Part shown: piece after piece, positions 1 to 59,151 of the stretch
Layout of the letters: every line of letters begins with the position of its first letter
Position numbering within the stretch: position 1 is the first letter of the stretch
Source of the DNA: Permianibacter sp.
Lineage (GTDB): Bacteria; Pseudomonadota; Gammaproteobacteria; Enterobacterales; Permianibacteraceae
Direction: 5' to 3'
DNA: 59,151 nt
Assembly: GCA_036275115.1 (NCBI GenBank)
Contig: DASUEK010000060.1
Location: forward strand, 1 to 59,151
Program-made: the position numbers and the translations under genes
The notes under the pieces: generated by a model
What the model was told of the DNA's origin: nothing
The model's database searches: none
What the model saw: only the letters and a program-made list of their open reading frames with translations

Positions 1-34
1 GCCGGACCTTCCTCGAAAAACCGGGCAAATCCGG

Positions 35-1333
35 ATGCAAGTGTTTGAAATCCTTCCTTCCGGCCCGATTCGTGGCCGGGTGCGCGTGCCCGGCTCCAAG
101 TACCAGGCCAACCGCGGCCTGCTTTTGGCTGCGCTGGCCGATGGCGACAGCGAACTGTCACCGGTGCCGGCCAATGATGATATCCGCCGGGTCCAGGACG
201 GCATTGCCGTGCTCGGCGCCGGCGTGCGCGCAGACGGCGACCGGATCTTTGTTCGGGGCGTTGGCGGCAAGCTGCGCGGCGGGCAGATCAACGTCAACGC
301 CAGCGGCACCTTTGCCCGGTTTGTCTCGGCGCTGGCCGGTTTGTCGCAAGAACCGGTGACCATCGACGGCAGTGCCCGGATGCGCGAACGGCCGATGGCC
401 GATCTGTGCGCTGCCTTGCGCTCGCTCGGTGTTACCGTGACCAGCAATCAGGTGACCGATGCGCTACCGCTGACCATACAAGGTCCGCTGCAAGGCGGTG
501 TTTGCGAATTGCCGGGTCATGTCAGCAGCCAGTTTTTGAGTGCGCTGTTGCTGGTGGCGCCATACGCGCTGCGCGATGTCACTATCCGGCTGACCACGCC
601 TTTGGTATCGCGGCCGTTTGTCGAGATGACGCTGGCGATGATGGCCGAATCCGGCGTTGAAGTTGAATCGCATGGTGAAGAATTTACCGTGCGCGCCGGC
701 CAGCGTTATCGCGCCCGTCGCTTTGATCTGGAAGCGGACCCGTGCAGCGCGTCGTACTTTCTCGCCGCGGCGGCCTTGACCGCCGGTGAAATCACCGTCG
801 ACGCGTTCAACATCGAATCGGTGCAAGGCGAAGCGCGCTTGCCGCTGCTGCTCGATCAGATGGGTTGCCTTATCAAACGCACGCCCGATGGCCTGAAATT
901 ATCCGGCCCGGCGCTCGGCCTGCGTGCCATCGATGCCGATATGGGCAATATGCCGGATGTGGTGCAGACGGTCGCGGTGCTGGCGGCATTTGCCAACGGC
1001 GTTTCCCGTTTCCACAATATCGGCCATCTGGCGCACAAGGAATCGAACCGGATTTTTGATACCGCGCTGGAGCTGAAGAAAATGGGAGTCAAAGTCGAAG
1101 CTACCGCTGATGCGCTGATTGTCGAAGGCGGGGAGCCGCATGGTGCGCTGATAGAAACTCACGAAGACCACCGGATGGCGATGAGTTTTGCCATTGCCGG
1201 GCTGGCGATTCCGGGCGTGCGGATTGCGCATCCGGACGTGGTCGGGAAGTCGTTTCCGCAGTATTGGGATACGCTGCGTGGATTGGGCGTGCAGATTGTC
1301 GATAAAGAGTTGACGGGCGAGTCAGGAGGGTAG
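35..1333 (+). CDS. aroA: 3-phosphoshikimate 1-carboxyvinyltransferase (EPSP synthase)
   Basis: VPGSK, MRERP, SSQFLSALL, KESNR and EDHRMAMSF motifs; 432 aa. Confidence 0.96.
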   Translation: MQVFEILPSGPIRGRVRVPGSKYQANRGLLLAALADGDSELSPVPANDDIRRVQDGIAVLGAGVRADGDRIFVRGVGGKLRGGQINVNASGTFARFVSALAGLSQEPVTIDGSARMRERPMADLCAALRSLGVTVTSNQVTDALPLTIQGPLQGGVCELPGHVSSQFLSALLLVAPYALRDVTIRLTTPLVSRPFVEMTLAMMAESGVEVESHGEEFTVRAGQRYRARRFDLEADPCSASYFLAAAALTAGEITVDAFNIESVQGEARLPLLLDQMGCLIKRTPDGLKLSGPALGLRAIDADMGNMPDVVQTVAVLAAFANGVSRFHNIGHLAHKESNRIFDTALELKKMGVKVEATADALIVEGGEPHGALIETHEDHRMAMSFAIAGLAIPGVRIAHPDVVGKSFPQYWDTLRGLGVQIVDKELTGESGG

Positions 1334-1843
1334 ATGCGGCTTTTTGGGGATCAATCTTTATTTGCTTTTGGGGTGCATGAAGATGATCAGGCTGATTTGC
1401 GAAAAGTCGATATTTTTATTGGCGGCCGAAATGTCTGTTGTGATGACAACTGTGTATATCTGCCTCATTTTGCCGCCCGCTTAAAGGACGTTGTTGCCGA
1501 TCATTCAATGAAGGATAACTCTTGGAAGTATGAACGTTACCTAGCTGGGATGACTGTTGAACAAATTCATACCTTCCTGATGAGCACCAGAGATAGCGAG
1601 TCTGAGAATTATGGTTTGGAAGACGACCGGCTTTATCCATACTATCGATTCCTTGACTGGGGTCCGACAACCGACAACTTAACTAGCTTCTTGTTTCCGT
1701 TTGGTAATGAGCTGTATCTGACGTATGAGTTCTGGCGAGATGCTCACAAGCCGAAAGAGGATGTTGGGAGGGTGTTTGGTGTATCGACATCGCAGCATCA
1801 GATTGTAAGTGCCATATCTGACTTTCTGGCTTATTTGAAGTAG
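1334..1843 (+). CDS. hypothetical protein, possibly an orphan immunity-type protein (Imm42-like N-terminus)
   Basis: ATG directly after the aroA stop with AGGAGG upstream; visibly AT-richer than flanks; starts MRLFGDQSLFAF; family call is weak. Confidence 0.6.
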   Translation: MRLFGDQSLFAFGVHEDDQADLRKVDIFIGGRNVCCDDNCVYLPHFAARLKDVVADHSMKDNSWKYERYLAGMTVEQIHTFLMSTRDSESENYGLEDDRLYPYYRFLDWGPTTDNLTSFLFPFGNELYLTYEFWRDAHKPKEDVGRVFGVSTSQHQIVSAISDFLAYLK

Positions 1844-1857
1844 TCGGTTGGCTCTGT

Positions 1858-1887
1858 GGCAGCTCCGCTTCGCTTGAGCTGCCCTAC
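1858..1887 (-). repeat. GTAG-type REP-like palindrome
   Basis: Minus strand reads GTAG-GGCAGCTC-AAGCGAAGCG-GAGCTGCC: GTAG foot plus a perfect 8-bp stem; one copy noticed in the window. Confidence 0.6.
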
Positions 1888-1934
1888 AACGATAAATTAT
1901 TGACTTGCACATTACGCAATGACGAGAGAACTCC

Positions 1935-3026
1935 ATGGCCGGTGACAGTTTTGGCACCCTGTTTCGCATCAGTACCTTTGGTGAATCGCACGGCCCCGGT
2001 GTCGGTGTGATTGTGGAGGGTTGCCCGCCAGGATTGCCGATTACGGCGGCCGAGATTCAGCATGAGCTGGACCGGCGTCGGCCGGGGCAGAGCAAAATCT
2101 CGACCCAGCGCAAGGAACCGGATGCGGTCGAGATTCTGTCCGGCGTGTTGAACGACACCACCACCGGCACGCCGATTGCGCTGCTGATCCGCAATACCGA
2201 TCAGCGCTCGCACGATTACGACGAGATGGCCCAGCTGTATCGGCCCGGCCATGCCGATTTCACCTATCAGCAGAAATACGGCATCCGCGATGTGTCCGGC
2301 GGTGGTCGCAGCTCGGCGCGGACGACCGCGGCAACGGTGGCTGCTGGTGCGATTGCCAAGAAATTGTTGGCAGTGAAGTGGGGCGTGCAGATTCACGCCT
2401 GGGTCAAATCGGTCGGCGCACTGCAGCTGCAAACGCCGGCGGAAGCGGTCGATGTCAGCCAGATTGAATTGAACGATGTTCGTTGCCCGGATCAGGCGTT
2501 GGCCGCGCAGATGCACGCGCTGATTGAGCAAACCCGCAAGGACGGCGATTCACTCGGCGGTGTCGTTGAGTGCATCGCTCGCGGCGTGCCGGTGGGTTGG
2601 GGCGAGCCGATTTTTGATCGGCTGGAAGCGGATCTGGCCAAGGCCATGTTGGCGATCAATGCCAGCAAAGGCTTTGAAATTGGCTCGGGTTTCGGCGGTA
2701 CGCATCTGACCGGCTCACAACACAATGATCCGTTCATCAATGACGGCGGCGTCATCAAAACGCAGGGCAACAACCACGGTGGCGTACTCGGAGGCATCTC
2801 GACTGGTATGCCGGTGGTGTTCCGCGTCGCGTTCAAACCGACCGCGACCGTTGCCAAGTTGCAGCAGTCGGTGGATGTCAACGGGAATGCGGTCGAGTTT
2901 CGCGGCCGTGGCCGTCACGATCCGTGCGTGTTACCGCGCGCGGTGCCGATTGTCGAGGCGATGTCGGCGCTGGTGCTGGCCGACCACGCCTTGCGCCAGC
3001 AGGCGACGACGGTCTTGCGTGGATAA
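1935..3026 (+). CDS. aroC: chorismate synthase
   Basis: [21 protein letters not shown] and RHDPCV signatures. Confidence 0.97.
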
Positions 3027-3057
3027 AAAAACGGCAACGGGATCGCTCCTGTTGCCG
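3025..3057 (-). terminator. rho-independent terminator, probably for the MCP gene
   Basis: A-run, then stem CGGCAACGGGA/TCCTGTTGCCG, between convergent aroC and MCP. Confidence 0.55.
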
Positions 3058-3179
3058 CCAACACATCAGCTTTCTTTCACTGCAGACTGCGTTTTCGCAA
3101 CGGGCGCGGCCGTTGCCGATGTTCCTTCCTGCTGTCGCGGTACGAACCGCTAGCGCTTGCTTGGCAAAATTCCGAACCG

Positions 3180-4703
3180 TTAAACCTTGAATCGCGACAC
3201 CAGCGTGGTCAGCTGTCCCACGACTTCGCGCAATTGCTGTTCCGATTTGGCAGTGATCTCGGACGCTGCCAGCGTGTGTTCATAGGCATTGTGGATACCG
3301 ACCACGTTGCGGTCGATTTCCTGCATGGTCGCGGTTTGCTCTTCGGTTGCGGTGGCGATTTGGGTGTTCATGTCGGCGATGTGGCTGATCGACTCGTTGA
3401 TGGTGGTGAACGAGTTGCCGGCCGCATTGGCGGTGCGCAGGCTCAGGTCAGCGCGTTCGCGGCCCTGCTGCATGGCGCTCACCGCCGAACTGGCCCGCTG
3501 CTGAAGCTGTTCGATCATGTGCTGGATTTCGCCGGTCGATTCCTGGGTGCGCTTGGCGAGCACCCGAACCTCGTCGGCGACCACGGCAAATCCGCGGCCT
3601 TGATCGCCCGCACGCGCCGCTTCAATGGCGGCATTGAGTGCGAGCAGATTGGTCTGTTCGGCGATGTTGCGGATGACATCGAGAATCGCGCCGATGCTTT
3701 GGCTGTGTTGCTGCAGTTCACTGATGACATCGCCAGCGCGGCCGACTTCTTCGGCGAGGCGCTGGGTCGAGGCATTGGCTTCACCGACCCGGCCAAGACC
3801 GGCATTGGCTTCACGCTGGGTTTCCGAGACTTTTTGCGAAGCCTGTGCCGCGCTTTGCGCAACGTGCTGACTGGTGGCGGTCATCTCGTTGAGTGCGGCA
3901 ACCAGGCTGGTCAGCTCCTGCTCTTGCCGGCTCAGCGGTTCGCGCAAATCGGTCAGGGCTTGCCCGGCCAGACTGGCCGAGTCATTGAGCTGCCGGGTCG
4001 CGGCGACCACATCGGTGATGGTGGTGCGGATGCTGCCGATGAAATGGTTCATCGTGCGCGCCAAATCGCCGAGTTCATCGCTGGAGTTGTGTTCGACGCG
4101 CCGGGTCAGATCGCCTTCCCCTTCGGCGATGTCTTTCATCCGGGCGAGAATCGCGTGCAGTGGCCGCGTCACCAGCTTGCCGATCAGGTAGCTGATGCCA
4201 AATTGCAGCACAACCAGCATGACCACCATGCGGATCACGGTGTTGATGATGCCGGCACGCAGTTCACTTTGGATGCGCGAGTCATCAATGTATAGCGTGG
4301 CGGTGCCGACGGCATTTTTCTGGCCGTTTTCTTCCAGTTCCAGCGGGATCTTGACGGTGATGAAGTCGCCGGCCGGGGCTACTTTGATGTCGGCGGGTGC
4401 GTTGCCGTCTTTGCTTTCCAGGCCGAGTACGACCTGGGCGTTGCCGTCGTAGACCAGCACGGCACGAAGATCCGGATTGGCGAGCTCTGCTACGACAAAT
4501 TTACGGGCGGTGTCGACCGCAAAATCCCACAGCGGCTTCGGTAAGCTGGTCGCCAGCCGACCGCTGATATGCTGGCTCTGATTGTCGAGCTCGGTTTGCA
4601 GCCGGGTGCGGGTACTGAGGAAGTCGATGATGCCGAAAACCACCAGTACAACGGTCACCAGTGCGGCGGCGCCATAATTGATCTTACTGCGTAGAGATGC
4701 CAT
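3180..4703 (-). CDS. methyl-accepting chemotaxis protein
   Basis: Two TM segments, HAMP domain, signalling hairpin [34 protein letters not shown]. Confidence 0.96.
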
Positions 4704-4806
4704 GGCCGGTTCGATTTACCCCTGTTTGGGCAAAGCCTAGTCGGCCATGGGAATTTTGCCAGTCGTAGCGACGGGGCCAGCAGACCGTGCCTGCTGGCAC
4801 AACGGC

Positions 4807-6157
<1,351 letters not shown>

Positions 6158-6273
6158 CTGTTAGACTCCGCCAATTCGCCGGCATTCTAACAGTCCGTCG
6201 GCGGCAATCGCAGCGCGAACAGCGCCGATGCGCATCACGGTAGTGGCAATCAGATCAGGAGCGGTACGGAGTC

Positions 6274-7464
6274 ATGGCAGAACGCGCGCGCTGGTGGTGG
6301 GGATTTTTGCGCTTTGTTGTGCGCCGTTATGTCCACGATCGCTGTCAGGCGGTGGCCGCCAATCTGACCCTGACCAGTTTGCTGGCGTTGGTGCCGTTGC
6401 TGACCGTGATGGTCAGCACCTTCAAATTGCTGCCGGGCATGAAAGGGGCCCGACGCACGCTGGAGGATTTCCTGTTTGAACATTTCGTGCCCGGTGCTGG
6501 CAGCGCGGTCAAAGCGCATGTGCTGGAGTTTGTCGGCCGGGCCGGACAGTTGCAGCTGGCCGGTGCCGTCATTCTGATCATCACGGCACTGATGCTGATG
6601 GGCTCGATCGACCGGGCCGTCAACGGCATCTGGGGCAGCCGGCCGACCCGGCGGCTGGGCAGCAAATGGTTGCTGTACTGGGCCATCCTGACGCTGGGGC
6701 CGTTGCTGATCGGATTGAGCGTCGGCATCAGCTCGTATTTCTTCTCGTTGCCATACATCAAGGAGGCGGCGGGGGCGGCGCGATCATCGCTGACGTTTGT
6801 GCTGCCGCTGACGCTGACCACGCTGGGCTTTTTTGTCTTGTATGCCTGGGTGCCGAATCGTTACGTCAAACCGCGGCATGCCATTTCCGCAGCGCTGGTC
6901 GCGGCCATCCTGTTTGAACTGGCCAAGCGCGGCTTTGGTTTGTTCGTGACCGCGATGCCGACCTACAAAGCCATTTTCGGCGCGCTGGCGGCGCTGCCGA
7001 TACTCGTGATCTGGATGTATCTGTCGTGGTCCATCATGTTGCTGGGCGCCGAGATTTGTCACGCGCTTGGCCATTACCGACCGAGCCACGGCCGCAGCCA
7101 GGATCCGTTCATCGTTGCGGTGTTGCTGTTGCAGGAAGTCCTGGCTGGCCAACGCCGTGGCGTACTGCGCACCAGTGACGATGTCATGCTGGCGGTCGGC
7201 AGCGAAAATGCCGATGATGTTTTGGCCGAGCTGGAGCGACAGGGCTTTATCGGCCGGGTGCGCGAGAACGAACTGTGTTTTGCCCGCGATCCGGACAGCC
7301 TGACGCTGTATCACCTGCAGGCACATCTGCCGTGGCGTTTGCCCGCTGCTGCACTGGTGCGTCAGGCGCTTGGCGCGCAGCATCCATTGGTGGCGCAACT
7401 GGAAACGCTGGATGGCGTGGTCCAGCAAACCTTGGCGGTGCCGATGCGCGAGCTGTTGCGCTGA
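6274..7464 (+). CDS. yihY: YihY/BrkB family inner membrane protein
   Basis: AANLTLTSLLALVP, YWAILTLGP, YKAIFGALAALP and LLGAE; about 6 TM helices. Confidence 0.9.
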   Translation: MAERARWWWGFLRFVVRRYVHDRCQAVAANLTLTSLLALVPLLTVMVSTFKLLPGMKGARRTLEDFLFEHFVPGAGSAVKAHVLEFVGRAGQLQLAGAVILIITALMLMGSIDRAVNGIWGSRPTRRLGSKWLLYWAILTLGPLLIGLSVGISSYFFSLPYIKEAAGAARSSLTFVLPLTLTTLGFFVLYAWVPNRYVKPRHAISAALVAAILFELAKRGFGLFVTAMPTYKAIFGALAALPILVIWMYLSWSIMLLGAEICHALGHYRPSHGRSQDPFIVAVLLLQEVLAGQRRGVLRTSDDVMLAVGSENADDVLAELERQGFIGRVRENELCFARDPDSLTLYHLQAHLPWRLPAAALVRQALGAQHPLVAQLETLDGVVQQTLAVPMRELLR

Positions 7465-7513
7465 CGAGTCCTTGTGCGGACTGGCGTCAACGGCGAAGGA
7501 GCCGCCATCAACG

Positions 7514-7555
7514 CACCAATAAAAAACCGACCGCATGGTCGGTTTTTTATTGGTG
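7514..7555. terminator. bidirectional rho-independent terminator
   Basis: Perfect inverted repeat CACCAATAAAAAACCGACC-gcat-GGTCGGTTTTTTATTGGTG between convergent genes. Confidence 0.9.
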
Positions 7556-7577
7556 GGCCACCGCGGCGATGGACGCC

Positions 7578-9275
7578 TCAGTGATCACCGGGCAGTGGCA
7601 CGTTGTCGAGTGTGATGCGCTCGTCGTCCTCGCTGCCGCGCACCGGTTCCGGCTCTTCTTCGTAAACATAAACCTGATAGAAGAAACGCTCGACCAGCGG
7701 CGTTGCTTCCACCCGCATCCGCGCCCGCACTGACAGCGATTCGACGCCGATGCTCAGCACCAACGGCCGGCCGTCCTGATACAGGCCGCGCTGGGCGACC
7801 ACGGTCGGGCTCGACAGGCCGTGCATTTCTTCACCGGAGACCAGCAAGGCCGGCTGTTCGCTGGTTTCGATCCGGTTGCCTTTGCGGGCCCGGATCTGAA
7901 TGGCCTGCACGTCGCCCTTGATGAATTGCAGGCCGAGCATGGTGCCCTTGCGCTTGTCGCCGCGCAGCCAGCGGACCACGCCGAGCTGCCAACGCGGGCT
8001 GGGTTGGCCATCGACATACTCGCGCATGGCGGCCAGCTGGCCGATGCGCAGGTTGTCGACCGAATGATGATGCTGGCCGATGCAGACACCGCCATCGGAG
8101 GCATTGATGGCGTCCCAGCGTAGCGGCCCGGCCTTGTCGCCGAGCAAGCGGCTCAGCTGATCGCGGTCAGCGCGGCGGGCATCCGGGTTGGCGTGCGGCG
8201 ACAGCGGGTCCTGCCAGGTCAGCACCTGATGGATGGCGGGTAGGCCCCAGACCACGTCCAGCTGGTTGATGATGGCGAAACGCGGTGTGTGGCGCTCGAC
8301 CCGAAAATCCCAGTGCGAGGACATCCGCTGCAGCAGGTTCAGCGCTTCGTTGGCCGCGAGGCCCGGATAAAAGCCGGGGCTCGGCAGCTGATGCTCTTGC
8401 TCCAGCAGCTCGATCATCCGGCTGATCTTCAAGGTCAGTTCGTGGGTGATCAGCAGCCGGATGTTCGGATCTTCGGTGTCTTCCAGTGCGTTGACGCCGT
8501 AGCGCGGCTTGCTCTCGCTGGCCAGATCGATGACAAAACAGCTGCGCTTGCTGAAGTCGTCCGGGTTGTCACTGATGTCGGCCAGGGCGCCCCAGTGGGC
8601 GAGGAATTTGTTCATTTCCCAATGCTCGCCGCGATCCATCTGATACGGGTTGGCGAGGGCAATCAGGCAGGCGCGGACGTAGCTGTCTTCGGCGGTGGCG
8701 AGGCAGTGCTTGTAGTTTTCCGGCATGGCCTCCAATTGGTGCAGCTTGTTCTTGGCGGCATAGGCGTAGAGCATGTTGAGCTCACGCCAGATGTAAACCG
8801 GAACCGGCGAATAGGCCTCGTAATGTTCGAGCAGGATAAGGCTGAGGTAGTGCAGGGCCAGGTTGATGGCGCGTGCCAGCGGTTTGTCCTTGCTCCAGAA
8901 ACTGCGCTTGCCGATGATGCCGACGACCAGCATCTTGTAGGCGAACGACATTTCCCGGGTCAGCAGTTGCAGCTCTTCGCTTTCGGCGCGGCCGGCAAAC
9001 TGTTGGCCACGCGGTCGCAACACGATGCGCGGGCGGTAGTAATCGCTGATGAGCTCATAGGTATGGTCGAACAACTCGACCAGTTCCGCCCGCTTGTCGA
9101 CCGCCATGTCGGTTCGGTTCAGGCTGGCCAGCGCTTGCGCCACTTGCGGGACGGTGCGCTTCATGTCGCCGTAGGGCAGGGCTTCCAGCCAGTGCTTCAG
9201 GGCATCCGGGCGGGTTTCCACCAACAGGTGCTGGCCCTGTTGCTGGGTCGGAAAAGTCAGGCGCAAAGCGTCCAT
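7578..9275 (-). CDS. FimW-like c-di-GMP receptor (PilZ-type domain)
   Basis: 565 aa; RxxxR (RHTPR) and NxSxxG (NASDGG) motifs; LIALANPYQM and WQLGVVRW segments typical of the family. Confidence 0.65.
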   Translation of the reverse strand: MDALRLTFPTQQQGQHLLVETRPDALKHWLEALPYGDMKRTVPQVAQALASLNRTDMAVDKRAELVELFDHTYELISDYYRPRIVLRPRGQQFAGRAESEELQLLTREMSFAYKMLVVGIIGKRSFWSKDKPLARAINLALHYLSLILLEHYEAYSPVPVYIWRELNMLYAYAAKNKLHQLEAMPENYKHCLATAEDSYVRACLIALANPYQMDRGEHWEMNKFLAHWGALADISDNPDDFSKRSCFVIDLASESKPRYGVNALEDTEDPNIRLLITHELTLKISRMIELLEQEHQLPSPGFYPGLAANEALNLLQRMSSHWDFRVERHTPRFAIINQLDVVWGLPAIHQVLTWQDPLSPHANPDARRADRDQLSRLLGDKAGPLRWDAINASDGGVCIGQHHHSVDNLRIGQLAAMREYVDGQPSPRWQLGVVRWLRGDKRKGTMLGLQFIKGDVQAIQIRARKGNRIETSEQPALLVSGEEMHGLSSPTVVAQRGLYQDGRPLVLSIGVESLSVRARMRVEATPLVERFFYQVYVYEEEPEPVRGSEDDERITLDNVPLPGDH

Positions 9276-9446
9276 GGGTAATCAATTCACTCCGTTGACG
9301 TCATCCGTGACGGGCGGGCCGGGGTGGTGGCAGCGGGCAGCAATTTGGGAAAGTGCCAGCGGGCTACGACCGGCTGCGCTACTTTACGGACTGACCCACC
9401 GATTTACAATGTGCCGAACTGCCATCAAGAGATTGACAAGTTTAGT

Positions 9447-9908
9447 ATGTTCAAGCGCTTAGCGTGGGTCTGCACGATCGTGGTCGGGTTGCTTGGTTGC
9501 CCGGCCGAACCGGATTTCCATTTGTTGGATGGCAGCGAGCATCGCTTGGCTGATTTTCGGGGGCGTTGGCTGGTGGTGAATTACTGGGCGGAATGGTGCG
9601 AGCCATGCCGACGTGAGCTGCCCGAGCTGGCGCGCTTCGCTGCAGAACATGCAGATGAAGTGACTGTTCTGGGCATCAATTTTGATGCACCCGCGCTGGC
9701 CGAATTGAAAGCGCAGGTCGCTCGTTTGCAGGTGCCGATCTCGGTCATTGCCAGTGAGCCGGTGCCGCGGTTACCGTTCAGTCGGCCGACTGGTTTGCCG
9801 GCGACGTGGTTGGTCGACCCGGACGGCCGGGTGCATGGCCCGCTGCTCGGGCCGCAAACGGAAGCCAGCTTGCAGGTGGCGTTGCGCAAAATTGATCCAA
9901 CGTTCTGA
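9447..9908 (+). CDS. TlpA-family thiol:disulfide oxidoreductase (lipoprotein)
   Basis: VNYWAEWCEPCRRELP active site, GLPAT cis-Pro motif, lipobox LLGC. Confidence 0.9.
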   Translation: MFKRLAWVCTIVVGLLGCPAEPDFHLLDGSEHRLADFRGRWLVVNYWAEWCEPCRRELPELARFAAEHADEVTVLGINFDAPALAELKAQVARLQVPISVIASEPVPRLPFSRPTGLPATWLVDPDGRVHGPLLGPQTEASLQVALRKIDPTF

Positions 9909-10048
9909 CGGATGCCGAGCCGTTGGTTTGTGACAGTCGCCCAGAAATTTGTGCGCCACGTCCAGCCAGCCGTGTCCGCAAGCGGACATAATCCGCATAC
10001 TACACGGTGCCTGTGTCACAGTTGACGCAAGGGCCAAGGAGAGAAGGC

Positions 10049-10594
10049 GTGTTCGAAAGTGGTTTGCGGTTGACCGGCACCCGTTTGGCCGGCGTGGTTT
10101 TGGCCGTTTTGGTGTTGTTCGGACTGGCCGGGCCGGTGTTGGCCCAAGACAGTGCCGCGGCAACGGATGAGCTGGAAGCGCTGAAGAAAGAAGTACTGCA
10201 GCTCAATCGCGATCTGTTCATTCTCGAAGAAGATCTGCTGTTTCCCGCCTCGACCCAGGTTGCCGTGTTCGTCTCGCTCGACGTCGGTCAGTTTTTCCGC
10301 CCGGATGCGGTCAAACTCAGCATTGATGGTGACGAGCTCAGCCATTACCTCTACACCGAGCGTGATTTGGATGCGCTGCGCCGTGGCGGCGTCCACCGTC
10401 TGTACGTTGGCAACCTGACGGCCGGCGAGCATGAACTGGTCGCCGTGTTTACCGGTTACGGCCCGGAAAAGCGCGAGTTCACCCGCGCCACGTCGCTGCG
10501 TTTTGTCAAGGAAACCGGCGCCAAGTTTGTCGAACTGCGCATCAGCGATGATGCCGCCAAACAGCAAGCCAACTTCACCGTTCGCGAATGGTAA
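10049..10594 (+). CDS. exported conserved protein, first gene of the TPR/ExbBD operon
   Basis: GTG after AAGGAG; signal peptide (VLA-QD); coiled coil then beta-rich domain; no HTH visible. Confidence 0.75.
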   Translation: MFESGLRLTGTRLAGVVLAVLVLFGLAGPVLAQDSAAATDELEALKKEVLQLNRDLFILEEDLLFPASTQVAVFVSLDVGQFFRPDAVKLSIDGDELSHYLYTERDLDALRRGGVHRLYVGNLTAGEHELVAVFTGYGPEKREFTRATSLRFVKETGAKFVELRISDDAAKQQANFTVREW

Positions 10595-12471
10595 TGCGCG
10601 CCCTGTTCCAGCGAGGCTGCTTGCTCGGCGCGCTGATCGCCAGCTTGCCGCTTGCCGCCGGCGATGCGGCCACGCCGGCGTCGGCTTTTGACTGGCAGGC
10701 GCCGATGACTGTCCGCGCCCTGCCGTTCGGCAATGCGCTCTATGAGCACTACCGTCGCGATCAATTTGCCGCCCTGACAGCGCTGATGGTGGCCGAAAAT
10801 CGTCAGCAGCTCGGCGAACACGAGCAAGCCGGCAAGGCGCTGCTCGGCAGTCTGCAGTTGCAGTACGGCATGCTCAACGAATCCGAACAGGTGCTGACCG
10901 GCGCACTCAAAGATGTGCTGCCCGAGTCAGTGCGCGAACAAGTGCTGGTCAATCTGGCCAAGGTGCGTTACCGCGCCAATGATCTTGACGGCAGCCTGCG
11001 TCGGCTCGACGCCTTGCCGCCACTGGCCGACAGCGCGCTGCGCGACGAAGTGGCGTTGATGCGTGCCAACATTTTGCTGGCACGCGGTGATGGTGCCGGT
11101 GCCGCGACGGCGCTGGCGAACGTCAGTAGCGATGGCGACGGCGCTCGCTACGCGTTGTTCAACCTCGGCGTGGCCCAGCTGCAACAAAAGCAGCACGATC
11201 TGGCTCAGCAAAGTTTCGCGACCTTGTTGGCCAAACCGGCACGCGATCCGATCGCCCGCAGTCTGCGCGATCGCACCTATTTGGCGCTGGGTTACGATCA
11301 GTTGCGGCAACAGAATGCGGCTGGTGCGCGCGAGCAATTGCTGCGGGTCCGGTTGGCCGGGCCGTACGCCAACTCGGCGCTGCTCGGGCTCGGCTGGGCT
11401 TATGCCCAAAACGGTTTGTATGCCCAGGCTCTGACGCCATGGCTGGAGCTCGTCTCGCGCCAGCCGGCTGATTTGCCGGTGCAGGAAGCGCGCTTGGCGG
11501 TGCCGTTTGCCTATCAAAGTTTGAATGCCTTGCCAGACGCGCTGGCCGGTTACCAATCGGCACTCCGTGCCTACGAAGACGAGCTGAGCAACGTCGATGC
11601 CGCACTGGTGGCAATTGGTAATGGTGAACTCGCCAGCCTGTTGCCGGCGCTCAGTGCCGACGAGGCGTTGAGTCAATTGCAAAGTCAGGGCCGCGGTCAG
11701 GCGCTTTATCTCAGCCGTTTGCTCAGCAGCCACGACTTCAGTGAGAGCCTGCGCCGCTACCGCGATCTGTTGCGGCTGCGCGAGGTGCTGGCCAACTGGC
11801 AGCGGGCATTGCCCATTTACGATGAAATGTTGCGCAACCATCAACAGCGTTACAGCGAGCGGGCTCCGAAAGTCGAGCAGATGCTCGGCCAACTCGACAT
11901 GACGGCCTACGACGCGCGCCTGACGTCGCTGCGTGCGGCGGTGGAAAACGCCCAGCAACTGGACAACTGGTCGCTGCTGGCAACCGAAAAAGAGCGGGCG
12001 CGATTGCAGCGTTTGCAGCGCGTTGAGGCGAGCCTGCAGCGCTTGCAGGCCAAGCGCGGACCGATGCCGAAGGAGCAGGATCGGGTGCGCCTTGTTGCCG
12101 GTGTGCAGTTGTTTGACATCATTCATGACAGTGCGCCGCGGCAGTGGCAACAGCGGTACGCGCTGCGTGAGACCGAGCGTGCCGTCGCCGAGCTGGCGCA
12201 AGGTCGTGCGCGTTTGTTGGCGGCCCGCGATGTCGCCGCCAACCGCTTTGCCAGCTTTGGCGAGCGCATCGCCCGTCAGCAAGGCGGTGCCGATGGACTG
12301 CTCAAGCGCGCGGAAACCCTGATGCAGAATGAGTCGCTGCGCCTGCAGCGTCAGGCCGAGAGCGAGCTCAAACGTTGGCGCAATCAACTGGCCGAATATC
12401 GCTTGCAAGCCCAGTTGGCGTTGGCGCGTTTGCAAGACAAAGCCAGCTTGGCTCCGGGGGGCGCATCGTGA
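10588..12471 (+). CDS. exported tetratricopeptide-repeat protein (GltC-like)
   Basis: Signal peptide, TPR-like helices (ALFNLGVA, ALLGLGWAY), C-terminal coiled coil. Confidence 0.75.
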   Translation: MVMRALFQRGCLLGALIASLPLAAGDAATPASAFDWQAPMTVRALPFGNALYEHYRRDQFAALTALMVAENRQQLGEHEQAGKALLGSLQLQYGMLNESEQVLTGALKDVLPESVREQVLVNLAKVRYRANDLDGSLRRLDALPPLADSALRDEVALMRANILLARGDGAGAATALANVSSDGDGARYALFNLGVAQLQQKQHDLAQQSFATLLAKPARDPIARSLRDRTYLALGYDQLRQQNAAGAREQLLRVRLAGPYANSALLGLGWAYAQNGLYAQALTPWLELVSRQPADLPVQEARLAVPFAYQSLNALPDALAGYQSALRAYEDELSNVDAALVAIGNGELASLLPALSADEALSQLQSQGRGQALYLSRLLSSHDFSESLRRYRDLLRLREVLANWQRALPIYDEMLRNHQQRYSERAPKVEQMLGQLDMTAYDARLTSLRAAVENAQQLDNWSLLATEKERARLQRLQRVEASLQRLQAKRGPMPKEQDRVRLVAGVQLFDIIHDSAPRQWQQRYALRETERAVAELAQGRARLLAARDVAANRFASFGERIARQQGGADGLLKRAETLMQNESLRLQRQAESELKRWRNQLAEYRLQAQLALARLQDKASLAPGGAS

Positions 12472-15356
12472 TCATGTCGCCCTTTCTTTCCAGACGCCCG
12501 TTGCGGGCGTCACTGTTGTTGTGGGCATTGATTGTGGCGGGCTGTGCCAGCGTGCCGGAAGAGGAGGAGGGGCCGCAGGAGCCTACCCTCGCGTCGCTGT
12601 CTACCGTAAAGCGTCTGCCGCCGGCAGCGCCACTGCCGAAAGTCTCGTCCGATGACGCAAAAGCCAGCTATCAACGCTTGCTCGAGCAGCAGGCACAAGG
12701 CAAGGTCAAGTCAGAAGCGCTGCGCCGACTGGCCGATCTGACCTTGCGTCAGTCCGAAGCCAAAGCGCTGGCGGAAGCCGATGGCGATTTGAGCCAACTC
12801 AGTGCCGGTGAACGCGAAGCCAGCTTTGAAAAGGCCATTACGCTGTACCGGCAGTTGCTGCGCGAATTTCCCGATTACGCCGATCGGGCCGGCGTCTACT
12901 ATCAGCTCGCCAAAGCGCATGATTTGCTCGCCGAACGCGACGCTTCGCTGGAAGCCCTGGCCTTGCTGGCGAAAGAGTTTCCAAACGACGGTCAGGCTGC
13001 GGAGGCGCAGTTCCGGCGTGGCGAAGCGGCGTTTGTCAGCCGCAACTGGGCGGATGCCGAAGCGGCATACAGTGCCGTCATGGCCGCCGGTCGGAGCACC
13101 TTTGCTGATCAAGCGCAATACAAGCGTGGCTGGACCCGCTACAAACGCAACAGTTTTGATCTGGCACTGGAAGATTTCATTCCGCTGATTGAGCGCTTGC
13201 GCAAGAGCGGCGATGCCGATGCCCAGGTGCGTGAATTGCGTGGTGATGCCTTGCGGGTAACTGCCTTGGCGTTTTCCAATCTGGACGGCCCGGCCAGTGT
13301 GCGCGAGTGGTTTGAAAAAGCCGGTGAGCAAAACTACGAGCCGGATATTTATCGTGCGCTTGCGGACCTGTATTTGACGCAGGAGCGATTCAAGGACGCT
13401 GCCGACACCTATAACACTTTTGTCGTGCAACGACCCCTGCATGACGAGGCGCCCGCCTTTTCAACGGCGGTGATTCAGACTTACCAGAAAGGCAATTTTC
13501 CAACCTTGGTGTTGCCGGCAAAAGAAGATTTTGCTTCCCGTTATGGCCGCAACAGCGAGTTCTGGGCGCGTGCACGTGGCCCTGCCCGTGAGCAATTGTT
13601 GCCGCAACTGAAAACGCATATTCGCGATGTCGCGACCCATTACCACGCGGTCGCCCAGCAAAGCCGCTTGCCAACCGATTATCGGGTCAGCGCGCGCTGG
13701 TATCGCGAATATCTCGACACGTTCCCGAATGAGCCGGAAGCGCCGGCGCTGCATTTCCTGCTCGCCGAAGCGCTTTATGACGCCAATGCGCCAGCGGAGG
13801 CGGGCGTCGAGTTCGAGAAAGTGGCGTACGAGTACCCGGCGCACGCCAAGAGCGAGCCGGCCGGTTATGCGGCCTTGGTCAGTTACTCGCATCTGATGCG
13901 GGTAGCTGCCGCGCAAGACGAGAAAGGCAATCCGGTCAAAGGCATTCAGCCTGACCCGCAAGCGTTGGCGCGCTGGCAGCAAGAAGGGATTCGTGCCGGC
14001 TCACGCTACGCCAACACGTTTGCGACGGATGCGAAAGCACCTGTGGTCATGGTGCAGGTCATCAATTGGCAACTGGCGCGTGCCGATCTCGCCGGCGCGG
14101 TCGCAAGTGCCCGGCAGTTGCTGATCATGGATCAGGCCACTGCCGCCCAACAGCGGGAAGCACGCACGGTCATTGCCAATGGCGAGTTCGATCTCGGCCG
14201 ATATGTGGCGGCTGAACAAGGCTACACCGATGCCTTGCGCACCCCCGGTTTTGATGCCAAGGCCATAGCGCAATTCCGTGAACGTCGCGGCCAAGCCATC
14301 TATAAGCAGGGCGAAGCGGCGGTGCAGTCGGCCCAGAAGCAAACCGATCCGGCCTTGCAGCAAGCCGACAAGCGTGCGGCAGTGGAGCATTTCTTGCGGC
14401 TTGGACAAGTGGAGCCGCAATCGCCGGTGCGCGCCAACGCCGAATACGATGCGGCGGCGTTGCTGCTGGATCTCGCTGATTGGACTCGCGCCATCGCGGT
14501 GCTGGAGCAATTTCGCCAGCAATTTGCCAAACATCCGCTCGCGGCAGGGGTCAGTGAAAAGCTGGCGTTTGCCTACGAGCAGTCACAAAACTGGCAGGCC
14601 GCAGCGGCGGAATACGTCAGCTTGAGCAAAAACAGCAGTGATCCGCAATTTGCCCGCGATGCGTTGTTGCGTGCAGCCGACTTCCAGAGCAAGGCTGGCA
14701 ATGCGGCCGCCGCGATGACCATCTGGCAAGATTACCTGAAGCGCTTCCCGGCACCGTTTGCTGACGCCCAGGAAGCGCGCGCCAAGCTGATTGGCTATTA
14801 CGACAGTATTGGCAACGGTGCCGAGCGGGATCGGTGGCGCCGTGAGTTGGTCAAGGCGCATGACGCCGAACGGTCGAGCAAAACACCACGCCAGCTTTAC
14901 CTGGTTGCCCAGGCTGCCTTTGCGTTGGCGGAACCGGCATACGAAACGTATCAAAAATTGAGCTTGAAGCTGCCGCTCGACAAAACCCTGAAAGCCAAGC
15001 GTCAAGCGATGCAAACCGCATTGAAAGCCTATGAGCAAATCAATGCTTATGCGGTTGCGGAATACACCACCGCGGCGACTCATCGGATTGGTGAAATCTA
15101 CCGCAGCCTGGCACAAGCTCTGATGAGCTCGGAACGGCCAAAGGGGCTCGACGCCGACGCGCTGGATGAGTACAACGTGCTGTTGGAAGAACAAGCTTTG
15201 CCGTTTGAGGACAAAGCCATCGAGTTTTTCTCTGCCAATCTCAGCTATGCCAAAGACGGGGTCTATAACGAGTGGACCGAGCACAGTTTGGCGGCACTCC
15301 GTGAGCTTCAGCCGGCCCGTTACGGAAAAACCGAATATGTTGAAACGCAGTTCTGA
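12468..15356 (+). CDS. large TPR lipoprotein (GltD/AgmU-like)
   Basis: GTGA overlap with the upstream stop (alternative ATG at 12474); lipobox VAGC; many TPRs; C-terminal EYNVLLEEQALPFEDKAI. Confidence 0.8.
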   Translation: MIMSPFLSRRPLRASLLLWALIVAGCASVPEEEEGPQEPTLASLSTVKRLPPAAPLPKVSSDDAKASYQRLLEQQAQGKVKSEALRRLADLTLRQSEAKALAEADGDLSQLSAGEREASFEKAITLYRQLLREFPDYADRAGVYYQLAKAHDLLAERDASLEALALLAKEFPNDGQAAEAQFRRGEAAFVSRNWADAEAAYSAVMAAGRSTFADQAQYKRGWTRYKRNSFDLALEDFIPLIERLRKSGDADAQVRELRGDALRVTALAFSNLDGPASVREWFEKAGEQNYEPDIYRALADLYLTQERFKDAADTYNTFVVQRPLHDEAPAFSTAVIQTYQKGNFPTLVLPAKEDFASRYGRNSEFWARARGPAREQLLPQLKTHIRDVATHYHAVAQQSRLPTDYRVSARWYREYLDTFPNEPEAPALHFLLAEALYDANAPAEAGVEFEKVAYEYPAHAKSEPAGYAALVSYSHLMRVAAAQDEKGNPVKGIQPDPQALARWQQEGIRAGSRYANTFATDAKAPVVMVQVINWQLARADLAGAVASARQLLIMDQATAAQQREARTVIANGEFDLGRYVAAEQGYTDALRTPGFDAKAIAQFRERRGQAIYKQGEAAVQSAQKQTDPALQQADKRAAVEHFLRLGQVEPQSPVRANAEYDAAALLLDLADWTRAIAVLEQFRQQFAKHPLAAGVSEKLAFAYEQSQNWQAAAAEYVSLSKNSSDPQFARDALLRAADFQSKAGNAAAAMTIWQDYLKRFPAPFADAQEARAKLIGYYDSIGNGAERDRWRRELVKAHDAERSSKTPRQLYLVAQAAFALAEPAYETYQKLSLKLPLDKTLKAKRQAMQTALKAYEQINAYAVAEYTTAATHRIGEIYRSLAQALMSSERPKGLDADALDEYNVLLEEQALPFEDKAIEFFSANLSYAKDGVYNEWTEHSLAALRELQPARYGKTEYVETQF

Positions 15357-16002
15357 ATACCTGTTGCTGCTTTGTTTGGCCGGTTGCGCTACTACGGCAC
15401 CGCAGCAACCCGTGGTAGCGCCAGCACCGGATGCACCGGCAACGGCTGTCGCTGCACCGGCGTCGGCCAGCGGTGTGTCGACAGCCGCCAACAAACCGGC
15501 GACAGTGGCGCTCGCCTTGCCGTTGCAGAAAAAAATGGACGAGGCGGCCGAGCGACTCATCGCCGGCCAGAAGGATCTGGCATTGGCGCTGTATGCCGAG
15601 GTGCAGCAAACCGCTCCGGAGCATGTATCGGCATGGCTCAACGCGGCGCTCATCAAGCGCGAACAAAAAGAGCTGCCAGCAGCGCTGACGCTGATTGAAC
15701 AAAGTCTGCAACACCGGCCGAATGAGCCGAGAGCGTTGACTCTGAAAGGGGTTGTGCTGCGCGAACAGGGCAAGCTGCAGGATGCCAAAGCCGCGTATTT
15801 GGCGGCCGTTGCAGCGGACGAGACCTATGCGCCGGCACATCGTAATCTGGCCGTGCTGGCCGATGTCTACCTGGATGAGCCTGTGTTGGCGCTGCAGCAC
15901 ATGGAGCGCTATGCCGCGCTGGTTGGCGACGACAAACAGGTCAACAGCTGGGTCACCGAGTTGAAACGTCGGGCGCAGGGCAAAGCGACGGGAGGGCCAT
16001 GA
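15337..16002 (+). CDS. TPR lipoprotein (GltE-like)
   Basis: Lipobox LAGC, Ala/Pro linker, three to four TPRs (AHRNLAVLADVYL). Confidence 0.8.
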   Translation: MLKRSSEYLLLLCLAGCATTAPQQPVVAPAPDAPATAVAAPASASGVSTAANKPATVALALPLQKKMDEAAERLIAGQKDLALALYAEVQQTAPEHVSAWLNAALIKREQKELPAALTLIEQSLQHRPNEPRALTLKGVVLREQGKLQDAKAAYLAAVAADETYAPAHRNLAVLADVYLDEPVLALQHMERYAALVGDDKQVNSWVTELKRRAQGKATGGP

Positions 16003-16328
16003 TGAAGCCGTGGCAGTGCGGGATGGTGTTGACCGTGTTTCCGTTGGTGTTGGCGGCGGCCGATGCCAATAAACCGGACGACAAATCCGAACGTCAAGCC
16101 AAGCCGGCAGCGGGACAGCTCGGCATGAGCGTTACCGGCACCCAGGAAGCACCGCAGGTGCTGTATGTGGTGCCGTGGAAAACGCTGGATGCCGTGCCGG
16201 CTGAGCCATACGTCAGCGGTTTGCTGGACGAAGTTTTCTCACCGGTTGATCCGGTTGTGTTTGAGCGAACGGTGCGTCAGCACGAACAGATTCAGGCGGC
16301 GGCACAACCTGCCGCGGTCGAGCAGTAA
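15999..16328 (+). CDS. small exported protein (GltF-like)
   Basis: Signal peptide; GMSVTGTQEAPQVLYVVPWK motif; lies between the TPR and motor genes. Confidence 0.65.
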   Translation: MMKPWQCGMVLTVFPLVLAAADANKPDDKSERQAKPAAGQLGMSVTGTQEAPQVLYVVPWKTLDAVPAEPYVSGLLDEVFSPVDPVVFERTVRQHEQIQAAAQPAAVEQ

Positions 16329-16380
16329 CGGGTTTACCGGTATTTCTTTTTTTACAGTTTGTCGTAATGAGGACAACAAC

Positions 16381-17052
16381 ATGAGCGGCTTGGTCAAGTT
16401 TTTTCAGGATGGCGGTTTCTGGATGTACCCCATTGCGCTGGTGATGACAGTGGGGATTGTGATCGCGATTGAGCGGTTCATTTACCTGTGGCGGGAACGC
16501 ACCCGCAACCAGCAGGTGTGGGCGGCGTTGCAACCGGCCCTGAACGGCGGCGATTTTCGCAAGGCCCATGAAATTGCCAATCAGTCCGGTGCGGCACTGG
16601 GCCGGATGGTTGCATACGGTCTGCAGCGGGTGAGCTCGGCCCGTCGCGCCGAAGATCTGGAAATGGCGCTGGAAGAAGGCCTGATGGAAATCATGCCGCG
16701 GTTGGAAAAGCGCACTGGCTACATCTCGATGTTCGCCAACATCGCGACCTTGCTGGGTCTGCTCGGCACCATTGTCGGTCTGATCGATGCGTTCGCGGCG
16801 ATCGCCAACGCCAACCCGGCCGAAAAAGCCAACCTGCTGTCGTCGTCGATTGCGGTGGCGATGAACACCACCGCTTTCGGTCTGGTTGCCGCGATTCCGT
16901 TGTTGATGTTGTTCACCTACCTGCAGTCGCAGACTTCGGAAATTGTCGACAGTCTGGAAATGGCGGCGGTCAAATTTGCCAATCTGGTGCGCAAGGCGCA
17001 AACCGAACGCGAAGCGGCAGCTGCCAAAGCGCAAGCCGCGCGGCCGGCCTGA
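16381..17052 (+). CDS. MotA/TolQ/ExbB proton channel (AglR-like)
   Basis: GGFWMYPI, ATLLGLLGTIVGLI and AMNTTAFGL; RBS GAGGA. Confidence 0.93.
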   Translation: MSGLVKFFQDGGFWMYPIALVMTVGIVIAIERFIYLWRERTRNQQVWAALQPALNGGDFRKAHEIANQSGAALGRMVAYGLQRVSSARRAEDLEMALEEGLMEIMPRLEKRTGYISMFANIATLLGLLGTIVGLIDAFAAIANANPAEKANLLSSSIAVAMNTTAFGLVAAIPLLMLFTYLQSQTSEIVDSLEMAAVKFANLVRKAQTEREAAAAKAQAARPA

Positions 17053-17064
17053 GGAGACGCCACC

Positions 17065-17583
17065 ATGCTTCATCGGCGCATACGCCGGAAGCCCCAGGGC
17101 AGCACCGATCTGGACATGACGTCGTTCATGAACCTCATGGTGGTGCTGGTTCCGTTCCTGTTGGCAACGGCAGTGTTTTCGCGCATCACCATTCTCGACA
17201 TGTCTTTGCCCGGTGGCGGAGAAGCGCCGGCCGATGTGCAGGCGCCGCCCTTGGTGCTGGAGATCACCTTGCGCGCCGATCAAATCGAGGTGGGTGATCG
17301 CAACACGGGCTTGATGAAGGAACTGCCGAAGCTGAACGGCAAGCACGACTTCGTTGGCTTGAACAGCTATCTGCAACAGGTCAAGGCGAAGTTTCCGGAA
17401 TTGCTGGATGCCACCTTGTTGGCGGAAGCTGCCACGCCCTATGACGATATTGTCCAGACCATGGATGCCGTGCGCATGTATCAAGTGAAACAGGGCAACG
17501 ACTGGTTACAGGCCGAACTGTTTCCGGCCATCGCTATCGGCAGTGCCACGCCTGATCCGCGCACGATGGGGGCCACACCATGA
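17065..17583 (+). CDS. ExbD/TolR family protein (AglQ/S-like)
   Basis: LDMTSFMNLMVVLVPFLL TM and PYDDIVQTMDAVR. Confidence 0.88.
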   Translation: MLHRRIRRKPQGSTDLDMTSFMNLMVVLVPFLLATAVFSRITILDMSLPGGGEAPADVQAPPLVLEITLRADQIEVGDRNTGLMKELPKLNGKHDFVGLNSYLQQVKAKFPELLDATLLAEAATPYDDIVQTMDAVRMYQVKQGNDWLQAELFPAIAIGSATPDPRTMGATP

Positions 17584-18059
17584 AAGCCTCACATCGTTCG
17601 AAGCGCATGGCCCGTCATCACAAGCGCTTTTCGGCAGCCTCGCTCAGCTTGACCTCGATGATGGATATTTTCACCATCCTGGTGTTTTTCTTGTTGGTCA
17701 ATCAGGGTATCGAACAGCAGCTGCCGGCCAGTGATGCCATCAAATTGCCGGAGTCGCTGTCGGAAAAGTTGCCGGAAGACGCGCTGGTGGTGATGGTCAG
17801 CAAAGATGACATCATCGTGCAGGGCCGTCCGATCATGGCCGCTAGCGCCGCGGAAAAGAGCGACGACGATCTGCTGCCGGCGCTGAAGGAGGAGTTGGCA
17901 TTGCAGCGTCAGAATCGGGTGCTCGGCGCATCGGACAAGAACCCGGCCTTGATCATGGGGGATCGGGAGATTCCCTATCGCTTGCTGAAAAAAATCATGT
18001 ACACCTTGGCAGATGCGCAATACACCGACATCTCGCTGGCCGTGCTGAAGAAGGAGTAA
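17580..18059 (+). CDS. ExbD/TolR family protein (AglQ/S-like)
   Basis: LTSMMDIFTILVFFLL TM with the conserved Asp; IMGDREIPYRLLKKIM. Confidence 0.9.
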   Translation: MKASHRSKRMARHHKRFSAASLSLTSMMDIFTILVFFLLVNQGIEQQLPASDAIKLPESLSEKLPEDALVVMVSKDDIIVQGRPIMAASAAEKSDDDLLPALKEELALQRQNRVLGASDKNPALIMGDREIPYRLLKKIMYTLADAQYTDISLAVLKKE

Positions 18060-18062
18060 GCG

Positions 18063-19094
18063 ATGGCCACCGTCATGCGTATTTCGCCGATCCTGCCTTG
18101 GGACCGGGTGCCGGAAGAAGAGTCGCGCTTCCGCCGCATTTTGCTGGTGATGTTGATCGTGCTGGTGTTGGCGAGCGCCGTGATTACCTGGATCAAGCTG
18201 CCGCCACCGCCGCGGGTGATCAAACCGGTGGTGCCGGATCGTCTGGTCAAATTGGTGGTTGAACAGAAAGCGTTGCCACCGCCGCCAGTTGAAGTGGCGA
18301 AAGTGGAAGAGCCGAAGCTGGAAGAGGTCAAGCCGGAAGAACCGAAACCGGCGGAAGCGGCCAAGCCTGAAGAAAAACCCGAAGTCGCCAAAACGGCACC
18401 GACCGAATCCGGTGATGGCAAGCCGGCTGGCCCGAGTGTTGCCAAAGAAAAAGCGCGCGCCGCGATTGCGGTGTTCGATTCGCTGGCCGATCTGCGCAGC
18501 GATGCGGCGCCAGCGGCGCGCCCGGGCAAGCCGTTGACCAATGCCAGCGCGCCCAGTCTGGCCGGTCCGGGTGATGCGCCCTCCACACAGCGCGCATTGA
18601 TCAGTGATCGGGCCAAGGCCGGCAGCGGAGGCATTGTGACCGCCAAAGCCAGTGTCGATCAGGGCGGTGGCACCGGCATTGCCGGCAGCGGTACCTCGCG
18701 TGTGGTGTCGGGCATTGGCGGTAGTGGTGGTGACGGCACCGGTATCGGTGGTGCGCCGGCGAGTACCACCGCCAGTGCCACGAACACCGGCAAAGGCAGC
18801 GGTGCGCGTCGGACTGATGAGAACATCCATATTGGCTTCCAGTCCGTGCACGGTTCCTTGCAGGCGCTGTATCAGCGCGCTTTGCGGAACAACCCCGATC
18901 TGCAAGGGAAGGTGACGTTCCGGGTTGAAATTCAGCCGGATGGCAGCGTCAGTTCGGCAGAAGTTGTCGCCAGCGATCTCAATGATGCCGAGCTGGAGCG
19001 CAAGTTGTTGGCGAAGGTGCGGCAGATTGATTTCGGTGCCATGAATGTCGCCGTTTGGAAAGACACCTATCGCGTGGACTTCTTCCCGACATGA
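18063..19094 (+). CDS. TonB/TolA-like energy transducer with AgmX/PglI-type C-terminus (GltG-like)
   Basis: Single TM, Pro/Glu/Lys then Gly-rich linker, C-terminal LYQRALRNNPDLQGKVTFRVEIQPDGSV. Confidence 0.85.
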   Translation: MATVMRISPILPWDRVPEEESRFRRILLVMLIVLVLASAVITWIKLPPPPRVIKPVVPDRLVKLVVEQKALPPPPVEVAKVEEPKLEEVKPEEPKPAEAAKPEEKPEVAKTAPTESGDGKPAGPSVAKEKARAAIAVFDSLADLRSDAAPAARPGKPLTNASAPSLAGPGDAPSTQRALISDRAKAGSGGIVTAKASVDQGGGTGIAGSGTSRVVSGIGGSGGDGTGIGGAPASTTASATNTGKGSGARRTDENIHIGFQSVHGSLQALYQRALRNNPDLQGKVTFRVEIQPDGSVSSAEVVASDLNDAELERKLLAKVRQIDFGAMNVAVWKDTYRVDFFPT

Positions 19095-20101
19095 GTGGAG
19101 CGAGTATCGCGCTGTCCCTCCGCACTGCACGCACTGCCGTCTGTTTGACGGCAGTGCTGTTCAGCAGCTTTCTGCAGGCCGCCTGGTTCAGCCACGACTT
19201 CAATGTCATGGGTACCACTGCCAAGGTCGAGTTGTGGCATGAGGACGAAACCGAAGGGCGCCGCCTGCTGCAACTTGTCGAAGCGGACATGCGCCGCATC
19301 GATGAGGCCATGAGCCCATACAAAGAGACGAGTGAGCTGTCGAAAGTCAATCGCGAAGCGGCGTTGCAGCCGGTCGTGATCAGTCAGGAATTGTTTGAGC
19401 TGCTGAAAACCTCGGTGCGATTCTCGGAATTGACTGACGGCGCATTCGACATCACCTTTTCCAGCGTCGGTTACCTGTATGACTACCGCGCCGGCAAGCA
19501 ACCGGATGACAAAACCATAGCCGAGCACCTGCCGGGTATCAATTACCGGCATTTGATCCTTGATGATCAGCAACGGACCGTGAAATTTGCCCGGCCCGGT
19601 GTGCGTATTGATCTGGGCGGCATCGGCAAAGGTCATGCGGTCGACAGTGCCATCGCGCTGCTGAAACGGCATGGCGTCGAACATGCGTTTGTCAATGCGG
19701 GCGGTGACAGCTATGTGCTGGGTGATCGGGGGGGCCGGCCGTGGTTTATTGCCGTGCGTCATCCACGCGACCGCCAACGCCAACTGGTGTCGCTGCCGTT
19801 GGTGGATCTGGCCATCTCGACCTCGGGCGATTACGAGCGCTTCTTCATTGATGAAAACGGCGTGCGCCAGCATCACATCCTGAATCCCAAAACCGGCAAA
19901 TCGGCCGTCGAAAGCCAGAGTGTCTCGATCATCGCCAACAACTCGACCACGGCCGACGCGCTGACCAAAATCTTCTTTGTCCGCGGCCCTGATGCGGGCA
20001 TGAGCCTGATTAACCGGTTGGGCGACGTCTCGGCCATCGTGGTCGACAAGAACGGGCGGGTCTTGTACAGCAACGATCTGGTGGAGCCGACGGCGCGCTG
20101 A
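19091..20101 (+). CDS. apbE: FAD:protein FMN transferase
   Basis: MGT, DLGGIGKG, STSGDYERF, HILNPKTG and ADAL; ATGA overlap with the upstream gene. Confidence 0.95.
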   Translation: MSGASIALSLRTARTAVCLTAVLFSSFLQAAWFSHDFNVMGTTAKVELWHEDETEGRRLLQLVEADMRRIDEAMSPYKETSELSKVNREAALQPVVISQELFELLKTSVRFSELTDGAFDITFSSVGYLYDYRAGKQPDDKTIAEHLPGINYRHLILDDQQRTVKFARPGVRIDLGGIGKGHAVDSAIALLKRHGVEHAFVNAGGDSYVLGDRGGRPWFIAVRHPRDRQRQLVSLPLVDLAISTSGDYERFFIDENGVRQHHILNPKTGKSAVESQSVSIIANNSTTADALTKIFFVRGPDAGMSLINRLGDVSAIVVDKNGRVLYSNDLVEPTAR

Positions 20102-20147
20102 GCCGGCGACTTGCGTCACCGGCCGATCGCTGTGATAGGCTGAACGC

Positions 20148-22265
20148 GTGTTCCAAAATGCGGGTCACGCGCCCATGTCGAATGTCGATGAGGCCGGTTC
20201 GGTCGCGGCTTCCCGCTATGCTTTGTCCGTGCCACCACGCACGGTTTTGCGCGGCAGCATGCGGGTTGTGCTGGCCTATCTTGCGTTCGGCGTGTTGTGG
20301 ATTCTGCTTTCCGACCAGCTGCTTGCCCTGTTGGTGCCGGCCACCGAGCTGCCGTTCTGGCAAAGTCTCAAAGGGATTCTGTTTATCGCGGTGACGGCGC
20401 TTTTGCTGTTTCTGCTCGTCCGTCGGCAATTGCGGGCCGTGGTACACGCGCTAAAGGCCAGCCGCGAAAACGAAGCCCGTTTCCGGCGCATGTTCCATCG
20501 TGCCAATCTGGCCTTGATCGAATTCGATGATCGTGAGCTGGTTGAATTGCTCGACAGTTGGCAGCGTCAGGGCATTGTCGATCTGCGGCACGCCCTGCAA
20601 ACCCAGCCACTGTTGCAGACGCAGGCATTGAGTCGTTTGCGGCTGATCGCCATTAACCCGGAAGCGCGTCGTTTGCTGGGTGCGCCTGTCGCGGCCGATA
20701 ACCTGAAACTCGGTCATCGTCTGTTCGGTCCGGAATCGGCACAGGTGCTGGCCGATCTGTTGCAGGCCATCCGTGACCGCCAGCCGCGATTCAGCGCGGA
20801 ACTCCTGTTGCATCAGGCCGATGCAGCACCGGTGGTGCTGCAGTTGAACGTCGGCTTTCCCCACAGTGAAACCGGTTCACTCGCCTTGTTGAGCCTGACC
20901 GATATCAGCGCGCCACGACGGCTGACCGAACGTCGGCAGCTGCTGCAGACCTTGACCCAGGAAGTCAGCCTGTGTGCCGATATCGACAGCGCGCTGCAAC
21001 TGATTTTGAAGCGGTTGTGTCACGCCGGTGAATGGGCCTTTGCCCAGATCTGGCAACCAAGCGCCGAAGGCGATGTGCTGGTGTGCCGCGATCTCTTTTT
21101 CACCGACTCGCCGGATTTGGCAGCGTTTCATCAGGCCAGTCGTGATTTTGCCTTCATGCGCGGTCGTGGCTTGCCCGGCCGGGTGTGGCAGAACGGTCAT
21201 GCGCATTGGCTGCGCGATGTGACGCTGGACAGTAATTTTCCGCGCGCGCCCGCAGCAGAGCGCGCCGGTTTGCGCACCGGTGTCGCCGTGCCGCTGTTCC
21301 AGCACAACCAATTGCAGTTCGTGCTGGAGTTTTTTTGCGCCGAACACCGACGCGAAGATCGGACACTGTTGGAGCTGATGACGGCCGCTTGCGTGCAATT
21401 GGAGCTGGTCTTGGCGAGCAAACAGCAGTTGCAGGATTTGCAACGCGCCCAACAGCATTTTCAACTGGCGATGAACGCGGCGGAATTCGGCTTTTGGGAA
21501 TGGCAGATTGATGCCGGACGGGTGCAATGGTCCGGCAATGTCGAGCGTCTGTTTGGCCTGGGCGCCGGCAGTTTCGATGGCCGCATGGAAACCTATCTTG
21601 CGTTACTGCCGGCCAGCGAAAGGGGGACAGTCGAGCAGGCCATCGCGACCAGTTTGCGTGGTGAAAGCGAGGCGTTTGCCGTGCAACACCAAATGCGTTT
21701 GGGCGATGGTCAGCTGCGTTGGTTGGAAGGGCGAGGCAAGGTGTTTCGTGATGCGGCCGGTCGACCAACCAGCATGGCAGGGACGGTGATGGACGTCACC
21801 GATCGGCAGCTCGATGCGCGCTTACTGTCGGTACTGGAGCGGGACGTCAATCAAGCCTTGTCCGCGCGCGAGTTACTTAGCCGATTGGCAGAAGCCCTGG
21901 CCGCCGATGATGTGATGTTGCTGTCACTTGAAGAGCAAGAGGCGACGCCGATCGCGCTGCATTGGCAGGCCGGCGTCTGGCTTGAGCGACCACCGCTGCC
22001 GTTGTCGGCAGGTCTGTCACAATCGCTGCGACGGAGTGCGAGCGTTCACCTGCCGGCGGTGCATGCCCAGTTTCCGGATGACGCGCTGTTGGCTCGGCGT
22101 GATGCGCAGGAACTGCTGGCATTGTGGCTGCAACCCGATGACGCCGCCGCTGGTGTCCTGTTGCTGCTGTTCAAACGGCCGTTGGCGCAAGCGACCCGGG
22201 TGCTGACTTTGTTGCAGTTTGCCTTGCCGGCGCTGGCGCGCAGCTATCTGGAGCCAGCGGCGTAG
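20148..22265 (+). CDS. membrane-anchored PAS/GAF sensory protein without a recognisable output domain
   Basis: Two TM helices, PAS-like segment, GAF (GRGLPGRVW), PAS (GFWEW...RWLEGRG...GTVMDVTDR), degenerate GAF; start uncertain. Confidence 0.75.
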   Translation: MFQNAGHAPMSNVDEAGSVAASRYALSVPPRTVLRGSMRVVLAYLAFGVLWILLSDQLLALLVPATELPFWQSLKGILFIAVTALLLFLLVRRQLRAVVHALKASRENEARFRRMFHRANLALIEFDDRELVELLDSWQRQGIVDLRHALQTQPLLQTQALSRLRLIAINPEARRLLGAPVAADNLKLGHRLFGPESAQVLADLLQAIRDRQPRFSAELLLHQADAAPVVLQLNVGFPHSETGSLALLSLTDISAPRRLTERRQLLQTLTQEVSLCADIDSALQLILKRLCHAGEWAFAQIWQPSAEGDVLVCRDLFFTDSPDLAAFHQASRDFAFMRGRGLPGRVWQNGHAHWLRDVTLDSNFPRAPAAERAGLRTGVAVPLFQHNQLQFVLEFFCAEHRREDRTLLELMTAACVQLELVLASKQQLQDLQRAQQHFQLAMNAAEFGFWEWQIDAGRVQWSGNVERLFGLGAGSFDGRMETYLALLPASERGTVEQAIATSLRGESEAFAVQHQMRLGDGQLRWLEGRGKVFRDAAGRPTSMAGTVMDVTDRQLDARLLSVLERDVNQALSARELLSRLAEALAADDVMLLSLEEQEATPIALHWQAGVWLERPPLPLSAGLSQSLRRSASVHLPAVHAQFPDDALLARRDAQELLALWLQPDDAAAGVLLLLFKRPLAQATRVLTLLQFALPALARSYLEPAA

Positions 22266-22298
22266 CACCTCGACATTCTGTGACGAACAGCTGCCAGC

Positions 22299-23744
22299 TC
22301 AGCGCCGGCGCTTGCGCTCCAGCAGAATGTTTTGCACGTGCTGGATCCGCGCCTGAATGCGCGTGCTCGCGTAAGGGTCATCCGAGCGCGAGCGGCGCGC
22401 GAGTTCAAACTGCTGCAGCGCGCCGGCAAAATCGCCGACCGCCTGTAGATACAGCCCCTGACTTTCATGCACCTCATCGGTTTTGCCGGCCTGGCTTTGT
22501 GCCGCTGCCAGCAGCCGATAGACATTCGGTTCCGTGTCCGGCAGCGAGATGTACGCCAACAAGCGCTCGCGCGCCCGTTCGGCTTTGCCCAGTTCCAGCA
22601 ACACCTGACTGTAGGCAATGGTCAGTGCGTGATGGTTCGGGTGCAGCGCCAGCGCCTGGCCGAGCAGTTTTTCGGCGTCACTGTACTGGCCTGCGGCACG
22701 CTGCGCCTGTGTACGCAGCAACAAATAACTCAGGTTGCTCGGTTCACTTTCCTGCAATTGGCTGGCGATTTTGCTGGCTGATGCCGTCTCGCCTTTGCGC
22801 AGATCAAGCAAGGCGCGGGCGTAGCGCACCACCGGGTCTTGCGGTGCCACTTTTTCAGCCTGTTGCTGCTCGCGTTCGCGCTGGGCCAGATCGTCTTCAG
22901 TCAGATCGCGCAGTTTGGCCTGCATCAAGCGGAAGCGTTGTGAGTTGATGATGCGGCGCGGTTGCAGTTCAGCGGCACGCAGGCGTGCATCGGCCATCCG
23001 CTGCTCGCTGACCGGGTGGGTCAGTAGCACCGGCGGCGGCATCTGCAGGTAGCGGGTTTTGGCTGCCATTTTCTCGAAGAAGCTGGCCATACCGTTTGGG
23101 TCGAGATCGACATCGGCGAGGATCTGCATGCCAATGCGGTCCGCTTCGGCTTCGTTTTCGCGGGTGTGGTTGATCACCAATTGAGTGGCACCCGCCTGTG
23201 CGGCGGTCATCGCGGCGATACCGGCCTGTGGGTTGTTCGCTGCCATGATCAAGCCACCGATGATCGCCGCCAGCGTTGGCAGGCTGAGTTGCTGCTGACG
23301 CTCGACCCGGCGGGCGAGGTGACGTTGAATCACGTGGGCGGTTTCGTGCGCCATGACACCGGCGAGTTCACTTTCGTTATCGGCCATCAACATCAACTGG
23401 CTGTGGATGCCGATGTAACCGCCGGGTAAGGCAAACGCGTTCAGTTCCGGATCGCGGATGACGAAGAAATAGAATTGGCGATCGGCGGCGTCCGGTGCGC
23501 TGGCAACCAATCGAAAGCCGATATCGTTGATGTATTCGACGATTTCCGGATCATCGATCACCGGGGCGAACTGGCGGATCTGACGCATGAAGTCGTCGCC
23601 AATCAGCTGCTCTTGTTGCAGTGACAGCGTTTTGCTGACGCTGCTGCCCATGTCCGGCAATTCCGAGGCAGTCGCTATGCCGAGGGAGCTGCTCAGCAGC
23701 AAGGCGCCGAGCAGAGAGTCAAATCGAAACTGCACAATAAACAC
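22299..23744 (-). CDS. bepA: M48 metalloprotease/chaperone BepA (YfgC)
   Basis: NAFALPGG, HETAH (HExxH), EAEADRIG, LLTHP, C-terminal TPRs. Confidence 0.9.
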   Translation of the reverse strand: MFIVQFRFDSLLGALLLSSSLGIATASELPDMGSSVSKTLSLQQEQLIGDDFMRQIRQFAPVIDDPEIVEYINDIGFRLVASAPDAADRQFYFFVIRDPELNAFALPGGYIGIHSQLMLMADNESELAGVMAHETAHVIQRHLARRVERQQQLSLPTLAAIIGGLIMAANNPQAGIAAMTAAQAGATQLVINHTRENEAEADRIGMQILADVDLDPNGMASFFEKMAAKTRYLQMPPPVLLTHPVSEQRMADARLRAAELQPRRIINSQRFRLMQAKLRDLTEDDLAQREREQQQAEKVAPQDPVVRYARALLDLRKGETASASKIASQLQESEPSNLSYLLLRTQAQRAAGQYSDAEKLLGQALALHPNHHALTIAYSQVLLELGKAERARERLLAYISLPDTEPNVYRLLAAAQSQAGKTDEVHESQGLYLQAVGDFAGALQQFELARRSRSDDPYASTRIQARIQHVQNILLERKRRR

Positions 23745-23904
23745 TCATATCAAGAGAAGGGGTGAGGTCGCTCCGGCGATCACTTACAATCCGCCATCGC
23801 GGCGATTGTAGGGAGCCCGGCAGGGGCCGGCAATCGCAGGCGCCGTGTGACCGTCGGTCATTGCCCTGCCGGTCAATAACACAGAACACCCATCTGAAGT
23901 CCAC

Positions 23905-24156
23905 ATGAACGAAAAGTTCCAGATACACCGACAGCTGGATGCACGCGGCCTGCGTTGCCCACTGCCATTGCTGCGCGCCAAACAGGCATTGGCCGCACTG
24001 GCGGTTGGTGAGGTCTTGGAAGTGCTGGCGACCGATGCGGGCGCGGGTCGCGATATTCCGGCCTGGTGCCAGCTGGCCGGACACCAACTGCTCGCGCAAA
24101 CGCCGGCGCCGGACGGCCGCGGCGAGCTGCGTTTTGTCATCCGGCGGCAGCGCTGA
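23905..24156 (+). CDS. tusA: TusA/SirA family sulfur carrier
   Basis: LDARGLRCPLPLL motif. Confidence 0.85.
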   Translation: MNEKFQIHRQLDARGLRCPLPLLRAKQALAALAVGEVLEVLATDAGAGRDIPAWCQLAGHQLLAQTPAPDGRGELRFVIRRQR

Positions 24157-24213
24157 CGGCGGTAGGCGTTGGGTCAACACCGCGCCGCCAGCGTCATCCG
24201 CTTCAGCGGCGTG

Positions 24214-25629
24214 TCACAGAATCAGCGAGGCATGATCGGCCAGCCGCGAGCGCTCGCCACGGCGCAGCGTGATATGCCCGCTGTGCTCCCAGTCCTTGAA
24301 GCGATCAACAACATAGGTCAGGCCGGAGCTGGTTTCGGTCAGGTAGGGGGTGTCGATTTGTGCGACGTTGCCTAGGCATACCATCTTGGTGCCGGGACCG
24401 GCCCGCGTCACCAGCGTTTTCATTTGTTTCGGTGTCAGGTTCTGCGCTTCGTCGAGAATGACAAACTTGTTCAGGAAAGTTCGACCGCGCATGAAGTTCA
24501 ATGAGCGCACCTTGACCCAGCGCTTCAGCACATCCTGCGTCGCGGCCTGGCCCCAGTCGCTTTGTTCATCGGACGGTGCCAGCACTTCCAGGTTGTCCAT
24601 CAATGCGCCCATCCACGGCGTCATTTTTTCCTCTTCGGTGCCGGGCAGGAAGCCAATGTCTTCCCCGACCGGCACGGTCACCCGCGTCACCAGCACTTCT
24701 TTGTAATGGCCGCGTTCGATGGTTTGCTCAAGCGCCGCCGCCAGTGTGAGCAGGGTCTTGCCGGTACCGGCCGAGCCTTGCAAAGAAATGAAGTCGATCT
24801 CCGGGTCCATCAACAAGTTCAGGGCAAAGCTCTGTTCCCGGTTGCGCGCGACAATGCCCCAGACATTGTGGCTCTTGTTGCGGTAGTCGGTGGCGGTTTC
24901 CAGAATGGCGTACTTGCTGTCAACTTTGCGGACGATGGCTTCGAATTCGTCATCTTCCTTGTAGACGCAGGTGTTTGGAAACCATTGCTGAATCAGCGGG
25001 CCGCTGATCCGATAGAACGTCCGGCCTTTCTCCTGCCAGGAATCCATTTGTTTCGAGTGCTTGTCCCAGAAGTTGTCGGGCAGCTGGAACATGCCGGTGT
25101 GCAGTTGCTCGATCTCATCAAGCACCCGGTCATTGAAATAATCCTCGGCGTGAATGGCAAGCGTGGTGGCCTTGATGCGCAGATTGATGTCTTTCGACAC
25201 CAGCGTCACCCGCACCGACGGGTTGCTGCGCGATTGCGCCATGGCGACATTCAGGATGGTGTTGTCGGCTTTGGACCCGGGCAGGCTTTCCGGTAGCACG
25301 TGCTCCATTTCCTTGGTCTGGAAATAGAGCCGGCCACCGCCGTTCTTGCACAGCTCGCCACCCATCGGGATGGTGGTCAGCGGAATGCCGGCGGCGATAT
25401 CGGCGCCTTTCAGCTGGCCCATCAAGTCATCGAGAAAACGACTGACTTGGCGAACGTTACGAGCGGTTTCCGAGGTGCCTTTCTTGCCGGCATCGAGTTC
25501 CTCCAGCACGATCATCGGAATGTAAACGTCGTGTTCGGCAAACCGGAACAATGCCGTGGGATCGTGCATCAGCACATTGGTGTCGAGCACGAACAGTCGT
25601 TTGCCCGAAATCTTTGCTCTTGCCATCAA
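24214..25629 (-). CDS. PIN-PhoH (PhoH2) family ATPase
   Basis: PIN domain VLDTNVL; Walker A GSAGTGKT; RGRT; DEAQN. Confidence 0.92.
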   Translation of the reverse strand: MMARAKISGKRLFVLDTNVLMHDPTALFRFAEHDVYIPMIVLEELDAGKKGTSETARNVRQVSRFLDDLMGQLKGADIAAGIPLTTIPMGGELCKNGGGRLYFQTKEMEHVLPESLPGSKADNTILNVAMAQSRSNPSVRVTLVSKDINLRIKATTLAIHAEDYFNDRVLDEIEQLHTGMFQLPDNFWDKHSKQMDSWQEKGRTFYRISGPLIQQWFPNTCVYKEDDEFEAIVRKVDSKYAILETATDYRNKSHNVWGIVARNREQSFALNLLMDPEIDFISLQGSAGTGKTLLTLAAALEQTIERGHYKEVLVTRVTVPVGEDIGFLPGTEEEKMTPWMGALMDNLEVLAPSDEQSDWGQAATQDVLKRWVKVRSLNFMRGRTFLNKFVILDEAQNLTPKQMKTLVTRAGPGTKMVCLGNVAQIDTPYLTETSSGLTYVVDRFKDWEHSGHITLRRGERSRLADHASLIL

Positions 25630-25712
25630 TCAGCTTCCCTATCCAATGATTGATCGGGGTGCGCACTGCGCTGCGTGCCACACTGCATCACGCAACAAAA
25701 GCCTGCATGTGC

Positions 25713-26186
25713 TCAGCTTTTGCTGAGGGCGGTGGCCGCAGCCAGCACCTCATCGACATGGCCTGGCACTTTGACTTTGCGCCATTCCTGCCGCAGTACG
25801 CCGTTTTTGTCGATCAGGAAAGTGCTGCGCTCAACGCCCATCACCTTCTTGCCGTACATGTTTTTTTCCTTGATGACATCGTAAGCAGTGCAGGCGGCTT
25901 CCTCCGTGTCGGACAGCAGATCGAAGTCAAACCCTTCGCGGGCCTTGAAGTTTTCATGCGAGCGCAGGCTGTCGCGCGAGATGCCGATAATGAGGGTGTC
26001 AATTTTGTCGAATTTTTTTTGCTGGTCGCGAAAATTCTGCCCTTCCAGCGTGCAGCCGGGGGTGCTGTCTTTCGGGTAGAAATAGAGGACGACTTGGTGG
26101 CCTTTGAGCGAAGAAAGGCGGAGGGTTTTGTCGCCGGTTGCCGGCAGTTCGAAATCGGGTGCTTTTTTGCCCACCACTGCGGTCAT
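25713..26186 (-). CDS. bcp: peroxiredoxin Bcp
   Basis: LYFYPKDSTPGCT and ERSTF. Confidence 0.93.
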   Translation of the reverse strand: MTAVVGKKAPDFELPATGDKTLRLSSLKGHQVVLYFYPKDSTPGCTLEGQNFRDQQKKFDKIDTLIIGISRDSLRSHENFKAREGFDFDLLSDTEEAACTAYDVIKEKNMYGKKVMGVERSTFLIDKNGVLRQEWRKVKVPGHVDEVLAAATALSKS

Positions 26187-26371
26187 TCGCGTCTCCTGCG
26201 TTGGCCGAGCCGGCGTCCTGCCAGTCAGGACGCGGCGCAACGGGGTCGCGGTGCTTGCTGCACGGCAAGCCGCCGCGCTCTTTGCCTCACTTTAGTCGCA
26301 GTGACGATCGATTTTCCAGCAGGCTTGCAAAAATTTTTTGTCGGTGACGGCGCGAGCTGACGGCAAGCCTT

Positions 26372-26902
26372 TCAACCTTTGATGGGCTCGAGGATGCCGT
26401 CGAGGTTCAGGTCGTCACAGAGCAGTTGAAACTGATCGCGCAAACCATTGATATGGACATCGCCCGGAATGTTGAGCGCGATGTTGATGACGATCATCGC
26501 CGCGCCGGTTTGCGGTGCGGCGTAGGTGTTGGAGTAAATGTCCTGCAGCGTGACGCCTTGATCCAGAAAGAACTGGCTGATGTCGCGCAGAATGCCCGGG
26601 GTATCAAGCGCAACGATTTGCACCGAGTAGGGCAGTGCCTGGCTGGGTTGTTCGCGGCCACTGGTGCGACGCATGTTCACTGACAATTGCAGGCGCTGGC
26701 TCAGCACTGGCAAGGCGTGTTCGAATTTGGCCAGCGCATTCCAGGTGCCGGCGAGCAGCAACAGCATGGCCGACTCGTTACCGAGCATGGTGATGCGGGC
26801 GTCGAGAATATTGCAATTGCAATCGGCTGCCAGCTTGGCGATATCGGTGGTGGCGGTCGGCACGTAGGGACCGAGGACGCTCACCGCAAGCAGATTCTGC
26901 AT
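26372..26902 (-). CDS. gcvR: glycine cleavage system repressor (tandem ACT)
   Basis: Two ACT domains (CNILDAR, GTWNALAKFE); divergent from dapA. Confidence 0.88.
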   Translation of the reverse strand: MQNLLAVSVLGPYVPTATTDIAKLAADCNCNILDARITMLGNESAMLLLLAGTWNALAKFEHALPVLSQRLQLSVNMRRTSGREQPSQALPYSVQIVALDTPGILRDISQFFLDQGVTLQDIYSNTYAAPQTGAAMIVINIALNIPGDVHINGLRDQFQLLCDDLNLDGILEPIKG

Positions 26903-27024
26903 GGCGGACCTTTATGATTTGTTGGCTGCAAGATGGCGCATATTTCCGGTGCTGACAAGCGTGCTTGTCAATAATCTGGCCCGGCGAGTACCATTGCCGC
27001 TCTTTTTTTGACCGGAATTTGCAC

Positions 27025-27915
27025 ATGCAGGCCAAGGGCCCGTTTCAGGGCAGCATAGTCGCGTTGGTAACGCCGATGTTTGACGACGGTTCCGTCGATG
27101 AGGCCAGTGTGCGGCGCTTGGTCGATTGGCATGTCGAGCAGGGTACCGATGCCATTGTGGCCATGGGCACCACCGGTGAGTCGGCGACGCTGTCGGAAGA
27201 CGAACATTTGCGCGTTGTGCAAATTGTGGTCGAACAGGCCGCCGGTCGCATTCCGGTCATTGCCGGTACCGGCAGCAGCAGCACCGCCAAGGCGGTCGCG
27301 CTGACCAAGGCCGTCGAACAATTCGCCATCGTCGGCACCTTGTGCGTGACGCCGTATTACGTCCGGCCGAGTCAGGAAGGCCTGTACCAGCATTACTTGG
27401 CCATTGCGGCCGCCGCACGCAAGCCGGTGCTGCTTTACAACGTGCCGGGTCGGACCGGTTGTGACCTGTTGCCCGAGACCGTGATTCGGCTCGCGGCGGT
27501 GGCCGGCATCGCCGGCATCAAGGAAGCAACTGGCAAGCTGGAGCGGCTGCAGGCCATCAAGGCCGGAGTCCCGGCCAGTTTTGCCCTGCTGTCGGGTGAC
27601 GATGCCAGCGCCTGTGAGTTCATGCTGCAGGGCGGTCATGGCGTCATTTCTGTGACCAGCAACGTCGCGCCGAAGGCAATGGCAGCGATGTGCCGGCTGG
27701 CGGTGGCAGGTCAGACTGAAGCTGCCCGGCAACAAGATGCGGCTTTGCAGGGCCTGCATGAAACTCTGTTCAATGAACCCAATCCAACCCCGGCCAAATG
27801 GGCGGTGGCGCAGTTGCATGGCTGTTCCGCCCACCTCAGGCTTCCCTTGCTGCCGCTCACGGCGGCCAATCAACCCCGAGTGCGCGCTGCCATGGCGGCC
27901 GCCGGAGTGCTGTAA
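27025..27915 (+). CDS. dapA: 4-hydroxy-tetrahydrodipicolinate synthase
   Basis: ALVTPM, GTTGES, LYNVPGRTG, GIKEATG and LSGDD. Confidence 0.97.
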   Translation: MQAKGPFQGSIVALVTPMFDDGSVDEASVRRLVDWHVEQGTDAIVAMGTTGESATLSEDEHLRVVQIVVEQAAGRIPVIAGTGSSSTAKAVALTKAVEQFAIVGTLCVTPYYVRPSQEGLYQHYLAIAAAARKPVLLYNVPGRTGCDLLPETVIRLAAVAGIAGIKEATGKLERLQAIKAGVPASFALLSGDDASACEFMLQGGHGVISVTSNVAPKAMAAMCRLAVAGQTEAARQQDAALQGLHETLFNEPNPTPAKWAVAQLHGCSAHLRLPLLPLTAANQPRVRAAMAAAGVL

Positions 27916-29037
27916 ATGAAAGTGTTTGTTCGGGCCTTGCCCGTTTTGGCGGTCTTCACCTTGTCTGGTTGCGGTTGGTTGTACGGTAAAGAGGGTCTGA
28001 TTCGCGATACCGAACACGATTACCTTGACGCCAAGCAGGCGCCGGCCTTGAAAGTGCCCCCCGCGTACAGCGCCTTCCAGCCGCAGGACCAGTACCCGGT
28101 GCCGCCCCTGGGCCCGAAGGGGGCTACCGCGCCGGTCGGCGATGCGCTTGATGTCAACCCGCCAGCCTTGGTGCTGTCGTCCGGTGACGGTGTCAACGGC
28201 ATTCAGGATGCCGCCATTCCGCAAGCACTTATCGCGGGTGAAAACCTCGAGCTCTGGCAGCGTTTGAATGGCTTTCTGAGCCTCAACGGCATTGCTGTGG
28301 AACAGAGCAACGAGGCCACAGGCGAATTGTTGACCGGCTGGGTTCAGACCGAGGAAATCGGCTGGTTCCGCGATTGGGTCATGGCCGAAGACATCGAGTC
28401 CTACCGCTGGCAATACCGGTTCCAGCTGAAAAACGGTGAGCGGCCGAATGAGCGTCTGTTGATTGCCGAAGCCGTCAAGGCGGAAGCCTATGACGAGGAC
28501 GACGGCTGGCAAAGTCTGCAACCGACCCGTCGCAACAGTGTCGACATGCTGAACCAGTTCCTCGGTTACTACGATGAAGAGCAATCGCGGGCGGCCCGGG
28601 AGCGGGTGCTCGCGGCGCGGGCGGGCATCCAGGTCGAACTGTGGCAGAACGAGCAGAACCAGACCGGACTGCTGGCCCAGAGCGGCTTGAGCAATACTTG
28701 GGAAGCCACGCCGACCGTGCTGGAAAAGCTCGGCTTCGTGCTGGAAGACAAGGACACCACCAAGTTCCTGTATTACTTCAAGCTGGAAGAAGGCGAAGAG
28801 GGCGGTTTCTGGGATTGGCTGTTTGGCGATGACCGGGACGATCAGGTTCGCCTCGAGCTGGAACCGGGGGAATATCTGGTGCAGCTGAGCAGCGCCGGCG
28901 ACAACACCGGCCTCATCATCAGCAAGGCCGATGGCGAAGCGCTCGAGGCCGCGGTGATGACCAAGCTGTTCCCGGTACTGGCTGAAGCCTTCGCCGAGCG
29001 TCGACAAAACGCCCTGCTGGATGCACCGCGCCGGTAA
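27916..29037 (+). CDS. bamC: outer membrane protein assembly lipoprotein BamC
   Basis: Lipobox LSGC, DYLDAK...LKVPP; directly after dapA. Confidence 0.85.
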   Translation: MKVFVRALPVLAVFTLSGCGWLYGKEGLIRDTEHDYLDAKQAPALKVPPAYSAFQPQDQYPVPPLGPKGATAPVGDALDVNPPALVLSSGDGVNGIQDAAIPQALIAGENLELWQRLNGFLSLNGIAVEQSNEATGELLTGWVQTEEIGWFRDWVMAEDIESYRWQYRFQLKNGERPNERLLIAEAVKAEAYDEDDGWQSLQPTRRNSVDMLNQFLGYYDEEQSRAARERVLAARAGIQVELWQNEQNQTGLLAQSGLSNTWEATPTVLEKLGFVLEDKDTTKFLYYFKLEEGEEGGFWDWLFGDDRDDQVRLELEPGEYLVQLSSAGDNTGLIISKADGEALEAAVMTKLFPVLAEAFAERRQNALLDAPRR

Positions 29038-29051
29038 CGGGAGCGGCGGCG

Positions 29052-29813
29052 ATGCGGCTCGCCTGCCTCGGTAGTGGCAGCAAGGGCAATGGACTGCTGG
29101 TCGCCCATGACGACCAGCAGCTGCTCATCGACTGCGGCTTCACGCTGGCGGAAACCGAAGCGCGGCTCGCCCGGCTCGGCGTGCAGCCGGCGGCGCTGAC
29201 GGCCATCCTGGTGACCCACGAGCACAGTGACCATATCGGCGGTGTCGGCGCGCTGGCGCGCAAGTACGACTTGCCGGTCTGGATGAGCCGGGGTAGCCAT
29301 CTCGCGGGCCGCTGTGGCACAATCCGCGCCCTTAAATTTTTGTCTGCGGAAGAACCCGTCCTCTTCGGGGGGATTCGGGTTTTTCCGTTTTCGGTTCCGC
29401 ACGATGCGCGCGAGCCCTTACAGTTTGTCTTCGAGACCGCACAGGTGCGTTTTGCTCTGTTGACGGACGCCGGTTGCAGCACGCCGTTTTTGCTGCAGCA
29501 ACTGGGTGGATGTGATGCGCTGATGCTCGAGTGCAATCACGACGAAGCGATGCTGCACGGCGGCCGTTATCCGCCGGCACTGAAACGGCGGGTCGGTGGC
29601 GCCTACGGGCATCTCAGCAACCGGCAGGCGGCCGAGATTTTGCGGCAAAGTGATCGCAGCCGGTTGCGGCACGTCATTGCGGCGCATTTGAGTGAAGAGA
29701 ACAATCGACCTGAGCTGGCGCGAGCGGCGCTGGCAGAGGCCGTCGGTTGGTCACCCGAGCAGATTCGCGTGGCTGATCAGTACACCGGTTTTGAATGGCT
29801 GACGCTGGCGTAG
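29052..29813 (+). CDS. MBL-fold metallo-hydrolase (YycJ/WalJ-like)
   Basis: LGSGSKGN, THEHSDH, LECNHD, GHLSN and HLSEENN. Confidence 0.92.
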   Translation: MRLACLGSGSKGNGLLVAHDDQQLLIDCGFTLAETEARLARLGVQPAALTAILVTHEHSDHIGGVGALARKYDLPVWMSRGSHLAGRCGTIRALKFLSAEEPVLFGGIRVFPFSVPHDAREPLQFVFETAQVRFALLTDAGCSTPFLLQQLGGCDALMLECNHDEAMLHGGRYPPALKRRVGGAYGHLSNRQAAEILRQSDRSRLRHVIAAHLSEENNRPELARAALAEAVGWSPEQIRVADQYTGFEWLTLA

Positions 29814-29858
29814 CGCATCGCACACGCCGCGTTTTTTTTTTAACCAATGGTGAACACC

Positions 29859-30569
29859 ATGCAGAAGTTGCAGGAACTCTACCGCGGCAAGGCCAAATCG
29901 GTTTACAGCTGCGAGCTCGCCGACCACGTGATCATGCATTACCGCAATGACACCTCGGCCTTCGATGGTCAGAAAGTCGCGCAGCTGGATCGCAAAGGCA
30001 TGGTGAACAACAAGTTCAACGCCTTCATCATGACCAAGCTGGCCGCCGCCGGTATTCCGAGCCACTTCGTCAAGCTGCTGAACGACACCGACAGCCTGGT
30101 CAAGAAGCTGACCATGGTGCCGGTCGAGTGCGTCGTCCGTAACGTCGCCGCTGGCTCGATCACCCGTCGTCTTGGCGTGCAGGAAGGCATGGAACTGAAT
30201 CCGCCGACCTTCGAATTCTTTTTGAAGAACGACGAACTGCACGACCCGATGGTCAACGAATACCACATCCGTTCGTTTGGCTGGGCCACCGACGCCGAAG
30301 TCGCCCGCATGAAAGAGCTGACCTTCAAGGTCAACGACGTGCTGAAAGCAATGTTCGACGAAGCCGGCATGATCCTGGTCGACTACAAACTGGAATTCGG
30401 TCGCCTGAACGGCGAGATTGTGCTGGGCGACGAGTTCTCGCCGGACGGTTGCCGGTTGTGGGACAAAGCCACCCGCAAGAAGCTGGACAAAGACCGCTTC
30501 CGTCAGGGCCTCGGCGGTGTCGTCGAAGCCTACGAAGAAGTCGCGCAGCGTCTCGGCGTTCCGCTCTGA
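29859..30569 (+). CDS. purC: SAICAR synthase
   Basis: [24 protein letters not shown] and [12 protein letters not shown]; alternative ATG at 29847. Confidence 0.97.
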
Positions 30570-30611
30570 TTTGCGTGGTTTGTTGAAAAGGCCTTTCGCG
30601 TCGCGCAAGGC

Positions 30612-30648
30612 TTTTCAAGTCAGAAAAAAATCCGCATAATGCGCGCCC
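30612..30648 (+). promoter_or_regulatory. sigma70-type stable-RNA promoter for tRNA-Ser
   Basis: TTTTCA-17 bp-CATAAT followed by a GC-rich discriminator GCGCGCCC. Confidence 0.5.
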
Positions 30649-30766
30649 CGCATGAGCCCGGTCCGTCCGGAACACTCGTCGGGGCGCCGTTCGGTCCAGC
30701 GCCCGCTGGTACGCCGAACAAACAAGATGCCGAATGACCCGCGTCGTCTTGCAGCAGTACCGTCAC

Positions 30767-31120
<354 letters not shown>

Positions 31121-31331
31121 CTCCCGTTCCGGGTGATTTCTACTCGCCGTCATTGACGCTAGATGAGCCGGCAGACCGGTTCGACGTCGCCTACCTGACA
31201 CGGCGCCATTTCTTCCGACATCATATTTTTCTGCCGCCACTGAGACAGTGATCGCTCGTGTTGGCGTGTTTCACCGTTGTATTTTTGGTGCTGCCGCGGC
31301 ATCGTAGCGACCCTTCTTTTTTGTCTTTCTG

Positions 31332-31745
31332 ATGGCGATGGAACTGCACAGCTATCTCGCCGGGTTGCCGGCTTTCCTGTCCTATTTTGCCGTGGCGGTC
31401 GCGCTGACCCTGGTGTTCTGTCTCGGTTACACCTGGCTGACGCCGCATCGGGAATGGTCCTTGATTCGTCAGGGTGTGCCGGCCGCTTCGGTGGCGTTTT
31501 CCGGCAGCCTGCTTGGTTTTGTCCTGCCGCTGGCAAGTGCGATTGCCCATTCCGTCAATTTGCTCGATTGCCTGTTGTGGGGCGCGGTGGCATTGCTGGT
31601 GCAGTGGCTGGTGTTCTTGGCCTTGCGACTGGTGCTACGCGATCTGTCGACCCGTATCGCCAACAATGATTTGGCTGCCGCGACCTTGGTGGCGGTCATG
31701 TCGCTTGCCATCGGGATCCTCAACGCCGCTTGCATGGTCTGGTGA
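31332..31745 (+). CDS. DUF350 (YjfL-like) membrane protein
   Basis: YTWLTPHREWSLIRQG motif, four TM helices, GILNAACM end. Confidence 0.88.
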   Translation: MAMELHSYLAGLPAFLSYFAVAVALTLVFCLGYTWLTPHREWSLIRQGVPAASVAFSGSLLGFVLPLASAIAHSVNLLDCLLWGAVALLVQWLVFLALRLVLRDLSTRIANNDLAAATLVAVMSLAIGILNAACMVW

Positions 31746-31750
31746 TCGCG

Positions 31751-32323
31751 ATGGCAGACAAGCCGATGAAGCGCAGCCGCAAAGCCAGTTTGGTGTTGAT
31801 GGGGACGGTGCCGTTCCTGCTTGCCGCCTGCGAGAACAGTGAGCGGGCCTTGGTCTATCGCACCGTCTCGGAATGCCAGCGTGATCAGGTGTTGACGTCA
31901 GAAGAGTGTGAAACCCGCTTTACCCGCGCCGGTTACGAAAGCGAGCGGGTGGCACCGCGTTATCGCACTCAACAGGATTGCGAGGCCGATTTTGGTCCGC
32001 AGCAGTGTCAGTCCAGCAGCGGCTATTTCATTCCGTTGATGCGTGGCGTGCTGGTCAAGGATCCGCGGCCGGCGCCGGATGAAGACGAACAGAGCGGTGC
32101 CGGTGGTGGTGGCGGAGGCGGAGGTTACTACTCCAGCGTCGCCCAGCCATTGTACGAATCGCGCGATGACAAAGGCGTGTTGCGCACGCCCGACAATGAC
32201 AAAGTCAGCCGGTTGTCTGGTCCGGTCGAGGTCAAAGAGTCGTATCTGCAGGCCAAGCCGACCGCGCGCGTGGTCAGCCGTGGCGGCTTTGGTCGTGCTG
32301 CGGCTGCACGCGCCGGAGGCTGA
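31751..32323 (+). CDS. DUF1190 (YgiB-like) lipoprotein
   Basis: MKRSR, lipobox LAAC, APRY...DCEADFG..QC, SRGGFG. Confidence 0.88.
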   Translation: MADKPMKRSRKASLVLMGTVPFLLAACENSERALVYRTVSECQRDQVLTSEECETRFTRAGYESERVAPRYRTQQDCEADFGPQQCQSSSGYFIPLMRGVLVKDPRPAPDEDEQSGAGGGGGGGGYYSSVAQPLYESRDDKGVLRTPDNDKVSRLSGPVEVKESYLQAKPTARVVSRGGFGRAAAARAGG

Positions 32324-32326
32324 TTC

Positions 32327-33481
32327 ATGCAGCGCATGCGGAGCGTCGAGCGGCCCGGTTGGCGTCAGCTCGCGGAGCAGCTCGGTTTTGGATTTCACAC
32401 CATGTATGGCGCGCCGTACTGGGATGAAACCGCGTACTACCAATTTACGCTGGCGCAGATTGAGCGGGATCTGGAAGCGCCAACCGAAGCCATACACCAG
32501 ATGGCGATGGCCTTGGTGGAAGAGGCCGTGCGCGATGAGGCGCTGCTGATCCAGTTGGGCATTCCGTCGGCGCATTGGGATCTGCTGCGCGAGAGTTGGC
32601 AGCGGCGCGATCCGGCGATGTATGCGCGGCTCGATCTCGCCTACGACGGCCATGGCCCGGCCAAACTCTACGAACTGAATTACGACACGCCGACCTCGCT
32701 GTATGAGAGCGCGTTCTTTCAGTGGGTCTGGCTGGAACAGATGCAGCGCGCCGGTGCGCTGCCAGCCGCCGCCGATCAATTCAATTCGATTCAGGATCGG
32801 CTTGAAGCGTTCTTTGCCGAGACCGCACTGCGCTTGCCGGTGCATTTTGCCGCGATTGGCGACAATGAAGAGGATTGTGGCACCGTCGCGTATTTGCGCG
32901 ACATTGCTACCCAGGCGCGCTGTCCAAACCGGTTTTTGCCCATCGAGCAGATTGGCGTCGACAGTGACGGCCAGTTTGTCGATGAGCAAGACGAGCGCAT
33001 TGCCACGCTGTTCAAGCTGTACCCGTGGGAAGATCTGTTGCAGGAACCGTTTGCGGAGCACCTGCATCAGTCGCAAACGCGCTTTATCGAGCCGCCATGG
33101 AAACTGATTCTCAGCAACAAGGCGGCGCTGGCCTTGCTCTGGCAGCGGCATCCCGGTCATCCGAATTTGTTGCCGACTTACTTTGATGAGGCCAGCTCAA
33201 CCTTGCCCGCTGGCTGGGTGCGCAAACCGTTCTTTTCCCGTGAAGGGGCCAATGTTCAGGCGCATCTGCCGGATGGCCGCTTGCTGCAGGTTGACGGCCC
33301 GTATGGCCATTATCCGTGCATCCGGCAGGCATGGCATCCGGCGCCGTGTTTCGATGGCAACTACACCGTGCTTGGCAGTTGGCTGGTCGGCGATGTTGCG
33401 TGCGGCATCGGGATCCGCGAAGACGCCTCCCACATCACCCAGGATTTGTCGCGGTTTTTGCCGCACATCATTCTGGATTGA
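32327..33481 (+). CDS. glutathionylspermidine synthase-like ATP-grasp protein (YgiC/YjfC)
   Basis: YWDE, RLDL, ELNYDTPTSLYE, FKLYPWE, SNKA and KPFFSREGAN. Confidence 0.93.
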   Translation: MQRMRSVERPGWRQLAEQLGFGFHTMYGAPYWDETAYYQFTLAQIERDLEAPTEAIHQMAMALVEEAVRDEALLIQLGIPSAHWDLLRESWQRRDPAMYARLDLAYDGHGPAKLYELNYDTPTSLYESAFFQWVWLEQMQRAGALPAAADQFNSIQDRLEAFFAETALRLPVHFAAIGDNEEDCGTVAYLRDIATQARCPNRFLPIEQIGVDSDGQFVDEQDERIATLFKLYPWEDLLQEPFAEHLHQSQTRFIEPPWKLILSNKAALALLWQRHPGHPNLLPTYFDEASSTLPAGWVRKPFFSREGANVQAHLPDGRLLQVDGPYGHYPCIRQAWHPAPCFDGNYTVLGSWLVGDVACGIGIREDASHITQDLSRFLPHIILD

Positions 33482-33497
33482 GGGCATGGATAGTGAC

Positions 33498-33531
33498 AAC
33501 AAAAAGCCGGCTCAAGAGCCGGCTTTTTGTT
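33498..33531. terminator. bidirectional rho-independent terminator
   Basis: AACAAAAAGCCGGCTC-aa-GAGCCGGCTTTTTGTT between convergent genes. Confidence 0.9.
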
Positions 33532-33542
33532 TTGGTGCGGAT

Positions 33543-34073
33543 TCAATTCGCCATATACAACGGGTACAAATCCCGTTCTTCCCGTTCGATGCGACGCAGC
33601 AGCGCTTCGGCGATCTCGTTGGATTCCTGGGCGAATTTCTGAATGGTCAGCGGCGACATCGGGTCGTCCATGTAACGGTTGCAGAAATGCACCACCGCCC
33701 GGCTGATGGAATTCATCTCGCGGCGAAAATCGCGGATCAATTCCAGATTGGTTTCATCCTTGGCCAGTGACTGCTCAAGGTAAACGTAGAACTTGACGTT
33801 TTCCTTGATGATGTGGCCCTGAAACTCGGTTTTGAAGGCTTGCAGCCGCGAGCGAAAGTTACGGACGTCGTGATTGCGCAGCAGCGGCATCAGCGAAGTG
33901 AATTGATTGACCAGCTGGACGTGGTCCTGCTTCAGCATGGCGATCAACTGACCGTCGTACGGAATGCCGGCATCGGGTTTGTTGGTGACCGGCGTCGGGG
34001 CTGGTGTTGCGCTGTCCGGCGTTGGCGTTTCAGCGAGTTTGCGTTCCCCAAACAACGAAAATAAACGCGCCAC
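33543..34073 (-). CDS. hemerythrin-like (HHE) domain protein
   Basis: LKQDH, HIIKE...FY and RIEREERDLYP pattern; GTG start. Confidence 0.75.
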   Translation of the reverse strand: MARLFSLFGERKLAETPTPDSATPAPTPVTNKPDAGIPYDGQLIAMLKQDHVQLVNQFTSLMPLLRNHDVRNFRSRLQAFKTEFQGHIIKENVKFYVYLEQSLAKDETNLELIRDFRREMNSISRAVVHFCNRYMDDPMSPLTIQKFAQESNEIAEALLRRIEREERDLYPLYMAN

Positions 34074-34384
34074 AGGATGGATCTCCTCAATCGGCCCGTT
34101 CTGTGCCGGGGCCGAGTTTCTTGTGCTTGTGGAAGAAAGGAACGGTGTCTGAGCGCGTGCCCGTTCCCTCTACAGGCGCGCTGCTGCTCGACCGTTCCCA
34201 TTGCGCGGCATCCTGCTGCGGCACCCGAAATCCGTCTTGTCAGTGGGGTGCAATGCTGCCAGTATAAATAAAACATATGTACCAGTTTGTATCGCTTTGT
34301 ACGAGCGTGCAGCGGTTCACATCCGGCCCGCCGGGCTTCAGGAATACCGGGCGGCTGATAACAGGCTGTCGCCGTGAGGGGAAC

Positions 34385-36403
34385 ATGGCTGACTTGAGCG
34401 CAGTGCGGGGGCTGTCGGAGCCCAATCCACAGGATGCCGCGTGGCGGTTGCTGGCAGACGAATTGAAGGCCTTGCAGCCGGCGCCCGTCGCTGCCGGGCT
34501 GGGTGCTTGCGAAGCTGCGTCGGTGCTGGTGGTGGGCGCCGGACCGAGTGCCCAGGCGTTGGTCCGGTTGTTGGCGCGACAGGCACCGACGCGCGACGTG
34601 CTGATGCTCAATGGCGAACGCTTTGTCCCCTATAACCGGGCCCAGATCAGTTCGACCCTGGCCGATGGGCGACCGCTGCAACGACTGGCGGCGTTTCCGC
34701 CGACAGCCGCCGATCTCGCGCCCAAGATCCTGCACGATGCCCGTGTTGTCGCGATCGACCGCGTGGCGCGCAGCGTGCGACTGCACGATGACCGCGTGAT
34801 CCGCTACGAGACGCTGGTGCTCGCCACCGGCGCGCGCTCGCGCCGGCTGCCGCCGCTGGATATCCGTCATCCGCGGTTGCGGGATTTTCGCTGTCTGGAT
34901 GATCTGCAAGTGCTTACCGAGCTGAAGCCGCGTCAGGTTGTGGTGGTTGGCGGCGGGCTCTTGGGCATCGAAGCTGCACGGGCAATGCAGGCCCGCTGTG
35001 AGCAGATCACGGTGCTGGAACGGTTTCCGCATCTCTTGCCACGCCAGCTCGATCAAGAGGCTGCGAGTCGCGTTGCTGAGCAGCTGGGCGAGCAGGGCGT
35101 CACGGTAATGTGCGATCGCAAGATCGCCAGCCTCGCATGCGAACCTGCGGCGCTGACCCTGACGCTGGACGATGGCAGTGCGCTGCGCGCGGATTTGCTG
35201 ATATCCGCCACCGGTGTCGAGCCCGAGATCCGGTTGGCGGCTGACGCGGGCTTGGCGGTTGATCGCGGTGTGATTGTCGATGCCAATTTTCGCACCAGTG
35301 ATGAACACATTTACGCGATCGGCGAATGCTGCGAGCAGGCCGGGCAGACGGTCGGCAGCCTGGCGCCCTGCCTGCATCATGCCGAGCAGCTGAGTGCGTT
35401 GCTGACCGGTCAAGCCGCGGTATCGCCCGCCGCCAGCAACGTGTTCCAGCTGAAACTGGCCGAACGCACAATTGTCAGCATCGGCAATACCCGCGCGATC
35501 GATCAGCGCATGCACGCGTACAGTGGACCGGAGCAGTCGTATCGCCGGATTTTCCTCATTGATCAGCGGGTGGTCGGCGCCATTCTTTACGATCGCGCCA
35601 ACACCGACATTTCTGCGTTCAGCACCGCTGTGGCCGAGCAGCGTTTGCTGACGGCAAATGAGCTTCAGGCGTTTGGCCAATCCGGTCAATTGCCAGAAAC
35701 CGGAAGCGACGGTACCCAGCAAATCATCTGCTTTTGCGCCAATGTCAGCCGTGGCCGTCTGCTCGAGCTGCAACAGCAAGGGCTGACCCGTGCGCGCATC
35801 ATCGCTTGCACTGGCGCCAGTCAGCACTGCGGTTCCTGTGCCGGCCGTATCGAACACGTGTTGGGCGGCACCGCTTCCCGTTACAACACTCGAATGACCG
35901 TCGCTGCCGTGGCTTCGGTACTGCTGCTTGGCATTGCGCTGCTGCTGGGCTGGCAGACGCCATTGGCCAGCAGCTGGCTGTCGGCTTACCGGCAAATCGA
36001 TTGGCTGTGGCGTGACCCGGTTGCGCGCCAAATCACCGGATATGTCCTGCTGCTGGTGGCGCTGCTCAGTTTTGTCTGGGGCTATTGGCGACGGGTGCAG
36101 CGTTTGCACGAACGCGCGCAAAAAGCGCGCCTCGGCACCCACGCGTTGACCGCGGCAGTGGCCCTCATGTTGTGGTGGGTACACACCGGTGGCCGTGTCG
36201 GCCATGGCCTCAATCGCGGGTTGTTGTTGGCGATGCTGCTCGTCGCCATCACCGGCGCATTGGCAGGCGCCGCGTGGTTGCAAGCGGCGCAATCGGCATG
36301 GCAGCGGCGCGTAGCGACGGGACTGCGCGTGCTGCACTGGTTTGCGTTGTTGCCGATTCCTGCCTTGCTGCTGTTTCACATTGTCAAAACCTACTACTAC
36401 TGA
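34385..36403 (+). CDS. fusion: NirB-type FAD/NAD(P)H oxidoreductase + BFD-like [2Fe-2S] + di-heme-b membrane domain
   Basis: VVGAG, LVLATGA, VVGGGLLGIEAA and IYAIGEC; CFC...CGSC; about 5 TM helices with two H-x13-H pairs; RBS GAGGGG. Confidence 0.85.
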   Translation: MADLSAVRGLSEPNPQDAAWRLLADELKALQPAPVAAGLGACEAASVLVVGAGPSAQALVRLLARQAPTRDVLMLNGERFVPYNRAQISSTLADGRPLQRLAAFPPTAADLAPKILHDARVVAIDRVARSVRLHDDRVIRYETLVLATGARSRRLPPLDIRHPRLRDFRCLDDLQVLTELKPRQVVVVGGGLLGIEAARAMQARCEQITVLERFPHLLPRQLDQEAASRVAEQLGEQGVTVMCDRKIASLACEPAALTLTLDDGSALRADLLISATGVEPEIRLAADAGLAVDRGVIVDANFRTSDEHIYAIGECCEQAGQTVGSLAPCLHHAEQLSALLTGQAAVSPAASNVFQLKLAERTIVSIGNTRAIDQRMHAYSGPEQSYRRIFLIDQRVVGAILYDRANTDISAFSTAVAEQRLLTANELQAFGQSGQLPETGSDGTQQIICFCANVSRGRLLELQQQGLTRARIIACTGASQHCGSCAGRIEHVLGGTASRYNTRMTVAAVASVLLLGIALLLGWQTPLASSWLSAYRQIDWLWRDPVARQITGYVLLLVALLSFVWGYWRRVQRLHERAQKARLGTHALTAAVALMLWWVHTGGRVGHGLNRGLLLAMLLVAITGALAGAAWLQAAQSAWQRRVATGLRVLHWFALLPIPALLLFHIVKTYYY

Positions 36404-36411
36404 CTCTGCCG

Positions 36412-37719
36412 ATGCGATTCCTCTCCGTTGTGCTTTTTTCGCTCGCCACCGTGGTCGGTGGTGCGGTGCTGGCGTGGCAGCTGCTCGGCGACGATCAGCG
36501 AGTCTTCCAGCCGGGCGAGCTCAGCTACGCCCATCACCAACTGGAGCTCGCTTGTGCCAGCTGCCATGACGACGCGTTTTCCGGCAATGCCGGCATCGAG
36601 CAACGCTGCCTCGGTTGCCATCAGGCCGATATGAAAGCGATCGGTGATGCCCACGGCCCGAAAAAGTTCGCCGATCCGCGCAACGCTGGTGAGCTGGAGC
36701 GACTGGATGCGTCACGTTGCCTCAGCTGCCATCGCGAGCATGTGCCGGAACAGACGCATGCCATGCAGGTGACTCAACCGAAAGATTTTTGCATGGCTTG
36801 TCATGCTGATATCGCAACGACACGAGCCAGTCACCAAGCGGTGGCCGGTGACAGCTGCACCAATGCCGGTTGCCATAATTACCACGACAACAGCACCTTG
36901 TATGAAGCGTTTCTGAACGCACACCAACACGAGCCGGCGCTACTGCCACATCCGCAAAAACGGCCGCGTCATGTTGCGATGGCGGCGATGTTGACGCCCG
37001 ATTGGCAAACGCTGTGGTCGAATCCGGCTGCCATGCCGGCGATCAAGTTGGCGGAGCAGGACTGGGCACAATCGGCACATGCCAAGGGCCACGCCAATTG
37101 CAGCGATTGCCACCAGCGCGAGAACCCGAATGAGGTTGCGATGACGGTGTGTGCCGACTGCCATGACGATGAATGGCAAGCGCTGCAGAAAGGCCATCAC
37201 GGCATGCGGCTGGCTGTCGGGTTGGCGCCGATGTCGGTATCGGATGCCAGGCTGCCGATGCATGCTGATGCCGCCGACAACGCCGTGAGCTGCAACAGCT
37301 GCCACAGCCCGCACCGTTATGACACGAGCAAAGCGGAAGCGGAGAGCTGTCTTGGCTGTCATGCCGATGAGCACAGCCGCAACTGGCCGCAGTCGACGCA
37401 CGGCCAACGCTGGCAGCAGGATCCGGCCACGGGCGTCAGTTGCGCCGGTTGTCATATGCCGCGCGAACCGCACCCGGATAATTCATCGCAGTGGGTCCAA
37501 CACAATCAAAGCGCCAATCTGCGGCCGAACGACAAGATGCTGAAACAGGTTTGCATGCGTTGCCATGGCTTGGAATACGCGCTGTCAGCGCTGGCCGATC
37601 GCGATGTAATCAAAAGCAACTTCAGCAGGCCGGCATCCGGCCAGCACGACAGCATGGAATGGCTGCGGCAACAGGCCAGACAAAACCAATCCGGCGTGGC
37701 CACGCCAGCATCGGAATAA
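36412..37719 (+). CDS. multiheme cytochrome c (10 CxxCH + 1 Cx4CH)
   Basis: N-terminal hydrophobic helix; CASCH, CLGCH, CLSCH, CMACH, CTNAGCH, CSDCH, CADCH, CNSCH, CLGCH, CAGCH, CMRCH. Confidence 0.92.
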   Translation: MRFLSVVLFSLATVVGGAVLAWQLLGDDQRVFQPGELSYAHHQLELACASCHDDAFSGNAGIEQRCLGCHQADMKAIGDAHGPKKFADPRNAGELERLDASRCLSCHREHVPEQTHAMQVTQPKDFCMACHADIATTRASHQAVAGDSCTNAGCHNYHDNSTLYEAFLNAHQHEPALLPHPQKRPRHVAMAAMLTPDWQTLWSNPAAMPAIKLAEQDWAQSAHAKGHANCSDCHQRENPNEVAMTVCADCHDDEWQALQKGHHGMRLAVGLAPMSVSDARLPMHADAADNAVSCNSCHSPHRYDTSKAEAESCLGCHADEHSRNWPQSTHGQRWQQDPATGVSCAGCHMPREPHPDNSSQWVQHNQSANLRPNDKMLKQVCMRCHGLEYALSALADRDVIKSNFSRPASGQHDSMEWLRQQARQNQSGVATPASE

Positions 37720-37780
37720 CGCAGGAGTAGAGCGCTGAGCACAGCGCGTGTTGACAACACATCATGACGAGGGAACAAGC

Positions 37781-38338
37781 ATGAAAAAGAGATGGGGATG
37801 GTCGCTGTTGGTGGTGATGCTCGCAGGCTGTGGCAAAGCGCCAGAGCCGCAAGGGATCAGTCCGCAGCGGATGACCGATACCATACACACCATTCTGGAA
37901 GCCGACCGGACCGTGTACACCCAACAGGTGGTCAATCGGCTAACGTTGGACGAGAAAGTGATCAAGGCCAGCGAACATTGGCGGGAAGACAAGGCACTGG
38001 TCTTGCCGGCGCAGATGTTCCGAATGGGGGCTGAACTGGTCAATGAAAAAGATCTCGGCATGTCCTATGCGCTGATTTCGGAATGGGCGATCAACAAGAA
38101 AAATCTGCCGCGTACCGATGGCGAGCGCAGCGGCATGCAGGCACTGATTCAGAACCCTGCGCAGCCGTATTACACCGAGGAGGAACTGGGCGGCAAACGC
38201 TACTTCACTGCCGTTTACCCGGACAAGGCGATCGCCGAAGCCTGCGTACAGTGCCATAACGACCACAAGGATTCGCCACGCAAGGACTTCAAGAAAGGCG
38301 AGGTGATGGGCGCCGTGGTGATTCGGCTGGCGCTTTAA
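37781..38338 (+). CDS. DUF3365/Tll0287-like monoheme c lipoprotein
   Basis: Lipobox LAGC; LPAQM; C-terminal ACVQCH...FKKGEVMGAVVI. Confidence 0.85.
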   Translation: MKKRWGWSLLVVMLAGCGKAPEPQGISPQRMTDTIHTILEADRTVYTQQVVNRLTLDEKVIKASEHWREDKALVLPAQMFRMGAELVNEKDLGMSYALISEWAINKKNLPRTDGERSGMQALIQNPAQPYYTEEELGGKRYFTAVYPDKAIAEACVQCHNDHKDSPRKDFKKGEVMGAVVIRLAL

Positions 38339-38357
38339 TCAACGCTGCAATGCAAGA

Positions 38358-38394
38358 AACAGCAAGCGACCCCGCCATGGGGTCGCTTGCTGTT
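38358..38394. terminator. terminator hairpin between the redox operon and katG
   Basis: Perfect 16-bp stem AACAGCAAGCGACCCC-gccat-GGGGTCGCTTGCTGTT. Confidence 0.8.
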
Positions 38395-38448
38395 GTGTTT
38401 ACTGTTTGCCGGTGACCGCCTGCAGATGACCGCTCGCGGCTGACGTGA

Positions 38449-40776
<2,328 letters not shown>

Positions 40777-41324
40777 TCATGCCTGCATAAGCAAGATAGT
40801 CGCTACAACAGATGTGACGCTGCAGGAGCACTCCGCAGCGTTGCTGCTAGTACCCACTCACGCAGCATGCACAGCAAAGCAGGCCCGCTGTTTCGTTATG
40901 ACCATTACAATGCGGATACAGTTCGATACGCGTTTCTGCAGGGTGAATGTGGTTTGCCAGAACTGTGAGCCCTGTCGTCACTGAACTTTCGGAATCGGCT
41001 TGACGAACATTGTCCGCTGATCTTCAATAACAGCGTCCTGTTGTGCGCCGTCAGTTGTCAGGGATGTGATAGAAGTGCCGGCGCGCTGCCTCATCCCTTG
41101 TTTGCAGTTCCCCCCACGGCTGTTCGCTGCCTCAACAATCGAGGCGGTGCGGGTTTCTTTGTCGATCGATTTTGTAGTCTTCACACGGGTTTTGACGTGT
41201 GAAGCGGGGAGCTTTTGCCTGCAGATTTTGCGTGTCGTGCGCGGAAGGGATTGACCGCGCCGGCTGGCGCACGATGGCGGCAGGCAAAGCAGGCGCAGAC
41301 CAAGGGCACGAGGATGCAGCAGGG

Positions 41325-41894
41325 ATGCTGGATGTCACGCTGAAATTTTTGCAGCAGCAGCTGAATGCCTACTTGCTGGTCCGCACCGGTAGCGACTTCG
41401 GCGCGGTCGAAATGTGTCAGCCGATAGACGACACCGGCAAATGGGCCGTGAAAGAAGATGTCCTCGGGCTGTCACTGATCAATATCGAGGAAGAGCGCAT
41501 CCTGCGTTCCCAGCTGCCCGAAACCACCTATCTGAATGGCCAGAACATTCTGTTGCAACCGCCGCTACGGCTCAATTTGCACCTGCTGTTTCTCGCCCGG
41601 TTCAAGCAATACGATCAGGCATTGCGCCAACTTTCCCATGTTCTGACGTTCTTTCAAAGCCACTTGCTGTTCACCCCGGAGCAGCATCCGGGGCTAGATC
41701 CACGTATTGAAAAGCTGACTTTGGAACTGCAGTCACCGAACTACGAGCAGCTAAACCAGATCTGGGCGTTTCTCGGCGGCAAACAGCTGCCATCCGTGTT
41801 GTACCGGGCCCGAATGGTGATCTTGCAAGACGCTGAAACGGCGGCCATTCAGCCGCCGTTGACTGCCATCGATCTGGCGTTTCGGCAACCATGA
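41325..41894 (+). CDS. eCIS cap/tail terminator, DUF4255 (Afp16/Pvc16-like)
   Basis: LSLINIEEE, PPLRLNLHLLF and LNQIWAFLGGKQLPSVLYRAR. Confidence 0.9.
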   Translation: MLDVTLKFLQQQLNAYLLVRTGSDFGAVEMCQPIDDTGKWAVKEDVLGLSLINIEEERILRSQLPETTYLNGQNILLQPPLRLNLHLLFLARFKQYDQALRQLSHVLTFFQSHLLFTPEQHPGLDPRIEKLTLELQSPNYEQLNQIWAFLGGKQLPSVLYRARMVILQDAETAAIQPPLTAIDLAFRQP

Positions 41895-42910
41895 GCACGC
41901 GCTTTTCGACTCTGCTGCAGCTCGATATCCAGCACGAGTTTTACGGTGGTGGCTGTCCGGACTTTGGCTTGATACTGCCGGCTGACAGCCAGCGCCTGCT
42001 GCAGCGCGGCCGCTTGCTGCTCAAAGCACGCGACAACCGTTGGCATCTGCTTTATGAACAGGATCACGATGGCGAGCCGTTGGCGATGCTGGCCGAGCAG
42101 ACGCTGCGGATAGGTCTGCAGCTGCTGAATCCCTATTTCGACAATTTCACCGGCGAAAGTCTGGCGTTGGCGGGCGAGGTACCGGTTTATCGCAACCGTG
42201 TCACACCGGATGCATTGGCGGCGCCAGTGCGGATGCCGCTGTGTTCCGGCTTTTATCGGCATGTCATCGCGCAGCCGCAACGACCGGTGACGCTGCAGCT
42301 GCGCCGGCCGGGTGCCGAGCTTTTGCACAGTATCACTATTACTGCTGCCGACGACCGGCCGTCGTTTGCATTTGATTTGCGTGAGCTGCCGGCCGGCGAA
42401 TACTGGATTGAAGAGCATTATCCGGGCGATGTGGTCACCCAGACCGCTATCTATGCCGATGCCGAACTCTGCCAGCAGGCGGTAGCTGCGGTGCTGGAAC
42501 TGCGCCTTGATGCGACGTTTTACGAAACGGCGCCAGTGCTGACTCTGCAGTTCTCGGCCAAACAGCAGGCGTTGCGTTTCTATCTGGTTGTGCGCAATTA
42601 CAGTGATGCCGAGTTTGCCCAGCTCAGTGTCAGCGATCACGGCTTTGTTGAAGACGGTCGCAGCGAGATTCTGTTCCAGCGGATCGCATCGGCCAGCTTC
42701 GGCGCAGAAGAGATACCTGCTGAGCTGTTGGCGCGGGAGGGCGAACGGGTGGTGCTGTTTCGGTCACAAGTGGCGGTCGGCCGACAAGCACGACCGCGCC
42801 GCAAGCTGCAGTTGCGGCGCAATGGCGACATCCTGATTGAACACCTGCCACAACCGGGCCCGGACAGTGCCAAAGCCGAGCAGATCGTGCTGGTTGGCAA
42901 GCCGGGATAA
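41891..42910 (+). CDS. eCIS accessory protein (position of cap adaptor Alg16B-like genes)
   Basis: IQHEFY, LLNPYFDNFT and LIEHLPQP; between DUF4255 and sheath; ATGA overlap. Confidence 0.65.
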   Translation: MSTRFSTLLQLDIQHEFYGGGCPDFGLILPADSQRLLQRGRLLLKARDNRWHLLYEQDHDGEPLAMLAEQTLRIGLQLLNPYFDNFTGESLALAGEVPVYRNRVTPDALAAPVRMPLCSGFYRHVIAQPQRPVTLQLRRPGAELLHSITITAADDRPSFAFDLRELPAGEYWIEEHYPGDVVTQTAIYADAELCQQAVAAVLELRLDATFYETAPVLTLQFSAKQQALRFYLVVRNYSDAEFAQLSVSDHGFVEDGRSEILFQRIASASFGAEEIPAELLAREGERVVLFRSQVAVGRQARPRRKLQLRRNGDILIEHLPQPGPDSAKAEQIVLVGKPG

Positions 42911-43004
42911 GTTTTCCGAAAGATTTTGTTGCAGAAAGGTATCACGCGCGGCAAGACGCCGCGTAATACGCAGTTTGGTTTCAACAAGCCCAAGGAGCCG
43001 AGCA

Positions 43005-44417
43005 ATGGCCACCTATAAAACACCGAACGTTTACGTCGAAGAGATCCCGGTATTCCCGCCGTCGGTGGCGGAGGTGGGAACGGCCATTCCGGCATTCATT
43101 GGCTACACCCAGAAGGCGGCCCGCAATACCGCCAACGATCTGCATTTGAAGCCAACCAAGATCTATTCGCTGAAAGAGTATGAAGCGTTATTTGGCCTGC
43201 CCAAAGAAGAGGATCTCGCCATCAGCGTCACCGATCTTGGCGCGGGAGCATACAGCATCAATAGCGTTACCCTGCCGAGCTTGTCCTATCTGCTGTATTA
43301 CAGCGTCAAGTTGTATTTCGATAACGGTGGCAGCCAGTGTTACATCGTGTCCGTTGGTTACTATCAAACCCCGGCGGTGGTCGATCTGACCGGCGACGGC
43401 ACCACGGCGCCGGCCACCGGTTTTGGTTTGCAGGATGGGTTGGATGTGGTGGCGTTGGAGGACGAGCCGACCCTGCTGGTGATTCCCGAGGCGGTCAAGC
43501 TCGGTACCGCCGACTACACGACCCTGGTACAAGCCATGCTCGGGCAGTGCGACAAGCTGCGCGATCGGTTTTGCATTTTCGATATTCGTGATGGCGGGAT
43601 CGCTCTGGACAGTGCCGGGCTGCTGGCCAACCGCGGCTACTTCGGCAACAACTATCTCAAATACGGCGCTGCCTATTATCCGTTTATCAAGTCGACCTTG
43701 AATTACTACATCAATGCCAGTGAGGCCAACGTCGATGTCACGGTAGGGGCCAACGCGCCGGCCGAGCTCCAGTCGTTCAAGACCAGCAACACGGCCTTAT
43801 ACAACTTTGTCAAAACTGCATTGAAGGAACACTTCATCGTCTTGCCACCGAGCGGTGCGGTCGCCGGCGTGTATGCGGCAACCGATGCCAATCGTGGCGT
43901 CTGGAAAGCCCCCGCCAACGTCAGCCTTGCCGATGTCATTGAACCGGTAGTCCGGCTCGATAACCTCAAGCAGGATGATCTGAATGTCGATGCCACCACG
44001 GGCAAGTCGATCAATGCGATTCGCGCTTTCGCCGGCAAAGGTACGCTGGTTTGGGGCGCCCGCACCCTGGCCGGCAATGACAATGAGTGGCGCTATGTTT
44101 CAGTCCGGCGTTTTTTCAATATGGTGGAAGAATCGATCAAGAAATCGACCTATTGGGCAGTATTCGAGAACAACGACTCGAATACCTGGGTCAAGGTCCG
44201 CGGCATGATCGAGAACTACCTGATCGACAAATGGCGCGAAGGCGCCTTGGCTGGCGCCACACCGAAAGACGCTTTCTTCGTCAAGTGCGGTCTCGGTGTC
44301 ACGATGAATGCCCAGGACATTCTCGAGGGTCGGATGAACGTCGAGATCGGTATGGCAGTGGTGCGGCCGGCTGAATTCATCATTCTGAAGTTCTCGCACA
44401 AGCTGCAGACCTCATGA
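43005..44417 (+). CDS. eCIS contractile sheath protein
   Basis: YKTPNVYVEE, RGVWKAPAN, VWGARTL, WRYVSVRR and VRPAEFI; RBS AAGGAG. Confidence 0.96.
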   Translation: MATYKTPNVYVEEIPVFPPSVAEVGTAIPAFIGYTQKAARNTANDLHLKPTKIYSLKEYEALFGLPKEEDLAISVTDLGAGAYSINSVTLPSLSYLLYYSVKLYFDNGGSQCYIVSVGYYQTPAVVDLTGDGTTAPATGFGLQDGLDVVALEDEPTLLVIPEAVKLGTADYTTLVQAMLGQCDKLRDRFCIFDIRDGGIALDSAGLLANRGYFGNNYLKYGAAYYPFIKSTLNYYINASEANVDVTVGANAPAELQSFKTSNTALYNFVKTALKEHFIVLPPSGAVAGVYAATDANRGVWKAPANVSLADVIEPVVRLDNLKQDDLNVDATTGKSINAIRAFAGKGTLVWGARTLAGNDNEWRYVSVRRFFNMVEESIKKSTYWAVFENNDSNTWVKVRGMIENYLIDKWREGALAGATPKDAFFVKCGLGVTMNAQDILEGRMNVEIGMAVVRPAEFIILKFSHKLQTS

Positions 44418-44476
44418 CCATCGCAGCGTCTACGATACTCGAGATATCCATTCATTGATTCAGGAGGTTTTGCATC

Positions 44477-44911
44477 ATGCCTACTCCCTATCCGCTGCCG
44501 ACATTTCACTTCACTGTTGAGTGGGGTGGTAAACGGGTCGGCTTCTCCGAAGTAACCGGGTTGACCCAAGAAAATCAGGCCATCGAGTATCGCGATGGGT
44601 CGTTCCCGGAGTACTCGTCCATCAAGATGCCGGGCTTGCGCAAATTCAGCAACGTTACCCTGAAGCGCGGCATCATCAAGGGCGATAACGATTTCTTCAA
44701 ATGGCTCAGTACCGTCAAGCTCAACACCGTTGAGCGGCGCAATCTCGTGATCAGCTTGTTGAATGAAGAACATCAGCCGGTCATGGTGTGGAAGGTGATG
44801 AATGCATTTCCGGTCAAGGTGGAAGGGCCGGCGCTGAAGGCCTCGGCCAACGAGGTGGCAATCGAGTCGGTGGAGCTGGCGCACGAAGGTCTCGAACTGC
44901 AAAACGAGTAA
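44477..44911 (+). CDS. eCIS inner tube protein (T4 gp19-like, Afp1)
   Basis: YPLPTFHF, FSEVTGL, IEYRDG, KMPG, TLKRG and EVAIESVELAHEG. Confidence 0.94.
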   Translation: MPTPYPLPTFHFTVEWGGKRVGFSEVTGLTQENQAIEYRDGSFPEYSSIKMPGLRKFSNVTLKRGIIKGDNDFFKWLSTVKLNTVERRNLVISLLNEEHQPVMVWKVMNAFPVKVEGPALKASANEVAIESVELAHEGLELQNE

Positions 44912-44914
44912 GCG

Positions 44915-45361
44915 ATGGCGAGCTACTACCCGCCGGTTGGCTTCCATTTCAAGGTGGAGGTGTCCGGTTTGCCCACCGACAGCAATGACGTCCGGTTTTC
45001 GGAGGTCAGTGGCTTGGCGGTGGAGTTGGCGACCGAGGAAATCGCGGAAGGCGGTGAGAACCGTTTTCTGCAGAAGTACCCGACGCGGGTCAAGTACCCG
45101 GAGCTGGTCCTGAAACGCGGCCTGCTGCTGAAGTCGGATTTGTGGGACTGGATCCGAAACAATCTGGAGAAGGATGTGCTGGAACCGCGTGACATGACCA
45201 TCAAACTGTTGAATGAGCAGCATGAGCCGCTGCTGACCTGGAATGTGGTCAAGGCGTATCCGACCAAGTGGTCGATTAGCGATCTCAGTGCCAGCAATAA
45301 CAGCATCGTGGTTGAGAGCCTGCAGTTTTATTACCAGTACTTCAGCCAGATCCGCAGTTGA
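44915..45361 (+). CDS. eCIS second tube protein (Afp5-like)
   Basis: YPPVGFHF, FSEVSGL, EGGENRF, LVLKRG and AYPTKW. Confidence 0.92.
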   Translation: MASYYPPVGFHFKVEVSGLPTDSNDVRFSEVSGLAVELATEEIAEGGENRFLQKYPTRVKYPELVLKRGLLLKSDLWDWIRNNLEKDVLEPRDMTIKLLNEQHEPLLTWNVVKAYPTKWSISDLSASNNSIVVESLQFYYQYFSQIRS

Positions 45362-45405
45362 GGCAGAGCTTGTTGAGGCGGGCAGGGGTGGATGGGAGCT
45401 AGGCG

Positions 45406-45567
45406 ATGCCAATCATTGTTGATGAAGTGGTGATCTCGGTTGAGGTCAGCAATCAGGCTGCTGGCGGGGCCGCCAGTGCGCCGGATGCCACCCAGGACAA
45501 ACAGGCTGTGATTGCGGAATGTGTCGAGCGCGTGCTGGAAATTCTCGAACAACGACAAGAGCGTTGA
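45406..45567 (+). CDS. small eCIS protein, DUF5908-like (plug/Afp6 position); absent from the ORF track
   Basis: Hand-translated 53 aa: MPIIVDEVVISVEVSNQ...VIAECVERVLEILEQRQER; GGAG upstream; fills the gap between tube and LysM genes. Confidence 0.85.
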   Translation: MPIIVDEVVISVEVSNQAAGGAASAPDATQDKQAVIAECVERVLEILEQRQER

Positions 45568-45570
45568 ACC

Positions 45571-46245
45571 ATGTCTGAACGGGGCGAACTGGAGAAAATC
45601 CGGATAAAGGCTTACGAACAGCCGGATTGCAGCGGCACTGAGGTCGGTGAGTTCACGGCATATGTGAACCCGAATGAGATCACGCTGGCCTATGAAATGG
45701 AATACGACGCTGGTCAAGGCTCAGGCACCACCAATAGCCGGATGGAATTCAAAAAGGTCAAGCCCGGTGATATGTCGTTGACGTTTTTCATCGACGGTAC
45801 CGGAGCCAATGGCGTGGTCGTTGATGTCCAGACCGAGGTCGACAAGTTCCAGACAGTCACCGGCTACAACGGCAACATCCACCGACCCAATTACCTGAAA
45901 GTGGTGTGGGGGACGTTGCAGGTCAAGCGCTGCATCCTGAAGAGCGCGTCGATCGCCTACAAAATGTTCAAGCCGAACGGCGTGCCGCTCCGCGCCGTGA
46001 TCACGGCGAGCTTTACGGACAGTGTGGACGATCAGACCCGGGTTGCACTGGCGCAGGACTCATCACCGGATTTGACCCATGTGCGCCAAGTCAAGGCGGG
46101 CGACAACCTGCCGTCGCTCTGTTACCAGATCTATGGTGATCCGAGCTTGTTTCGGCAAGTCGCGGAGGCCAATGGGCTCGATCATTTTCGCGAGTTGAAA
46201 GCCGGCAGCCGGATCTTCTTTCCACCGCTGCAGAAATCGACGTGA
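45571..46245 (+). CDS. eCIS tube initiator with LysM domain (Afp7-like)
   Basis: YVNPNE, HRPNYL...W, PLRA; C-terminal LysM VKAGDNLPSLCYQIYGD...VAEANGL. Confidence 0.9.
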   Translation: MSERGELEKIRIKAYEQPDCSGTEVGEFTAYVNPNEITLAYEMEYDAGQGSGTTNSRMEFKKVKPGDMSLTFFIDGTGANGVVVDVQTEVDKFQTVTGYNGNIHRPNYLKVVWGTLQVKRCILKSASIAYKMFKPNGVPLRAVITASFTDSVDDQTRVALAQDSSPDLTHVRQVKAGDNLPSLCYQIYGDPSLFRQVAEANGLDHFRELKAGSRIFFPPLQKST

Positions 46246-46263
46246 TGTCGTCAGGACTGCACC

Positions 46264-48006
46264 ATGAGTGAAGCACGCACCCTGCCCGTTGCTGCCGAAC
46301 ACCGCGAGTTCACCATCAAGGTCGCGGGTGAAGCGGTTGCTCGCGAGCACCAATTGCTGGCGGTGTCGGTACGCTGTGCGGTCAATAGCATCAGCGCGGC
46401 ACGGCTGGTGTATCAGGACGGTGCCGCCAGCAGCAGTGATTTTCCGCTCAGCAATACCGCACTGTTCGTGCCCGGTGCGGAAGTCGAGGTGCTGGCCGGC
46501 TCGAGTGGCGATCCGGCGTCGATCTTCAAGGGCATTGTGGTGCAGCAATCGCTGAAGGTGCGTGAGCAAAGCCCACCACAGCTGGTTATCGAGTGCCGGC
46601 ACAAAGCCAGCAAGCTGACTGTCGGCCGGCGCAATGCTTGTTATTTTGATCAGAAAGACAGCGATGTGATCAGCGAACGGCTTTCTGCGGCTGGCATCAG
46701 TGCCGATGTCGAAGCGACGGCAGTCAGTCATGAGCAACTGGTGCAGTACCGGGCGACCGACTGGGATTTTCTGCTGACCCGCGCCGAGGCCAATGGCAAG
46801 CTGGTGCTGACCGAAGGCGACACCGTGAAGGTGTTGGCGCCAGCGCTGTCGGGTCAACCGGCGTGCACGCTGCAGTTCGGCGCAACCGTGCTGGAATTTG
46901 ACGGTGAGATCGACAGTCGCTTGCAGTTTGCCGCCGTGAAAAGCCAGAGCTGGGACCCGGCGCAACAGGCGCTGCTGGAATGCGAGGCCGAAGCACCTGC
47001 CGTCGATGGCCCGGGTAATTACAACCATGACGATCTGGCCGCCGTGGTAGGGCTGGATGCCTGCCGTCTGCAACATGCCGCGCTGACTGAAGACGAGGCA
47101 CAGCATTGGGCCAATGCCCAATGGCAAAAGGCGCGGATCAGCAAAGTGAATGGTCGCGTCAAATGCCAAGGTATTGGCACCGTCAAGCCGGGACAGGTGG
47201 TGACACTTGCTGGCGTTGGTGATCGCTTCAATGGCGATGTCTTTGTCACCGGTGTTCGCCACGATTTTGATTTGGTTCAGGGGTGGAAAACGCATATCCA
47301 GTTCGGCAATTTGCAGCACGCGTTTGCCGAACAGAAAGCCGTTTCGGCGACGCCGGCAGCGGCGCTTTTGCCGGTTGCCAAGGGCTTGCAGATTGGCGTC
47401 GTGGTCAGCAACGAGGATCCGGAAGGTGAGCATCGGGTCCGGGTGCGGCTGCCGTTGGTTGATACCGACCAGGACGGCATCTGGGCGCGCGTGGCCAATC
47501 TCGATGCTGGCAGCGAGCGTGGTTTTTTCTTCCGGCCGGAAATTGGCGATGAAGTGGTGCTGGGTTTTCTCGAGGAAGATCCGCGCCAGGCCATCCTGCT
47601 GGGCATGCTGCATAGCAGTGCCCATCCCGCGCCGCTGGAAGGCAGTGATGCCAATCACGAGAAGTGCATTCAAAGCCGGGAAAAATTGTTGCTGTCCTTC
47701 AACGACGAGAAAAAAGTGCTCCAACTCGAGACGCCAGCCGGCAATGTCCTGGCGCTGGATGAGGACAAGCAGACGGTCAGCCTGACTGACCAGCACGGCA
47801 ACAAGATCGAGCTCAGCAAAGACGGTATCAAGATTGAGAGCATCAAGGCCATTGAATTGAAAGCGGCGACCGAGTGCAAGTTTGAGTCCGGTACCGGCTT
47901 TTCGGCCAAGGGTGGTACCGAGATGAAACTGGAAGGCGCGGTCAGCGCAGAGCTGTCGAGCGCCGCCACCACCACCATCAAGGGCGGTATCTTGCAATTG
48001 AATTGA
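46264..48006 (+). CDS. eCIS spike, VgrG-like (Afp8)
   Basis: LVQYRATDWDFLLTRAEANG; gp5 OB-fold DPEGEHRVRV...FFRPEIGDEVVLGF; beta-helix tail. Confidence 0.93.
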   Translation: MSEARTLPVAAEHREFTIKVAGEAVAREHQLLAVSVRCAVNSISAARLVYQDGAASSSDFPLSNTALFVPGAEVEVLAGSSGDPASIFKGIVVQQSLKVREQSPPQLVIECRHKASKLTVGRRNACYFDQKDSDVISERLSAAGISADVEATAVSHEQLVQYRATDWDFLLTRAEANGKLVLTEGDTVKVLAPALSGQPACTLQFGATVLEFDGEIDSRLQFAAVKSQSWDPAQQALLECEAEAPAVDGPGNYNHDDLAAVVGLDACRLQHAALTEDEAQHWANAQWQKARISKVNGRVKCQGIGTVKPGQVVTLAGVGDRFNGDVFVTGVRHDFDLVQGWKTHIQFGNLQHAFAEQKAVSATPAAALLPVAKGLQIGVVVSNEDPEGEHRVRVRLPLVDTDQDGIWARVANLDAGSERGFFFRPEIGDEVVLGFLEEDPRQAILLGMLHSSAHPAPLEGSDANHEKCIQSREKLLLSFNDEKKVLQLETPAGNVLALDEDKQTVSLTDQHGNKIELSKDGIKIESIKAIELKAATECKFESGTGFSAKGGTEMKLEGAVSAELSSAATTTIKGGILQLN

Positions 48007-48101
48007 ACGTGTTGTGCTGAAGCGGACTGGCACGTGCCGTTGTGGTGTGCGCGGGGCGTGATGGATGCAAGGCCCAATTGTTGACAAGGGAGAGGGCGGC
48101 G

Positions 48102-48380
48102 ATGCCGGCAGCGGTTCGGGTAGGGGATGTCACCACACATGGCGGAACGGTGATCGGTCCGGGCATGCCGACGGTGCTGATCGGCGGTATGCCGGCGGCG
48201 GTGCTCGGTGACATGCATGTATGTGCATTGCCACCCAATGCGCACCAGCCAACGGTCAGCCCGTTTCCGGCGGGCAGTGCAACCGTGCTGATTGGTGGCA
48301 AGCCGGCGCTGCGCACCAGCGATACCTGCATCTGTGGCGCGATGGCGATAGTCGGTGCGCCGACCGTGATCATTGGTTAA
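48102..48380 (+). CDS. PAAR spike-tip protein (Afp10-like)
   Basis: PAAVR, PAAV and PALR repeats, GSATVLIGG, Cys/His ligands; no extension. Confidence 0.92.
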   Translation: MPAAVRVGDVTTHGGTVIGPGMPTVLIGGMPAAVLGDMHVCALPPNAHQPTVSPFPAGSATVLIGGKPALRTSDTCICGAMAIVGAPTVIIG

Positions 48381-48393
48381 GAGGGCAATCACT

Positions 48394-48837
48394 GTGCCGA
48401 CCGAACCACAATACCAATCCTTTCTCGGTACCGGCTGGAGTTTTCCGCCACGTTTTGATTCGGTCAGTGGCAGCGTCGCGATGACTGCCGATGAAGAAGA
48501 CATCGCCGCCAGCCTGCAGATCCTGTTTGGCACTTTACGTGGTGAGCGGTTTCTGAATCCGAAATACGGTCTGAATCTGCGCGAGCTGTTATTTGAGCCG
48601 ATGAGTACGACCATGACGACCTTCGTCAAGGACAACATCCGGACCAATATCCTGGTATACGAACCGCGAATTGCGGTCGAAAACCTGGCGCTGGATACCA
48701 GCCGGCAGTACGAAGGACGCATCAGCATCCTGCTCGAGTACCGGGTTCGTGCCACCAACTCGCGTTACAACCTGGTGTATCCGTTCTTCATCAGTGATGG
48801 CAGTGAAGTGAAACTGCCAGAACCACCCGCCGTGTGA
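48394..48837 (+). CDS. eCIS baseplate GPW/gp25 protein (Afp9)
   Basis: FLGTGWSFPP, GERFLNPKYG, YEPRI and NLVYPFF. Confidence 0.93.
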   Translation: MPTEPQYQSFLGTGWSFPPRFDSVSGSVAMTADEEDIAASLQILFGTLRGERFLNPKYGLNLRELLFEPMSTTMTTFVKDNIRTNILVYEPRIAVENLALDTSRQYEGRISILLEYRVRATNSRYNLVYPFFISDGSEVKLPEPPAV

Positions 48838-49017
48838 GTGGTGATTCTGGCATCACAGACGTCGTGAGCGTGGTAACAGCGCCGTTGCCATTGGTAATGG
48901 AACAGGGCGGAAGTTTTGATTTTGGCGAGCCATTGTGTCGTTGGCCGCAAGGACAAGGTGCCATATCGGCACCAGCAAGCTGGCAAACATGACCAAGCAA
49001 AGGACAACGACACCGTC

Positions 49018-52000
49018 ATGGCTGAGCAAGACTTGATCGACCGGCAAATTTTTGCTGCCGGCCAGAGCCAGAATGAACGGCTACCACCCGAGTTGGCGGC
49101 GCAGTTTGTCGTGGCTGATGAGCGCAGCCCTACTGATTTGTATCGTTTCCTGCAACGGCTCGCGCCGCATATCCGTTTCTTTCAGGATGACCCGCTGATA
49201 CCTGCGGGCACGTGGCAGAACTTCTTCGCCCAGGATCTCGCCACCATACAGCGTTGGCTGGACGGTGATCAGGGCGATGCGCCGCCGCACCTTGGCCTGC
49301 TGCTCAGTTTCCTGAAGCTTTACCAGCAACCACAAGCCTTGCTGAACGAGACCACCGCTCGCCATCTCGCGTTCTATTACCGGGATGTGTTGCGATTCGT
49401 GGCGAAACCGGCGCAGCCGGATCATGCACATCTGCTGCTCGAACTGAAGAAGAACACGGCCCCCATACTGGTCGACCGCCATGCGGTTTTTTCTGCAGGT
49501 AAAGATGCCATCGGTGTCGAGCGTTTGTATCGGGCACTGACCGATACCGTGATCAACCGCAGCCAAGTCGTCGCGCTGCACAGTGTTTATCGTGATGATG
49601 CCTTGCGTGGCAGTATCCGGTTTGCTGCCATTGCCAACTCCGCTGACGGGTTCGGTGCGGAATTGCCGGAGGCGGAGCCCAAGTGGTCGGCATTTGGTCA
49701 TGCCAATTTGCCGCCAGCGAAAATCGGTTTTGCCATTGCCTCACCTGTCCTGCGTTTGGCTGAAGGTGAGCGTCAGATTGAACTGTTGCTGACATTATCT
49801 GGTGTTGCCACGCCGGCACCGAGTAGCGCGGTGCTGTCGGCGGCTTTCGAGCTGTACCTGACCGCAGACAAGCGATGGTTGGGGCCATTGCCGTACACGG
49901 CCAGCATTGTCAGCGGTGCGGTGCTGCGCGTGCAGGCAACGATTCCTGCCACTGAGCCGGCCATTGTTGATTACGACAATGCCGTACACAGCGGTGCATT
50001 TGCGGCGACCGCACCTGTGCTACAGCTGCTGCTGAAGCCAGGCACCGCCCAATTTGGTTATGAGGACCTTGCCGGGCTGGTGCTGCAGCAGGTTCAGGTC
50101 AAGGTCCGTGTCGATGCGATCAGCACACTGGCGCTCGACAGCGATGCCGGCAAGCTTGATCCGAAGAAAGCGTTTTTGCCGTTCGGTCCGCAGCCGGTAA
50201 CCGGCTCGCGGTTCGTGGTCGGTTGTCCGGAGGCGTTCAGCAAGAAGCTCACCGAGCTGACACTGATCCTGCAGTGGAAAGCGGCGCCCGGGCAGTTTGC
50301 CAGCCATTATCAGCACTACAACGCCGGCACGATCAACAACGGCAGTTTCACCTGTGGCGTATCCTTCCACGATGCGGGTCATTGGCATGTGCAACAGGAT
50401 GGCGTACGCCTGTTTGGCGTCGATGGTCGCACCGAAACCCAGATCCGGTTTCAACCTGGCAGCGAGGCGGTAACCAGCAGCCCGTCAACCGGCTATCAGA
50501 TCTACGCGTTGGCAATGACAGGCGCGGCCTGGAGCCAGCAGCAGTTGCAATACGCCATTTACCTCAATAATCCCTTGCAAGCCTATACCGCAACGCCGCC
50601 GGCACCACAACCCGGTGCGTTGGTGTTGGCGCTGGAGCGGGATTTTTTGCACGCGCAGTACCGCAAACGCACCATTGAGGAAGCGTATGCAAGCGGCGAA
50701 AAGGATGTGCTCAATGAGCCGTATTCGCCCATGCTGCAGTACCTGAAACTGGCCTATCAGGCCAGCACGGATACGGTGCCGATCAACAGCAATAGTCTGG
50801 CGAACTTCGCCCATCCGGATGTGCAGTTTTTTCATGTTGGCTGCTTTGGCGTACGGCGGGAGCATCGCTATCAGCGCGAGCAGCTGGCATATGTCAACGA
50901 CAAAGCGGTCAGCTTGGTGCCGTCGTATCCGGATCAGGGTGAATGCCTGATTGGTATTGCGGATGCGGACGCGGGTGACAGCCTGAGTCTGTTGTTGCAA
51001 GTGGCCGAGGGCAGCGCTGACCCGGACCTGTCACGGCAGGCCATTCGCTGGCAGGTGCTCTGCGACAATTACTGGAAATCCTTTGCCGATAGCGAGCTGG
51101 TGCAAGACAGCAGCAACGGGCTGCTGACCAGCGGCATCGTCAAACTGGTGTTGCCACGCGAGGCAACCCGCCACAACAGCTGGCTGGCTAGCGATCGGAT
51201 CTGGTTGCGCGCCAGTGTGCCGCAGCAGGTCGCGGCGGTCTCCGAACTGCTGCAGATTGCCAGCAATGCGGTCGAAGTGGCTTTTGTTGACCAGGGTAAT
51301 GATCCCAACCATCTCCTGCAGGCCTTGCCGGCCAAGCAAATCAGCAAACTGAAAACCCCGCTCGCTGGGATCAAGTCGATTGTCCAGCCGTATGCCTCGT
51401 TTGGTGGTCGCGCGGATGAGTCGGCCGATGCCTTGCATCAGCGTGCCGCTGAGCGGCTGCGCCACAAGCAACGCGCAATCACAGCCTGGGATTATGAGCG
51501 ACTCGTCCTTGAGCGCTTTCCGGGCGTCTACAGGGTCAAATGCATTGCTCACGCCACACCGGACAATTTCCTGGCGCCGGGTCATCTGCTGGTGATTGTG
51601 GTGCCGGATCTGCGACAACGCAATGGCCGCGATCCCTTGCAACCAAAGGTCGACGCCAACACGCTCAGCGAGATTCAGGCGTTTCTGACCCAGCACAGCG
51701 CCATGCAGGTGCAGATCCAGGTGCGTAACCCGCGCTATCAAAAACTGCGGCTGGAATTTGCCGTGCGCTTTCATGCCGGCTACGAGTTCAACTTTTATCG
51801 CAATCAGTTGGAGCAGATGCTGATCTCCGAGTTGTCGCCGTGGGCGTTCGGTGGCGGCCAGACGCTGCAATTCGGTGGCCGAATCTACAAATCGGTATTG
51901 CTGGACCGGGTCGAGGCCGAACCCTACGTCGACTATTTACAGGAGTTCAAGTTGTACAGCTGGAGCAGTGTGGGCGCTTGGCATGAACAGGCCAATTTGC

Positions 52001-52083
52001 CGGACCGCAATGACGTGACACCCGATACGCCCGACAGCATTCTGGTGTCCGATGCCGGCCACGGCATTGTTGAGTTGGTGTGA
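49018..52083 (+). CDS. eCIS baseplate J-like wedge protein (Afp11-like)
   Basis: PHLGL, RHLAFYYRDVL, FLPFGPQP, QPYASFGGR and ERLRHKQRAITAWDYERLVL. Confidence 0.92.
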   Translation: MAEQDLIDRQIFAAGQSQNERLPPELAAQFVVADERSPTDLYRFLQRLAPHIRFFQDDPLIPAGTWQNFFAQDLATIQRWLDGDQGDAPPHLGLLLSFLKLYQQPQALLNETTARHLAFYYRDVLRFVAKPAQPDHAHLLLELKKNTAPILVDRHAVFSAGKDAIGVERLYRALTDTVINRSQVVALHSVYRDDALRGSIRFAAIANSADGFGAELPEAEPKWSAFGHANLPPAKIGFAIASPVLRLAEGERQIELLLTLSGVATPAPSSAVLSAAFELYLTADKRWLGPLPYTASIVSGAVLRVQATIPATEPAIVDYDNAVHSGAFAATAPVLQLLLKPGTAQFGYEDLAGLVLQQVQVKVRVDAISTLALDSDAGKLDPKKAFLPFGPQPVTGSRFVVGCPEAFSKKLTELTLILQWKAAPGQFASHYQHYNAGTINNGSFTCGVSFHDAGHWHVQQDGVRLFGVDGRTETQIRFQPGSEAVTSSPSTGYQIYALAMTGAAWSQQQLQYAIYLNNPLQAYTATPPAPQPGALVLALERDFLHAQYRKRTIEEAYASGEKDVLNEPYSPMLQYLKLAYQASTDTVPINSNSLANFAHPDVQFFHVGCFGVRREHRYQREQLAYVNDKAVSLVPSYPDQGECLIGIADADAGDSLSLLLQVAEGSADPDLSRQAIRWQVLCDNYWKSFADSELVQDSSNGLLTSGIVKLVLPREATRHNSWLASDRIWLRASVPQQVAAVSELLQIASNAVEVAFVDQGNDPNHLLQALPAKQISKLKTPLAGIKSIVQPYASFGGRADESADALHQRAAERLRHKQRAITAWDYERLVLERFPGVYRVKCIAHATPDNFLAPGHLLVIVVPDLRQRNGRDPLQPKVDANTLSEIQAFLTQHSAMQVQIQVRNPRYQKLRLEFAVRFHAGYEFNFYRNQLEQMLISELSPWAFGGGQTLQFGGRIYKSVLLDRVEAEPYVDYLQEFKLYSWSSVGAWHEQANLPDRNDVTPDTPDSILVSDAGHGIVELV

Positions 52084-52089
52084 GTGCGG

Positions 52090-54690
52090 ATGATGTTGAG
52101 CCAACTGACCATCAACAAAACGCCACCAGCGGCCGTCGGCTTGCACCAGCCGGGTTTGTATGCGCTGGGTCTCAAATATGTCCAAGCGTTGTCGCGCCGG
52201 GTCTGGACCGACTACAACCTGCATGATCCGGGTATCACCATCCTGGAGTTGCTGAGTTACGCGCTGACCGATTTGGCGTATCGCACCCAGTTTCCGATGG
52301 CCGATTTGCTGGCAAGCTCGACCGACAACGCCGCCAACATGGCGAGCCAGTTCTTTACGGCCCGCCAGATTCTGCCGAACCGCCCGGTGACGGCCGCCGA
52401 TTATCGCAAGCTTTTGATTGATTTGCCGGGCGTCAAAAATGCCTGGTTGCGGCCGCATGCACTGACGTATTTCGCCAACACCATTGACGGTCGCCTGCAA
52501 CACGAAGACAACGGCGAGATTGGCATTCGGCCGGTTCCCATTCACGGGCTGTATGACGTGCTGATTGATGCGATGGATGACCAGAACACCGTGGCCGAGC
52601 GTGCGGCTTTGTTGGAGCAGGTCAGTGCCACTTTGCATGCCAACCGCGGCCTGGCGGAGGACTTCGTCGAGATTGGCTTTGTCGACAGCGAATCGTTCCG
52701 GCTATGCGCGGAATTGGATTTGAAGCCGGACGCTGACGTTGTCGCGGTACATGCGGCCGTGCTGTTCGCTGTGCAGAACTATCTGGCGCCGCCAGTGTAC
52801 AACTACAGTCTGGCCGAGATGTTGGCGCGCACCAAAGCAGATGGCAGCCACTACACGGCCGAGGAGATTTTCTGCGGACCACGCTTGCATTGCGGGTTTA
52901 TTCCTGACGACGAGCTCGCCAAAGCCGAGCTGCGAACCGAGATCCGGTTGTCCGATGTCATTGGCCTCATCATGGACATTGACGGTGTTATCGCGGTCCG
53001 CGACATCGTGATCAATGCGGCAGGGGCGACAGCGGTCGAAAACAAGTGGTTGCTGCCGGTCACGCCCGGCAAAAAGGCACTCCTGGATACGGCTGGCTCT
53101 CGGTTGGTCTGCTACAAGCGGCATATGCCGATGACTGCCGCATCGGCTCAGGTTGCAGCCCGTCTGCAGCAACTGCAGGACGCCGAACGGACGCGGCTGG
53201 AAACGGTGACCGACGAAGATTTGCCGATCCCGCTCGGCCGCTTTCGCCAGCCGGCTGAGTACCGCAGCTTCCAGCAGGAGTTTCCGGCGATTTATGGGCT
53301 CGGCGAAGAGGGGCTCGGCAGCGAGGCCAGCCCGGCGCGCTTGGCGCAAGTTCAGCAGCTGCGCGCTTACTTGCTGTTCTTCGACCAGGTCATGGCCGAT
53401 TACCTGATGCAACTGGCCAAGCTGCGCGAGCTGTTTTCCATGGATGCAACAGTGCTGCGCAGCTACTTCTATCAATCGGTTCAGCCAGCCGCCGCGTTCA
53501 GTGCGTTATATGGTGGCGCCGATCCCGTCGCGCTAATCGAGCAACACGCCGATGATCCGGCCGAGCAAATCCGCCGGCGCCATCGCTTTCTCGATCACCT
53601 GATCAGCCGGTTCGCCGAGCAGTTTCATGACTATGCGGCCGTGATGTATGGCCAGTTTTCGCTGGCGCCGGAGCTGCTGGTACCGGACAAGTGCGCGTTC
53701 CTGCAGGCGTATCCCGAGATCAGTGCCGACCGGGCGCAGGCCTACAACTACTCGCTGGGTAGTGATGAAGCCATCTGGAACACCGACAATGTTTCCGGTC
53801 TGGAGAAGCGCCTGGCCCGGTTGCTCGGTATCCGCAATCACCAGCGACGTAACCTGAGCGAAGTGCCGTACGACATTTATGCCGAGCTGGACGAGACGCC
53901 GGACAACGAATTCCGGTTCCGGGTACGGCATCGGGTCAGCCACAAGATTGTGCTGAGTAGCAGCACCAAGTACGCCACGCAGGCCGATGCGCGCGCCGAA
54001 ATGCAGCGCGCCATCGAATTTGCTCAATCACCGCTTGGTTATGAACGCAAGCAATCGGTGGACGGCAAGCATTACTTCAATATTGTCGACGAAACCGGCG
54101 AGGTGATTGCGCGCCGCATCGAGTACTTCGAAACCGAACGGCTGATGAATACGGCCATTGATGAGCTGATGTTGTACCTGCAACAGCATTACAGCGAAGA
54201 AGGCATGTATCTCATCGAAAACATCCTGTTGCGGCCGAAACCGCCGGGAAGTCCACCGGAAGACCCGTTTCTGCCCGTCTGTGTCGATCCCAATTGCGGC
54301 GACTGTGCCGACGACGACCCGTACTCGTGGCGGCTGCATATCATTTTGCCGGCCTACGCCGGGCGCTTCGCCGACATGGATTTTCGCCGCTATGCCGAGC
54401 AGCTGATACGGCAGGAAGTGCCAGCGCATTTGTTGGCCAAGATCTGTTGGGTCAGTCGCGAGGACATGGCGGTGTTCGAAAGCCTGTATCGCCGCTGGCT
54501 GGAATGGCAGGCCGGCGTCGGTACCGGCGACCGTCAAGCGGAGTTGATGGCCTTTATCAGCCAGTTGTATCAGCTGAAGAACGTCTACCCGAGCGAGCGG
54601 CTGCATCAGTGCGGCGATGAGGAAACCCGGCCGAACAAGTTCATCCTCGGCCGCACGGCGCTGGGCACCATGCCGGAACTGGATGATTGA
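52090..54690 (+). CDS. eCIS baseplate protein (Afp12-like)
   Basis: WTDYNLHDPGITILELLSYALTDLAYR, DYRKLLID, LIENILLRP, DPYS and EVPAH; start may be 52084-52093. Confidence 0.9.
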   Translation: MMLSQLTINKTPPAAVGLHQPGLYALGLKYVQALSRRVWTDYNLHDPGITILELLSYALTDLAYRTQFPMADLLASSTDNAANMASQFFTARQILPNRPVTAADYRKLLIDLPGVKNAWLRPHALTYFANTIDGRLQHEDNGEIGIRPVPIHGLYDVLIDAMDDQNTVAERAALLEQVSATLHANRGLAEDFVEIGFVDSESFRLCAELDLKPDADVVAVHAAVLFAVQNYLAPPVYNYSLAEMLARTKADGSHYTAEEIFCGPRLHCGFIPDDELAKAELRTEIRLSDVIGLIMDIDGVIAVRDIVINAAGATAVENKWLLPVTPGKKALLDTAGSRLVCYKRHMPMTAASAQVAARLQQLQDAERTRLETVTDEDLPIPLGRFRQPAEYRSFQQEFPAIYGLGEEGLGSEASPARLAQVQQLRAYLLFFDQVMADYLMQLAKLRELFSMDATVLRSYFYQSVQPAAAFSALYGGADPVALIEQHADDPAEQIRRRHRFLDHLISRFAEQFHDYAAVMYGQFSLAPELLVPDKCAFLQAYPEISADRAQAYNYSLGSDEAIWNTDNVSGLEKRLARLLGIRNHQRRNLSEVPYDIYAELDETPDNEFRFRVRHRVSHKIVLSSSTKYATQADARAEMQRAIEFAQSPLGYERKQSVDGKHYFNIVDETGEVIARRIEYFETERLMNTAIDELMLYLQQHYSEEGMYLIENILLRPKPPGSPPEDPFLPVCVDPNCGDCADDDPYSWRLHIILPAYAGRFADMDFRRYAEQLIRQEVPAHLLAKICWVSREDMAVFESLYRRWLEWQAGVGTGDRQAELMAFISQLYQLKNVYPSERLHQCGDEETRPNKFILGRTALGTMPELDD

Positions 54691-54753
54691 AAGCGCGCCG
54701 GCGACCGCGCGTGGGCGCGGTCCGGCCAAGCACAAGGCAGAGGAGACGCCGTC

Positions 54754-57483
54754 ATGTTACAGCTCGTACGCAGTCTGGAAGCGATTGCAACCGGCTACAG
54801 CGTGTTCGAGAAGGATCAGGTGCTGACGCACGATCAGCTGAACAGTGTCAGCCAGTTTCTGGAGGACCAGGATCGGCTGAGTCGAGTGTTTCTGCTCGGT
54901 GTCGGTATCGTCTGTGGCCTGCGGGTGCAGCTGCAGGGCAATGTCATCGCCGTCAGCAAGGGCGTTGGCGTCAGCACTGACGGTGACATCCTGTTCTTGG
55001 GCGAAGACAGTCGCTTTGATCAGTTCAAGCCTTATGACGAAAGCGCACCGGTTTATCCGCCATTTTATGACAGTGAGACGATGCTGCCGGTCTATGAACT
55101 GCTTCGGGTCGGCAGTAGTGACCCACAAGCGACGCCGCTTAGCCAGTTCAACGGTGAAACGGGTCAGACACTGACCAATATGGTGGCCGTTTTCCTGATG
55201 GAAAGCTATGTCAAGGATGAGGACATTTGCACCGGCACCGATTGCGACAACTTGGGCAAAGACTCCATCCACAGCGGAAAATTGCTGCTGATTCGGCGCA
55301 GCGATGTCAGCCGTTTGCAGGAAAGCCTGAGTACCCTGGACAGCACGGCGCGAGCACTGACCGAGGTCATGATTGACCGGCCGCTGATTGGCGGTGGCAT
55401 CTCCACCACGGCGCAACTGGCGGCAGCATATCGCAGTGCCTGCAACACGCTGCACGGCCGATTGCAGGAGGCATTTGCCGGCTTCTATGCGGCGGCCCGG
55501 CATTTTGTCCAGGCACGTTATCCCGCAGATCCGACGCCAGCCTGGCAGAGTCGATTGAATGCGCTGAACGCCGAATTCGCCAGCCGCACGCTTGGCATCC
55601 AGTACTACTATGATTTTCTGAAAGATGTAGCCGAAACCTGGAACGAACTGCTGGAGGTGATGTTTGGCGACAGCAGTTTGTGCTGCCCGGATATTCTGGC
55701 GTTTGCCAAGCATCTGTTGCTGGGCGATGTCCAGACCGGTGAGCCGGGTGGCGACCGCCGCACCGGATATTATCCGTCGCCGGCGGTCGGGCAGGGCCGG
55801 GCCCACTGGCAGCATGCCTTGTTTCTGGTGGCCAAGCTCGACACCCTGATTAATCACTTCAGTATTCCGGGCAACAGCGAACTGCGGGTCACCCCGAGCC
55901 GGTACGATGACGTCCCGCTGGAGCAGCGAGCAGTGCCGTATTACTACCGCAGTGAACGGGCGCGTGAACTGTTCATGCAATGGAATCACCGACTGAGCAG
56001 CAGTGAGCGCTGGACCACCAACTATGGTTATCACGCCGTCGCCGCTGGCGCGCGCGGTGCGGCGGCCAATCCGCTGGCAGCACATCTCGGGCCCTACAGT
56101 CTGTTTCGCATAGAGGGCCATCTGGGCCGGCCGGTGCGGGACGTGCAGCCGCAACTGGAGAACCTGATCCGCAGTCGCAATCTGCCGATCAGTGTGCAGG
56201 CCGTCATGCTGAGCAGTCAGCGTCGCGATTTGCTGATCAAACCCAAATTCCGCTACACCGATCTGCACCGTTTCAGCTATCTGCTGCGGCAGGACCTGGC
56301 GCTGCAGCTCGATGATGCGCTCAGCTTTGGCGACAAGTTCAAGTCGGAAGTGGATTCCGCCGTCGATCAGCGCTTTGTGGTCGATGACCCGAATGGCGAT
56401 GAAGGCCGCACACTGAAAGCCACCGCCGCCACGAAACAGGGAATGCTCAAGGAACGTGCCACTGGCTTGAAAGCCAAGCTGCAACAGCCCTACACGAACT
56501 ATCAGCAGGACAGTTCGTGGAAGAGTGATATGCGCGACACCCTGACGGTAGCCGGTGAGTTCAAATACGACCTCGGCAGAGTTGTGAAAACCGAATTCAC
56601 CACGCCGTTTGACGGCTTGATCAGCGGAAGCAGTCACATGTTGTGGGTCGACTGGCTGGATCAGCTCATCATCAAAAAGGACGAGAAAGCCCAAGACCGC
56701 GTTTTGTTCTCGCAATTCAGCCGCCTGCATCCGGGGCTTGAGCATGCCGCCGGGGTGTTGCGCGGCGGGACATTCATTTTGGTCTACGACAGCAGCGGCA
56801 ATGTGGTGGCCGATTTTATGCTGCCTTATCGGCTGGATGACGAAGACGACGATGAAGTGGAGGAACCGGTTTTGCCACGCCCGCCGATTCGGCCGGATTG
56901 GGTGATCACCGGAGGCATCAAGCTGCTGCCACCCAATACCAAGGTGATCAAGGACTGGTTCAAGGTTGATATCGAGCCGAGCTGGAATGAGAAACTGACC
57001 CGGCACACTGGCTATTTCGATGTCTTCAAGGACACCATCAACACCATGGGCGATGTCTTTGGCAATCTCGACCGTAACAAGGTTGCTGGCATTGGCGAGA
57101 TCAAAGTCAAAGACGCCTATCTCAATTACAAGCTGCAGGAGTCTGAGCTGCAGCGCAAGCAAATCGATCTGCTGCGTGAGCAGCTGCTGGATACATCGCT
57201 ACCGGAGCGTGAGCGAACCAAGGTGGAAGAAGAGCTCGTCAAAGTGGAACTCGACTTTGCCAATAAGCTGGAAGATACCACGCGTTATGTGGCCGAAGGC
57301 AATCTCGATATCAGCAAGGGCGGTGACGGCTATCAAGCGCTGTTGAGCGTGCAGACCAGCGCCAACAATCTCAAGTCACCCGGGGCCATTGACAAGTTCA
57401 ACACCGGTATCGGTCAGCTGCAGCAGGATGTTGGTAGCCGTAATCCTGCACTCGGCGGCATGCTCGGCACGTTCCGGCGCTGA
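54754..57483 (+). CDS. eCIS fibre/crown-type protein (Afp13/Alg19 position)
   Basis: FEKDQVLTHDQLN...LGVGIVCGL, FRIEGHLG and HPGLEHAAGVLRGGTFILVY...VVADFMLPY; RBS AGGAG. Confidence 0.65.
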   Translation: MLQLVRSLEAIATGYSVFEKDQVLTHDQLNSVSQFLEDQDRLSRVFLLGVGIVCGLRVQLQGNVIAVSKGVGVSTDGDILFLGEDSRFDQFKPYDESAPVYPPFYDSETMLPVYELLRVGSSDPQATPLSQFNGETGQTLTNMVAVFLMESYVKDEDICTGTDCDNLGKDSIHSGKLLLIRRSDVSRLQESLSTLDSTARALTEVMIDRPLIGGGISTTAQLAAAYRSACNTLHGRLQEAFAGFYAAARHFVQARYPADPTPAWQSRLNALNAEFASRTLGIQYYYDFLKDVAETWNELLEVMFGDSSLCCPDILAFAKHLLLGDVQTGEPGGDRRTGYYPSPAVGQGRAHWQHALFLVAKLDTLINHFSIPGNSELRVTPSRYDDVPLEQRAVPYYYRSERARELFMQWNHRLSSSERWTTNYGYHAVAAGARGAAANPLAAHLGPYSLFRIEGHLGRPVRDVQPQLENLIRSRNLPISVQAVMLSSQRRDLLIKPKFRYTDLHRFSYLLRQDLALQLDDALSFGDKFKSEVDSAVDQRFVVDDPNGDEGRTLKATAATKQGMLKERATGLKAKLQQPYTNYQQDSSWKSDMRDTLTVAGEFKYDLGRVVKTEFTTPFDGLISGSSHMLWVDWLDQLIIKKDEKAQDRVLFSQFSRLHPGLEHAAGVLRGGTFILVYDSSGNVVADFMLPYRLDDEDDDEVEEPVLPRPPIRPDWVITGGIKLLPPNTKVIKDWFKVDIEPSWNEKLTRHTGYFDVFKDTINTMGDVFGNLDRNKVAGIGEIKVKDAYLNYKLQESELQRKQIDLLREQLLDTSLPERERTKVEEELVKVELDFANKLEDTTRYVAEGNLDISKGGDGYQALLSVQTSANNLKSPGAIDKFNTGIGQLQQDVGSRNPALGGMLGTFRR

Positions 57484-58994
57484 TGACCGTGATCAGCCTG
57501 CATCGCATTCGCTGCCAGCGCTGGCAGGTACGTGCCGGCGACCAAGCCGAGGCCATGCGCTGGCGCCAAGCGCTGCGCGACGACGGCCAACAGGAGCTGC
57601 TGGCGGCGATCGCGACGGTATTCGATGCGTTCGACGCGCCACAGCGGGCGTGGCATGTGCCGCGGCTGCAATTGCATTTGAAAGTCAGTTCGCTGGCCCA
57701 ACTGCGTGAGCAGTTACCGCGGGTGCTGGCCGACGCACTACGCGATGAGCGCTGGCAGCAAGAAGCGGCCGGGTCGCAGCGGGACGCGATCGATGTCAGC
57801 AGCAGCGTGACGCGCCTTGCCGCGGTGCGGCATTACCTGTCGACTGGCCAGCTGTGTTGGCAAGATGCCCATGGCGACCGCCAGCGGCGGCAACAAACAC
57901 TGACGGCGACACCGGATCGCTGGCGGCAACTGCTGTGTGAACAGCTGCCGTTGATCGCGGACGAGTCGGCGCAGCTGTTGATGATCTGGCGCTGGTTGCA
58001 AGCCTCGGCCACGGCGTTGCGCCAGAAGGAGGTAATGGCGCTTTTTGCCGAGCTTGCGCCAGAGCTCGCGCATCCGGTTCAGCGTTTCCGCCTGATCGCG
58101 CGCGTGGCCGAACTGTCAGGCGCAACCGCATTTCAGCAGCTGCAATGGCTGAGTCTGTTGGTGCTGCGCGTCTGGCAACACCGGCAACGACAATTGCCAC
58201 TGCCGCAGTTGTTGTTGGGAGAACGCGAGACTGTCGACAACGAGCCAACGGCGGCTGCGATGCCTCATGCCCGTTCAGGGCTGCTGCGGCAGTGGTTGCA
58301 ACAGCCGCCAGTGCAACAACTGGCCTTGCCAGACCAGGCTCCAGCACGCGATGGGGTGGCGGCGTTGGCGATTGGGAACGCTGGCAATGCCGCTCCCTCC
58401 GCGGATATCGCCACACCGATCCAACAGCTGCTTGCTGTGGCAGCGGCGTCGATGCCGGTGCTGCCGCTGACGACGCGTGCGACCGAAGCGCAGTCAGTCG
58501 CTGTGCTGCATGCCGGACTGATTTTGTTGCATCCCTTCCTGCCACAGTTGTTCCGCCACTGTCAGCTCTGGCAGACCGGCGACAAGCAGCTGTCCCCGTG
58601 GCTGCTGCCACGCGCCGCAGCGTTGCTGCATTTTCTGGCGACGGGTGTCGAAACGATTGCTGAACATGAGTGTGGCGCCATCAAACTGCTGCTGGGTTTG
58701 GCCGTTGATGCGCCATTACCGGTTGCCGAGGGACTGCTGACGGACGCCGATCGGGAAGAGGCTGATGCATTGCTTGCGGCAGTGGTCGGACACTGGACCG
58801 CACTGAAGCAAACCTCGGTGAACGGGCTGCGCTTGTCGTTTCTGCAACGACCGGGCTTGTTGCGTGCCGAGGCGGATGGCTGGCGTCTGCATGTTGAACG
58901 CGAGGCATTCGATGTGTTGCTCGATTTTCTGCCTTGGGGTATTGGAGTGATCAAGTTGCCATGGATGACCGACGCTATCCACACGGCGTGGTGA
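57483..58994 (+). CDS. eCIS tape measure protein (Afp14-like)
   Basis: HYLSTGQLCW; C-terminal HAGLILLHPFL...HWTALKQTSVNGLRLSFLQRPG...DVLLDFLPW...KLPWM. Confidence 0.88.
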   Translation: MTVISLHRIRCQRWQVRAGDQAEAMRWRQALRDDGQQELLAAIATVFDAFDAPQRAWHVPRLQLHLKVSSLAQLREQLPRVLADALRDERWQQEAAGSQRDAIDVSSSVTRLAAVRHYLSTGQLCWQDAHGDRQRRQQTLTATPDRWRQLLCEQLPLIADESAQLLMIWRWLQASATALRQKEVMALFAELAPELAHPVQRFRLIARVAELSGATAFQQLQWLSLLVLRVWQHRQRQLPLPQLLLGERETVDNEPTAAAMPHARSGLLRQWLQQPPVQQLALPDQAPARDGVAALAIGNAGNAAPSADIATPIQQLLAVAAASMPVLPLTTRATEAQSVAVLHAGLILLHPFLPQLFRHCQLWQTGDKQLSPWLLPRAAALLHFLATGVETIAEHECGAIKLLLGLAVDAPLPVAEGLLTDADREEADALLAAVVGHWTALKQTSVNGLRLSFLQRPGLLRAEADGWRLHVEREAFDVLLDFLPWGIGVIKLPWMTDAIHTAW

Positions 58995-59151
58995 GTTCAC
59001 TCGCCACTGACAACGCCCGCGATCTGGAGCGCGAGCTGGCGTGGTTCGCGCAAATTATGCAGGCGCGGCTGAGCCATTACTTTGCCGCCGAGCAGCTCGA
59101 CGACCCGCTGCTGTGCGTCGACCCTCCCGATCTGGCCGGCAGCCAATCACG
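58991..59151 (+). CDS. eCIS AAA+ ATPase (Afp15-like), 5' fragment cut by the window end
   Basis: GTGA overlap; open frame MSSLATDNARDLERELAWFAQIMQARLSHYF...PPDL; position after the tape measure gene; Walker motifs not in the window. Confidence 0.7.
   Translation, partial: MSSLATDNARDLERELAWFAQIMQARLSHYFAAEQLDDPLLCVDPPDLAGSQS

Follow-up and report, generated by a model that had tools for sequence, protein, structure and literature searches.

Organisation and conservation of the locus

The window analysed here comprises positions 1 to 59,151 of contig DASUEK010000060.1 of Permianibacter sp. (GCA_036275115.1, forward strand). It carries three co-oriented genes with intergenic gaps of 8 and 61 bp, flanked by a divergent gene upstream and a hairpin downstream:

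33543..34073, minus strand: divergent hemerythrin-like gene (176 aa)
34074..34384, no strand: divergent promoter region between the hemerythrin-like gene and gene 1
34385..36403, plus strand: gene 1, flavo-iron-sulfur-cytochrome b fusion (ORF of 672 aa)
36412..37719, plus strand: gene 2, 11-haem cytochrome c (ORF of 435 aa)
37781..38338, plus strand: gene 3, Tll0287-like (DUF3365, sCache_heme) monohaem lipoprotein (ORF of 185 aa)
38358..38394, plus strand: intrinsic terminator-like hairpin of 17 pairs, followed by a T-tail

The hairpin separates the operon from a convergent catalase-peroxidase gene; terminator-like matches as such occur in the window at chance level (6 versus 5.8 in shuffles), with just 5-7 pairs in the other five. 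Comparison with a congeneric genome shows purifying selection on the trio and the hemerythrin-like gene (dN/dS 0.03-0.14). The initial annotation had described this arrangement with its closing hairpin and a continuous chain of cofactor motifs; the ORFs and the 17-pair hairpin agree with the former, and the FAD/NAD(P)H motifs, BFD Cys residues, membrane His pairs, and 11 + 1 haem-c motifs with the latter. It had left the conservation of the trio to a neighbourhood survey; ours covered 80 related loci in 8 phyla, and 76 of them have the complete trio. These 80 were the best among at least 421 hits and cluster by kinship, so that all locus counts given here overstate independence; the module is rare, yet found in at least 8 phyla. 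Examples from cultured strains are a globin-type module in Pseudomonas benzenivorans DSM 8628 (locus L048) and a hemerythrin-type module in Microbulbifer species. No characterised complex of such architecture was known to the initial annotation, and our literature searches likewise found no publication describing the module. The trio is a set of conserved, uncharacterised bacterial genes, and the window holds its hemerythrin-type variant.

The flavo-iron-sulfur-cytochrome b fusion

The product of gene 1 (structure model pLDDT 88.9) combines a FAD/NAD(P)H reductase (Pyr_redox_2, E 4.6e-47), a BFD-type [2Fe-2S] Cys set that scores under the cut-off of the Fer2_BFD profile (21.1 versus 26), and a membrane part of five helices that carries four invariant His residues:

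35729..35839, plus strand: BFD-like motif C449-x-C451 ... C482-x2-C485, kept in 72/72 homologues
35888..36397, plus strand: five-helix membrane domain, helices from the structure model

The fold of the model matches ferredoxin/rubredoxin reductases with Z 36-38, a likeness to diaphorases of the NorW/rubredoxin-reductase type. Of the 794 positions of the NirB model (TIGR02374), the match takes in 4-470 only and scores 229 bits, where the cut-off is 578; this covers the shared FAD/NAD(P)H part and first BFD domain, and where NirB continues with its sirohaem/[4Fe-4S] domain, gene 1 has the five-helix, four-His membrane domain. With the sirohaem/[4Fe-4S] domain missing and the match ending at position 470, an identity as NirBD nitrite reductase is rejected, as had been concluded before.

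Two membrane helices bear the His pairs H586/H600 and H651/H665, each pair 14 apart, in all 72 homologues; the predicted ligand pairs are H586 and H651 for a haem b on the cytoplasmic side, and H600 and H665 for one on the periplasmic side. The average K/R counts are 5.8 and 4.1 in loops 567-583 and 631-649 versus 0.6 in loop 601-610, and the predicted five-helix, N-in topology places the flavin inside and the cytochromes outside, on opposite sides of the membrane as had been proposed. Because of this topology, we consider it likely that the trio takes electrons from NADH in the cytoplasm and exports them through the inner membrane to haems in the periplasm. The membrane domain had also been called ferric-reductase-like; the two membrane-spanning His pairs stand, but the weak profile matches are instead to the b561-type families DUF4405 (26/63 members) and Ni_hydr_CYTB (17/63; E <=0.1), with Ferric_reduct (PF01794) matched in 1/63 (E 0.029) and none of these in the window protein.

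Instead of the putative quinone-free transfer put forward initially, these b561-type matches would also suit a quinone-coupled system. In it, quinone/quinol would be the redox partner of the membrane haems, the flavin part would chiefly serve to reduce the cytoplasmic globin or hemerythrin, and the quinol pool would feed the periplasmic part. In line with this, the membrane domain occurs without the flavin part, 5' of the cytochrome gene, in 3 of the best 80 of at least 421 hits (L039, L053, and L060); a second hemerythrin and flavo-membrane pair in genome G004 has neither cytochrome nor lipoprotein adjoining; and the analogous MsrQ is reported to bind ubiquinone (PMC12525009). However, that ubiquinone is proposed there as an acceptor rather than a donor, all but a small minority of loci keep the fusion, and neither His pair varies, as a path across the whole membrane requires; we regard quinone coupling as distinctly unlikely. 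The proposed export shares its logic with NOX, STEAP, and MsrPQ, namely cytoplasmic NAD(P)H, a flavin, membrane haem b, and a periplasmic acceptor, as in the reported path from a cytosolic NADH oxidoreductase through MsrQ to periplasmic MsrP (PMC12525009). The flavoprotein of the module differs from these in being of the glutathione-reductase type, in its [2Fe-2S] relay, and in its fusion to the membrane part, and the acceptors, unlike that of MsrPQ, are c-type cytochromes and not a molybdoenzyme.

The 11-haem cytochrome

The product of gene 2 (structure model pLDDT 88.3) has an N-terminal membrane anchor and 11 haem motifs, 10 CxxCH and one CX4CH, in the window protein and in 74/74 aligned sequences. 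Its five-haem N-terminal half bears a weak likeness to the small tetrahaem cytochrome, and its C-terminal half resembles the HAO octahaem family:

37000..37632, plus strand: HAO-like six-haem half, residues 197-407, from structure alignment and hhalign
37366..37374, plus strand: invariant D319-x-H321 in 74/74 sequences, from alignment to HAO

With KsHAO (4n4j), NeHAO, Kustc0458 (6h5l), and the Ignicoccus protein (4qo5), this half shares its fold, the order of the equivalents of haems 2, 3, 5, 6, 7, and 8, and the His after haem 6. VIA-align places 188 residues on 4n4j at an rmsd of 3.2 A with Z 7.8, middling alone; hhalign of the C-terminal half to HAO gives a probability of 98.9 and E 2.5e-17. 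The PF13447 profile has no match in the whole genome. Gene 2 departs from the family in its five extra N-terminal haems and in the loss of haem 4, the HAO active site (PMC8042395, PMC8840924, PMC6469936): the haem-4 motif, ten residues before haem 5, is present in 15/15 HAO-family proteins compared, and in this segment there is no Cys in 74/74 sequences. The C-terminal helical bundle, or trimerisation region, with the cross-linking Tyr is missing too, the tail after the last haem having 38-86 aa versus 154-183 aa in HAO-family proteins. Similarly, the CxxCK active-site motif of NrfA/ONR is found in 0/74 sequences; NrfA clades with CxxCH instead of CxxCK exist (PMC8840924), and here the equivalent haem is missing altogether.

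For the 11 haems there are 12 conserved non-motif His residues, among which H321 is likely the spare one, judging from the alignment. It belongs to a CxxCH-x-D-x-H motif in 74/74 sequences, versus CxxCH-x-G-V-D-H in three HAO proteins, whose D-H we take to be the active-site His/Asp pair; the His aligns and the Asp spacing differs. Because the catalytic haem 4 is lost, we infer that the HAO fold has here given rise to a wire with bis-His ligation of all haems, which is likely not an enzyme on its own; the earlier designation as a periplasmic multihaem enzyme is not supported by this comparison.

The Tll0287-like lipoprotein and its pairing with the cytochrome

The product of gene 3 has a LAG-C lipobox, a single CxxCH (C155/C158/H159), and a match to PF11845, the former DUF3365 (E 2.9e-19, 70.4 bits versus a cut-off of 24.1); it shares the PF11845 match, the CxxCH, and the stand-alone form with a described Tll0287/sCache_heme cluster (10.64898/2026.02.01.703092). 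As its only Cys residues are those of the lipobox and the CxxCH, it lacks the Cys distal ligand of Tll0287 and, further unlike that cluster, it is lipid-anchored and tied to a redox operon; the words 'operon' and 'neighborhood' do not occur in the main text of that preprint. M79, kept in 76/79 sequences (Q78 in 97%), lies 80 residues before the proximal His and is a candidate labile distal haem ligand, resembling the Met60-His143/144 pairing reported for the Geobacter sensors GSU0582 and GSU0935 (PMC8396549). Many other polar residues are invariant. Members of the sCache_heme family are reported to bind NO (10.64898/2026.02.01.703092; PMC8396549), and the one stand-alone protein described as tested bound NO weakly and behaved as a redox carrier, at +123 mV (10.64898/2026.02.01.703092).

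The predicted complex of cytochrome and lipoprotein scores 0.48 versus 0.00 for the best control, with contact agreement between runs of at least 87% and partner pLDDT of at least 82; the mark for a complex is reached by 116/157 solved and 2/215 mismatched pairs, of which only 18/157 and both mismatches lie at or below 0.60. These models weakly support a complex of the two proteins. A speculative extension, which we think unlikely, is a composite HAO-type active site: the cytochrome without haem 4 would keep the facing Asp/His, and the docked lipoprotein would supply the haem in trans, giving an NADH-driven periplasmic NO/nitrite/hydroxylamine reductase of new build with a quinone-free feed.

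The variable cytoplasmic metalloprotein

A fourth gene, for a cytoplasmic metalloprotein, accompanies the trio in 62 of the best 80 of at least 421 hits: 44 loci have a globin, 8 a truncated globin, and 10 a hemerythrin-like protein, never two kinds in one locus; in the other 18 the fourth gene is missing within the DNA examined. Hydrophobic N-termini occur in 0/28 globins, 0/8 truncated globins, and 0/6 hemerythrins with a usable start, versus 22/24 cytochromes c5. G210 has a separate 2Fe-2S/FAD reductase gene after that of the truncated globin, an arrangement resembling a flavohaemoglobin split in two. The window's protein matches PF01814 (42.6 bits versus a cut-off of 25.3; Atlas 0.96). The O2-binding di-iron site of hemerythrins has five His and two carboxylates; here this set is reduced, with H51, H87, and E91 kept and an Arg at the expected last His, and an alignment with 12 neighbouring sequences shows conservation of H51 and H87 alone. 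Hemerythrin-like paralogues adjoin an unrelated DUF3050 gene. As an exclusive slot filler in 10 loci of this survey, the divergent hemerythrin-like gene is the fourth module member in the window's lineage, upholding the link to the trio that had been suggested.

The other neighbour fares differently: katG had been taken for a stress partner, and lies near the module in only 1/80 loci (best 80 of at least 421), so that we regard it as a chance neighbour. The catalase-peroxidase gene adjoins the module in the window and two close relatives, and Tll0287 itself is linked to sulfide in one report (PMC8396549), as a peroxide or sulfur stress system partnered with katG would have it. Such a system is nevertheless highly improbable, as katG is absent from the module regions of G004, G007, and G031, and the lipoprotein lacks the Cys ligand of Tll0287.

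Links to nitrogen metabolism

Among the best 80 of at least 421 hits, the locus includes nitrate-assimilation genes in 33, a cytochrome c5 gene in 26, NirA in 7, and an NsrR-like Rrf2 gene in 5. Sigma-54 sites occur on the coding strand in 25/66 regions upstream of the operon (reverse strand, 1), versus 3.1 in random and 5.7 in GC-matched control windows, and many relatives bear sigma-54 and NasT-type nitrate-control signals; of four loci scanned, one (L048) has an Rfam narK RNA above the gathering score in front of the operon. Of the chemistries proposed initially, that of nitrogen oxides is thereby retained as the best family-level reading, whereas sulfur chemistry finds only CysJ-like and DmsB/C-like genes, in 8 of these 80 best loci each and all inside nitrate-assimilation clusters.

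The hemerythrin-type loci are free of these links, with nitrate genes, c5, and NsrR in 0/10 and a sigma-54 site in 0/8, and the window's promoter region (34074..34384) contains no sigma-54 site, NsrR, FNR, or NtrC match, or narK-type leader. By contrast, the nas cluster of the host genome does carry sigma-54 sites and leaders. Elsewhere this genome offers support for NO/nitrite disposal, with NirK over cut-off, CcmF, and a qNor-like frame that has an NsrR-like gene next to it; it also encodes three COX1-family frames. G001 and G006 have NasA and no cytochrome match. The absence of nitrogen links in the hemerythrin-type branch, and the presence of NirB and a qNor-like gene in the host, are counterpoints to a role in NO/nitrite disposal, as are the reduced ligand set and the paralogues of the hemerythrin-like protein, the weak NO binding of the stand-alone sCache_heme protein, the 18 loci lacking a fourth gene, and the membrane-only forms.

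Several observations could be accommodated by an alternative periplasmic assimilatory nitrite reductase, forming ammonium in place of NirBD or NirA: gene 1 derives from the N-terminal part of NirB, the cytochrome has an HAO/ONR/NrfA-type fold, relatives bear nitrate-regulon signals, nitrite, NO, and hydroxylamine are all substrates of reductive HAOs (PMC8042395), and 16/50 genomes have no NirB over cut-off. Yet full NirB is kept in the other 34/50 genomes tested and in the host, NirA itself lies within some loci as noted, neither CxxCK nor haem 4 remains in the cytochrome, and the hemerythrin-type G338 has neither NirB over cut-off nor a NasA-grade match; we judge this reading quite improbable.

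Proposed mechanism and comparison with known systems

We propose that electrons would pass from NADH to FAD and the [2Fe-2S] of the gene 1 product, through the inner (H586/H651) and outer (H600/H665) haems b to the 11-haem cytochrome, and on to the Tll0287-like haem or, in many relatives, cytochrome c5. The substrate-binding haem would be that of the lipoprotein, with Met79 as displaceable ligand. The cytoplasmic metalloprotein, a globin or truncated globin in most relatives and a degenerate hemerythrin here, may handle or sense NO/O2 on the inner side and might take its electrons from the same flavoprotein. That this export serves periplasmic NO/nitrite disposal is our preferred reading, about as likely as not. 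In most lineages the operon would be wired into nitrate assimilation, and the hemerythrin-type branch, including the window, has lost the nitrate signals and may respond to another cue; NirK could be the periplasmic source of NO in the host.

Alternatively, the module might have no chemistry of its own and unload excess electrons of NADH onto the pool of cytochromes c in the periplasm (lipoprotein, c5), feeding separately encoded oxidases or NO/nitrite reductases. A cytochrome without catalytic haem motif, the c5 genes of the surveyed loci, the carrier-like stand-alone sCache_heme protein (10.64898/2026.02.01.703092), and the NirK and COX1-family frames of the host all fit such a redox valve. 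Set against it, a carrier would not seem to need an invariant D319/H321 or so many unvarying polar residues in the lipoprotein, and c5 is missing from the hemerythrin-type loci, and we consider it somewhat unlikely.

NO/nitrite disposal has a parallel in the narK-bjgb-flp-nasC genes of Bradyrhizobium, co-regulated with nitrate assimilation by NasST, whose single-domain globin and flavoprotein are reported to detoxify NO formed in that pathway (PMC4724949). As described there, that system is without a membrane cytochrome b, multihaem cytochrome, or haem lipoprotein; the window in turn has a hemerythrin-like fourth gene and lacks the nitrate signals. By gene content alone, the module may also be likened to the uncharacterised ptdABCDEFG operon described from Alphaproteobacteria of oxygen-deficient zones, which encodes a FAD/NAD(P) oxidoreductase, a membrane cytochrome, and periplasmic multihaem proteins, with penta-, tetra-, and deca-haem proteins and a porin as separate genes (10.1101/2023.11.21.568154).

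Parts of the module are named 'nitrite reductase large subunit' and 'ammonia-forming nitrite reductase' in databases, although both catalytic centres are missing, and such labels could inflate calls of nitrite ammonification in metagenomes. A conduit that works as predicted would provide a direct NADH route to periplasmic c-type cytochromes. It would also add a step to bacterial NO/nitrite management during nitrate assimilation, give the stand-alone DUF3365 subfamily a function, and represent an HAO scaffold turned into a wire.

Organization and distribution of the trio

The system centers on three co-oriented genes, whose 8- and 61-bp gaps and closing hairpin, as described in the initial annotation, are borne out in the window sequence; the hairpin has 17 pairs. 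The features of this region are as follows:

30767-33481, + strand: tRNA-Ser(CGA), then DUF350, DUF1190 and a glutathionylspermidine synthase-like gene
33543-34073, - strand: hemerythrin-like gene
34385-38338, + strand: the trio, i.e., a flavo-iron-sulfur-cytochrome b fusion (gene 1, 672 aa), an 11-haem cytochrome (gene 2, 435 aa) and a Tll0287-like (DUF3365) lipoprotein (gene 3, 185 aa)
41199-48006 and onward, + strand: extracellular contractile injection system cluster, with Pvc16, a tail sheath, two gp19 tubes, a CIS_tube protein and a VgrG-like hub/spike

Our comparisons use the best 80 of at least 421 stretches confirmed in a GTDB scan. The trio is found complete in 76 of these best 80 loci, which cover eight phyla as labelled; the exceptions are two loci that end at contig edges (L074 and L086) and two with no lipoprotein gene in the stretch (L039 and L046). 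Scoring of 7998 candidates gave 1847 relatives of the cytochrome at E <= 1e-20. The module (the trio, joined in many loci by a fourth gene described below) is rare and patchy, being found in 4 of 8 congeners and, in a sample across phyla, in 2 of 400 other genomes. The plasmid search returned no match. Relative to the congener G003, dN/dS is 0.14, 0.075 and 0.027 for genes 1 to 3 and 0.084 for the hemerythrin-like gene. The single RNA run found, X20, yielded two short contigs only (33578-33758 and 34285-34470), which are no evidence of transcription. We found no description of the trio operon in the full-text literature searched, which covered few subscription papers; the operon of 10.1101/2023.11.21.568154, going by the accessible part of that source, is analogous to the module but different.

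Several loci depart from the standard layout. In L043 (693-10045) the trio occurs twice in tandem, with a truncated globin between the copies and the same sigma-54-like site before each. In L035 (1742-9982) the flavo-membrane gene is separated from the cytochrome by an inserted two-component pair, and the cluster is followed by a second, more distant hemerythrin-like gene. A six-gene version in genome G210 (L128, 6507-12622) comprises the flavo-membrane protein, cytochrome, lipoprotein, cytochrome c5, a truncated globin and a 2Fe-2S/FAD/NAD reductase, the last two of which look like a split flavohaemoglobin. In L125/L129 (G222:C3), the search report shows a cytochrome match with two TAA stops, and tblastn aligns residues 4-424. 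As for the surroundings, the module region lies directly downstream of tRNA-Ser(CGA) in the window and is placed elsewhere in G004 and G007; the injection system cluster, which has slightly lower GC, also adjoins the module in G002 and G003.

The flavo-membrane protein

Profile matching confirms that gene 1 corresponds to NirB over the N-terminal 470 model positions and lacks the sirohaem domain. Beyond this part come four BFD cysteines and, in the membrane domain, four histidines, each retained in 72 of 72 full-length homologues. In these folds, an acidic residue after the second Rossmann motif usually indicates a preference for NADH; as E212 occupies this position and is part of the family consensus, NADH is probably the favored donor. 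The AlphaFold model (pLDDT 88.9) has five membrane helices, and the mean Lys/Arg counts over 63 sequences (5.8 in loop 567-583, 4.1 in 631-649, 0.6 in 601-610 and 0.25 at the C terminus) point to an N-in topology, which would place H586/H651 on the cytoplasmic side of the membrane and H600/H665 on the periplasmic side. Since the c-type proteins of the trio bear an N-terminal anchor or a lipobox and CcmF is encoded in the genome, the flavin and the cytochromes are predicted to lie on opposite sides of the membrane, in agreement with the initial annotation.

That annotation had further listed a ferric-reductase-like membrane domain for the HMM scan, in which Ferric_reduct was barely matched in 1 of 63 members; matches to DUF4405 (26/63) and Ni_hydr_CYTB (17/63) were also weak. 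The structure search found no solved relative of this domain, all Atlas matches to it were below 0.9, and the match list for the whole gene 1 model was filled by the flavin domain. Three of the best 80 loci have, before the cytochrome, a flavin-free form of the gene that encodes the membrane domain alone:

L060, 7475-7996: membrane-domain-only gene
L053, 1716-2390: membrane-domain-only gene
L039, 2788-3438: membrane-domain-only gene

L060 lies within a nitrate-assimilation cluster of a chromosome-level record, and the single TIGR02374 match of that genome is a full NirB. In L046 (4065-7979), which has no lipoprotein gene nearby, about 600 low-complexity residues are inserted between the BFD and membrane domains. 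The three flavin-free loci count against taking it for granted that the transfer would bypass quinone, as does MsrQ, which carries ubiquinone according to the accessible part of PMC12525009. Quinone-free transfer is thus a putative property, and the rival in which the membrane haems couple to quinone is rated unlikely.

The 11-haem cytochrome

The count of 11 haem motifs in gene 2 stands: all 74 of 74 sequences in the alignment carry 10 CxxCH and one CX4CH. Residues 197-407 of the model (pLDDT 88.3) match the HAO family (Foldseek E 7.8e-4; VIA-align Z 7.8, rmsd 3.2 A over 188 aligned residues, a middling result alone), and the profile alignment with 15 PF13447 proteins gives a probability of 98.9 and E 2.5e-17, placing haems 6-11 on HAO haems 2, 3, 5, 6, 7 and 8. 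The segment for HAO haem 4, the active site according to the parts of PMC8042395, PMC8840924 and PMC6469936 available, has no Cys in 74 of 74 cytochrome sequences. The C-terminal bundle of HAO is also missing. The periplasmic multiheme enzyme originally proposed is not supported as a self-contained unit, and we infer that the cytochrome acts as a wire in which one site is empty, and not as an enzyme complete in itself.

None of the sequences departs from a D319-x-H321 motif, whose H321 corresponds in the alignment to the His after haem 6 of 15 of 15 HAO-family proteins. A conserved His/Asp pair is named for the HAO active site in the accessible part of PMC6469936, and the motif may occupy the position of that pair. 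For the 11 haems there are twelve non-motif His with conservation of >=90%, so that all haems could be bis-His with one His to spare. By the HAO ligation pattern the spare residue is presumably H321; the invariant K85, M265 and M376 leave room for other ligation schemes. In L091-L102, a compact HAO-like octahaem family of a distant lineage, with several copies per genome, has CxxCH-S-G-P-P-H after haem 6 (the His without the Asp).

As a wire, the cytochrome might instead make the module a redox valve or a feeder to separate reductases, which we consider a less likely alternative. The window genome encodes NirB, NasA, NirK and, beside an NsrR-like gene, a frame that we ourselves read as qNor-like.

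The lipoprotein and its pairing with the cytochrome

Gene 3 is a PF11845 lipoprotein by profile match and lipobox. It has no Cys ligand, and M79, 80 residues before the proximal His, is kept in 76 of 79 sequences, a spacing similar to that of Met60-His143/144 in the Geobacter sensors, where, in the part of PMC8396549 available, Met is displaced by NO. In the sCache_heme family, one stand-alone member is redox-like and binds NO only weakly, and a member of the signalling kind binds it tightly; the accessible part of that preprint (10.64898/2026.02.01.703092) mentions no operon or gene neighbourhood. The lipoprotein alone had no match in the collection searched, its profile reaching 5b82 only at E 1.5. 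The predicted complex of cytochrome and lipoprotein scored 0.48 against 0.00 for the best control. Of 157 solved pairs 116 attained the mark, as did 2 of 215 mismatched pairs; with scores of 0.60 or less, however, it was attained by only 18 of the 157 solved pairs but by both mismatches. At least 87% of contacts agree between runs, with a partner pLDDT of 82 or more, and the models lend weak support to a putative complex.

The fourth gene

In 62 of the best 80 loci the trio has a further companion, which is a globin in 44, a truncated globin in 8 and a hemerythrin-like gene in 10, with no overlap between the classes; a shuffle test of this exclusivity (0/20000) ignores kinship and hence overstates it. 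In a tree of 74 cytochromes, built by a quick method only, the loci with a hemerythrin-like gene, including the window, fall together on one side of a branch with SH-aLRT 90, and three changes are needed to account for the truncated globin. The suspected link of the hemerythrin-like gene to the trio is upheld: it is the divergent neighbour in the window as well as in each of the four trio-bearing congeners, at different genome positions. Two further pairings were seen:

L130, 5607-10504 (G004:C6): second hemerythrin-like and flavo-FeS-membrane pair, with a GAF-PAS-GGDEF gene next in place of the cytochrome and lipoprotein
L123, 4465-6219 (G000:C309), and also L131 (G001): hemerythrin-like paralogue divergent from a DUF3050/haem-oxygenase-like gene

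The former may be what is left of a module, or a module that has been rewired. The association of paralogues with DUF3050 genes and the presence of only two conserved His both count against a dedicated role for the hemerythrin-like protein, for which the structure search found no solved relative; a faint Rsd_AlgQ match (E 0.012) is a lead toward a possible regulatory role.

The convergent catalase-peroxidase gene katG, earlier taken as a fitting neighbour, adjoins the module in 1 of the best 80 loci and in 2 of 5 fetched regions, sets that overlap among the closest relatives, and it is ruled out as a partner. A role in peroxide or sulfur stress is very unlikely.

Nitrogen context and regulation

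Nitrate-assimilation genes are found in 33 of the best 80 loci, each cluster being labelled by a single representative: NrtCD and NirA exceed the cut-off, ANTAR and NMT1_2 exceed the Pfam cut-off, and NtrB, NarK, NasA-like and NsrR-like fall below cut-off. A full NirB is kept in 34 of the 50 genomes tested from these best 80 loci, so that the trio does not as a rule replace that nitrite reductase; the reading of the trio as an alternative assimilatory nitrite reductase is quite unlikely. Among the 16 genomes without NirB, 8 of 10 checked have a PF01077 match, i.e., NirA or CysI. Genome G338 has the trio and no NasA-grade gene; G001 and G006 have NasA and lack the cytochrome. The window genome, at 85% completeness, has no PF00042 globin match.

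In the 450-bp regions upstream of 66 usable loci from the best 80, a sigma-54 site is present on the coding strand of 25 and on the reverse strand of 1, compared with 3.1 for random control windows and 5.7 for GC-matched ones. A leader word, chosen after viewing the sequences, follows the site in 12 of 66 (0.77 in random windows), and Rfam independently matched a narK RNA in L048, one of four loci scanned. This arrangement equals the NtrC/RpoN and NasT antitermination scheme described in the accessible part of PMC10783516. The window trio has no sigma-54 site or leader, and Rfam gave only sub-threshold terminator-like matches there; on the nas contig of the same genome both elements lie upstream of nirB and nrtA. 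Loci of the hemerythrin type have no nitrate genes, c5 or NsrR (each 0/10) and no sigma-54 site (0/8). FNR and NsrR boxes are not enriched upstream, and pattern matches in 11 hemerythrin-type intergenic regions, counted without a shuffle control, are scattered. A TTTGTA-N4-TTTGTA direct repeat (window 34282-34301 region), kept upstream of gene 1 in the window, G002, G003 and G007, is a possible regulator site.

Proposed function

The module fails membership of the NirBD, HAO, NrfA and ferric-reductase families and is predicted to export electrons much as NOX and MsrPQ do. We propose that electrons from NADH would pass through FAD, the [2Fe-2S] cluster and two b haems to the 11-haem wire and on to the lipoprotein haem. 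A precedent for NO removal by a globin with a flavoprotein appears in the accessible part of PMC4724949. The motifs, the gene linkage and the promoter signals are observations; the path of the electrons, the haem ligation, the docking and the substrate are proposals. We give about an even chance to the view that the electrons so exported would serve for the periplasmic removal of NO or nitrite, beside a cytoplasmic NO/O2-binding protein.
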